Source of the DNA: Octopus vulgaris
Taxonomy: Eukaryota
Direction of reading: 5' to 3'
Assembly: GCA_951406725.2 (NCBI GenBank)
Contig: OX597816.1
Location: 174,840,001 to 174,904,000 of the forward strand
DNA: 64,000 nucleotides
Numbering within the stretch: position 1 is the stretch's first letter; every line of letters starts with the position of its first letter. The notes beneath the pieces were generated by a model. The model did no database searches. It was not told the DNA's origin and was given only the letters and a program-made list of their open reading frames with translations. The position numbers and the translations under genes are program-made. Positions 1-64,000 of this stretch are shown here, piece by piece.

Positions 1-722
1 TAGCGTTGAAAGATATTTTACCCATGACCTCCCATCTTTCTTTTTCCAGATAGTGTATCTAAGACTACATTACCAAATATACTCTATATGTAATCTATAT
101 TTTTATATAGATGTGGTTTGAGAGAGATTTGACAGCTTTTCTAGTAGTTTGACCATGTAGATGGTTACTTTTCGCTCATGATATGTGTCCTAAAAATGTT
201 GAAAGTGCTCAGTGTGGGTATTGTTCATTTAGAAATAAACAAGTTCATTTTCTGTGAAGAAGTATAAGGGTAGAAAGAATATTAACTATTAGATGCAAAT
301 ATTTTACCTAAAGGTAAGCATTCCAAGGAAATGGTAGCTATTGTAAGTGAGGAACTGGAAGGGTACTCAGACTTATTGTCAATACGGAATCGAAAACTGT
401 TACAAAGTCACTGACAAATGTCGTGTATGAAATGCCATGGATTGTTGGCGGGAAATAATCTGCAGTAAAGCTTTACCAAAGAAAATTTATAGAAAATATA
501 CTTTGATTAAACATTACAATGTTGAGCCTAATTGATGGTACAGGATTGAAACTTACGGGTCGATTCTGTGTTGCAGAGATTTCAGTATGACAAAGGGTGG
601 AAGTTGTGGTGATAATTGTGGTCTTTTCTTGAGTCAGTAGTGATAGTTAATGGATGATAAAATTAGTAAGATATTAAATAAAATGTGCAATGTTGAGTTA
701 AATCTCTTTACATTCAGAGTTC

Positions 723-1967
723 AAACAGCCTCTATCTCTGATTCCCAAGACAGCTTCGTGCCGAAGAGATCATGCTTGACCAACTTACTGGTAATGGAAG
801 AATTGGTGATGCGTATCCTGGATGATGGTGATGCTGTTAACATCGTTTTATTGGACTTTGCCAAAGCTTTTGACTCAGTTAACCACCGCCTATTACTTGT
901 CAAGCTTCAAGCATATAGTTTCCATCCGGATATTGTACGATGGGTTGGTGCCTTCCTCTCAGATCGCTCCTTCCAAGTCCAAGTTAATGTTTCGCTGTCC
1001 GTCTCCAGTGCGAGCAGTGGCATGCCTCAAGGTTCAGTGCTTGGGCCCTTATTGTTTTTAGTCTTCATAAATGACTTGCCCGACATCCTCACGCAACACA
1101 CCCTTCTATTTGCCGATGATGTCAAACTGGTCGCTCCTCGTGGTGATATAGAGGATCTTCGTCGATGCCTCCACCAAGTTTGGAGATGGTCTAACGAATG
1201 GGACCTGTGTCTGAACGTGTCAAAGTGCTGTCATCTGCCTGTTGGCTCCTCTCCTGCAACTCAACTTGATTTTGAGCCGGGTCGTCTACTGCTGGATAGG
1301 ACCGATCAGGTAAAGGACCTGGGTATCTTGGTGGATTCTTCCTTTTCGCCTTCGGCCCAGTGCATCCATGCTGCCAACAAAGCACGCGGAGTTCTGTTTT
1401 TGATTCGACGGTCACTCGGAATGCTCACTGCAGCCATATTCCTACCGCCATATTGGAGTACGGGATTCAAGCCTCTTCTCCTTATCTCCTCAAGGACATA
1501 CATCATCTCGAAAGAGTCCAGAAGCTGGCTACCCGCATGGTTTTTGGTCTCAAGCATTTGTCTGATGAAGAAAGGCTGAAGACGCTCGACCTTTATTCTC
1601 TCGAAAAATGACAATGCCATGGTGATCTCATTCTCGCTCACAACATCATAAGCGGAAAGTGTAACCTCTCGAAAGAGCTGTTCTTCACTCCTGCTCCAGA
1701 GCGTCGGCTGCGAGGTCATTCCGAAAAGTTCTATCTGCGACGATTTCATCTCAATCGAAGGAGAGGGGCTTTCTCCGTCCGGGTTGCGGATCCGTGGAAT
1801 AAGCTGCCGGACGAGATAGTGAAGATGCCGACGACCGCTCTGTTCAAAGTCTCTCTTGACCAGAAATGGCCTGAACTCTTTGCAAGAACACCCTCCCTGT
1901 ACATAACTCCATGTCCCCCTACATGGCCTTGCTTTTTGCTTTTTGAGCCAAAAAATTAACTTAACTT
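723..1967 (+). mobile_element. 5'-truncated CR1-group LINE (RT domain to 3' tail), decayed
   Basis: DFAKAFDSV, PQGSVLGPLLF, FADDVKL; frameshift near 1450; (TTAAC)n tail; same family as 10618-12950. Confidence 0.9.
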
Positions 1968-3040
1968 ATCTTTGTGCTTCTTTTAAGATTAATAAAAATG
2001 TTACCAAGTTAAATACAGATATTATTTCAATCAGCTACACTTTTTCCTCAAAATTTGTGACACTGGTAAAAATTAGAAATTATTAGTTACAATTGTTAAT
2101 GTTGTTGTGTAATTGTCTTTTGGTATTTGTTCACTTTTTGTTCTGAGTTCAAATCAAGCAAAGATTAACTTTGCCTTACATTTTTCAGGGCTTCTCTCAA
2201 ATATATGATTTTCTACTTATGTTAGAAATTATTATTATTATTATTATTAGTGTTTTCTATCATGGAAAATGGATGTTAAATGATGATGATAATGGTGGTG
2301 GTGATTTCTACTATGAAATTGCAACATTATTATTAGATATCTATTGACAATAGTGATAATGTCAGAATATTTATTTCAAATTCTGCCAGGATTCACTTAA
2401 CTTTTCATTCCTACAATAAGTATCAGACATATTCAGGGATCAGTCAATCATCTGTATACCACCTTTTCAATTTATGGCTTTGTGCTATTGTAAAAATGAA
2501 TTAATAGGATTCACACCATTTCCAAATGAACTATATACTTTTTACTCACTATTTTCCCTTCACTCTCTCACAGAGACAATATAATTATGTTAATTTCTTC
2601 CTTTAAGCTAAATGAGTGAGAGAGAGAAATTGACTGGTCGGAACATTCTGCAGTGTATTATTTTGACTTCTGATCTGTATTCAGACCCCAATGGAAGTGA
2701 CTTTGTTGTCTTCACCATGGAATCAACAAATTGTCAGTTATTTTTTTATAATTGATCCAATTGGTTGTAATTTTCCTCTACATAAATTGGCCTTGTGTTT
2801 TTTATACTCAAAAGATACTGAATATCAGCAAAGTTTATAGAAGTCTAAAAATATATTACTTTTGAATTTTATCTGTTCTATTTATATATTAGCAATGTGA
2901 CAGTGTTGCTAATATATCTGTCCATTAAGTGAAGTGAATATTTGAACTTGTTTTTTTGGATGTTCAAGAGTAACTTGTGTATATTAGATGTTTGAGAGTA
3001 ACTTGTATATATTAGATGTATACTCTAACAAAAGTCATAT

Positions 3041-3273
3041 CTATTTCTTTACTACCCACAAGGGGCTAAACACAGAGAGGACAAACAAGGACAGACAAAC
3101 GGATTAAGTTGATTACATTGACCCCAGTGCGTAACTGGTACTTAATTTATCGACCCCGAAAGGATGAAAGGCAAAGTCGACCTCGGCTGAATTTGAACTC
3201 AGAACATAACGGCAGACGAAATACAGCTACGCATTTCGCCCGGCGTGCTAATGTTTCTGCCAGCTCGCCGCCT
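3041..3273 (-). mobile_element. tRNA-derived SINE (family with Tx1-like 3' tail)
   Basis: Near-identical to 40259-40477; A/B-box-like head; 18-bp TSD actc(t/a)aacaaaagtcata at 3022-3039 and 3277-3294. Confidence 0.85.
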
Positions 3274-3399
3274 ATGACTCAAACAAAAGTCATACCTTTT
3301 ATTAGATAACTCTGCTTCTGTGATTTCTGAGTACACTGTCATTTTTTATTTTTTTATGATAATGAGTAGCACTATCCCCAGGGAGATTGACATAGAGGC

Positions 3400-4000
3400 A
3401 CAATTGAGTGCTTAAGGAGATCAAACGCATAAGTATGGCAAGAGTAAAATCCATAGTATTAGAATCTTCAGCAACATTCTACATGGCAGGGGGCAACAAA
3501 TCAAGGCCAGGAACAGCTATGTCATATGGGGCATGGGAATGGAGTCATCTGGGTGTTGTGGATGACTTGGGAGTGTTCAGCAAACCTCCTAGGAACAACA
3601 AGACAGCCAGAAATCGTCAGGAAGAGTGGTTTGAGGTGGGATATCGTATTCCATTCTAATTCATCAAAGCAACTGATTTTGATTGAATTCACTGTGACAT
3701 CTGAAATTAGAAAAGAAGCAGATGTAGTTGAGCCTGAAAAATAAACCAGTCTGGCCAACAGCCTGAGGGGAAACTAACTTCTGGGTGAATTTTCTTGCCA
3801 TAGAGGTTGGAGCCAGAGGTTTTGTGGGCAAATTTGCTCATGATCTAATGAAACAATGCTCAGTCTCTGGGAAGAATAGGAGCAAAGCCCTAAAGACAAT
3901 AGAGACAGTGGAGAGATGTTCCAGCTGGATCTGGTTGAGGAAGAATTAAAATGGTCTCCATCCTGTTCGAAGGAAAGGTATAAAAGGCATCAGATGCAAT
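3400..4000 (+). mobile_element. Decayed non-LTR fragment with restriction-like endonuclease (HERO/R2-group-like)
   Basis: Translated remnants WDIVFHSNSSKQLILIEFTV and AIEVGARGFVGK resemble the PD..E..EVG.RGF RLE C-terminus; boundaries approximate. Confidence 0.6.
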
Positions 4001-4225
4001 GTGCAAAAGAGAAGCCTGCATTGATATGGAAATGTGATACATATGGAGGATGTACCTTGCACTCCAAATTAGTGGAATCTATTGGAAGAGACCAACGAAG
4101 ACTTAAGAGAAAGTAGTGATAACTGATCTGAAGATGCTCCTCTTACAAAGGAGGAGATGGCTGAAGGTTGTATTAAGTGGTGATGTGTGGTGTCACGGAA
4201 GACTTGACCACCCTCTCTTTCTTTC

Positions 4226-4608
4226 TCTCTTTTACTTGTTTCAGTCATTTGACTGTGGCCATGCTGGAGCACCGCCTTTAGTCGAGCAAATCGACCCCGG
4301 GACTTATTCTTTGTAAGCCCAGTACTTATTCTATCAGTCTCTTCTGTCGAACCGCTAAGTGACGGGGACGTAAACACACCAGCATCGGTTGTCAAGCAAT
4401 GCTAGGGGGACAAACACAGACACACAAACACACACACACACACACACACACACATCTATATATATACATATATACGACAGGCTTCTTTCAGTTTCCGTCT
4501 ACCAAATCCACTCACAAGGCATTGGTCGGCCCGGGGCTATAGCAGAAGACACTTGCCCAAGATGCCACGCAGTGGGACTGAACCCGGAACAGCCACTCTT
4601 GCGCCTAT
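4226..4608 (-). mobile_element. tRNA-derived SINE family A (internal (CA)/(TA) microsatellite)
   Basis: Shared sequence with 18031-18413, 40727-41144 and 50857-51273; small deletion in the head. Confidence 0.85.
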
Positions 4609-5911
4609 ATGTAAGATGTGCACTGAAATGATGGCAGCATTATAGGCTGGGATATCTATTTATGCATATATGTGTGGTTTTTGTGTTTATATGTGATTGT
4701 CTATATGTATTCATATATATGTATAAATAATGCATATATTTGTATCCTGCAGAGGCTGTACTTGCTCCCACTTTTTACACCCCTGATCTCCCATCTCTAA
4801 TCTATCTGATCACTCCCTCTTTCATCCATCTACCCATTCACTTAGTCATCTCATTTCTCTGTCACTCATACCCCTCCATTTCTTATCTCTCTACCACCCA
4901 TGAAACTTACAAATTACTTACAAAGTACTGGGCTGCCCTGAATACCCCTATCCCACATCACTCTGCCTTCCCTATCCTTCACCCAGCCAATATATGAGAG
5001 ACTGTATTGGGCCATCTGCATCACTCTACCTGAGCCCACCTTCCTCTCACTGCCCTCCATCACCATCTTTCATCTCTCCTGTCTGGTCTACCACCATAAT
5101 ACCCTTCTCTTTTATGTTTCCTTCCCCTCACGCCTTCTGTCCATATTTGCTCTCAAACTTTTTATTGCAGTATATTTAATTTGCCACTCAATGTTCTGTC
5201 TCTCTGCACTGGATAATGAATTATGGTGGTGGTGGTATAATTATGATTTTATTTCTATTGGACTGATGTAAAAAAACTTGTAGTGAACCAAATCAATCCT
5301 AGTAATTAATTATATATTTTTTATTGACCTCCAGAATGATAAAAAGCAAAGTCAGTCTCGGCAGGATTTGAACTCAGAGCAAAAAAGAGTAGAGCATATC
5401 TATTAATTTCTTACCACATATATGTATTCTTTATGTATAAAAACTGTAGTGGCATTAGTCTCAGTCATAACTACAGTAACAGCTGCATTTGTTTTTGCTA
5501 GATTACTATTGTCAAATAATTCCCTGGGGGTGAAATTGAAACAAAAATTACAGCAGATACTGCAATATAAAAAAAATGGAAGATGGAAATTATATCTGGA
5601 GATACAATGAATTGAACCAATATTGATCTGTTTTAAATGAATTCCTTCAGAAACTAAACAGTGGCACACACTAAAGATTAAAAAATTATGTTTATGTCCT
5701 GCATATTTGATATTTACTGTATTCATTAAGTATTTAAAAATATGTATTTCTTAAGACATTTTAAGCTTCATGATAAATTGTTTGTTATATAAGAGTGAAA
5801 GATATATAAAATATTTGTTGGAAAAAAAAAAGATAACCAATCTGCACTGACATAATAAGAGTAAAAGAAAAAGGTACATGCTCAGAATAATAGTTTATTT
5901 AATTCTTTTTC

Positions 5912-6604
5912 TTTGGACAAAACACATCGCTAAAATTGTCAAGAAGGCTGAGGGTGTCTTGGCATCACTCACCAAATCCTTTGTGAGCCGCTCTCCGGCT
6001 ATCTAGCTGCGGCTTTATATAGCTATGGTAAGACCTCACCTGGAATTTGCATCACCGGTCTGGAACCCCTATCTTGCCCAGGACATCAATCGTCTGGAAG
6101 CTGTTCAGCGATGTGCAACCAAAAGAATACCCTCCATCAGGCATTTGCCATATTCTGAATGCCTTACTTCCCTGGGCATGGACACTTTGAAACTCTGACG
6201 TCTGGCAGCTGACTTGGCAGACACCCATAAAATTATCAACCATCGTACAAACAATAACTCTGAGCACCTTTTCAAACTCCACCCATCTAACACCCGTGGA
6301 CATATTTACAAAGTCAGAAAACAGCACAGCTCCCATGACTTCAGGAAACATTTTTTCACGCTGAGAGTTGCTGAAGCATGGAACAAACTGCTGGCATCGG
6401 TTGTTAGTTGTCGGAGCACTGCATCCTTCAAAACTTCCATGCTTCCTGAGATTCACCAACACTACACTTGATTTTCTTCCCTCCATACACACACAAGCAT
6501 GTTCACTTTCCAGACATTTGTACATTACAGCATGTACTTTATATGCACTTTCTGACAAGTTGTGGTGCACCTGAGCACTGTATACAATAATTTCAATATT
6601 ATTA
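5912..6604 (+). mobile_element. 5'-truncated CR1-group LINE 3' end with (ATT)n tail and 17-bp TSD
   Basis: YIAMVRPHLEFASPVWNPYLAQDINRLEAVQR, NTRGH, FFTLRVAEAWNKL; TSD ttatttaattctttttc at 5895-5911 and 6605-6621. Confidence 0.88.
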
Positions 6605-6623
6605 TTATTTAATTCTTTTTCAG

Positions 6624-6773
6624 TACATTAATGGAGGAGCTCTATACCAAGTGTTGGCAAACAAAGAAATAGAACTACCATGGAAAACACGTATAGATTT
6701 GGCGCTGGACATTTCTAATGGCATGCGTTATTTTCACACGAGAGGGGTTTTCCACCGAGATTTAACATCAAAG
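6624..6773 (+). CDS. TESK: TESK-family dual-specificity protein kinase, first coding exon visible in window (kinase subdomains V-VIb)
   Basis: ttttcag|TAC...AAG|gtttgt; 150 nt; YINGGALYQVLANKEIELPWKTRIDLALDISNGMRYFHTRGVFHRDLTSK. HRDLTSKN is the TESK-type catalytic loop (LIMK has DLNSHN). Confidence 0.93.
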
Positions 6774-7924
6774 GTTTGTAATAATGACGATAATTTCTAT
6801 CTTGGCATAAGGCACCAAATTTTTGGAGATAAAACAGTTTATTGATCCCAGTACTTAACCTGTCCATATTTTGTCAACTGTTTTGTGAGTTATATGCATA
6901 ATACACTTTTGCATCCATTCATGATGTTACAGGAAAAAGATTATATTTTTTCGATAAATTTATATATAATGTAACATTTTGAGGTCAAACAAAAAAGTGA
7001 TGATATGTGTTAAAAAGTTCAGCACATAGTGGAAGGAACTATTCAAAGTATTCCATTTCCAAAGACAGTAACACCAATCATAAGAAATAAATAGATGTTT
7101 AGCCATTCATATCTTTCACAGGATCCATACCATCCATGTACAAGGAGCATGCACACATGTACACACACAGACACACACACACACACACACTCTCTCTCTC
7201 TCTCTCAAACACACACACACACACACATTTTCCCTCACATCCCCATAAATATAGACTCTGAAATCTAGGAGATAAACTGAGCATAGCAAAGGCATGTATA
7301 GAATACTCTTTAAAAAATCTCATACAGCATAGAAAAAGTGAACATAGAAATGGTGATGATTTTATATATTATATGCATGCACTGGATTAGAGCTAAACAT
7401 TGAAACATGTGTTTCAATGTTAAGCTCAAATCCAGTGCATGTATTTCAGTACCAGGCATTAATTCACCTAGCTGTTAGAAATATGTACCAGTTTTTCTAG
7501 GAAGGTCGATTGTAGTAGACTGGAATTGTATCAAAATTGAAGATCTATTTTTTTCTACTTACTGCCTTGAAATTCTTTGATGCGTAAGAGACATTATTTT
7601 AAGATGGCAATTGCAATGTGATATTCCCTTTTGAGATTGACAGTAAACATGTTAAAGTTATTTACTTTTAATTAGCAACAAAATTTTATTATTAAACATT
7701 TTACTATGCATTCAAAATGAAATTTTAATCAAAATTATTTAATAATACTAAAATTACTCACATTCACAGTGTTGTGTGTGTGTGTGTGTGCATGTGTGTG
7801 TGTGTACATATTTTTACTTCTCATTAGTGTTTGTTTCATGTAAATCTTGTGTTTAAAATTCCTTTTTTAAAGTATGCTCTGAAATAATGTATAAATTGAG
7901 AAACATTTTGCATTTATTTTCCAG

Positions 7925-8010
7925 AATATTCTTATTAAGATTGATGATGATGATGTCTACACTGCTATAGTTGCTGATTTTGGCTTGGCTGCCAAAATAC
8001 CTGATCCTTT
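7925..8010 (+). CDS. TESK: TESK-family kinase exon (DFG motif)
   Basis: ttccag|AAT...TT|gtatgt; NILIKIDDDDVYTAIVADFGLAAKIPDP; 86 nt, ends phase 2. Confidence 0.93.
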
Positions 8011-8209
8011 GTATGTAATGTTCTTCTCTTTGTCTTTTAATTGTTCAAGGGGGGATTTTCTTTTTTGACTTAGTCAGTTAGGACTATGACCTACCAACTA
8101 TTGGGTCAGTGCTTAATTTCTGATCATTACCTATGGTCCTGGTGTTGACTGAATCAGTCCACATGGTTGGAGATAATTATAATATAGTGGTACATCTTGT
8201 GACCATTAA

Positions 8210-8429
8210 CCCTTTTGTTACCAACCCGGCTGAAACTGGCCCTGGCTCTGAGTACAAATGTCTTGTTTTCATTAGTTTTGAATCAAAATCTTCCACCAAA
8301 CCTTAGTCACAATTTATGTTGCTAACACTAGCTTGATGATAACTAAGTTATTTTACTAAATTCTTTGCTAGATTTAAAGTAATTGAAAGAAACACAGAGC
8401 ACCTCAAAATAAATACGGTAACGTAAGGG
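8210..8429. mobile_element. piggyBac-type MITE
   Basis: TTAA on both sides; TIRs CCCTTTTGTTACC / GGTAACGTAAGGG (11/13 match); 220 bp. Confidence 0.85.
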
Positions 8430-8761
8430 TTAACAATGTATCGAGGACATGCTGTCAGGGTAGGCAAGGTAAGCAGTGCCTATCTTGACCAAAGCCATAA
8501 ATATTGATTATTACATATAAAAAGTAAATGATATGAATATCATTATAAAAATGCTTATTTATTCTGTGTATAATTCAGAGAATGGCCACTATTTTGATGT
8601 TAGGTAGACACAATTTCTGCTGCTTTTTCATGTTCATGCATTATAGTTGTCAAAAAGACAGAAATTATTTTGTCTTTAAGTGTTATGACTGATGATTGTG
8701 CATGTATCTGTTAACCTCAAATGATTGAGCTAATTCTAAATATATTTAATGTGACCACCAC

Positions 8762-9060
8762 CACGTGACCGACCAGACCATCAGATGTTGTTACACATCG
8801 CTGGTCACAATGCGTTCGCATTGTTTTAGCCTTCGAATGACGCCACCCCGCTGGCTAAGCGAGCAGGCCAACAGAAGAAAGAGTGGGAGAAAGAGTGGTG
8901 AAAGAGTACAGCAGGGATCACCACCCCCTGCCGGAGCGTCGTGGAGCTTTTTTAGGTGTTTTCGCTCAATAAACACTCACAACGCCCGGTCTGGGAATCG
9001 AAACCGCGATCCTGCGACCGCGAGTCCGCTGCCCTAACCACTGGGCCATTGCGCCTCCAC
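8762..9060 (-). mobile_element. tRNA-derived SINE family B
   Basis: Head GGAGGCGCAATGGCCCAGTGGTTAGGGC...GGTTTCGATTCCC; near-identical copies at 18806-19092 and 58942-59158. Confidence 0.85.
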
Positions 9061-10617
9061 TTGTAAATGTATAAAATAGTAAAAATGAAGGCATGTATGT
9101 AAATACAACTGTTTGAAAAATCCAACTTTGTGTATCGGCCATGTTATATATATAATAGTGGTTCTTCACTGTACTTATGTATTTATTAGTTTCTTTGCAT
9201 GTAATTCAAATCCTGGAGGGTGACATGTTCACTCAGCAATGTTAACTTGCTTTAAATTAGGTTGAAGATCTAATTTAATACAGGGCTTAATATATGCTTA
9301 TTTAAAGATTATTTTAGCTCAAAATTTGAGTTTATGCAAACAACTGATCAGGAACTATAGGTTATGATTTTGTATAAATAAATAATAAATATATAGCATC
9401 ATAGCACAAGTAATTTCATCTTTTTGTGAAATTGAGGCTCATGAGGGCATTTTTAGCAACTTGAGGCAAGGATTTAATTAACCAGTTTCATTGTTATTTA
9501 TATTATCAGGATCCATTTTCTTTTTCTTCTCCAGATGCTAAGCAAAAGTGGTAGAAGTCTTCTTTAGATATCTTCAGGCTAACTTGTAAACATTGTGATA
9601 ACCATATTGTGGTGATTGACAAACAAAATTTTTATCTATTAATTTTACAACATGTGAGGTATTTACAAGTTCTTTAAACGTGATTAAGCTTACTGTGAAT
9701 CTCTATAGCAAGACTATCAGATTACATTAAGACATTTTCAGGTAGTGTTGCAATAACCCAATGGCTAAAAAAACAAAAGCAATTATCTTCATAGGAAATT
9801 GTATAACAGAGAGTTCTTTCCTACTGCACCATGTAGCATTTTTCTATATCTACATGACTAGGTAATAAAAAAGTTCTTCAATCTTACTTAGGAGCTGATC
9901 TCTACTTTTCTGCATATTGCTTTCAGGTTGTATAGTTAGCAACATCTGTTCATTAATTGCTGAACAGAAAGATAGTTATTAGTACTACAAGAAACCTAGC
10001 TGATTACTCAAATCAAAAGTGATTTATTTTTTTGAGTAGTTTATTTTCTTTTTTTATACATTTCAGATCAGTTTGACTGTAATAGATAGTAATCTCACCT
10101 GTGGTACTCTTCTATACTTGGTCAGGAGTTTAAATTTTACTCTAGCCACTGCCTTGTGTCTCCTTAGGTACTTTTCTTACCTTGGTATAACTATCTGACG
10201 ACACTTTCATTTCACAGTTTCAAGTAGTTAGTGAAGGAAAGGGTACTTTTGTCACTTGCTTCCACAAATTAAATGTTTTATTTTTGTAACAGATTGAGTC
10301 TTATAGAGAGTCAATAAAATTTATTATAGTGTTTTGCAGATGTATTTTTATCACTTCAAGAATACTGAAGTTCTAGATCAACCTCAGCAATAATTGGACA
10401 TGAAGTATTAAATTAAACCCCTTAGAACATGAAATCTGACCTTTTACTTACTGCACTAACTCTGCCATGCTATAATTAATGCATACTGGTTTTTTGTAAG
10501 TCATTAAGGTTCTATATTTTAAGGGACATGAAAGTGGGAATTTTGACATTCATGGTTTTCCTATGGTTTCAACTTGAAATTCAAAGAGTCTTCTATCTTG
10601 CTCCATAACACACACTA

Positions 10618-12950
10618 CATGTTGAATATCCGACAAGGCATCGGTCTGGGCAGCAGCCATCTATGCTAGATCTGGTATTCTCCCGCTATCCAAGATCAGT
10701 GTCAGACGTATCTGTGTGCACCCCTCTTGCCAAGAGTGATCATGCGGTCCTGAAGTTCGTCATGCACACAACTTTTTCCACGCCCACGATTACTTTGCTG
10801 CCACGTAGAGTCTTCTCTGCAATTAATCTTGAAATTCTAACCGAGGCTTCCGCGCTTCTGGACTGGCGTTCCCTGATGACGTTGTCCTCAGTTGACGAAC
10901 TATGGTCATCCCTCAAAGCATATGTAATCTGTTTGACTGACCAGGCAGTTCCCGTTGGACTTCCCAAGAGGAAGAAACACAAGCCCTGGGTGACGAAGAA
11001 GGTTAAACGAGAACGTCGACTCAGAGATATTGCTTGGGCTGAATTCAAAAATCTGGATTCGACTGCAGCTTTTGAGGTGTACAAAACTCAACGAGACTGA
11101 GCCGTGAAAATTGAAAAGAAAGAACGCTTCAGTTATGAATACAAAATCGCGGCAAATGCCAGTAGCAATCCAAAAACCTTCTTTGCCCATGTCCAGCGGA
11201 ATTCCCGCTTGAACAACCAGATTGCAACGTTGGTAGACTCAACAGGCGTATCGATTGAGGACCCTTATCAACAGAGTCAATTATTTGCCGAGGCTTTTTC
11301 AACTATTTTCAAACAAGATGATGGTCGTGAACCCCCTCCATTTGATAGATCGGTACCTCCAATGCTTCGATTGATCATCACGCGGGACCAAGTCAAACGT
11401 GTTATTCAAGGCCTCGATGTCAACAAGGGTCACGGCCCTGACGGCATACACCCACGGGTTATCAAAGCGTTGGCTCCGGTCATCTGCGAGCCCTTAACAC
11501 GACTATTCAATATGTCATTGGCGACGGGTGTTATACCTGCAGACTGGAGAACAGCGATAATCTGCCCAATTTTCAAGAAAGGGAGCCGCGAAGACCCGCT
11601 TAACTACCGACCGGTTTCCCTTACATCAATAATCAGCAAGATGTTCGAAACCATCCTTAAGAAAAGTATGATGCTCCACCTCCTAAACACAGCCTCGATC
11701 ACTGATTCCCAACACGGCTTCGTGCCGAAGAGATCATGCTTGACCAACTTACTAGTAATGGAAGAATTGGTGACATGCATCCTCGATGATAGTGATGCTG
11801 TTGACATCGTTTTATTGGACTTTGCCAAAGCTTTTGACTCGGTAAACCACCGCCTACTACTTGTCAAGCTTCAAGCATATAGTTTCCATCCGGATATTGT
11901 ACGATGGGTCAGTGCCTTCCTCTCAGATCGCTCCTTCCAAGTTCAAGTTAATGGTTCGCGGTCCGACGTCTCCAGTGCGAGCAGTGGCGTGCCTCAAGGT
12001 TCAGTGCTTGGACCCTTGTTGTTCTTAGTCTTCATAAATGACTTGCCCGACGACCTCACGCAACACACCCTTCTATTTGCCGACAATATCAAACTGGTCG
12101 CTCCTCGCGGTAGTATAGAGGATCTTCGTCGATGCCTCCACCAAATTTGGAAGTGGTCTAACGATTGGGACCTGTGTCTGAACGTGTCAAAGTGCTGTCA
12201 TCTGCCTGTCGGCTCTACTCCTGCAACTCAACTTGATTTCGAGCCGGGTCGTCTGCTGCTGGAGAGGACCGATCAGGTAAAGGACCTGGGTATCTTGGTG
12301 GATTCCTCCTTTTCGCCTTCGGCCCAGTGCGTCCATGCTGCCAACAAAGCGCGCGGAATTCTGTTTTTGATTCGATGGTCATTCGGAATGCTCACAGCAG
12401 CCATATTCCTGCCACTCTATGTCACGCTGGTGAGACACATATTGGAGTATGGGATTCAAGCCTCTTCTCCTTATCTCCTCAAAGACATACAGCACCTCGA
12501 AAGAGTCCAGAGGCTGGCTACCCGCATGGTTCATGGTCTCAAAAATTTGTCCTACGAAGAAAGGCTGAGGACGCTGACCTTTATTCTCTTGAAAAACGCC
12601 GCCACCGTGGTGATCTCATTCTCGCCCACAACATCATAAGCGGGAAGTGTAACCTCTCGAAAGAGCTGTTCTTCACTCTTGCTCCGGAGTGTCGGCTGCG
12701 GGGTCATTCCGAAAAGCTCTACCTGCGACGATTTCATCTCAATCGAAGGAGAGGAGCTTTCTCCGTCCGGGTTGCGGATCCGTGGAACAAGCTGCCAGAC
12801 GAGATGGTGAAGATGCCGACAACCGCTTTGTTCAAAGCCTCCCTGGACCTCAAGTGGCCTGAACTCTTTACATGAACACCACCCTGTACTTAACTCCATG
12901 TCCCCCTACATGGCCTTGCTATTTGCTTTTGAGCCAAAATAACTAACTAA
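10618..12950 (+). mobile_element. 5'-truncated CR1-group LINE (end of APE endonuclease + RT), decayed
   Basis: LDLVF..SDH, GPDGIHP, NYRPVSLTS, QHGF, GVPQGSVLGP; FADN instead of FADD; stop at 11098-11100; frameshift near 12575; (AACT)n tail. Confidence 0.92.
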
Positions 12951-13151
12951 CATAATTGATGATTTCTTTCATCATTTTCACACAGCCAAAAATTTATAGG
13001 GGAAGTGCATTATTGATTCAATTGATCTCAGTATATGTAAGGCATTTCACAAAATTTTAAATAACTTAGTGGAAATCAACATAATTACATCTATTGCTGC
13101 ACCTTATCCACATTACTGAATTAAAGCAAACATGTTGTAAGACTGATTTAA

Positions 13152-13331
<180 letters not shown>

Positions 13332-14285
13332 TAAAGTTATACTATATTTTTTTATATTAAGGAATTACTAGATATGTAGCTGTTGGTAACCTCTATATTT
13401 TTGCTTGTGTCCATATTTGTACCACATTTAAGTGAGATAAGATATTTGAGCATTTATAATTTATCGCTTTTATTTTTGTATTTATGACACTTTGAAATAT
13501 GACTGTCATTCTTGTACTCTTATTTATACATTGTTTCAGTAGATAATGTGTCACTGTTTTCAAATGATACATTTTGTTACATGTAGGGTGTTTGAGCTAA
13601 ATTTGACAATTTTTTTTTGTCTCCTTTTTTTCAAGAACAGCTTCATGAATTAGTGAACAGTCAATAGCATTAGAGTGCATGTAGATTGTAGTTGAGGAAA
13701 AGTTAGCTTACTGGAAGCTACTTGAATATTGCTAAAGAGTTACCCTGTATCATGCTGGATATCAAATTCGCCAAATCTTGCTGTGCAAGCCATAATTTAA
13801 TTGATTAAAAATTAAAAATTTACAAAACTAAATTCAAACTTGACTTATGCCTATAAACATGCATATAAATTAATAATGTGTAGGAACGAAAATTATAATA
13901 TATAATAGTGATGATATAATAATGAAAAGACTATATAATACAGTGATAATAAAATAAACAATGACAAAGAAATATATATTCGAATAAAAACTATAGTTAA
14001 AAGTGGACATAAACAAATGTGAATGAATGACAAAATGCAAAAAGATATATAAATAAGATCTACGGGGTAAAAAAATTTTTACAAATTAAAAATTAGAGCG
14101 TAATAATGTAAAAATAACATAAAAAATATCATAAAACAAATGTAAAAATATCGTAAAAATATGTTTGTACAATCTACCGTTGTATAACATGGTCATACTA
14201 CGTGCTAAGTTCAGCTTAACGTCGCAAGGCTCCATGAAAATATCTACACTCCCTCCTAAGGAACGTTAAACGCACCTCATGAAAT

Positions 14286-14917
14286 CCATCTGTAAATTGA
14301 ATCCAACTCCTGCTGCAGGTTTGCAACATCGCTGGGGTTCTGTATTTTCTGCGAGACTTTCGTATCATCTGCATAGCTTGCAACGGTGGCTATCCAGGCA
14401 TTTGCGGGCATATCTGAGAGGGCCACTATAAAATGCTGGAAAACTTGGAGTGTGGTTACATGACTTCCTGAAAGATAGGAGTCAGGCAGTAGTGGTTAAT
14501 GGAGCCACCTCTATGAACACACAAATAGTGAGTGGTGTTCCACAGGGCACTGTCTTGGGACCACTGCTTTTTATAGTGGCCCTCTCAGATATGCCCGCAA
14601 ATGCCTGGATAGCCACCCTTGCAAGCTATGCAGATGATACGAAAGTCTCGCAGAAAATACAGAACCCCAGCGATGTTGCAAACCTGCAGCAGGAGTTGGA
14701 CTCAATTTACAGATGGGCTGAGGATAATAATATGCAGTTTAATGCTGAACAATTCCAGGCCCTGTGCTGCCATCATCCAAAACTGAATATGAAACTTACA
14801 GGGTACACCGGTCCGCAGGGAATTTCAATCCCAGAGTCTAAGTCAGTAAGGGACCTGGGTATCGACATGAGTGATGATACCTCTTTCCAAGTGCACATTA
14901 CCAGGATGGCGACAAGG
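14286..14917 (+). mobile_element. Internal CR1-group RT fragment with an inverted 148-bp duplication
   Basis: SGVPQGTVLGPLLF, YADDTKV, VRDLGI in ORF 14450..14920; 14286-14433 is the reverse complement of 14569-14716. Confidence 0.85.
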
Positions 14918-15091
14918 TGAAGTGAGATATTAGACTAAATCAATTGAAGATCAGACAACAGACTCAGTAGTTGTCAATTTGTATTCTGTCATTTGTAACT
15001 TCAACACAAGAAAGTCTGGACTTTTACTCATCATACCATGGAAGGACAAATCTTTCAATTTACAATTTAACATAGTGGAGTATTTAATATA

Positions 15092-15256
15092 TCTTCTCTA
15101 TATATAAAACTGAAATGCGTTTGGACCGCTTGGATCGCTTTCAAGGCCACTACATCCCGTCGGATTGACTCCAAAATTTACAGGGACATGTAAAATGAGG
15201 TGACGATGCCCGTGGGCTACATTAGAAATCCCTATCTTAAAAGGTGTCGTTGCTAG
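15092..15256 (+). mobile_element. Possible short non-autonomous Helitron
   Basis: A|TCTTCTCTATATATAAAACTG...GCTAG|T termini; no clear subterminal hairpin. Confidence 0.4.
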
Positions 15257-16530
15257 TTATTGTCCTGGAATAAAATGAAATATTTTTCCAGCAGGCATAA
15301 ATCACATTTGATGGGTCTTTCATGTGCACCATGCCTGTAAGGTGCTGCTCTATCCAAAATACTCCATGTCATGTTGAAAGCTCGGGCTTCTTTTTCTTTT
15401 AATTCCCAGACATACTTAGCCAGGCTGATCTTCATCCTATTTTCGGGGTATCTGAAGGAATTTTTATGTGAATAATATCGGGTTTTGAAAGAATTTTCAG
15501 AAGCCCCTGTATAAGTTCTATATTCGTGTGAGCCTCCTATCTGCACCTTGGCTCCTTTCTCCAGACATTTTCCTTCCAATGGACAGGAAGAGCCATCTTT
15601 GCAATTACAATTTTTAAGAAGAGAATCGGCACTATGATTATTAACAATTATCTACTCTTGTGTTGGTTAATAAAAGAGGCAAAGTTTTTTGCAACAAGAA
15701 TAGCTGATCTTAAGCATTCTTCTATTAAATATTCTATAAAACTTATAGTCAGGTTGAAAATGTATAGAGACTAATTCTAATAATTCCCTACCTATATTTG
15801 TTTTTATGGCCATATTGAAAGCTGGGTTAAACCACAACTTTCCTAGTCCTACATGTAGCATTACTGCTAGCATTAAGTTGGTTATACTGGATTTTCTCAG
15901 AGTATCAAATATTCCTTAATGCGTTATTGTAATAAGGTCCGGCATTTTGGAATGCTGCCTCATCCGAAGAAATTGATGATATTCATCTACCTACATTACT
16001 AAGTTCCTAAGAATAACTGGCAGATGATTGAATTCTTTGCTAATATATGATAGCTTGTCATTAGGCTTACGGTAAGGTTTAAATCTATCCGACCTTATAT
16101 TCAAATTTACATCTAAAAAATCTACACTTTTCAGGTTAGTATCTATCGTAACCCATTTGCCCATCCTTTGGAAGAAAGCAATAAGATCCTTCCTAAGCTT
16201 ATCTGATTCATGGCCGTTTAAATTATAGGTGGCTATAAGGCCGTCATCCCTATATAATCCTGCATCTATAAACGGGAATTCTAGTTTTAGATTATGAAGA
16301 ATATAGGCTCCTATGAGCATACATAACTCAGCCCCATCGTATGCCCCTATCGGTACATCAAAAAGAGAATCCTCACTCTCCTTAACCTAGGTAGAATCCT
16401 CATAAAAAATAAGTGATTTCCTCGCATGTATGATAATATCACTTTTTGAGTTATCGATGTTGACATACTGCTTGGCGAAGTCTTATGCTTTTAGGAGTAA
16501 AGGCCTAGATATTGACAGGTAGAAGTCAAT
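15257..16530 (-). mobile_element. Penelope-like element fragment (RT + GIY-YIG), decayed
   Basis: GLYRDDGL, VDFLDVNL, WFNP, CPLEGKCL, YTGASENSFKTRYYSH, CDLCLLEK. Confidence 0.85.
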
Positions 16531-16876
16531 ATTACACACACACACACACACACATTCTCAGCTTCATATATATAGATGACTCGGAAGTTTTGTTCCTCTT
16601 CAATTACAATTTCTGCAACCGAATACACATCGTTGATTGGTTGAAATTACCCAAATACCACAACTTTAACACGGAAAACTTCTAAAATACCAAATTTTGT
16701 CAAAAATGTTCAAAGTAAACCGTGTTCTACCTGTGACATTCCACCTGTATATGAAGTTTCAAACTGTTTAGTTAAAAAAAAATTAATTAAAAAATTGAAC
16801 AGGTCCAGAAGAGTATATTCTTTGTGCATCAATTTAAAAATAGAAATTGATATTAATCCTTTTCTTTTTTTCAAAG

Positions 16877-16960
16877 GCTGATATTTTTTCATTTGGAATA
16901 ATCCTTTGTGAAATAACAGCCAGAATAGATGCAGATCCTGATATTTTACCAAGGACTGAG
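16877..16960 (+). CDS. TESK: TESK-family kinase exon (subdomain IX)
   Basis: tcaaag|GCT...GAG|gtaaga; ADIFSFGIILCEITARIDADPDILPRTE; 84 nt. Confidence 0.93.
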
Positions 16961-17649
16961 GTAAGATTAATCTTAATCCCTTTATCTAACAAGTGAATCA
17001 ACTAGTGAATTGTTAAAGTAATAATCTCACTAATCACAATGCCAAAAATAATGTTTTTGTTTTTATCTGTTATAAAAAATTTTACGGTTAAAAAACTCTG
17101 CAGATGTCATGTGACAACTGCTGTTACACAGCTGGAAGAATGTTATGAGAATGGCAGAGTTGCTAATTCAAGAAAAGGTTATAAAGTCAATTGCTCAGTT
17201 TCAAGGTAACATGTTTTCAGACAGTAAAATGTTGACATTTGACTAAAATGGTTTTCACCTCTCTCTTTATATTACTGCAAGAGAAAGAATTAATAGGCAT
17301 TACTGCTAGGGTTGTAGCTTAAATTTATGTTAGGATCTCATATTTAACCATGTGACAGTACTAATCATGATCATCATAATTTTGTCTGCTTTTTCTGGCC
17401 TAGCTTTGACAAAACTACTTGGGACAGAGGCAGATGTCCTTCATTATGTCATCCCCACCTATATTTTTTAAGATACTTTATTCAGTCTCTTTGCATGTCA
17501 AATCTCTAAAGGACATTTTGTTTGTGAAAAATATAAACAATATGACTTCTGCTGGAGTGGTATCAGTGCCACACATACACTTGCTATATATATGGACAAA
17601 ATCAAAAGCAAACTCGATGAACATTAATGGAATTTGTAGTTTTGTGGTA

Positions 17650-18030
17650 CCAGTGCTGGTGGCACACAAGAAAACCATCCGAACGTGGCCGTAGCCAGTA
17701 CCGTATTGACTAGCCTCCGTACTGGTGGCACGTAACAAAAACCATCCGATCGTGGCCGTGTCAACCTTGCCTGGCCTCCGTGCCAGTGGCACGTAAAAAA
17801 CACCATCCGAGTGTGGCCGTTTGCCAGCCTTGTCTGGCACCTGTGTCGGTGGCACATAAAAAGCACCCACTACACTCACGGAGTGGTTGGCATTAGGAAG
17901 GGCATCCAGCTGTAGAAACACTGCCAGATCTGACTGGCCTGGTGCAGCCTTCGGGCTTCCCAGACCTCAGTTGAACCGTCCAACCCATGCTAGCATGGAA
18001 AGCGGACGTTAAACGATGATGATGATGATG
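17650..18030 (+). mobile_element. Non-autonomous RTE-related repeat (family C) with 4 tandem ~63-bp 5' units and (GAT)n tail
   Basis: GGC(G/A)TTAGGAAGGGCATCCAGCTGTAGAAA motif and ...GGACGTTAAACGATGATG end; other copies at 19633-19808, 20961-21110, 22180-22360 (-), 23025-23310 and 41422-41569. Confidence 0.7.
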
Positions 18031-18413
18031 ATAGGCGCAGGAGTGGCTGTGTGGTAAGTAGCTTGCTAATCAACCACATGGTTCCGGGTTCAGTCCCACT
18101 GCGTGGCATCTTGGGCAAGTGTCTTCTGCTATAGCCTCGGGCCGACCAATGTCTTGTGAGTGGATTTGGTAGACGGAAACTGAAAGAAGCCTGTTGTATA
18201 TAAGTGTGTGTGTATATGTTTGTGTGTCTGTGTTTGTCCCCCTAGCATTGCTTGACAACCGATGCTGCTGTGTTTACGTCCCCGTCACTTAGCAGTTCGG
18301 CAAAAGAGACCGATAGAATAAGTACTGGGCTTACAAAGAATAAGTCCCAGGGTCTGGTGCTCCAGCATGGCCACAGTCAAATGACTGAAACAAGAAAAAG
18401 AGTAAAAAAGAGT
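18031..18413 (+). mobile_element. tRNA-derived SINE family A
   Basis: Head GGCGCAGGAGTGGCTGTGTGGTAAG...GGTTCAGTCCC; tail CCAGCATGGCCACAGTCAAATGACTGAAACAAG. Confidence 0.85.
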
Positions 18414-18805
18414 ATATATGGGGGGGGGAGGACTCTCTTGTGGAAGACATTGTATGAGTGTTCAGCTTTTTTTACTCAATGACCTGCACAAATGAATTGT
18501 TTCTAGTGATCAAATGTATGTGCTGTACATTAGCTCAGTCCCTCCATCAAATCAATGTTGCCTGAACCGATGATGCATAGTATGCCACACATCAGGTGTC
18601 AAAGTGGTTGCAGAGCAACATGTGATGAAGTGTTTTGCTCAAGAATGCAATGCACCACTCAGTCTAGGAATTGAAACCACAATTTTACAATCATGGATGC
18701 AACACCCTAATCACTAGGCCATGTATCCTCACTTGCTATATATATATATATTTTTTCTAGTTTCAGCTCAGAGCTGCGGCCATGCTGATGCACCGCCGTT
18801 TAAGA

Positions 18806-19092
18806 ACAGATGTTGTTACACATCGCTGGTCACAATGCATTTCGCATTGTTTTAGCCTTCGAATGACGCCACCCCGCTGGCTAAGCGAGCAAGCCAACAG
18901 AAGAAAGAGTGGGAGAAAGAGTGGTGAAAGAGTACAGCAGGGATCACCACCCCCTGCCGGAGCCTCGTGGAGCTTTTAGGTGTTTTCGCTCAATAAACAC
19001 TCACAACGCCCGGTCTGAGAATCGAAACCGTAATCCTGCAACCGCGAGTCCGCTGCCCTAACTGCCCTAACCACTGGGCCATTGCGTCTCCA
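18806..19092 (-). mobile_element. tRNA-derived SINE family B
   Basis: Near-identical to 8762-9060. Confidence 0.85.
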
Positions 19093-19963
19093 ATGGATGT
19101 TGCCATATTCAATTGTCCAAATTTTGATTATAATATTCCATTATTACTTCATCATCATCATCATCATCATCCAGCGTTTTAAATCCAGGTTTTGTCCCCG
19201 TTAACAGGGGTGGCCAGATCTACCTCACTGCAATAGCAACTTCCCTCACACCATCTCACCTGGTTTTGGGTGTCCTCCCTCTCAAGCCAACCCTCCTAAT
19301 CTCCTCCCCCACCTGTCCTCCCATGTTTTCCTTGGTCTACCTCGCTTTTGCGGTCCATTTAACTCAAACTCAAGTGTCCACCTCAGAACATGATCCGCCA
19401 TACCACCTCACTCCATTCACCCTTGCCAGCTGTTCCACCGATTCCTCCAACCCCAGCATCCCCATCATGTCCTCAGTCCTCCTCTTATTATCAAACAGTG
19501 TTATGCTCCATGAAAAAGAGTGATTTTACAACAGTGATAAGTGACCGAGACCTTTGGAAATATACAGTGCTGGAGAAGATCTATCAAGCCAAGTGAGGTT
19601 GTAGTCGTGACCAATGCTGGTATTACATTACTGGCATGTAAAAAGCACCCACTACTCTCTTGGAGTGGTTGGTGTTAGAAAGGGTATCCAGCCGTTGAAA
19701 CCTTGCCAAATCAGACCGGAACCTGGTGCAGCTCCCCAGCTTACCAGTTTTCAGTGAAACCATCCAACCCATGCCAGCATGGACAATGTACGTTGAATGA
19801 TGATGATAATACTCTTCTTATTAAAATTATGTGTATGTCATCAAAAATATCAACAATTTTATTAATGATAGAAAATAATGCATCAAAACAATGGGGGAAG
19901 CTATATGTCAGCAACCAAGTAAATACGCATGGAAGTGCTTGAGTCAAACCCAAGATGCTAGAC

Positions 19964-21235
19964 AAGTTTAAGAGATACAGGGAAGAAGTTCAACTCAGGT
20001 AGACTATGATTGGTGTCTTCATATACGGATTTAATAAAAAGAATTGTCTAAAACATATATTAATACATTCAAAATATAGAGTTATAGAAATATAAAAATA
20101 TATATGAATGTTAAAAATATGCAAGGACAAATATATATATATACATATATAAATATAATGGAGTATAGATAAAAATATAGACATTTTGTTTGTTTTAAAA
20201 GAGTTTTTTAGTACCATATTTAAATGAAAAGAAGTATTCCTATGATTGTTTCAAGGGTTCATTCCAAGAGTACGTGAATCTTATGATTATTGCCACTTGG
20301 TTATAATTTTAAGAAATAAAAAAACTCCCACCTGCCCTCTTAATAATTTCCATAACATGTACGTTTCTTAGATAAAACATAAATTAACACCTCCAAAACA
20401 CATTTCTGGTGCAAGCACTATTCTTTTTTCCCTTGAAGTGAATCGTAAGGTTCACATGTACTCTCAGAATGAACCCTTGGAACGATCGTGGGAATACTTC
20501 TTTTCATTTAAGTATGGTACTAAAAAAACTCTTTTTAAACATTTATTACTCTCTGCATTCCATAATCTTTAAACAAAATGTCTTTATATACATTTTATTA
20601 TTCTCATCTTTATTTTTATCGAGATGTACTTGCATAGCAAGTGACCTGATCTGAGATCGTGTGCTGGAACGAAAACAGTTGCAGCGTGGAAGGTGCTTAT
20701 AAGCCATTTAAGAAACACAAAAACCATTAGATTCACTTCAACATTTAAATTTAATTTGCCAAAATATTTTCGTTACTTTGAGACCACGACCTGTTCACTG
20801 ACAAAATTCCATGCTTATGTTTCTTAAATGGGTTATAAATCACCTTCCACGCTGCAATTGTTTTCGTTATATTTTTATCTATACTCCTTTATATTTATAT
20901 ATGTATATGTTTATTTGTCCTTACATATTTTTAACATTCATATATATTTTTATATTTCTATACACTCATGGAGTGGTTGGCGTTAGGAAGGGCATCCAAC
21001 TGTAGAAACATTGCCAGATCAAACTGGGCCTGGTGCAGCCTTCTGACTTCCCAGACCCCAGTTGAACCGTCCAACCCATGCTAGTGTGGAAAGCGGACGC
21101 TAAACGATGAAACAATAACTCTTATATTTTGAATGTGTTAATAGATGTTTTAGAGAATTCTTTTTATTAAATCTGTATATGTATACACCAGTTGTAGTCT
21201 GCCTGAGATGAACTTCTTCCCTGTATCTCTTGAAC

Positions 21236-21237
<2 letters not shown>
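19964..21237. repeat. Long interrupted inverted repeat (foldback structure)
   Basis: 19964-20287 is mirrored by 20441-20541, 20869-20962 and 21117-21237. Confidence 0.8.
20755..20805 (-). ncRNA. Minimal type I hammerhead-like motif, G3:C8 variant (stem II decayed)
   Basis: uuuguca GUGAACA g gucgu-ggucucaaa-guaac GAAA auau UU uggcaaa. Confidence 0.55.
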
Positions 21238-21268
<31 letters not shown>

Positions 21269-22559
21269 GTTATGGTAAATAAATCTCAACTGTTTCCTCT
21301 TGAAGCACATCTGGTTATTCCATTATTGCAATCCAATATGTAGTCTCAGTTGCTGTTGTATGTTAGCTTAAAATACATGTTAAAATTGAGAATTATGGAA
21401 ATATTATTTGCAGATTTATTGTATAACCAGAGAGGACGTTAGAAAGCTTTTGATATCATTTATCCATCATTACACGTTTCATTTGCTAATAGGAATTTTA
21501 AAAATTTACATGTTAGATCGATATGTTAGGAATTTCCTGTTAGAAATTCTTATATTTGGATGAAGTGTTTTTATTTAGATAGCAATTAGGGACTAGTGGT
21601 GAGGAAAGAAAATAGAGAGACACTCACATACTGTGTGTGTGTGTGTGTGTATCTCTCTTTTCTTCCCTCATCAACACTATTTTTACTACTCCTGATTACT
21701 ATCTAAACATAAATGCTGAGTCAGCATGTACAGAAGTGGGGATCTATTACATGATAATGAAAGATTCTGACAAGTGACCATCTACTCTAACCACTGAGTA
21801 AATGTTGCTATACATTGCAGTGATCCAGCCTTTGAAGATGAGACTGAAACCAGCTGCCAAGCATTGGTGGTTGATACTAAAAAGCTTTTAATGGACCTAA
21901 ATTGATTAGGACCCCACCCGTATCAGATTCTTTACCCACTCTTTCTATGATTTTATCGCGTGAGCTGGAGGTTATCATAGATAAATATATCTAGTATGGC
22001 ACATGTCTGTGCCTCTCCCTAGGCCAGCAATTTTTGAGAGGAGGAGAAGTTGATTATGTCAACCCTAGTACTTGATTGGTGCTTTATCTTATCCATCTGA
22101 AAAGTTGGCCTCAGCAGAATTTTAGTTTAGAATGTAAAGAACCAGAAAATCATCATTACCACTACCATCAACATCATCATCATCATCTTTTAGGACCTGT
22201 TTTCAATGCTGGTATGAGTTGAACAGTTTGATAGAAACTGACCGCTTGGAGAGCTCCCCAAGTTCTAATTGTCCATTTTGGAATGGTTTCTATGGCTAGA
22301 TGCCCTTCCCAGTGCCAACCACTTCACAGGGTGTATGGATGCTTTTACATGGCACCAGAACAGGCACTTTTATGTGGAACTATCATGAACACTTTTATAG
22401 AACCGATATGGGAACTTTTCCATAGCCCTGGTATGGGTGGTTTTATGTGGCCTTGCATGGATGCTTTTGCATGGCACTGGCACGAGTGCTTTTACATGAC
22501 AACCATCACCTACAAGCCCTCAAGACAAGGATTTTTTGGCTGAAGAGAGGAAAGTGGAT

Positions 22560-22915
22560 GATACGCCTGTATATATGGACGGCCACAGTTTTACTTAGCT
22601 TCACATGCACTGCAAACTCCTAGAAGTCTCAATCCCTTGTCATCTCTGTGAGACCCAATGTCTGAAGATCCTTTCTCACTATGTTGTTCCACATCTTCCT
22701 GGGTCTACCCCTTCCACAGCTTCTCTCCACAATTAGAGATCAGCACTTCTTTATGCATCTGTACTCATCCATATGCATCATATAATCCTACCAGCACCGT
22801 CATCTCCCTTGCACACTACATGTGATTCCTCTTAGGCCCAATTTTTCTCTTTAGTCATTTACACTCTGTTGTACATGAACAACTGTATATTACCCATCCA
22901 GCGGAATATACTGGC
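22560..22915 (-). mobile_element. RTE LINE 3' fragment, decayed
   Basis: Minus-strand remnant ...CIKKC*SLIVERSCGRGRPRKMW, typical of the RTE ORF C-terminus. Confidence 0.65.
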
Positions 22916-23024
22916 TTAATTTCTTTTAAGCCTTTGCATGTCCTCTATAGTCATAATCCATATTTCACAATAACTAAAAATGGTTTCAGATATTGGCATA
23001 AGGCCAGCAATTTTTAGAGAGAAG

Positions 23025-23310
23025 GCCGATGCCAGCGCCGCCTCGACTGGCTTTCGTGTCGGTGGCACGTAAAAAGCACCATCCGAATCGTGGCCGAAGC
23101 CAGTGCCGCCTGGCACCTGTGCAGGTGGCACGTAAAAAGCACCCACTACACTCACGGAGTGGTTGGCGTTAGGAAGGGCATCCAGCTGTAGAAACACTGC
23201 CAGATAAGACCGGAGCCTGGTGCAGCCTTCTGGCTTCCCAGATCCCCGGTTGAACTGTCCAACCCATGCTAGCATGGAGAACGGACGTTAAACGATGATG
23301 ATGATGATGA
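23025..23310 (+). mobile_element. Family C RTE-related repeat
   Basis: Same body and (GAT)n tail as 17650-18030, with two 5' units. Confidence 0.75.
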
Positions 23311-24000
23311 AGGTAAATTGATTGCATCAACCCCAGTGCTCCACTGGTGCTTGGTTAGTTTATTGATCCTGAAATGATAAAAGCAAAGTTGACTTCGACA
23401 GAATTTTAACTCAGACAAATAAAATGCTACTCAGTCTTTTGCCTGGTGTGCTAACAATTCTGCCATCTCACTGCCTTAATGATAATCCTTTCTGCTATAA
23501 GTACACAGCCTGGAATTTGAGGGGAGGGGAATAGTTGATCACCTCGACCCTAATACTTGACCAGTATTTAATTTATCAACCCTGAAAGGATGCAAAGCTA
23601 AGTCAACCTCAGCAAAGTTTGACCCCAAAATGTGAAGATGGACAATATGCCTCTAAGCATTTTTCCCAGCATCCTAATGATTCTGTCAGCTTGCCATCTT
23701 AACAATAGTAATTCTTTCTATTATAGGGACAGGGCCACAGACTTTGAGGGCAATGGTTTAATCAATACCAACAACTCACTACTTGTTTGGTATATTATTT
23801 TATTAACCCCATAGGGACGGAAAGTAAAATTGACCTGAGTGGGATTTGAACTCTGGATGTAAAGAGCTAGAACAAATACTGCAAAGCATCTTTCCAATGC
23901 TCTAACAATTCTGTCAGCTTGTTGCTTTTCAATTGTTTCTGATTTCAGCACAAGACCTGCAGTTTTGAAGGAAGTGTATTAGTCAGTACCATTGACCCTT
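23311..24000 (-). repeat. Head-to-tail cluster of decayed SINE copies
   Basis: Recurrent aaggatgaaaggcaaagt(c/t)gac...gaatttgaactc...ctaac(a/g)attctg core about every 190 bp; same body as 3041-3273 but a different tail. Confidence 0.65.
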
Positions 24001-24003
24001 GTA

Positions 24004-24924
24004 TTGGGTCATCCCATAAATAGTGCGGTTCTTTCAATTGCATGGACAAAAGTTGGAGGGGGACAGGATAAACTACCTACGTCAACTTGCTATAAAAGCA
24101 GGTAGTCATTTTACCTTGTACTTATTCTTAGTGCAAGTTTTGAAGAGTGCAGTTCGATTTCAACAGTTATTTTTTCAAAGCTATAATGGAAGTGACAAAG
24201 GAGCATATTCAGCATATTTTGCTTTATGAGTTCAAAAAAGACAACAATGCAACAGAAAGTGTGAGGAATATTAATGCAGTATATGGGGATTGGACAATAA
24301 GTGTAAGCCAGTGTCAACGGGGGTTCCAGAAATTCTGAGCCAGAAACTACAGCCTAGAAGACGAGCCTTGTCTGGAAAGATCTGTAGAGCTTGACAAGGA
24401 CATCCTGCAAACCCTGGTGGAACAAAATCCCATCGTAACTGTTGAAGAACTAGCAGAGAAGCTTGGATTTGGTCATTCAACCATTCATCAACCGTGCCAT
24501 CAGAAAATTACCATCTTTGGTTTCAAAACGAAAGGTGTTCTTCCATCAGGATAATGCTCAGCCACATACAGTGAGGATGACATTCCAAAGGCTGGAGCAG
24601 TTTGAATGGGAAACGATGCCCCACCCACCATATTCGCCAAACATTGCCCCATCTGATTAATCATTTATTCTGCAGTCTTCAAAATCATTTGGGTAGAAAA
24701 AATATGAATTCTGTAGACGAGGTCAGAACAGTACTGGAGGAGTATTTTTAGTCATGGACAAGTGAATTTTGTAAGAGGGGCCTTGCAAGTCTACCAGATA
24801 GATGGAAGAGCATTGTAGAAAATGAAGGAGAGTATATTTTAGATTAAAAAGGAACTTTTTTTATCTTAATTTTGAAAAATAAAAGAAGTGTAAAAAAAGC
24901 CATATTATTTATGGGATGACCCAA
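24004..24924 (+). mobile_element. Internally deleted mariner transposon
   Basis: TA-flanked TIRs TTGGGTCATCCCATAAATA / TATTTATGGGATGACCCAA; HILLYEFKK, HQDNAQPH, HPPYSPNIAPSD. Confidence 0.92.
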
Positions 24925-25569
24925 TACTTAAATGTTATTTATCTTATTGGCCCCAAAAAGATGAAAGGCAAAGTTGAACTCAGAAAGTAAAGGGTTATAA
25001 TTAGAGACTATAAGACATTTTGGTTGATGCCCTGACAATTATGCTAGTCCACAACTCTCCTAATGATCTTTTTTTACATAGGCACAAATCCAGGAATTTA
25101 TGTGATGGAGGTAGTTGATTATATTAACTTAAGTGCTTGATTAGTATTTCAGCAGGATTTGAACCATGATTGTAATAAGTTGTATCTAAGTACAGTTAAG
25201 GCATTTAACATTCTAATGATTCTGCCAAATGACTTCTAATATCAAATACTAATAATTAATAAATAGTATGTTTCTCTCTATTTCGAATGCCATGTGCTGA
25301 CCATGTAATAACTTCTGATGCTGTATAGATGTGCCAACAGTAAAATATTGCTTACACATCGAAGATGGATTTCTTTTTGACATCGTTTCTTTGTTTTGTG
25401 GATTAACTTTAGAAAATTTTAAGAAGTGTAGATTTTATCAAGAGAATATTGATTTTATTTCAAACAATCAGGAAAAATCTATCTAAATGCATTAAAATTT
25501 CAAATATGACAATGTTATATTGATTGGAAACTGTCCCTAATCAGTAATTTTTGTTTTTTTAATTTTTAG

Positions 25570-25656
25570 AACTTTGGTCTAGATTACATTGCATTCAGTG
25601 AAATGGTTGAATATTGTCCATTAGATTTCTTACACTTGGCATTCAGATGTTGTCAG
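25570..25656 (+). CDS. TESK: TESK-family kinase exon (subdomain X-XI)
   Basis: ttttag|AAC...CAG|gtaaga; NFGLDYIAFSEMVEYCPLDFLHLAFRCCQ; 87 nt. Confidence 0.92.
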
Positions 25657-27468
25657 GTAAGAGTATGGGAACATATAGTTTCCTTTTCTATGTTTACTTT
25701 GATTTTTTTTTCCTTTTTGTTTTTGTAGTTGGAAGTGTATTTTTACTAAAACATTAGTCAAATCTGCTCAAGTTGGCAGGGTGTGGATTTACTTGCTGAT
25801 AAGTTGGCAGTTTGTATCTCATCACCAGATACTCAACTGAGATACTCAACCCTTAATGACCCAAGTCCAAACTTACTGTTATTAAAATGGATGGTGTTGA
25901 CTTTTTAATAAATTATTCTAAGAGGTAGAAGAGAAATCTAAGTTTAAGAGGGATGAAATTTTTATTGATATATTGGATGTAGCGGGAGAAAGAAAAATAA
26001 TTGTAAAGTATGACAGAGTGTTAGTTAAAAAATAATCAACAAGAATGCTTACAAATCTGAAAAATGGAAATAGGAGTCAGAGGAAGGGAAAATAATTTTA
26101 GAAGGAAAAATAATATGTAATCCTCATGAATGCGTTAAAGGGGGTATTTTTTCTGCTGCTGCATTGACTGATGCAGAAAGAAACTTAATGTTTGAAGCAT
26201 TGGGTCTGAGAAAACAAGTGAAAGAATTTACAATTAAATATCTTTGTATTGAGTGGAAATTGCTAATCCGCAGACAGATTGAGGAAGTCCGAATAAATTA
26301 GAACAACAAGTTTTCATTAACACTTGTATTCCAGGAAGGGTTCAATTATAAATGATATTTTTGAAATTTTCTCCCCATTCCAACATTGAAATGTCAAGAA
26401 GTAGGTTTAGAAAGTACTTGAGTATTTAGGAGATGCTTATAGGAGTTATTATTTAGGTCATTATTTCTCATGGAAGTGGTTGGACAAATTGCCATGTTTA
26501 TTGAAATTCAGATAATTTTTAACTTGTGTAACACCATGGCAACAAAAGAAGTATTATATGGATGCAATCTCTTATTTGTTTTCTCTTAATAAAGTGAAGA
26601 GGGGGAAATTTTCTCTGGTGGAGGGCTAGGAAGCCACTGATGTAGATAATGTCTGGTTTACCAGTGATTGGGTGAAATAAGGTTGGTGAAGATCCATTCA
26701 AAGTAGTTGGTGACCTGGAATTGACTTGGAGATCAGTATGAGTATACTATTGCAGATGGAGGGACAAGTGTGATATATAGAGGAGAAACAAGTTTCTCTC
26801 TCTTTTGAAAGTGGATATGCTTGAGAAAGGCAGTTGCAGTTTGATGGTCAGAATAAAGGAACTGAAATTTGCAGAGGATAATCTGCCAAAATTTCAGAGC
26901 AGATAATCAGCAGATAATAGAAAAGAAAACTCTATCATGAAGTGTGTGTATAGTATGATGGCTTGGTAGAGTGCTACATTGACTATTTGCTAATATTATC
27001 CATGGTTTGTAAAGAGTGGCTTTGGAGATGTTATTATTGTTTAGATCTTGATTGAACAGATTCCTGTATGAACAACTATACAGAAATCATATATTTTGTG
27101 GTTACTCATCAATCCAGTTTTGTTTTTCAGAGTATTGTATAATTTCTACTTCAGTGAATTCTATGACTATTGTAAGATGAGTAAAATCTGTGGTAAAAAT
27201 CTTTCGAGCTGGAATATCCAACTATAAAAATTGAAGTATATACCAGTTTAAAAATTGTTGAGTTATGACGGAAACAAGCATGGTGTTAGAGATGACACAT
27301 ACACTAAGAAGTTCAATATGGAATGCCATAGGTGCAGCAAGTTAACAGTAAAAAAACAAACAATCTTTAGTCATTTATTATACTCTATTTGTGCAAAAAA
27401 ATATCAACCTTGACTTGACTGCATGAACCTAAATTTTCTTAACAGATTAATTTTTTCTTCAATTTTAG

Positions 27469-27571
27469 ATTGATCCTCTGAAACGACCAACATTTGCTAA
27501 CAACGTAGAATGTTTGCTGCAGATGCGACATTTTCTAAATAATCCTGGGAATCCTGGAAAAGATAACAAAA
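27469..27571 (+). CDS. TESK: TESK-family kinase exon (end of kinase domain)
   Basis: ttttag|ATT...A|gtaaga; IDPLKRPTFANNVECLLQMRHFLNNPGNPGKDNK; 103 nt, ends phase 1. Confidence 0.9.
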
Positions 27572-28333
27572 GTAAGAGTCTGATAAGCATAACATATATT
27601 GCTTTTTTCTTTTTCATTATTTCTCATTAAATATTCAATATGGTTAAGGTAACTTTTGTTGGTGTGATTATCCTTTGTAGAGCTGGATAATCTTTCTGAT
27701 GTCAATTACACATATAGGAAGTGGTAGCTGTTTGTCAGTTTCATGAAGGAAGTTATATTGATGTTATATAAATGTGAGTGTGTATGTGCATTGTATATGT
27801 GTGTACATACACACACAATATTATGTGTAATACTTTAAAAATTGATGCTCGTAAAGTAATTGTTCAATACACACAAAGCAGGAAAAAGTAATAGCTTTTT
27901 TAATACAATTTGTATTAAGGATGCATATAATTGATGATAGTCAAATGGGTCAGAAATATTTTTCCTTCAACTTCTCTTATATATGTCTGAACTGTTGCTA
28001 GCTGCATTCTGTTGATTCAAAATATTAGAATGCTTCAGGAATTATATATTAATAACAGTTTACTCAGCTCCACATTGCATAGAGTTTCATGAGCATAGAA
28101 CACATCTAGATCATGATTTATATACATGCCAACACACGAAGCTCTTGAACCTTGAGTCACTCTGTTGCTTCTGCTAAATATTAATAAAAGTATACATATA
28201 CTCATATTTTGAGTTCTATTTGAACCCTGAATTCTTCATCCAGGACTAGGTCTATGGCTATAAGAGAAATCCAAGGTGAGCTGATATGGAGGTAGTGATG
28301 CAGATAAACACAATTAGGTTTGACATATGTATA

Positions 28334-29849
28334 CACCCAGAACCATGCTAATAACTTTAGGAGTGAAATTTAGGATTCCTCGGTTTTCTGTGAATCGATT
28401 TTGATAAAACTTTTCCCAGCTGGTTTGCACACTATGGCAACACCTTTGTTACATTTTCATTGTTCTGTGTAATGTCCTTCCTTTTTTATATCAGATTCTT
28501 CAGTTTTTGGGTGAACCACACTAATGGCTTTTAAATGAAAATAGCCGATCTAGACATTTTTTTATTTTTTCAGAAAATGTAGGGTAATATGTATCATTGA
28601 GTTCTATATTTAACAGAAAACCATGATAATATTATAACATTTATTGGCATAATGAATTATTTAGCCACATGAGCACCATTTTGATGGATAACTTCAAAAA
28701 CCCTATTAGATATGGAATCTGTCAATTCTGTAATACTAGTAAGTTGGACTGCCTCTGCTGCAGCTTGGATGATCACCCATAAGACATCTTTCGGTGTAAA
28801 TTGGTGTCCATTGGTATAAACATCTTGTTTAATGATAGACCAAAGATTTTTGATAGGGTTGAGGTCTTGAGAAGCTGGTGGCCACACCATCAACCTTTCA
28901 CTTTGTATGCCATAAGACCCTAGTAATGTTTGGGTGGTCCTTGCAGAGTGGGAGGGAGCATTATTGTGCATGAATATGATATTCCTTAGAAGTGACAGCA
29001 GTATGTCATCTAACCAGATTCAAGACCTTCTTCAGGAGATTGCAGTAGGCGGCTGCAGCCACTTTAACCCTTTCAGACACCCTGACTGAGCCAACAAGTC
29101 TGTCCCCAATGATACCAGCCCACAACATGACTCCTCCACCCTGTTGTTGACATTGTAAATGTTGGTGACACTCATCTCCAAAATAGACCCAAACATCAAG
29201 CCTATCAAGGGTTGCCCTGCTTTCTTCAGTGAACAGAACACAACTCATGTCTAACGTCATGTACTTTGGACCCATTGAAGTCCCAACTCCTGTGACTGGG
29301 TGTTAAGGAGGCAATTTCAGGGGTTCTCACATGGAAACCATTGTCCCGAGGATGCAATTTCTGGTGGTTTTCAGTACATGAGAAAGTCCAGAGGGTGTGA
29401 AAATGGCTTTTTCTTCTTTTTCCAGGTTTCCCACATAACTTGTGGCCAATATTCCTTTAAACCCTTACTGTCACAGTCTTGGAGGTACTACAATTGGATC
29501 GTTTCTTCCTTAGTGAAGGAATCATCTGACTGTGTCCATATGACAACCTAACTTCTCTGCAATGACATGAAGAGAGGTGTCTTTAGGACCTATGTTGATG
29601 ATGACAGACTTTTCTTCTTTGTTAAGGCCTTTTTCTATGTCTCACTGTTCTTACAGAGGAGAGACGCTATTAATGTGGTTCACCCAAAAACTGAAAAATC
29701 TGAAATAAAAAAGAAAGGATGTTACACAGAATAATGAAAACATAACAATAAGAGTGCAAACAAGCTGGGAAAAGTTTCATCAAAATTGATTGACAGAAAA
29801 CAGAGAAATCCTAAATTTCACTCCTAAGCTATTAGCGTGGTTCTGAGTG
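28334..29849 (-). mobile_element. Tc1-like transposon with ~190-bp TIRs, decayed
   Basis: TA-flanked long inverted repeats; LFTEESRATLD, GGGVMLWAGI, HNNAPSH, WPPASQDLNPIKNLW. Confidence 0.9.
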
Positions 29850-29894
29850 TATACATATATATGTACATTCAGAAAGAAAAACACACTTTTTTTT

Positions 29895-30301
29895 CTTTTA
29901 TCTTGTTTTAGTCATTAGACTGTGGCCATACTGGAGCACTGCTTTGGTAGAATTGTAGTTGGACTTATTGATCCCAGTACTTATTTTTTTGTAAAGTCTG
30001 GTATTTATTATATCAGCTTCTCTTGCTGAACTGCTAAGTTACAGAGACATAAACATGCCAATACTGGTTGTCAAGCGGTGGTGGGTGAGAAACGCATACA
30101 CAAAGACAGACATATAAAGATATATACACGTATGTACAATGGGCTATTTTCAATTTCTGTCTACCAAATCCACTCACAAGGTTTGGTCAACTCTAGGCTA
30201 TAGTTGAAGACACTTGCCCAAGGTGCCATGCAGTGGGACTGAACCCGGACTCATGTAGTTGGGAAGCAAACTTCTTACCATACAGCCATCCCTGCACCTA
30301 T
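29895..30301 (-). mobile_element. tRNA-derived SINE family A (diverged)
   Basis: Aligns by eye to 50857-51273. Confidence 0.8.
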
Positions 30302-30393
30302 AATATATATATAAATACAGAATACTAAAAAGAGAGTACAAAATTTTTAACTCAATAGCTGTTTCAGGGAGCTTGGAGCTAAATAATAACCAT

Positions 30394-30773
30394 ATAGGAG
30401 CAGGAGTGGTTGTGTAATAGGAAGCTTGCTTCCCAACCACATGGTTCCGGGTTCAGTCCCACTGCGTGGCACCTTGGGCAAATGTCTTCTACTATAGCCT
30501 CTGGATTTGGTAGATGGAAACTGAAAGAAGCCCGTCCTATATATATATATATGTATGTATGTATGTATTTGTGTGTCTGTGTTTGTCCCCCGCCATTGCG
30601 TGACAACCGATTTTGGTGTGTTTACATCCCCATAACTTAGTGGTTCGGCAAGTGATCAATAGAATAAGTACTAGGCTTATAAAGAATAAGTCCCGGGGTT
30701 GATTTGTTCGACGAAAAGGCTGTGCTCCAGTATGGCTGCAGTCAAATGACTGAAATAAGTAAAAGAATAAAAG
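30394..30773 (+). mobile_element. tRNA-derived SINE family A
   Basis: Aligns by eye to 18031-18413. Confidence 0.82.
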
Positions 30774-31152
30774 GAATAATGTTCATAATTTGCCAATAGA
30801 ATGTGAAAAAGTCTTGGGTATGCAACCAGTAAACAGTCACACTTAGATATTAGAAAAGGTTTGAGTTTTATTTAACATACCACAACCAACACACATACTT
30901 GTCACTTTGGATAATAATGAAAGATTGACTGCAAGATAAGATCCTTCTGCTTGCTTCAGTCATCTTAGCTGAAAAATAGGTGCTATCCATTTTAATGGTT
31001 TAGTAGTTTAGTGCTATGAAATTCTATCTATAAAACACCAATCCTAATTGCTACCAGTGTATGAAATTATTGATTAGTAACTAAGAAATAAATGCAAAAA
31101 TAAAAAAATTTTTTAAATGCCATTGTTAAATTTTGTAAAATCTATATTGCAG

Positions 31153-32117
31153 ATTCTAAAACATCTTGCAAGAGATCTCGATCAGAAGACAATATCTTAG
31201 ATTCTTGCAATTGGTCTTCAATGGATGATGATCCTACAATGACTGCTAAAGTCATTGGTCAAACTATGAGTGAAGCTGATCCATTTTACATCCCTGCTCG
31301 TTCAAACCCATTTACTATGTTAAACAAATTTTGTGATGGTAAGAAAGTTCTAGGAGTTCACAGAGACATGAATTTATCATTTGACCTGCCATCACCATCT
31401 TCACCGTTCACACCTCCCTGTACACCAATAACTCCAGACTGTTATCCTCGCAACAAACGTCCATTAGCAAGACGCAAGTGTCAGTCATTGCCTGGATCTC
31501 CAGTGCTTCTTCGTCAGGCCGCAGAACGTTTTCATCAAGAGTCCATACATGGAAGCACATCTCAACAACGTAACATTGACTTTCCTTTAGACATTTTATC
31601 CAATCTGGGTGAGTTTTTTTGTAATACACATATGAATCGCTTTACTGCCAACAAAGATGTACAGGTCTCAGATCATTCTATAAAAGAGAACAATGCCAAA
31701 TCTAATAATCCAACAGAAAGTCCACAGAGCAGGGTTGCATCGCGAAGAAAAGCTTTCCGGTCAAAGCAACACAGTGTTGAGAGTTCATTGCTTTTTACTA
31801 GTTTGTGTAATGAAAAAACTGCACCAGCAACTGTATCGCTTGATAGAGCAGATCATAAATCCTCACTTTATTCTCCTGACAGTTTTGAAGATATCAGTCC
31901 ATTTCTTTCTCCAGAAGATTCCTTTGACACATGTATTTCTCCTTCAGACTCCTTTTCTAATTTGACTGAATCAAAGACAAGTGATACGTCACCTCTTTGC
32001 CGTCATGAGTATCTGTATAATACTAGCCAAAGTAGCACAGAATCAACAAGTTCTGTTATAACATTAAAAGAAAACACTTCCTACAGAGCCATGAATGTTA
32101 CAACACCTGGTAAATAG
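31153..32117 (+). CDS. TESK: TESK-family kinase terminal coding exon (Pro/Ser-rich C-terminal tail)
   Basis: ttgcag|AT acceptor puts the phase-1 junction in frame with ORF 31221..32117; contains SFDLPSP and RRKCQSLPGSP; TAG stop; AATAAA hexamers downstream near 32470, 32582 and 32765. Confidence 0.85.
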
Positions 32118-33050
32118 CACCAAGGTCTATTTTCAGTTCTTGTTTCTGTTATTGTTGCCATTGTTAACAAAACACAAAGTTAGCAGGGGCTATTTTTCTT
32201 TTCCTTTATAAAATATATTTAAATTAATAACTGTTAAAATCTGAAGAAATATTTGAAATAATAATTATGGTTGAGATTACAATTATTGCCATCATTATTA
32301 TTATTATTCTAAGAAGTCATTTTTTTACTTCATTATTTTACTACTTGTTATATTTTTTAAAAATCTCTTTTTTGGTTTAAAATATATTATGACGTTTCTT
32401 GTTATAAAATATCATGTTAAAAAAAATTATATATATATATATATATTGGTGAATTTTGGCCATGTCATGAATAAACTTCTCATTAGCTGTATAGATAGCG
32501 GCACTTAGATATTTTGATTAAATTCTCTTTGGTCTTTTTACACTAATAACTTGAGGTATCTACTCAAAGTTTCAACAGAATAATAAACGAAATTCTATTG
32601 TTTTATTACCATAATACAAATAGTATTCTGAATATAAAGCAGATAAATTTTTAAATTATTTTTTACCTTTTTATTTTATTTTGGATGTTTTGGAATATCA
32701 AACACTGTAATTGTATTATTTAAATTCTACAAAGTGATTTTATGTAGGAATTGCTTAGAATTACAATAAAGGCAGTTTATTGAATAATTAAGAACAATTT
32801 CTACTGTTTCTAAAATATTTTTTAATATCTTCTTTAAAATGTCAAATATTTATCAAATACTATGCCTTGTACATAGAGTACTTCATCTAATTTATACGTA
32901 TACATATATATATATATATATATAAATATATACATGCACACATAAATACACATACTCACAGACATGCACATAATGTGTATGCATATGTTTTATGTGTAGG
33001 TGTGACTGTCTGTGAGTATGTATGTATAATTGTGTACATACATGTGTACG

Positions 33051-33054
<4 letters not shown>

Positions 33055-33116
<62 letters not shown>

Positions 33117-33142
33117 TAATGCAATACAAAGTATTGCCTTCC

Positions 33143-33182
<40 letters not shown>

Positions 33183-33211
33183 CAGTAATGCAATACAAAG
33201 TATTGCCTTCC

Positions 33212-33248
<37 letters not shown>

Positions 33249-33276
33249 AGTAATGCAATACAAAGTATTGCCTTCC

Positions 33277-33313
<37 letters not shown>

Positions 33314-33339
33314 TAATGCAATACAAAGTATTGCCTTCC

Positions 33340-33374
<35 letters not shown>

Positions 33375-33402
33375 TAATGCAATACAAAGTATTGCCTTCC
33401 AG

Positions 33403-33433
<31 letters not shown>

Positions 33434-33447
33434 TAATGTAATACAAA

Positions 33448-33481
<34 letters not shown>

Positions 33482-33569
33482 TAATGCAATACAAAGTATT
33501 GCCTTCCAGATATATATATATATATATATATATATAATGCAGTATATGCAATACAAAGTATTGCCTTCC

Positions 33570-33625
<56 letters not shown>

Positions 33626-33654
33626 CAGTAATGCAATACAAAGTATTGCCTTCC

Positions 33655-33696
<42 letters not shown>
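33055..33696. repeat. Compound tandem array, left part: 9 copies of a 32-bp palindromic unit separated by (TA)n
   Basis: Unit CAGTAATGCAATACAAAGTATTGCCTTCCAGA at about 33114, 33183, 33248, 33311, 33372, 33431 (truncated), 33479, 33540 and 33626. Confidence 0.95.
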
Positions 33697-33700
<4 letters not shown>

Positions 33701-36700
33701 CCACCCCTCAAGAAGAAGAAAACCTGAAGAAAAGGAAAGAGGTTACTTCTTCATTTATGGCCATTAAGGCTACTAACAACAGACTTGTCAATGTGTTGGC
33801 AGCCATGGCCAAGGTGGAACGTATAAGGAAGATGAAAGACTTCATCATATACAAAATAGGCCGGAAGGACTACAGGAGGATAAAATCCGAGTTCTTCCAC
33901 GACGTGGGCCCGCTGAGACTGGACATGTCTCCATATCTATACGAGGGCCTACGTCGGACTCCCCCACGAGCCAAGGAAAAAAAAATGAAGAAGAAGGCGA
34001 AACTGCCGAACAAGCCAAACTACCGATATAAGGTAAGTGATGGACTACATTTGTGTTGGTTGTTTAAATGTGCGCGGACTGGGATCAAGCGGGAAGCAAG
34101 GTCGCTTCCTTAATGATATCAGGTCGCGCAATTTGGATGTTATTGTTGCTACAGAAACCCGGTTAAAGGGGCCAAGGGATCTACTCCCACTGTTTGACGG
34201 CTACGAGAGTTTTTCTCTCCTGGCAGTCCTGCAGGCGGGAGTGGGGTGTTGGTCCTACTAAAAAGAAACCGGGTTTTTGAGAAAAAAGTTAATTTTTTCA
34301 GACCCAGAAGGTAGGCTGGTCGTCATGGATTTGACGTTCAGTAACGGTAAAGTTATCAGACTGGTTGCAATTTACGCACCCTGCAGTAATAAAGGGCAAA
34401 GTGATTATTTTCGTGATCTAGAGAACTTTCTCGGTACTTCGCATTCAATAGTTGTGCTAGGAGACTTTAACACAATTTGCAAAGCGGATGTAGATTGTGT
34501 TGGCTCGAATGATAGAAAAGGTAACCCATGCTTCCTGGAACTGCTAAGCCGCTTTGAGCTAGCAGATCCTTATAGGTTGGAATTTCCGAACGCTCCATTG
34601 TGGACATGGTCAAACAGCGACGGATCTTCCAGGACATACATAGATAGAATTCTAATTAGAAAGGTAGACAGTAAAATAGCTAAGCGTCCACAGTTTTACC
34701 CGATCAGCTACAGTGATCATAAAATGGTCACTTGTAAGCTTGACATAGATAAGGTTAGAAAGAGAGGATCCGGTTACTGGAAACTTAATACGTCCCTTTT
34801 GGCGATTAAGGAGTACAGAGACCGGATTAGGACCATAATTCAGAGGGCGCTGTCTGGTGCCATCATTAATAACAAATGGTGGTACGCCCTCAAACGAGCC
34901 ATCAAGTTTGAGTCTATTAGATATAGCATAGGAGTAGTGTCTAGAGAGGCTAGAAGGGAAACTACTCTAGTTAAGGAATTAGAGGAAGCCATGAAAACTG
35001 GCTCTGCGGCTCAGGTGGCGTCCAAGAGACTGGTGTTAAACCAGCACCTCGAGGCCAAACACATGGGCTGCATTGTCAGGGCTAGAATCCGTCATACGGG
35101 ATGTGAAGGAATCAACGCCGTGAGATGGGCCCGAGTGGTGGAAGCCCGGAATGGCAACGATGCCACGATTCGATCTTTGAAGAACCAACAAGGTGAGTTG
35201 ATAGACGAACCCGAGGAGATGTGTGAGGCCTTTCAGGAGCACTTCGCTCAGCTTTTCGGTGAGTGCGGCGGACTGGATAGGAGGAGGGCCTTTACGGACC
35301 TACTCGACGGGCTGCCGCGCTTATCGGGGCGAGATGCGGAGGGCTGTGAAGGGCCAATCACGCCTGAGGAGGTGGTGGAGGCAATGGCGGACTGCGGCGC
35401 GGGCAAGGCGCCGGGTTTGGATGGTCTACCCTACGAGTTATATAAGAATATGCCAGACTTGTTCGGGCACCTACTGGCGGAAGTCTATGCGAACTGGCAG
35501 CAGAACGGGTTGATACCCAGATCTGTGCGCCGGGGAGTGGTGACTCTCGTCAGAAAGGACCCGAGCAAGGGGGAGTGCATTGATAATTTCAGGCCCATCA
35601 CTCTGCTAAACACAGAGTTGAAGATTTTGGCCAAAGTGTTATCGAAAAGATTGGCGCGTGTCGCGGATGGTCTGATCGGGGAGGCACAGACATGTGCCGT
35701 TCCGGGCAGAACCATTCAGGATAATCTCCATCTAATGCGGTACACTATAGAGGGGTTTAATAGTGATTCTGGCAAGGGTGGGGCACTGGTCCATTTAGAC
35801 CAATCCAAAGCTTTTGATAGGGTCGACCATCGTTACCTGGTGTCTGCCCTGGCACAGTTCGGGCTGGGCCTTGGCTTCCTCAGGTGGATTATCCAAATTT
35901 ACGACAACATCGACTCGGTAGTTCGGGTGAACGGCTTCTTGTCGAAGCCGTTCAAAATCAAACGCTCGGTTCGTCAAGGGTGTCCGCTCTCCCCGCTTTT
36001 GTACGTGATGGCTCTTGAGCCATTACTGCGAAAACTGAGCGGCATCCCGAGACAGCCAGGTAATGGAAAATCAGTGTCAGCGTACGCGGACGACATCACC
36101 ATCATCGTGACCGAAATGGACCACCTATGTAAAGTAGGCAAGGCCATAGAGGATTACGAGACGGTGACAGGAGCAAAAGTTAATCGCGAAAAGTCAGTCG
36201 GCTTGCAACTCGGCACCTGGAGAGGCAAGTCGATGCCTCCTGACAGCGTCGTGGGACGTTGGACGGAGGGTCCGATTAAACTGCTAGGGGTCTGGTTCGG
36301 TCCAGACCTCCAAATAGAGAAGAATTGGGGCGAGGTAACGAGCAAGGTGACTGCAGTAGCCAAGACCTGGTCTCGGCGGTGGCTATCCTTGAAAGGGAGG
36401 GCGGAGGTGGCCAATGTGTTTATCGCATCGGTTATCATCTACCGCCTTTCCGTCGTTCCATGCCCTGATTCGTGGTTGACCAAGTTGGAAAGACAGCTCT
36501 TCTACTTCCTGTGGAAGGGCAGGAAACCACTTGTGAAACGCTCTACTTGCTGTCAACAACCGTTAAAGGGTGGGCTAGGGATGCCTTGGCTGATGATGCG
36601 CAGACATGCGCTGAGGTTAAGACATCTGTGGCTCTACCTGGATGGTGAACGGGTGTGGTCTCCGTTAGCAAAACTGATGTTTCCCAAGTTCACTAGTTTC

Positions 36701-37688
36701 GGTGGATGGGAAACCTGGTTGAATCGTAGATCGAAACTCGGTACATGGTATACGGAGTGTCGAAAGGCCCTCCTGCTATTCCGTCGCTCGGGCAACGCCT
36801 GCGGTGGGGGTTCCACCACACTCTTCTATAGAGGGTTGGTAGAGGCGGAATGTGAAGACACCTTGGGGGAAACCCTGGGTCTCGACGATAATCAGCTGGC
36901 TAGTCTGTTCCGACGTACGTTCGAGCCGAAGACTCTGGACAACTTCCAGAAGTCTCTGGCATGGCAATGCTACAGAGGAGCTCTACCTGTTCGGGATAAA
37001 CTCGCAAGGCATGGTGGCCAAGACAGTCCGATGTGTCCAAGATGCGGGCGGGATAGGGAAACCGTCCCGCACGCTATTGTTCATTGTTCGGACGTGTCTG
37101 AGGTGTGGGTTTATGCCGAACAGCTGTTGTCAAGCACACGAAGAGTACAGCTGTCGACTGAGTGTATTAAAAAAATTGACCCACCAGATTTCCTCGCGAA
37201 AGAAGGTAAGATTTGTTTTCTCGTTGTGGTAGCAATTGCGAAGGAGGTGATATGGAAGACGAGAATGAAAGGTATACGGTCAGGCAAGTTCATATCCGGC
37301 CCTGGGTTGATGAATTACTTCATCTACCACCTGAAAAGGAAGATAGGGCTGGAGAGAAAATGCCTGACTAAAAGAGTGTATGAAGAACGATGGAAGGATG
37401 TAGCACGGAAGTTGAGAATGGATGACACCACATAAATGTAGATCAAAACGAAACCAAAAGTATCAGTGGTGAGGCGGGGCTCGTGGGGTCCGAGCTGAAC
37501 CCGCCCCCACTCCACCTGTAGTGTCTTCCGGTCTGTTTTTTCTCATTCGATTTTTTATAATTTTTGCAATTTTTGTGAATTTTTGGAATTTTTAAACTCA
37601 TACTTTTGTAACCTCATTCGTGAATCTGACCCCACATCAGGTTGTATTGTCCCCTCTTTGTTGGCCCCTTGTGGGTAATAATAAAACA
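33697..37688 (+). mobile_element. Tx1/L1-clade LINE, 5'-truncated within ORF1, inserted in (TA)n
   Basis: ORF1 remnant to 34113 overlapping ORF2; ~250-bp 3' UTR; (TA)n on both sides; GC-rich relative to the flanks. Confidence 0.92.
34040..37435 (+). CDS. Tx1/L1-type ORF2 (APE endonuclease, reverse transcriptase, C-terminal CCHC finger); one pair of compensating frameshifts near the 5' end
   Basis: LNVRGL, ATET, GDFN, YIDRIL, SDH, WKLNTSLL, PGLDGLPYE, FRPITLLN, LDQSKAFDRVDH, VRQGCPLSP, AYADD, CPRC..ETVPHAIVHC. Confidence 0.9.
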
Positions 37689-37733
37689 ATATATATATAT
37701 ATACCAGTAATGCAATACAAAGTATTGCCTTCC

Positions 37734-37780
<47 letters not shown>

Positions 37781-37805
37781 AGTAATGCAATACAAAGTAT
37801 TGCCT

Positions 37806-37862
<57 letters not shown>

Positions 37863-37883
37863 GCAATACAAAGTATTGCCTTC

Positions 37884-37931
<48 letters not shown>

Positions 37932-37957
37932 TAATGCAATACAAAGTATTGCCTTCC

Positions 37958-37997
<40 letters not shown>

Positions 37998-38023
37998 TAA
38001 TGCAATACAAAGTATTGCCTTCC

Positions 38024-38068
<45 letters not shown>

Positions 38069-38097
38069 TAATGCAATACAAAGTATATGCCTTCCAG
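37689..38097. repeat. Compound tandem array, right part: 6 more palindromic units separated by (TA)n
   Basis: Units at about 37705, 37780, 37860, 37929, 37995 and 38066. Confidence 0.95.
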
Positions 38098-38579
38098 TAA
38101 AAAGTATGTTTAGTTTTTGGATTTGGTTTGAAAGATTCTTTATATGAGTTGGTGTGTTGAAGCATATTCTGTTGTGTCTGGGGAGAATCATTCTCTTTTT
38201 GTACCTTATGATTTAACACACTCTCCGGTAAAATTTCCACTCATTTACTTATTTATTTTTCTAAAATTTCTTTTGCATCTTGCAACCTTTTCAATAGTTG
38301 TTGACTCTGTCCGTTATTCAAGCTGTGTTCTTTTTGTTTGTTTGTGCGCATACACATGTATGTATGCATGCATGTAAGTGTGTGTATGTATGTGAATATG
38401 TATGTATTCAGCATATTCATGTGTTTGTGTGTTCGTATTTGTTTTTATGCATGTGTGTGTGTGTGTACCTCTGTCTCCTTGTGTGTGCATGTCTGAGTAT
38501 TTCGTGTGTGTATGGGATTTTGTGATTATGGGTGTGTCTCCATAAATACAGACACACCCACCCATACACATCAAAGACC

Positions 38580-39860
38580 CTGAGAACTTATCATGTGAAG
38601 GGAATTATTGAGCATGCAATAGGGGCTAGTGTAAGAACCACCTTGAAGTACCACATAGTAAAGTTTAACAAGCAACTATACATACAAGTTCAAGGTGCAG
38701 CCTTTGGTGTTGGTGTAGCTGGAGAATGTGACTGGCCTTTTCATGACTTAGTGGTACAGAAAACTTTAGTAATCCTTAGCAGAACAGTCCACAACTCTTC
38801 TACTTTACAGTAGCATCATAGTCAAGACCAACTTTGGTAACAGTAACGTAGAAACTGAGAGGAACATAATGGAGAGCATCCAGCAAGTAGCTAACTCCAT
38901 CCACCAAAATATTGAGGTAACTATAGATTACCCCACTAAGCACCCCAACAGTAGACTCCCTGTCCTTGATACTGAACTTTGGTTAGAGACTGTGAACAGC
39001 AGAGTGCAGCTCCTCCACTCCTATTACCTAAAACCCATAGCTTCAAAATATGTTGTTCACAAGAACTCAGCTTTGTCACACAACATGAAAATTAACATAC
39101 TGATAGCAGACTTAGTTAGGATAATGTCCCCACTATGCAAACCCTATGAAATGAAGAAACATATACTGATCTTCATGCAATTCTCTGGATATTATCAGAA
39201 AGATAGGGTTTGAGTATACAGGGGTGCTAGAAAGAAATTAGATAACATTATATGTAATGATACCAGTGGTACCTTCCCTTGATATAGAAGCAAAGACTGA
39301 AAGCTTGTGACAAAGCAAACAGGGTGAACACGTGGTATAAAACTGACAAATATTAAGGAGTGATGTTTTTAGAGGCCCAGCCCTTGGAGAACTAGCCCAT
39401 AGATTTAGGAAAGCTCTGAAGGAGACCACACTCAACATTAAGATTGTTGAAAAGCCAGAGAACTCCATCAGATCACAACTATGTAGGACATACCCCTTTG
39501 AGAATACCATATACAGCAACGATAATTGCATGGTATGTAGGATTAGCCCTGTAGAACTACAAATGTAGTTTACAGCATAAGATGCATAGATGGTACTTGT
39601 AAGGACATGAACATGACGTACATAGGAGAGACATCTAGGAGCATTGTGGAACAACTAAACGAACATCTGAGACAATATGACGACAGAAAACAGTCCTCCA
39701 TATTCTACCAACATACCAAGGACCAACATGAAGGCAACCTGGGTCAACTTGACATCTGCATTTTATCCAAGCACCCAAAGGACCCAACACTCAAAGAAAT
39801 ACGGGAGTATGTCCTCATAAATGAAACATCCCCAGTATTAAATAGGAAATACACATAGTA
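38580..39860 (+). mobile_element. Penelope-like element fragment (RT end + GIY-YIG), decayed
   Basis: FNKQLYIQVQGAAFG, LPVLDTEL, YIGETSRSIVEQLNEH, PVLNRK. Confidence 0.8.
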
Positions 39861-40258
39861 GATTATCATACCCCCATACCCACAGTTTATATTTATATAC
39901 AGGTAGAATAGTTAGTGGGTTGTTATGTAGATAGATGTATGTATGTGTGTGTGTATATATGTATGCACATCTATGTAAGCAAATGAATATGAAAGTAAAA
40001 AGATAGACATACAGACAGATAGGTAAATAGGTAATATGAACAGACAAGCATACATACACACACACATGCAAATGAAGACTGAAATACATGACCATATACA
40101 CACACACTTCACTTCACACAAGGACACATATGGAGACACATGTCTATACATACAAACACAGTACGTACACACATACTCAGACGTACACACACAAACACGA
40201 ACATGCAGAATACATACATACAAACGTACACACACATACATATATACATACATTTATT

Positions 40259-40477
40259 AAGGTGGCGAGCTGGCAGACTCGTTAGCACGCCGGGCGAAAT
40301 GCGTAGCCGTATTTCGTCTGCCGTTATGTTCTGAGTTCAAATTCCGCCGAGGTCGACTTTGCCTTTCATCCTTTCGGGGTCAATAAATTAAGTACCAGTT
40401 ACGCACTGGGGTCGATGTAATCGACATAATCCGTTTGTCCCCTCTGTGTTTAGCCCCTTGTGGGCAGTAGTGAAATA
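40259..40477 (+). mobile_element. tRNA-derived SINE with Tx1-like 3' tail
   Basis: TGGCAGACTCGTTAG A-box-like and GAGTTCAAATTCC B-box-like head; near-identical to 3041-3273. Confidence 0.85.
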
Positions 40478-40726
40478 CATACATATATACATACGCACAC
40501 ACATGCATACATATATACATACATGTCTATGTGCACACACACTGACCTACACACATGCGCACAAATAAACAGAAGGAACGCAGCTTGAATAACGGTTGAC
40601 AACTATTGAAAAGGTTGCAAGACACAAAGAAAATTCTACAAAAATAGATGAGTGGAAATTTTAGTGGTGAGAAGGTTAAATGATAAGACACTAAAAGAGA
40701 ATGACTATCCCCAGACACAACTGTAT

Positions 40727-41148
40727 ACTCCTTTACTCCTTTACTTGTTTCAGTCATTTGACTGCGGCCATGCAGAAGCACTGCCTTTTAGTCAAGCAAC
40801 TCGACCCCGGGACTTATTCTTTTTATAAGCCCAGTACTTATTCTATCGGTCTCAATTTTGCCAAACCGCTAAGTGACGGGGACGTAAACACACCAGCATC
40901 GGTTATCAAGCAATGCTAGGGGAACAAACACAGACACACAAATACACACACATACATATATATGTATATACATATATACGACAGGCTTCTTTCAGTTTCC
41001 GTCTACCAAATCTACTCACAAGGCATTGGTCGGCCCGGGGCTATAGCAGAAAACACTTGCCCAAGATGCCACGCAGTGGGACTGAACCCAGAACCATGTG
41101 GTTGGTTAGCAAGCTACTTACCACACAGTCACTCCTGCGCCTATATGA

Positions 41149-41185
<37 letters not shown>

Positions 41186-42143
41186 CACACACACACACAT
41201 AGAATATATACATGTGTGTGTGTGTGTGTGTATATATATGTGTATGTATGTATATATATTATATATAAAGGCACAAGAGTGGTTGTGTGATAAGTAGCTT
41301 GCTTACCAACCACATCTTGAGCAAGTGTCTTCTGCTATAGCCTCAGCCAACCAAAGTCTTGTGACTGGATTTGGTAGATGGATACTGAAAGAAATCTGTT
41401 GTGTGTATATATATATATATATGGCATTAGGAAGGGCATCCAGCTGTAGAAACACTGCCAAATCAGACTGGAGCCTGGTGCAGCCTCCCGGCTTTCCAGA
41501 CCCCGATTGAACCATCCAACCCATGCTAGCATGGAAAATGGACGTTAAACGATGATGATGATGATGATGTGATATATATATATGTATGTATGTATATATA
41601 TATATGTGTGTTTGTGTGTCTGTGTTTGTCCCTGTAACTTAGCAGTTTGGCAAAAGAAACCAGTAGAATAAGTACTAGGCTTACAAAGAATAAGTTCTGG
41701 GGTCGATTTGTTCGAATAAAGATGGTGCTTCAGCATGGCCACAGTCAAAGGATTGAAACGAGTATATGTGTGTGTCCATGTATATATGTGTGTACATATA
41801 TTACATATGTATATATATATTCTTTTATTCTTTTACTTGTTTCAGTCATTTGACTGCAGCCATGCCAAAGCACTGCCTTTCGTCGAGCAAATCGACCCCA
41901 GGATTTATTGTATGTAAGCCTAGTACTTATTCTATCAGTTCTTTTGAGAAACCGCTAAGTTACATATATATACGATGGGCTTCTTTCAGTTTCCATCTAC
42001 CAAATCCACTCAAAAGGCTTTGGTCCTAAGGCTATTGTAAAAGACACTTGCCCAAGTTGCCACGCAGTGGGAATGAACCCGGAACCATGTAGTTAGTAAG
42101 GAAGCTACTTATCACACAGCCACTCCTGCGTATTATATAAGTA

Positions 42144-42184
<41 letters not shown>

Positions 42185-42345
42185 TTTTATATAGTTGAAA
42201 TTTATAGAAAAACAAAAGACAAAGACAGGTATATGAACAACAAGCAGGTGTGTTAGTTTGATGCTTGGGAAAATGCAAAAGTCTTTATATACATATAAAG
42301 GTGCTCCAGCAGGGCTGCAGTGAAATGACTGAAACAAATAAAAAA
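40727..42345. mobile_element. Cluster of SINE family A copies and fragments (40727-41144 -, 41270-41762 + with family C insert, 41821-42131 -)
   Basis: Shared head and tail sequence with other family A copies, separated by (TA)/(CA) runs. Confidence 0.8.
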
Positions 42346-42408
42346 ACATATATATTACATATATATGTATATATATACAAATAAATTGAATTTTTTATTT
42401 ATACATAC

Positions 42409-42454
<46 letters not shown>

Positions 42455-42457
<3 letters not shown>

Positions 42458-44679
42458 AGTCATTCAGTGTCACTACTAGATAGTAAACGTGCCGCTTTGT
42501 TGGTTTTCAAAGGCTCAAAATCACTCTCATCACTGGAAATATTTAATGGCAATATATCTCCACATGTATCTTGAATAAAATTAACATGTTGTGTTTCTTT
42601 TGTTTCACTGGTTTTGAATACAAATTTGGTTATCAGACACTGTGATTTTGTTTTTGTTAGTTCTTCATATGATTCTTCATAACATGCTATAATCATTTTC
42701 AAATCACATCGGAGTTGCACAGCTCATTCACCATAGTTATCATTTGTAAGAAAACGGTTTCCAAGTTTATTGGCTATTTGGAAGCCTTCCCGAATTGTAC
42801 TTCCTGTTTATAGTAGTGATGATGAAGAAGTGGTTCCACTAACCTGAAATCACATACATTCTCTGAAATACTCTCTATAATTTGTTCTTCATTAGGAGCT
42901 TCGTCAGTTGTTAATTCTGCAATATCTTCACTTGTTAATTCTTCAAAACCTTCTCTGCCAATCTGATGTGACAAAGTGATGATATCAGAATGTAATTCAT
43001 TCATATTTATGCTAGGTATGAGATGTTTAGGCTTTACACATTCTGGCCAAATTGATCTCCAGCATGCATTTAGGGTGGATGGCTTTAATTTGGATAAAGC
43101 TAGGGCAGCATATTTAACACCATTAATTGTAGTAATTTTTTTCCATGCTTGAATGATTGAAAGTGTACCATCTTTTCATCTATAATATACTCAAATGTTC
43201 ACTGGATATAATATGATTTGAATGTTGAAATTATACCCTGATCAAGTGGTTGAATCAGCGATGTATTAGGTGGCAAGAATATGACTTTTACATTCAGGTG
43301 TTCCAAATCCAGATGACTGGCTACATTGTCTATAAGTAAAAGGACGTTAAACTCAAGACCTTTATCTTCCATATATCTTCTTACTTCAGGAACGAAGTAG
43401 TTGTTAAACCATTCAGTAAATATTTCTGCTGTCATCCATGATTTTTTATTGGCTCTCCAATGAATTGGTAATTTACTTAGGTCTACACCTTTCATTGCAT
43501 GCAGACGAACTGATTGATAAATTAATAAGTTTTAACAAACAATCTCCTGAAGCGTTGCTACATAACAAGAAAGTTCCATGGTCTTTAGCTACCTTAACAC
43601 CACTGGCACTTTTCTCTGATTTTGCTATATATGTTCTGTTTGGCATTTTTTTTTTTCCCAAAAAGACCAGTTTCATCTGCATTGAAAACTTGGTCTGAAA
43701 TGTAACCACCTTCTTCAATTATTTTGGCTAGTTTTGGAAGAAATTCTTCAGCAACAGTCTTATATGCCAGTGAAATTTCACCTCACATTTTTATATTATG
43801 CAGTGCGTGTCTTTCAAGGAATTTTGTAAGCCATCCCGTACTTGCAGCAAATTCATTCTTCTTTTTATCACTAGACAGATGTAACACACTTGATGATTCC
43901 AGATCATTAATCTTCTTGTAAAATTGTAATGCCATCTGTTTTATGGTTTTACCATCTACTGTTATCCTTTTTGTGATTGTTTTCTTCTATCAATATTATT
44001 AAAGCTTTCTCCATTTTTTTCTTGAATCATGTCTCTTATATATGACAACTTGGCAGATAATTTTGTTCCAGAAGCTATAGATCTTCTAATGGCAGCACCA
44101 TTCCTTTTGATCGTTCTTATCGTAGCTTCATTCAGGCAGAAAGCCCTTCCCTAAGACACTGCACTTTTGCCCTTATGAAGACGATCCAAAATATTGATTT
44201 TGGTTTCCAAAGAAATTGATGCTCTTTTATTTTTCTTAGATGTATCAACCGACATTTTGGGGTTATCACGATTGCAAATAAAAAAATATCGCAGAGGATG
44301 AAACACGCAACACTTCTTTTGTTTTAGACCAGATGCTAATGACTGCCACTGCACACCATCTCATGGAGCAGTTACACGTAGCCAGAGCTATGTAGAGTGC
44401 ATAGGTCCTGCCCACACCGAAGAGTGGGGGATCACTATATGGAAAAATTAGATTGGATTGTATTTTACTTCACTAAATTCTTACTTAATCATAATTATGT
44501 AGAGTTTTGGAGTTTTGTAAATTATAATTGATTGATGTTTACTTGCCACTTGCAATAGATTCCATGGTCACACAAGGACAGATGTTTAAACTGTTAAAGT
44601 AAAAAAATAGTGCAAAAAAATATCAGTTCTTTTTGTTAGACCATGTTATTTCTAAACCGTGCAAAAAGAGAATTGAGTG
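42455..44679 (-). mobile_element. pogo/Tigger-like transposon, decayed; 3' TIR not found
   Basis: RASISLETKINIL (HTH), MPNRTYIAK, WRANKKSWMTAEIF, VLLLIDNVASH, FLPPNTSLIQPLDQGII; TA-flanked putative 5' terminus CACTCAATTCTC. Confidence 0.85.
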
Positions 44680-44735
44680 TATACATATATTACATACATA
44701 TGTATGTATATATGCATGCATTGCATATATATGTA

Positions 44736-45972
44736 TTAGGTCATCAAGTATGAAATTTGTAGAAAAGAAAAAAGGTTGCTAATATTTTATAAATACAAGG
44801 AATAGTTTTATTCATCAAAGTATGCATCCATATTGTCAATATACTTTTGCCATTTCAGTGGTAGCTTGTCCAGCTCAGAACTATAAAAGCCTGGCAATCT
44901 AGAGTCAATAAAATCTTGGAAGGCCTGTTTTACAGCATCATTGGAATTAAATTTTTTTTCCTATTAAAACCTTATCCAAATTCTGGAAGAGGTGGTAGTC
45001 AGTGGGGGTAAGGTCAGGTGAGTAGGGTGGATGATGGAGAACTGCCAATTCCAACCCCTGTAGTTTCACCAATGTCATTTTTGTAATGTGTGGTCTGGCA
45101 TTGTCTTGCAATAAAATAGAAGTGGATCTGTTGTCTAACCTAGGCTGTGCTTTTGTAAGTTTCTGCATCATTTGGTCCAGTTGGCTGCAGTAGACTTCAA
45201 CCATGATTGATGAGCCATGTTTAATGAGATCATAATGGATCACATCTGCACCAGATCACCAAACACATACCATCAGCTTCTTTTGATGAATTTTGCTTTT
45301 TGGACTGTTTTGGTAGCTTGTCTTTGTCCAGCCATTGTGCTGAACATTTACTGTTGTTGTATTGGATCCATTTCTCATCACATGTTACAATTTGATTAAA
45401 AAATGATTCATTTTTGTGACAAGAAAGTAGCATAATGCAGGCTTCCAAACATTGCTGCTTCTGATTTTCATTGAGTTCAGGTGGAACTCACTTATCCAAC
45501 TTTTTCACTTAACCGATTTGAACTAGGTGAGTCAATATTGTTTGCTTGCTAACACCAAACAACAACGGTAACTCACGGACACTTTGAGATGGATTTGACT
45601 TGATGGTGGCTTTCAGTTCATCATTATCCACATTTGTTTCTTGTTGGCTGAATTGCTCATTTGTGAGGTCAAAATTACCAGAACAAAATTTTGTAAACCA
45701 ATTTGATACTGTCTGCTGTGTAATAACAATAGAATGAAATAACCCATTAATATTCTGAGCTATCTGTGATGTTGTATTTCCAAGAAAGCAGTCATATTTC
45801 AAAAGTGTACGAATTTCCCAAAAACTATTTATAAATACTTTATAAAGCGCAAAATGAGTCAAAGAAATAGATGTGTCAGCTTTCTAACAAAAAATATTGT
45901 CAAAATATAATAATGGCGCAAAATGAGAAGCTGTCAAAGTTTACCTTACAAATTTCATACTTGACAACCTAA
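44736..45972 (-). mobile_element. Full-length decayed mariner transposon
   Basis: TA-flanked TIRs TTAGGT(CA/TG)TCAAGTATGAAATTTGTA; IVTCDEKW, QDNARPH, HPPYSPDLTPTDYHLF; 1237 bp. Confidence 0.93.
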
Positions 45973-46001
45973 TATATATGTATATATATATTATGTATAA
46001 A

Positions 46002-47542
46002 CTAGCAGAGGCACCCAGCGTTGTCCAGGAATGAAATTGTTCCTTGTATATTGGAAGATAAAAACAAAATATATTGTAAAGAAATTTGTTATTCTAAATT
46101 GAGTTTATCCATCAATTGGGAAATCAATTCTGAATTCATAATACAACAACAACAACAATAATAATAATAATGATAAAATCTTATATGCACAGTGTTGTTC
46201 TGGAAGAAGTTTAGGTTCATGTTCATTCACAAATGTAACCAAGTTTGTGATGTCATAATTTGTCTCTCTTGATATGTCTCCTGAAGTTAAATCACTAATT
46301 TGATGGCTTGTTTTCAGCAATCCAGAGCAGGACTCTTGCAAATTTTTGCTTCCCATGGCCAAAACTCAATCCTCAATTTCAGTCAGTGCTTGGTTAAACA
46401 TTGTTTCAGAGAACTGAATACTGATATCTGGGTTTGCCTGTTGAATTGCATACTTTAAGTCCTCAACCATGTCCTCATGATGTTTCATCCAAAGCTGTAG
46501 GGGACTGCCAAGTTGACACATGTTCAGTATAATTGCAAAAAGGTTACGGAATTTCCTTGGAGAATCTGATACTGATGCTTCAGTCAATGCAAGGTCCCAA
46601 TGTTTATCATTTTCTGAAAAAAAAACCTTGTTGATAGCATACTTCCCTATAAGTTTCACACACATGACCATCTACCCTCCTCAAATCTTGGAATGATTTG
46701 GGACCACATACTTCATGCAAAAGGAGGCGTAAGTAGTAGCATTCTGCTTGGCTTGTGGGGAACACTGTAAACTCTTGCAAGGGCATTAGCCCCAAATTTT
46801 GTCTTGTATCATTTATTGTTTTTCCAGGTGTAATACTTGGGTAATTGTGAGTAAAGGAGTTTTCTTGCATCTTCATCTACTTGACACAACTTAAAAAAGG
46901 TAATAAGGCCAGTTTCTTTTGAAGAAAGTGCTTGTTGCAAGGCTGTTTGTTTTGTAAAGGTAACCTCGTGGCCATTCTCTAGATGGACACTGAGATGAAT
47001 GATGACTGGGTACCTCTCATGAATGGGAAAATTGAAAAGCCTCATTGGCACTGATGTGGCTTCCTCTGTCATACTGTACGTCTTTGTCCTTTTTATTTAT
47101 CTGCTGACTGCCATTCTGCATAAGAGTGTATGTTGCAGCATCTAAACCTTTGTTTATATATTTGCAAACATACTTGAGAGAGTCAACAGAGTTGCAGAGT
47201 CCAACATTGACTCTGGCTACCTATACTCATCTTTGCTTCACTGTAGAATACTGATCATCTACATCTACCCCAACTCATCTTTTACAAAAATTTAAATGGG
47301 ATTAAATGAAAAAATGAGTCACATGAATATCTTCACAAGAGTATTTGAAATAAAAGGCAATTGTGGAACGCCCCACACACGCGCACACACACACACACAC
47401 ACACACACAGAATATCAAACATCAGATGAGATGGACGTGTATGAGAAAGAGAGAAGGGTTGTGTTGTCATGTATATGTACATACAAAAATATGCATACAT
47501 CTTTTTGTGTGTGTGTATAAGGGAGAGAGAATGACACTTAGA

Positions 47543-47586
<44 letters not shown>

Positions 47587-48145
47587 TCACACACATACAT
47601 GCAAATGTATGCATATGAATTTATGTATGTATACATGATTCACTCATTCACTCTCTCTCTCTCTCTCACAAACACACATACATAAATGTATACAAATGTT
47701 CTTACAAGAACACACGTGTGCATGTGTGACTGACTTGTGCGTGTGAGAGAGAATATTGCGAACAATGAATGTAATAAACATGAAATGTAAAAGTCGTATA
47801 AATAAAAGCTCTTGTACAGAATGTTTAAATTTGTGAACTTAAATATTTCTTTCAGTAATTTATCGTAGTTGTTTGCAAATAGTGAAAACTTGAAATGAAA
47901 ACACAGAAATAGGGAATGAGGCTTTTTACTGTTGCTACATCAAAACTGGAAGCTGACATTGAGAAACTTTTTAAAGAAGTGAATGCTATATATGAAGCAA
48001 TATTATTTCTAATAAAAAGATCAAATGAAGAGCCTGAAATTTGTCCAAGGCCAAATTATTCATGCATCACAAGTATGAAAGCAGTTGGTGAAGCAATTTT
48101 TGTGTGAAAAGCGAATACACAGGCATCTCTATTTTATATATTAGA
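46002..48145 (-). mobile_element. Internally deleted Helitron with Rep/helicase remnants
   Basis: A|TCTAATATATAAAA 5' end; ...CCTGGACAACGCTGGGTGCCTCTGCTAG|T 3' end; KYVCKYINKG, RYPVIIHLSVHLENG, YYLRLLLHEVCGPKSF, RNLFAIIL. Confidence 0.88.
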
Positions 48146-48162
48146 TGTATATTCAAAATATA

Positions 48163-48193
<31 letters not shown>

Positions 48194-48302
48194 GGAACAA
48201 AAATGCAACAGAGGACAATAAAACATTCAGCAGATAGGCGATACAAAGGTGGACTGGAAAATACAAGTAAAGGACAGGCAAAAAAAAGACGGGTCATTCA
48301 TG

Positions 48303-48384
48303 GCCCTCCTTCCTCAGTCAGGTTCCCAGAAGTCCTTACTGTTTTGGGCAGTTACACTTGAGACAGTTCGATCTGGTTACCCCC
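48303..48384 (-). ncRNA. Putative rearranged hammerhead ribozyme, copy 1 (G12 mutated)
   Basis: ccagauc GA acugU C ucaagu guaacu gccc AAAA cagu AAG GA cuucugg ga accuga CUGAGGA agga gggc. Confidence 0.55.
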
Positions 48385-49034
48385 CAAAAAGTCTAAGCTA
48401 AGAGCATTAGATTTTTTTTGTAAGAAAGCTAGTAAATGTGTGTGGCAACAAAGACTAAAAAATGGAGAACATGGTACACAATTACAAATACAAAAAAAGG
48501 AAAATAACAACAGGTGTCTTTTGACTGAGAATGAATCAAATTGAGCTGGTGTGTATTAAGTGAAAGCCTAAAAGCAGAAACATAGGAGATGGACATAAGA
48601 GGTGTTGGCGGTCAGCAGTTAGGCCAAGAAAGAAAGATCGTGGCTGGACAGACACCAGTCATGTGGAAGAAGAGAGGGGTTGGAGGCAGTGGGATTGACG
48701 GATTGTAAAAAAAATCACAGACAATGGGAAAGGTACAGGGGAGATAAATGAAGGGGAAAAAAGTGTGAGTTAAAGACAGAAAGGGCCAAGAAATATGAGA
48801 GAGGGGGGGGAGTGAGAAAAGTGGAAAAATAATGACTAAAAGAAAGAGTAAGAGTCATACAAAATGTAGATACCTACTATTAGGTGAGCATAAGTGTACG
48901 TATGCCACTATATGTATATATAAATATAAAAATAAAAATCTCAACAGAGGAGAATAAAACATTCGGACAGACAATACAGAGGTGGACAGGAGAAACAAAA
49001 ATTAGGACAGGCAAAAGGAGAGGGTTCATTTATA

Positions 49035-49091
49035 GCCCTCCTTCCTCAGTTAAGTTACTTAACTGTTTCGGACAGGCACACTTGTGACAGT
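49035..49091 (-). ncRNA. Putative rearranged hammerhead ribozyme, copy 2 (truncated, stem I mismatched)
   Basis: acugU C acaagu gugccu gucc GAAA cagu uaagua acuuaa CUGAGGA agga gggc. Confidence 0.5.
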
Positions 49092-49148
49092 ATATGTGGC
49101 GATTTTTTTTCCTCTGTCTTCCCTTCTCTGGATCTTTCCTTCTCCTAT

Positions 49149-49183
49149 GTTTCCGACAAAGAGCTCCGCTCGAAATGTTAAAC
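49149..49183 (+). ncRNA. Degenerate minimal type I hammerhead-like motif
   Basis: guuu CCGACAA a gagc-ucc-gcuc GAAA ug UU aaac. Confidence 0.45.
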
Positions 49184-49342
49184 CCTCCTTTCCTGAGCAT
49201 CCAATAATACTATATTTGTTCCACGTCCTCGCGTTGTTGTGTTTTTTTTGTGCTTTCTTGTTTGGATTAACTATATATATATATATATATATGAAAAAAC
49301 AAGTCAAAAATAGAAAATGCTAAAATAATTTTATAGTGAACA

Positions 49343-49386
49343 TTTCAGTACCGGTTTCGGTCATTTTGAGACCTTTTCAACTGTAA
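49343..49386 (-). ncRNA. Minimal type I hammerhead-like motif, U3:A8 variant
   Basis: uuacag UUGAAAA gguc-ucaaaau-gacc GAAA ccgg UA cugaaa. Confidence 0.65.
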
Positions 49387-50100
49387 CGATTAAATAATTA
49401 AATTTAGAAAAATTAGAAGAAAAGTTTTTTTAAAAGAATATTTCTATAGTAGTGTTCAGATTTAAGTGGCATTCTGCCTTTCTCTGACTCCCTTGTTTGC
49501 ACTTGTGTGTCGGAGGTCGTTGTGAGTTCTTGGAAGGGTAGTAGAGGAAGAAGGCTGGTGGGGAAAGGGGGATGGGAGAATCTGGGAGTGCCCTGATGGT
49601 CGTATTTTGAATGGTCAGTGGCGGCTGGCAGTCTCAGTTCAATTCAGGAGAATATTTATATTGACAGGCTTGTTTATAGAATTAGCGTAGGTGTTATACT
49701 AAAAAACATTAGCGACAAAGTTAAGGGGTAGGGGGTGGAGAAGTAGAAGAAGAAGAAGGAGAAGGAGAAGATGACGATGATGGTGTTTTTCCTTAGTAAT
49801 GATCGGCCATTTTGTATTCCTATTGTATGTGTCTTTATTTGTGCATGTAGGAATGTATCTGTATTATCAGTATCCCCTGTTTATACATATTCGTTTAATT
49901 TGCTTTTATCTATTTTGTCCATGTTTATATCAGCTTATTTTTTCTTTTCTTTCTACAATATATATATGTATATATATAATATGTATATATATATTACGGA
50001 GACGGACTTGCATAGCAAGTGACCTGAAGTGAGGTGGTGTGTTGGAACGAAAACAATTGCAGCATGGAAGGTGTTTATAAGCCATTTAAGAAACACAAAA

Positions 50101-50590
50101 CTGATTAATCTTGAGATCGCTCCGATCCGGCCAGCCCCAAGGAAAAACTAAGCTCCGAGCATTAGATTTCTTGGAAAAAGGATCGAATGTATACGAAACA
50201 GGGACAGAGAAACGGATGATGCCACACGAATATAAAATACAAAAAACAATAATGGTAAAAACATGACAAAAACAGCGGGTGTCTTACGACTAATAGACAG
50301 TACAACTTAGTTTAGCTGGTGCATTTGGAAAAAAATGCCTTTTTCGGCAGACGAAGACAACGATCTTCTCATGGCGCTGGTTAGAAGCTGCAAAATACAA
50401 AATGGGACAAGAATGCAAAACATTCAAATAGACGATACTAAAAACGGACGGGTCATTCGAAGCTTCTAATGTTCAGTCAAGAACCGGATCATCCTCGCAA
50501 TTTCGGCTGATTAATCTTGAGATCGCTCCGATCTGGCCAGCCCCAAGGAAAAACTAAGCTACGAGCATTAGATTTCTTGGAAAAAGGATC
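50101..50590 (-). mobile_element. Retrozyme-like non-autonomous repeat, 1.2 copies of a 406-bp monomer
   Basis: 84-bp direct repeat 50101-50184 / 50507-50590 (2 mismatches); homologous in permuted order to about 48190-48630. Confidence 0.6.
50461..50542 (-). ncRNA. Putative rearranged hammerhead ribozyme with kink-turn, copy 3 (G8 mutated)
   Basis: ccagauc GGA gcgaU C ucaaga uuaauc agcc GAAA uugc GAG GAU gauccgg u ucuuga CUGAACA uuaga agcu. Confidence 0.6.
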
Positions 50591-50856
50591 AAAAGCAAAG
50601 CGTATATACTATTCACATGCGCAAAATACATTAATGAACACCATTAAACAATATATTACATTGGATATACCATGCATCGTATATTCATGTAAATACATTA
50701 GAACATATATACACTACTACGCTTATCAGTAACAACAATATTATTGTATTAACAATAATCTTCAACAGATCTTACATACTATAATAATGTCTACTACATA
50801 TCAAAAATTCACGATACAAGATTCAATATATATATTCATACGTATACATATATATC

Positions 50857-51273
50857 TCTTTACTCTCTTTTACTCTTTTACTTGTTTCAGTCATTTGACT
50901 GCGGCCATGCTGGAGCACCGCCTTTAGTCGAGCAAATCGACCCCGGGACTTATTCATTGTAAGCCCAGTACTTATTCTATCAGTCTCTTTTGCCGAACCG
51001 CTAAGTGACGGGGACGTAAACACACCAGCATCGGTTGTCAAGCAATGCTAGGGGGACAAACGCAGACACACAAACACACATACATACATATATATATATA
51101 TACATATATACGACAGGCTTCTTTCAGTTTCCGTCTACCAAATCCACTCACAAGGCATTGGTCGGCCCGGGGCTATAGCAGAAGACACTTGCCCATGATG
51201 CCACGCAGTGGGACTGAACCCGGAACCATGTGGTTGGTTAGCAAGCTACTTACCACACAGCCACTCCTGCGCC
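50857..51273 (-). mobile_element. tRNA-derived SINE family A, complete copy
   Basis: Full head, body and (TAAAAGAG)n tail. Confidence 0.88.
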
Positions 51274-51569
51274 AATACATGCGTATACAAAATTACATGC
51301 GTATAATCATATAAATCAGACAAAATATAGTTATTATTTTATACATCCACATAAAGTGAACATATTCAATTTTAAAATCCAAAAGAGTAATTCCAAACTT
51401 TTTGTCAAAGCTGAATTTAATCCACAATATTTATGCTTCTAATATCCGTAAGTTGATGAACAAACTAAATTTGTTTCTCTATTTTCTTATTTGTATTATA
51501 AATTTACGGTAAAAATATTTCTTTACCTTCACCTGTTTAATACAATAAATAAGTTAATTGCATTGCAAT

Positions 51570-52000
51570 ATTGTCATTCTGTAGTCTTTTGATAGTGAAC
51601 TTTTCTTCCTTAGTGATATTTGGTTTGGGAAGTTTCGCTTGTTCCAGCACTTGTCTCATTTTCCACCTTAGTTCATCTCCCTGAGCTTTTGGTATCTTTT
51701 TGGTTATCTCTTAAATAGAGGCTGTTATGTCCAAGTATGGAATATGCTTGATGGTTGTCACAAAGTTGAGACCTTTATTCAGTACTGTTTCTTCAGAGCT
51801 TTCTAGATGTCGGCTGCTTACATTAATTCAGAGGTGGGAGATGGATTTCAGTCTTCATTCTCTGACCTTTGAGTTTCATTAACTTTTTAATTTGGCGTGT
51901 CTTCACCATTTCAAATTCTTTCATGTATGACTTTTCCAGATCTTGTTGGATTCTCTTTCTATCATCATCTCTGGTTATTTTCCAAAACGTTGTGTTAACA
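51570..52000 (-). mobile_element. Penelope-like element N-terminal fragment
   Basis: NVSSRHLESSEETVLNKGLNFVTT resembles the N.S...L...E..VL.KGLNF motif upstream of PLE RT. Confidence 0.65.
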
Positions 52001-52233
52001 ACAAACAAGATGAGGACAAATATCCATTAAATGTAAATAGTGTAAATAATGTAAATAATGCACATAGTTCCTCATCTCTTTAATATAGAACTGTAAAAAA
52101 TAACTGTCCAACCATACTCCTTCTTGTTGACTCTACTTTATTCAATTTTATTTTCACACACAATAAATATCTAAATCTAGACTTGGAAGACTATTGTAAT
52201 ACTACCGGCTATTTGGTGAACGAGCGTTATTTT

Positions 52234-52705
52234 GAGAGCAAGAGATGTAGTAGATAACATTGCTGGAGGTGCAGGTAAAAGAGTCAGTGATGTGGTAGTG
52301 CTGGTAGTGGTTGCTGGTAAGAATAGTGGTGTTGGAGTGGTAGGAGTAGGTGTGACAGCATTGGTGAGAGCAGGGGAAGGAGCCAGTTTGGGTGCCAGGA
52401 GTAGAGAAGAAACAGTAGACCAGAAGGTCTTGCAGGTTATGGGCGCATTTAAAAGAGAGAAAGGGTGGGTTAGGGAAGAAGTGGGAATTGGAGGGGCCAG
52501 ACTGGAGTCAAGGGACGGCTCAGAGAATGGTGTGTTGGAGAGTAGGGTGGAGGGGAGGTTGGTGGGAAAGGGTGGGGTGGGTGTAGGGAAAGAGAACAGA
52601 GGCACAGTCAATGGATCGTGCTCAGGTAAGGGCAGTTTGGATAATGTAGTGAGAAGTGGTAAGCCATGAGTTGAGACTGGGTCTCAAAGTTAAGGTCATC
52701 ACTGC
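52234..52705 (-). repeat. 472-bp near-identical duplicate of 57786-58257 (Penelope-like segment)
   Basis: Direct comparison; only one mismatch noticed. Confidence 0.92.
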
Positions 52706-53454
52706 TACGTTCCTAATTAAATATACCTTAAATAAATAAACAAATATATATATATATAATTCAAATTTACAGAAAACAAAAGATGAAGACAGATGAGGGA
52801 ACAACAATTAGGTGTATTAGCTTAACGCTCGAGAAGAATGGAAAAGTCTTTGATGTTTTGAGCCTATGCTCTTTGAAAAAAGGGAGAGATAATGAAAAAG
52901 TAGAGAGAAAAAATGTGTAGGGACTAATGGTTCAATATGATAAAATGACCAGAAGAAAGCTGAGTGAAAGGGAGATAATAATGGTGACTCAGCTGAACTA
53001 GGGTGTGCATGTGTGTATGTGAGGATGGTGTGTGTGGGTGTGTATATGTGAATGGAAGCAAGCACGTGTAAATGTATGTGTGGACAAGCTTAAAATATGT
53101 GTGTGAGAGTATGTGTATAAGTAACCTAGTGTGTGTATTTTGTGGAGTGATGTGCATTTCATGTATCTATGTGTATGTGTGCCTGCAAATGGATGTGTGT
53201 ATATGTATGTGAGGCTATCGTGTGTGTATGTTAGTGCATGGAGTGTGTGTGTGTCTAACCCTATAGAGTGCATGTATATGTTTCTGTGCAATATGTATAT
53301 ATATATACATATATATGCATTTATGTGTTGTGTGTGCTTTTTGGAGTGAATACTGCATGTTGTGAGGGAATGCATAGAGGTACGAGGTGGGATAGGGGTG
53401 ACAAGAGTTAGGGATTGGGAAGTATTAGGTGCTAGTCTGTGAATGCATGTGGGA

Positions 53455-54143
53455 AAAGAAAAGAAACAGATCCAGAGCAAACGCTCAAATGAAGAAAGGC
53501 CAGTATGTATCCATTACAGGCACAACAAGTGCAAACATGGTCTTTCAGGTACAGGGTGCATGTACAGTCACCCCAAACCATGCAGACCATATATCAACTT
53601 CGGTACTGATCGAAAAAAAGGATGCCAAAATGGCCGAGAATGTGAACTCCTTCACCCAAAGATGTGCCGCAATTTGCTGAGAAAAAAAGAATGTTTTGGT
53701 GAGAATTGCAAATTTATGCACCGGAAGGGTACAATTCGCATAAAAACTACTGAACCCACACCACCAGGACCAAGCTCAGCAGGGTATGAAAACCATTTCC
53801 CAAAAATGCGGAACCCAGGTCATGGCTCAACAGTGAATGAAAATCATGCTACTCAATTGCATACATCAGCTGTAACAAACCCAAACTCGCAGAAATTCGA
53901 TATAGTAATGAATGAAAGCAGTTTTTTAGGCATAATTTACCAACAACAACAACAGCTGTATACTCCATACAGACGACTCAGCAAAACCAGGCAACATTGA
54001 TACAAAGGCTGACACCTGGACTTACAGGGCACATACAACAAATACAGACAGCCCAGCAGACCGAATATCCAGTCAGCACAGTCCCAGCAACTACAACAGT
54101 CTTGCCAACAATAGGGCAGATGTATCCGGTACAACAAGCATAA
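53455..54143 (+). pseudogene. LINE ORF1 remnant with tandem CCCH-type zinc fingers and Q-rich C-terminus
   Basis: CIHYRHNKCKHGLSGTGCMYSH / CRPYINFGTDRKKGCQNGRECELLH / CRNLLRKKECFGENCKFMH; probable frameshift near the (CAA)n run at 53941. Confidence 0.7.
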
Positions 54144-54199
54144 TAACAGCAAATATCCAGGGTCTTTATCCGAAAACAAAACAGTGTAAAGTCCCTTTC

Positions 54200-57121
54200 T
54201 TGGAAGAATTAGCAACAGAAAACAACTCCAAAATAATTGGAATTACTGAAAGTCATCTCAACGAAAACATCCGCAACAGCGAAATCACAATCAATAGATT
54301 CAACATCTTCAGATGTGATAGACAAGGCAGATCCCATGGGGGCGTTATCATGTATATCCATGATACCTATGCAGGCATAGAACTTGTCAATGAATCAAAT
54401 GCCTACTGCAACCTGCTGTGCATAAAAATCATCCAACTTAATACAGTTGTAACAATAATGTACAGACCGCCAAACAGCCCAACATTATCCTTCACTGAGC
54501 CACTGACGACGCTCCAACAAATTCTGGGAAACATGGCAAGTCCAATGCCAGACATTATCCTCCTTGGTGACTTCAACTTCCCTAACATCATCTGGCCACA
54601 TGGACACATACTAAAACTGGGGACAAAAGCTGAACAAATACAGGCAGCCAAACTGTTGGAAGTCACAGAGAAATTATACCTCAAACAAATGATGACAGAA
54701 GCAACAAGAAATAATAATACGATCGACTTGGTTTTCACCAACAACGAGGACACACTATTTGACCTTCACTCAACCCCAACAATCCTTTCAGACCACAATA
54801 TTATTGAAATGCATTTACACATTGGTAATGAGCCCAATGCCACAACTCTTAAACAAAAGGACATGCCAAAGCTATGCAGGTATGATTATCACCAGGCAAA
54901 TTGGGAAACTATTAACAACCAGTTACAAATCATTGACTGGGATCTCTACCTTACTGGGCCAGATAAACACAAGAAATTCTTAAACAAGATCGAAGAAATA
55001 TGTGAAAAAAATGTTCCTCTAAAGAAAACCAAGTCCACAAAAAAACCTGTACCTCGGGAGCGAAAGATCCTGATGCGCAAAAGGTCAAGACTAAGAAACA
55101 AAACATCTAAGCTGACATCAAAACATGAATTACAGAAAGTCCTTGACCAAATATACAGATTAGAAGACAATCTAAAACAACACTATGATGAAGAATGTAA
55201 CAATGCAGAAAAGAGAGCCATAGAAAACATCAAGAAAAATCCAAAATGTTTCTACAGTTTTGCAAAGAAATACTCGAACACCAAGTCAACAATAGGACCT
55301 CTCCAGAGACAAAATGGGGATGTAGTGAATAACCCTGTTGAAATGGCAGAAATGTTGGGTCAACAGTATGAAAGTGTCTTCAGTGAGCCATCTAAAACCA
55401 TGAAGATCCATGACCCAGGAAAATTCTTCAAGGATATCGACCATACTAAACCTACCCTATCCGACATAGATTTCAACCCAGAAGACATAGCAAGAGCCAT
55501 AGACAAGCACTCCATGCACTCGGCTGCGGGGCCTGACGGTTTCAATGCCATGATACTTAAAAACTGCAAGGTACAATTGTCGAAACCCCTTTACATGATA
55601 TGGAGGGAATCTATGGAGAATGGCAAAATACCAAATACATATAAAGAAGCACACATAACTCCAATACATAAAGGGGACAGCAAATCAAAACCAAAGAACT
55701 ACCGACCAATCTCACTGACATCACACATTATCAAGGTCTTCGAAAGAATAGTTCGTGGAAAACTGGTTGAGTTCCTGGAATCCAACAATCTGATGAATTG
55801 CAACCAGCATGGATTCAGGTTAGGTAGATCATGTCTTTCCCAACTACTGGCACACCATGACCAAATCCTAGAAAATCTAGAGAATGGATACAACACAGAT
55901 GTTATTTACCTCGACTTTGCCAAGGCATTTGACAAGGTAGATCATGGTCACAAACTTCGAAAGCTAGGAGTAGGAGGAAAAGTTGGTACATGGATACATG
56001 AGTTCCTTACAAATAGAACTCAAACAGTCACTGTGAGTGGAACCCATTCAACACCATCACCTGTGACCAGCAGTGTTCCTCAGGGTACAGTACTCGGCCC
56101 AATCCTGTTTCTTATCCTCATCTCTGACATAGATGAAGATACAACCAGCAACGTCTCATCCTTTGCTGATGACACCAGGGTCATGAGACAAATCAAAGAC
56201 GAGGTGGATACAGAGGCCTTACAAAAGGACCTGACCACCATATATAAATGGCAGGAAACAAACAACATGTTGTTCAATGATAAGAAGTTTGAACTAATTC
56301 GCTACGGAACAGATCAAGATCTGAAAAACACAACAAACTGCAGAAACCTATCAGGACAACAAATAATGGAAAAACAGTATGTGAAAGATTTAGGCATCCA
56401 CATGGGAACCAACCTAAAATTCAGAGAACACCTTGACTCAGTCTGTCTTACTGCAAGAAAGTACAGCGGGTGGATCTTGCGCACCTTCAAATCAAGAGAT
56501 ACCTCAACAATGAAAACCCTCTGGAACAGTATCATACTTCCGAGGATTGACTACTGTTCTCAGTTATGGTCACCAACAACAAAAGGCCAACTATCTAAGA
56601 TAGAATCGCTCCAAAGAAATTTTACCTCATACTTCTCAGAAACGAGGGACCTGGACTATTGGCAAAGACTCAAAACCTTGAGGATGTACTCAATAGAAAG
56701 AAGATTTGAGCGATACCGAATTATATACATTTGGAAAATGATAGAGCAGAAGGTGCCAAACTTTGGTATCAAAACCTACCACTCACTGCGCCACGGAAGA
56801 CGCTGCCAGCTGCCACCAATCAACAAAAAGGCTGGCCAGGCAGCAAAAACCCTGCGAGAATCAAGTCTGTTGGTTCGAGGAGCACAACTGTTCAACTCCA
56901 TTCCGGTACATGTCAGAAATCTATCAGGATGCAGTGTGGAATCATTCAAATTGCAGCTGGATAGATACTTAAGCACCATTAGAGATGAACCCCATCTCCC
57001 AGGATATACACAACGAGCACAAACTGACTCAAACTCGCTCCTACACATGTCAAAATTAAGCAGAGAATATAACCTGGCAACCACACCAGACTCTGAGGGT
57101 GGAGTCTTCGACTTGGCCTGA
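54200..57121 (+). CDS. LINE ORF2, APE endonuclease + reverse transcriptase
   Basis: ITESHL, YRPP, GDFNFP, SDHN, GPDG, NYRPISLTS, QHGFR, DFAKAFDKVDH, PQGTVLGP, FADDT; frame is open upstream (ANIQGL) without an ATG. Confidence 0.92.
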   Translation: MEELATENNSKIIGITESHLNENIRNSEITINRFNIFRCDRQGRSHGGVIMYIHDTYAGIELVNESNAYCNLLCIKIIQLNTVVTIMYRPPNSPTLSFTEPLTTLQQILGNMASPMPDIILLGDFNFPNIIWPHGHILKLGTKAEQIQAAKLLEVTEKLYLKQMMTEATRNNNTIDLVFTNNEDTLFDLHSTPTILSDHNIIEMHLHIGNEPNATTLKQKDMPKLCRYDYHQANWETINNQLQIIDWDLYLTGPDKHKKFLNKIEEICEKNVPLKKTKSTKKPVPRERKILMRKRSRLRNKTSKLTSKHELQKVLDQIYRLEDNLKQHYDEECNNAEKRAIENIKKNPKCFYSFAKKYSNTKSTIGPLQRQNGDVVNNPVEMAEMLGQQYESVFSEPSKTMKIHDPGKFFKDIDHTKPTLSDIDFNPEDIARAIDKHSMHSAAGPDGFNAMILKNCKVQLSKPLYMIWRESMENGKIPNTYKEAHITPIHKGDSKSKPKNYRPISLTSHIIKVFERIVRGKLVEFLESNNLMNCNQHGFRLGRSCLSQLLAHHDQILENLENGYNTDVIYLDFAKAFDKVDHGHKLRKLGVGGKVGTWIHEFLTNRTQTVTVSGTHSTPSPVTSSVPQGTVLGPILFLILISDIDEDTTSNVSSFADDTRVMRQIKDEVDTEALQKDLTTIYKWQETNNMLFNDKKFELIRYGTDQDLKNTTNCRNLSGQQIMEKQYVKDLGIHMGTNLKFREHLDSVCLTARKYSGWILRTFKSRDTSTMKTLWNSIILPRIDYCSQLWSPTTKGQLSKIESLQRNFTSYFSETRDLDYWQRLKTLRMYSIERRFERYRIIYIWKMIEQKVPNFGIKTYHSLRHGRRCQLPPINKKAGQAAKTLRESSLLVRGAQLFNSIPVHVRNLSGCSVESFKLQLDRYLSTIRDEPHLPGYTQRAQTDSNSLLHMSKLSREYNLATTPDSEGGVFDLA

Positions 57122-57559
57122 GCATGGACTCAAACCCAAATGAAATGAAATGAAATGAAATGGGAGTGTGCCTAATGGTGTGTGGGGCGGGTACTGAGTT
57201 GAACAGTGTTCAGGAGCGTTCATATAATAGTGTGTGTGGTGAGGATATTGGAGAGTGTGTGGGTGTGTGCTGTGTGTATAATAGTATGTGGTGTGGATAC
57301 TGGGAGGTGTTGGGTGCTAGTATGTGTGGAGTTGGAAGCTGAGTGTGTATAGGTGTGTGCATAATGGTGTGTGGTGTGGGCACTGAGTTGAGCAGTGTGT
57401 GTGGGTATTTGTATAATGGTGTATGTGGTAAGGGTACTGGGTTAGGTGGTGTACAGGTGTGGGGGTGGTAGGTGTGTGGGTGGTAGGTGTGTGGGTGGGA
57501 GGTGTGTGGGAATATGTGTGAGGTTAGTGTGAGATGAATAGAGATGGTAAATTAAGGTC

Positions 57560-58890
57560 ATAAGGAGCAAAGGAATGAAGAGAAAAGATTAATTCCTGTT
57601 TACAATGGAGGCAGGAGTGTGGGTGGCACCTGTGCTAAGACAGTCCAAACACAGACAGATGTTGTAGTGAATGACTGGTGGAGTGGAAGTGGCATGAGAC
57701 TTGCCAAGTCTGATGTCTCAGAGGTACTCAGTGAACTGGTCAGTCAAGCAGTGTCCTATTTGACCAATGTACAGGGAAGGACAGAGAGAGCAAGAGATGT
57801 AGTAGATAACATTGCTGGAGGTGCAGGTAAAAGAGTCAGTGATGTGGTAGTGCTGGTAGTGGTTGCTGGTAAGAATAGTGGTGTTGGAGTGGTAGGAGTA
57901 GGTGTGACAGCATTGGTGAGAGCAGGGGAAGGAGCCAGTTTGGGTGCCAGGAGTAGAGAAGAAACAGTAGACCAGAAGGTCTTGCAGGTTATGGGCGCAT
58001 TTAAAAGAGAGAAAGGGTGGGTCAGGGAAGAAGTGGGAATTGGAGGGGCCAGACTGGAGTCAAGGGACGGCTCAGAGAATGGTGTGTTGGAGAGTAGGGT
58101 GGAGGGGAGGTTGGTGGGAAAGGGTGGGGTGGGTGTAGGGAAAGAGAACAGAGGCACAGTCAATGGATCGTGCTCAGGTAAGGGCAGTTTGGATAATGTA
58201 GTGAGAAGTGGTAAGCCATGAGTTGAGACTGGGTCTCAAAGTTAAGGTCATCACTGCAGAGATGGTGTAGTAAGGGTTGGAGAATTTGGTATGGGTAGGT
58301 TGGGAGGAGAAGTTGAGATAAGAGTGTGTGTGTTTGTAGTGGATGGAGGTGGTAAAGGAAATGTCAAGGGATTCAATGGAGGAGTTCAAGACAGTGCAAA
58401 ATTCGAGGGTAGGATGGAAGGACTGGATGAAGGAAAGGAAGGAGTAAAGATGTTCACGGGAGAGTGAGGTCATGCCAATACAGTCATTGATATAACAACT
58501 GTATAGCTCAGGAGTAGGACCAGTGAACTGTGAAAATATTTGTGCCTCAACATAACTAATGAACAGGTTTGCATAGTTGGGTCCCATTCTCGTTCCCATG
58601 GTCCACATTCCCAAGACCTATTGGTAAAACTACCTGTGAATGAGAAGCAGTTGAGGGAGAGGACAAATTCAGCCAAAGAAGTGTGGAGGTGGGACAGGTG
58701 AAGGCAGCCAGGGTTGTTGAGCTTGTGGATTTTGGGAAGGAAGTAAATAGTGGGGCATGGACAAAAAGGTTGGAGGTGATGATGAGAAGATGGGAGGAGG
58801 AAATGAGGTCATGAATGGTGGAAGATACAATCCGTTGGTAGTTTGGCATAGGGTTGGAGGGCAGAGGGCAATAGGAGGAGGTGTCTTGAA
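57560..58890 (-). mobile_element. Penelope-like element (RT + GIY-YIG), heavily frameshifted
   Basis: LAEFVLSLNCFSF, MGTRMGPNYANLF, CYINDCIG, FTCTSSNVIYYISCSLCPSLYIGQ. Confidence 0.85.
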
Positions 58891-58941
58891 GTATATATAC
58901 ACACACACATACACACATCTATATATATATATATATCATCA

Positions 58942-59158
58942 TCACATGACCGACCAGTCCATCAGATGTAGTTACACATCGCTGGTCACAATGCGTTCGC
59001 ATTGTTTTAGCCTTCGAATGACGCCACCCCGCTGGCTAAGCGAGCAGGCCAACAGAAGAAAGAGTGGGAGAAAGAGTGATGAAAGAGTACAGCAGGGATC
59101 ACCACCCCCTGCCGGAGCCTCGTGGAGCTTTTAGGTGTTTTCGCTCAATAAATACTCA
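58942..59158 (-). mobile_element. SINE family B, head missing
   Basis: Near-identical to 8762-8980. Confidence 0.85.
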
Positions 59159-59177
59159 TATATATATATATATATAT

Positions 59178-61065
59178 GGCCTGCTCACCTTACAGACAGC
59201 ATTCCTGTACAGGGCTTGTACAGCACTTACCAACCAGTCATCTATCCCCAGTTTCCGCATTGACCACCAGATAAGGGATTGGGGGACCCTGTCAATGGCT
59301 TTCTCCAAGTTAACAAAAGCCAAGTACAGAGGTTTATCTTTGGCTAGATATTTCTCCTGCAGTTGCCTTACCAGAAATGTAGCATCAGTGGTGCTTCTGC
59401 CAGGCACAAAACCAAACTGCATCTCATCTAGCTTTTCTCTCTCCCTAATTAGTTGCACTATGACCCTATCTGTAACTTTCATCACCTGATCCAATAGTTT
59501 GATACCCCTGTAGTTATTTCTATCTAAAGCATCATCTTTACTCTTGTAGCAGTTGACTATGGCACTGCTGCACCAGTCATTGGGTATGACTCCTTCATAA
59601 ACTGATTTACAATGCAGGTGACAAGACTATAACCCACACCGCCCAATATTTTAAGCATCTCAGCAGTGATTCCTGATGGGCTAGGTGCTTTCCCTATCTT
59701 CATATCCTTATTTGCTTTATCTACCAGGGTACTGTCGATTCAAGTAACTGGCCCCTCAATTGGGTCAATCTTTGACAGACTCTCCTCCTCCCATTCATTG
59801 TCCACATACAGCAATCTTTCATAATGGCATCTCCAAGCCTCTTTCTTTGCAGAATCATTAAACGCAAGGGCACTATCATTCATGCAGACACATTTCTCTC
59901 TTATGACATCATGGTTTTCTCTCATACACTGTCTTGTAATCCCAAACACTTAAGTTCTTTGGTCCTCACATCACTGGACATTGGCAAACGTCTTTTCTGC
60001 TACTCCCTTGGCTATATATACCTATCTCCTAGCTTCCCTTTTGGCTATTTGATACATTCTCCTGCTACTCCCACTCTTCCACGCCTGTTTCTTTGCTCTA
60101 ATGGCCCTGTCTACAGTATTTTTCCACCACCATGTTACCCTAGGTCTGGAAGGGACTTGGCACCAGCCACAGACTTGGTCTGTGGTGTTCAGCAAGCTGT
60201 CTTGTAGGAATTTGCAGCTGCCTTCTATTTCACAAGACTGTAGCTCCTACTCCCTATCATCAAATTTTTCAATAAGGATCCCTAAATCTCTGACCATGTG
60301 AAGGGTTCTTAAGCTTCGAAGTCCTTCTTTTCCAGATTGGTCTGCTTTTTGGTAACCTTCTGGCCTCAAGTCTAAAGTCACTAATAACTAGTCTATGCTG
60401 GGGGGTACATTTTCACCAGGGAGGGGCTTTGTATTTAAGAGCAACTATGCACCCCACTGTCTGGTGAGAGTGAAATCAATCTGGCTAGCAGAGTCACCTG
60501 ACTGATAGGTTATCAGGTGGCTAGCTGGCTTCCTGAAGTTGTTGTTGCAAATTAATAGGTTATTCGCTTTGCAGAACTCCAGGAGCCTAGTTCCCTCTTC
60601 ATTTCTGGTGTCAACGTCATGGCCCCCGTGTACACCATGGAAGATACCAGGTTGCTGTTCAACATGCCCATTAAAATCTCCAGTCACAAAGATGAGATCA
60701 TTGTCACTCGTCTTTGAGGTAGCTTTCAGAAGAATATCATAAAAGTGATCCTTCTCTTCATTTCGTAGGCCCACTTGTGTGGCATAGGCAGAGATAATTG
60801 TAGCTATACCATTCTGCAAGACTAGCCTGAGTTTAAGTATTCTACACCCTCACTACTTCTATGACCTTTAGGTATTATACACCCTCACTACTTCTATGAC
60901 CTTATCTACCTATTTCTGTGGAAGAAGTATCTTAACACCCGGTATTATTACCTTCCCAGAAGAGTTTATATCTATGTGCTTTGCTTGTGAGGATTCTGGC
61001 TGAAGCTCCTCTCCACCTTACCTCTTCTATGCAACATACATCAATCAAGTCTCCATTCAAGCATC
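59178..61065 (-). mobile_element. RTE-clade LINE fragment (APE + first half of RT), decayed
   Basis: IISAYATQVG, GDFNGHV, RNEEGTRLLEFC, SQIDF, NYRGIKLL, QFGFVPGRSTTDA, AFVNLEKAIDRVP. Confidence 0.88.
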
Positions 61066-62534
61066 ATATATATATATATATATAAATATATATATGAATG
61101 TATCATCATCATCATCATATATATATTAATCAAAGTGGGTTACTACTAAAAACAACAACAATAACAAAATAATAGTAATAGTTTATTTTATGTAAATCAA
61201 CACTGCAACACACATGATGCAATACAAATAATGAATAGTTATGGGCATGTAATACAAATATTTTTGATAATAATAACTGTTTCTAACTTAGGTACAAAGT
61301 CACTAATTTTTGAGGGGAGGAGTTTGACAATTACATTGACACCAGTACTTAGGAGGAATGTATTTTTATTGCTCTTAGAAGGATGAAAGCTGAAGCTGAT
61401 CTCAGCAAGATTTGAACTAAAGTGTGGAACTAATAGCACAAAGAATTTTTTCCAACACTCTAATAATTCTGCTAATCAACCATCTATAAATAGAAAAGAG
61501 AAAAAAATAATAGGAGCTTCAAGTTTGATAAAAAACAACAACATTTAGACAAATACATAAGCAAACCTCCAGGACTTATAAATATATATAAGATACAGAA
61601 AATAGCACTGCTAGGCACTGCACATATCTTACATTCAGCACTATCGATATAGCAAAAATAACAACACAAGCACAGAGTTGTGCTCAACAGTGAAATGCAA
61701 GCACACAATAAAAATAAGACTGCTGAATGATGATGATGATGATACTTTCTAATTTTGGTATGAGGTCAGCAAATTTCAAGATAGGGAGCAAGTCATCAAC
61801 TCTAGTTCTTGGTTGGTACCTTATTTTATCAACCTCAAAAGTATGAAAAGCAAAGCTAACCTCAGCAGGATTTGAACACAAAGAGTTGGACAAAATGCCA
61901 CTCTGCATTTTGTCCAGTGCACTAATGATTCACCTTATGAATAATATGAATAATGATGATGATAATGATAATGATGATGATGATGACGATGCAGTACCAG
62001 GCAGTGGCTCTCATGGCTTCTGATCTTAACTGATTGGAAGGGTTATCATGTACATTGTTTTGTTTTGGTATAAAAGATGGGCTACAGCAAATATTCTGCT
62101 CAATACCACAGATTTGATTGTCAGTTGTTTGACCTTAACCAGTTGAGCATGTCCCTTAGTGGCTGACGATATGCGCATCTCTGATCACGAGCAGAAGTAG
62201 TGGGGGTGCAACATAGCCATGTGTTGAGAGGAATTCTTTGGGGTTTGAATAATTCACGTCTGGAAGCCTAGGTGTTTCATTCAACATTCTTAAACAACCC
62301 TTATTCAGGGACCTTTTGAGTGGGATGGGCTACTCAGCCTGATGAAAATTCTAACTGGGCCCCACCTGCAAGGTCATGTGCTGTTTATCTTGATATGAGA
62401 TCACCATGTCGCTCACATATGGTTGTGACGCATGTGCCTGGTGTACCCCTATCAGATGGGTAGTCATGATAGGTATATTGGGCTTCATATATTTTATCCT
62501 AGTGTCACTTTGATGGCAAGCATTGCTCTCTCAC

Positions 62535-62589
<55 letters not shown>

Positions 62590-62619
62590 CAACAATAATA
62601 ATAATAATGATTATAATAA

Positions 62620-63240
62620 ACATGTAACTGCAGAATATGTGGAGATGGACAAGAAACAATAAATCATATTATCTCTGGCTGCCCAGTCCTGGCTAAGAAG
62701 GAATATATTCACTGGCTCGACAGATTTGGGACCTATATACACTGGAAGCTATGCCAACACTAACAGAAAAAAGATGGTATAGGCACACGCCAGAAAAGGT
62801 CACAGAAAATGAGAAAGCAACCATACTACGGAATATGCCAAAACACACAAATAGAGAAATTAAGGCTAATAGGCCAGATATAGTTGTCAGAGATCACCAA
62901 GAAAAAATGTTTTCTAATTGATGCATCAATACCAACAGATGACAATGTTTCTTTAAAAGAAACAGAAACTTTCAAAATACAAAGTCTGGAAATAGAGGTA
63001 ACTCGAATGTGGAGTCTAAAAACAGAAACAATTCCTATCATAGTAGACGCATTAGGTATGATAAAAAAATATTCAGACAAATACACAACAAAAATACCAG
63101 GACTAACAAGTATATATAACATACAGAAAATAGCACAACTGGGCACTGCACACAACCTATGTAAAACACTTTCAATACAGTAACCATCAGAGCATCACAG
63201 CAAACCACAGCACATACCCAAGGCACACAAAGCACATGAT
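62620..63240 (+). mobile_element. R4/Dong-like non-LTR 3' fragment (CCHC + restriction-like endonuclease) flanked by (AAT)n
   Basis: NHIISGCPVLAKKEYI, RPDIVVRD, CFLIDASIP, IIVDALG, IQKIAQLGTAH; second shorter 3' fragment at about 61510-61700. Confidence 0.8.
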
Positions 63241-64000
63241 AAAAATAGTAGTAGTAATAATAATAATTTCTCAAACACGGCATTTTATTTTACAGACCTC
63301 AGAAAGATAAAAGCGTCTCAGTTTAATCCATTGTTTGACCTTCATGGAATTTGAACATGGGACATATGAAGCCAAAATAAATGCCATAAGAAATTTTGTT
63401 TAATGCTCCAATGATTCTACGATCTATTGCTCATGCCATATGTAGCCCTAATAATATTTCCTTATGTAGGCATAACATCAACAGTTTGAAAGTAAGGGTT
63501 AGATCAATTAAATCAGCCTAATATTTTACTGATACTTTATTTTGTTGATCCCAGAAGAATGAGAGGCAAAATTAACCTTGGCAGAATTTGAACTCAGAAC
63601 ACAAAGAGTTCAAATAATAGTAATATTAATTATTTCTAAGATGCACAAGACCAGAAACTTTGGGGAATCTGCTGCAAGAAAAGACAAAAACAGTAAATGA
63701 GTAAATCAAAACCAAAGATGACATACATTGCTTCACAGTTCATGGAAGTATCAAAAAATTTCAAATAAAAAGGAAGCAAAAATATAGAAATAAAACTCCA
63801 TTTTTTTTCCTTCTGAATCAAAATAACTCTAAAGTTCATTTGCAAAGTCAAGGGGGTGTGTGCATGCGAGAGAGAGAGAAATAATTGGGATGTCAATAAT
63901 AAAACACAAAGTATGTTTGTAACTGCAAAACAAACATGTTTTCAAGAATTAAGTTTTTTTCTTTCACTTGACAAAATAATTTCAAGATTCAAACTATTTC

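Follow-up and report, generated by a model that had tools for sequence, protein, structure and literature searches.

The 406-nt partial tandem at positions 50101 to 50590 of the window, that is, the whole stretch of 64,000 nucleotides of Octopus vulgaris DNA that was analysed, is probably a dead fusion derived from an abundant non-coding repeat family with units of 700-865 nt, which would be mobilised by Penelope-like elements (PLEs), would carry a predicted self-cleaving hammerhead with its blocks in the order S-G-C and would be copied by the mechanism proposed below. The initial annotation, which described a retrozyme-like family with a 406-bp monomer, was wrong on the unit and right on the kind of element. 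Its idea stands at the level of the family, a non-autonomous PLE-like element with a rearranged predicted hammerhead and with partial tandems and multimers of 700-865 nt crossing the cut site, but it does not stand at the window locus, which is a unique chimera, and non-LTR retrozymes are defined by a type I hammerhead, which this one is not. The locus is composed of the following parts:

50507..50590, plus strand: 84-bp repeat, copy in the B piece (self-comparison of the window)
50101..50184, plus strand: 84-bp repeat, copy in the A piece (self-comparison of the window)
50392..50590, minus strand: 199 nt from the 3' end of a subfamily-B copy that is truncated on its 5' side and has lost the (TA)n tail at the junction
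50101..50391, minus strand: internal piece of subfamily A, lacking ~455 nt at the start and ~130 nt at the end of the ~860-nt unit
50377..50400, minus strand: B/A junction, unique in the genome, with a short T-run microhomology
49999..50100, plus strand: unrelated repeat (second copy at 20621-20722), truncated where it is fused to the element

The 84-bp direct repeat is as first described, 82 of 84 positions being identical at a distance of 406. Both copies also contain, on the minus strand, the AUC triplet before the proposed cleavage sites (50521/50520 and 50115/50114), but on prediction neither site works: the upstream core reads CUGAACA, that is, G8C, and the downstream site is without a GAAA or CUGANGA block. 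The exact 406 period and the triplet in both repeats favour the view that this sequence represents a retrozyme monomer in its own right, with a ~400-nt circle as its template. That view is very improbable, since the upstream core bears G8C and the second core is deleted, the 24-nt junction (50377-50400) has a single match at one mismatch or fewer in the 2.8 Gb of genome searched, namely the window itself, the two halves come from different subfamilies (the 3' end from B and the internal piece from A), and same-strand neighbours among the first 100 listed core matches of the family are spaced at 699-859, with none near 406. In addition, the junction was spanned by none of the 39 other scored candidates (from the best 40 of 4,957 in an element search of the genome). 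The unique part of the upstream piece has a mean identity of 95.6% to subfamily B versus 89.2% to A, and the internal piece is ~95% identical to subfamily A versus ~85% to B (6 B loci of sufficient length). Because the upstream piece belongs to subfamily B and the internal piece to subfamily A, the 84-bp repeats derive from different elements. The downstream (A) copy stops 14 nt past its triplet, where it is joined to another truncated repeat. When the genomic copies were mapped, the others proved collinear with a fixed 3' end and the window locus a unique local chimera, which contradicts the proposal of a 406-nt monomer here; therefore, no ~400-nt circle is expected. The locus is likely a unique, dead fusion of two truncated copies. 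In the contig pieces listed on the window and on one family locus (L006), no junction bridge, end pile-up or splice-like joint was seen, although contigs cannot prove absence.

The family itself is abundant. A 25-nt core pattern gave 4,343 exact matches in the genome versus 0 for the reversed control; a looser pattern (85,481 matches versus 27,223 for its control) served solely for finding families. The real units are ~700-865 nt long, family A having a period of 831-865 nt and related units measuring 699-713, 769 and 827 nt. All 29 of 29 family-A loci are collinear and share a common 3' end in (TA)n, with the two halves in the reverse order to that in the window; they extend ~455 nt further upstream and then, where long enough, into another 3' end, and they show variable 5' truncation and, in three cases, inverted 5' pieces. 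Among 98 sampled copies a TA-run lies at most 175 nt away in 92 and an inverted 5' piece occurs in 5, and the 3' end lies 30-50 nt further on in 7 of 90 non-continuing copies. Tandem dimers and multimers with complete cores, which are absent at the window locus, are present elsewhere in the family (loci L092, L222 and L289). L289 (G000:C1:70373500-70380500) is a 4-mer array of a 706-709-nt unit, with 0-1 substitutions among its units and versus L092, and the two repeats of L222 share variants against L092 and differ from each other by 1 substitution. That the element has no open reading frame was borne out, the longest ATG frame being 38-124 aa in six family units read as circles and judged by length. 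This pattern of a fixed 3' end in (TA)n, 5' truncation, partial tandems, inverted pieces and a 4-mer is, as judged from the DNA, of the non-autonomous PLE type.

One locus taken as a possible second chimera (L270) was rejected as such, being a family-A copy with a 35-nt deletion. At least three further repeat families (D, E and F, at L103-L111) have the S-G-C order with unrelated stem sequences. At L006 and L025 the 5' part of the unit resembles a Penelope 5' intron, with a donor of the GTAAGT type, a CAG acceptor and a long run of pyrimidines; these features are placed ~405 nt and 8 nt before the start of the A piece, and similar donors occur in L035 and L076. The deletion in the window does not match these GTAAGT/CAG splice-like sites.

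A related copy at 48190-48630 had been described as a circular permutation of the same blocks. It is instead collinear with the real unit of a third family, C, with a fixed 3' end of the same kind, and the partial repeat upstream of it, at 48930-49091 (period ~733), belongs to the same copy:

48195..49091, minus strand: partial tandem of family C, period ~733, with the S-G-C fold as in A and B

The downstream core of this copy reads AAAA instead of GAAA, and its upstream piece begins ~5 nt before its cut site. Consequently to CUGAACA (G8C), lost blocks or AAAA for GAAA, no intact ribozyme copy occurs in the window, and no ribozyme family of Rfam matched in the window or in one tandem locus. 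Beside the family C copy, two degenerate minimal hammerhead-like stubs can be recognised by eye (49153-49177 on the plus strand and ~49325-49385 on the minus strand); these stubs, near 49150 and 49340, are attributed to other PLE-like repeats. The window also holds long LINE-like frames on the plus strand at 34262-37432 (1057 aa), 53936-57118 (1061 aa) and 11101-12636 (512 aa).

In the predicted fold of the family RNA, the hammerhead blocks follow a non-circular S-G-C order, and an upstream splint together with a K-turn-like bend takes the place of stem II. Two upstream strands act as pairing partners: Y for the strand that precedes GAAA and X, further upstream, for the strand that follows CUGANGA. 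A hairpin, H1, lies between Y and X, and the core, X, H1 and Y would form a four-way junction. In the window its parts, listed in the 5' to 3' direction of the RNA, are as follows:

50543..50580, minus strand: hairpin H1 of the upstream splint strand
50537..50542, minus strand: Y' strand, partner of the strand before GAAA, which replaces the normal stem II
50530..50536, minus strand: 5' strand of P4, which extends stem III past the K-turn-like loop
50515..50526, minus strand: block S, comprising a stem III strand, AUC, the predicted cut at 50521/50520 and a stem I strand
50497..50510, minus strand: block G, comprising the Y strand, GAAA and a stem III strand
50470..50482, minus strand: block C, comprising a stem I strand and the core CUGAACA (G8C; CUGAAGA in the family)
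50454..50469, minus strand: X and P0 3' strands, partners of the far-upstream strand (partly lost in the window copy)
50109..50189, minus strand: second, incomplete domain with P0/X', H1, Y', a P4 strand and block S (cut 50115/50114), without a G or C block

Covariation was assessed in 28 sequences of several families, from which the structure itself was drawn and whose relatedness inflates the shuffle control; with this proviso, 88.3% of cells pair. Pairing reaches 97.0% in stem I, 97.1% in stem III and 91.7% in Y, versus 26-47% in slid controls, and two-sided pair changes number 4, 3 and 3, respectively. Helix X is paired at 70.9%, with U-U positions in family A and a register shift in family C, and P4 at 76.9%, the weakness of both coming partly from a one-column shift in family C. 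For a competing stem II that carries an insert of 5 nt, the figure is 79.5%. Furthermore, a descriptor of the S-G-C order matched 86 times in 742 kb of loci enriched for the families, compared with 0.6 matches per shuffle; of the 86, 67 have an upstream Y helix of at least 5 bp and 4 have a stem II of 4 bp that is formed directly. CUGANGA, GAAA and the A-U pair are conserved over unrelated stem sequences, including those of families D and E and of Naiad elements, and in 63 of the 86 matches the junction of stem III and P4 has a bulge of 3 nt and tandem G-A, in agreement with the K-turn consensus. The automatic search for X with the descriptor was noisy and is excluded as evidence. The minimum-energy fold recovers the nested helices, with a stability not above that of shuffles (z +0.57). 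A canonical type I/III reading with a downstream CGAAU as block G was also tried and rejected by eye, as it gives no stem III or stem II pairing. The family RNA is modelled, as a prediction, to carry a self-cleaving hammerhead in scrambled S-G-C order. G8C, the change found in the window copy, is reported in the available text of PMC11167929 to abolish a PLE hammerhead. A literature search in which subscription journals were thinly covered gave no paper on such a fold in PLEs.

The 5' ends of genomic copies bear on whether the predicted cut is made. They were mapped for the first 100 of the 4,343 core matches, the pattern lying 42-67 nt past the cut; two identical inner units of L289 were collapsed, so that n=98, with some copies from the same tandem. 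Thirty ends fall at 0 to +20 from the predicted cut, versus 3 at -21 to -1 and 5 at +21 to +42. The step at the cut has a binomial p of 7e-7, and of all 21-nt intervals the one beginning at 0 is the best. Three of the 30 ends were shifted to 0 from -6, -3 and -3, where the extra letters continue a TA-run, the unshifted counts being 27 and 6. All 30 copies starting in this interval are solo. In family C, 4 of 30 ends lie at 0 to +20, none in the 21 nt before and 2 after, which is the same direction and not significant alone, and 3 of 20 Naiad ends lie near the site, the anchor masking (censoring) most of that interval. The pile-up right after the predicted cut suggests that the RNA may be cut in living cells.

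The main rival reading of the pile-up is a transcription start at the same place; reverse transcriptase (RT) pausing at helix Y, or (TA)n microhomology, would serve as well, the fold then being protein-binding or inactive. Transcription of PLEs does start in the pLTR (available text of PMC8557442), positions +3 to +9 are AT-rich, and the signal of family C is weak. Against this stand the upstream edge of the pile-up, which coincides with the predicted scissile bond, the 15 of 30 ends at +11 to +20, mainly within the GC-rich CAGCCGAA stretch, the long hairpin H1, which has no comparable peak (6 ends, -63 to -43), and the retention of the core motifs over unrelated stems, and we regard an origin of the pile-up other than cleavage as unlikely.

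The mechanism proposed for the family would run as follows. Read-through transcripts of tandem copies would be cut by the ribozyme into site-to-site monomers, and reverse transcription would start internally, at a fixed U/A-rich point ~140-150 nt past the cut. On linear cut RNA the RT would run off the 5' end and leave solo copies of ~130-150 nt; if the template were a circle formed by re-ligation, or a multimer left uncut, the RT would pass the site and give partial tandems and arrays. The window chimera would have arisen by a template switch or a later deletion, its 3' end being lost by a second deletion. For a PLE, an internal start of the RT and a tail of 30-40 nt have been reported (PMC11167929, in its available text); the same text describes hammerhead cleavage in a canonical PLE as dispensable in vitro and RNA-seq ends at the site as not seen. 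Among the copies that reach to or past the unit junction (n=19), 7 read through the upstream site and none starts at 0 to +20 from it. The pile-up together with these long copies would fit a cut made in vivo and templates that are circles or uncut multimers, a ligated circle and an uncut multimer being indistinguishable from DNA.

A cutting ribozyme could also act with no circle at all. Long copies would then come from uncut read-through or from RT template jumps, as in ordinary pseudo-LTR formation, and local duplication would later have produced the arrays. It is usual for PLEs to show partial tandems and inverted pieces (available text of PMC8557442), the sampled copies include the inverted 5' pieces given above, the window locus is itself chimeric, and within family-A loci the identity between repeats is not clearly higher than their identity to other loci (ranks 0-27 of 28). 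On the other hand, the very young 4-mer would require escape from three cuts, and no long copy stops at the upstream site. We consider this circle-free version rather unlikely and prefer the mechanism with passage of the site on a circle or multimer.

As to the mobilising partner, the 66 loci around PLE RT matches include 5 distinct places where remnants of a Naiad RT have the S-G-C fold downstream of them, the remnants being recognised by a weak RVT_1 match (E 1.3e-5, below cut-off). The same fold can be read in the published ends of Naiad_Obim and Naiad_Ovul (PMC8557442), and the octopus Naiad-end motif taken from that publication has 412 exact matches in the genome. According to the available text of Craig et al. 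2021 (PMC8557442), (TA)n is the target of Naiads, which have no canonical hammerheads and of which Naiad_Ovul and Naiad_Esco are marked HHR_half_core. By eye alone, ~5 of 15 Naiad ends from its supplement look S-G-C-like. Also by eye, the spider and ostracod Naiad ends there seem to keep the S-G-C order with the split stem II wired differently; the bivalve ends have another conserved fold without a hammerhead core. Families A-C have the fold in common with the Naiad 3' end and not the sequence, so that the link consists of fold and target. In the 66 loci, many of them too short or broken, no autonomous element with an A-, B- or C-type 3' end behind an open reading frame was found. The family is likely mobilised by a Penelope-like RT, probably of a Naiad, a partner that we infer. 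Elsewhere in the genome, five loci (L178, L179, L181, L183 and L184) hold near-identical copies of intact frames of 723-782 aa with RT and, at the C-terminus, a GIY-YIG-like part, whose 3' end lies in (TA)n and which have no CUGANGA in 0.4-1.3 kb of 3' sequence. This young RT-GIY-YIG family (L178-L184) was considered as the partner and, having no such motif, is not an evident one.

If the family reading is true, non-circularly permuted hammerheads, known from environmental RNA, are placed in animal genomes with a new wiring of the core, and the reports of Naiads without hammerheads would be explained. The role of the PLE hammerhead and the origin of pseudo-LTRs also become testable, through the sharp pile-up at the cut site and the very young multimers, the 406-nt locus itself being merely a broken by-product of the family. 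In its widest form, to which we give rather less than even credence, the proposal is that octopus-like genomes contain a retrozyme-like class in thousands of copies, and that its hammerhead, made of four strands and permuted non-circularly, with a split stem II and a K-turn, would be the missing Naiad ribozyme and would cut in vivo; linear monomers would give the short solo copies and re-circularised ones the tandem pseudo-LTR arrays, and the genome would thus record the role of the PLE ribozyme in transposition.

Several known systems resemble the octopus family in part. Non-LTR retrozymes (Cervera and de la Pena 2020, PMC7229834; Li et al. 2026, bioRxiv 10.64898/2026.07.22.740005) are, in the available text of these sources, likewise non-coding, hammerhead-bearing tandem or multimeric animal repeats that are likely mobilised by PLEs, and the octopus unit is inside their range of 51-972 bp (Li et al. 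2026). They have a type I hammerhead and form arrays, whereas the octopus family has the S-G-C order without a direct stem II and consists mostly of solo 5'-truncated copies with a fixed 3' end, known here from DNA alone. Type-SGC hammerheads such as HRIMA-1 (Eckert et al. 2023, PMC10085705) share with it the S-G-C order, the short linker from stem I to the GAAA strand and the core nucleotides. Unlike HRIMA-1 as given in the paper's text, the strands after CUGANGA and before GAAA are not paired with each other in the octopus family, each pairing with the hairpin-bearing upstream splint, and stem III is lengthened through the K-turn-like loop; in the same text, Eckert et al. found no SGC forms in the genomes of known organisms. 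Naiad PLEs (PMC8557442, available text) share the (TA)n target, 5' truncation, partial tandems and inverted pieces, whereas the octopus family has no RT/EN frame and, the fold apart, is not detectably similar in sequence to the 3' end of Naiads. The hammerhead is thus not of type I and, being SGC-ordered, is without the direct stem II of the SGC type, and the element works like a non-LTR retrozyme or a non-autonomous PLE.
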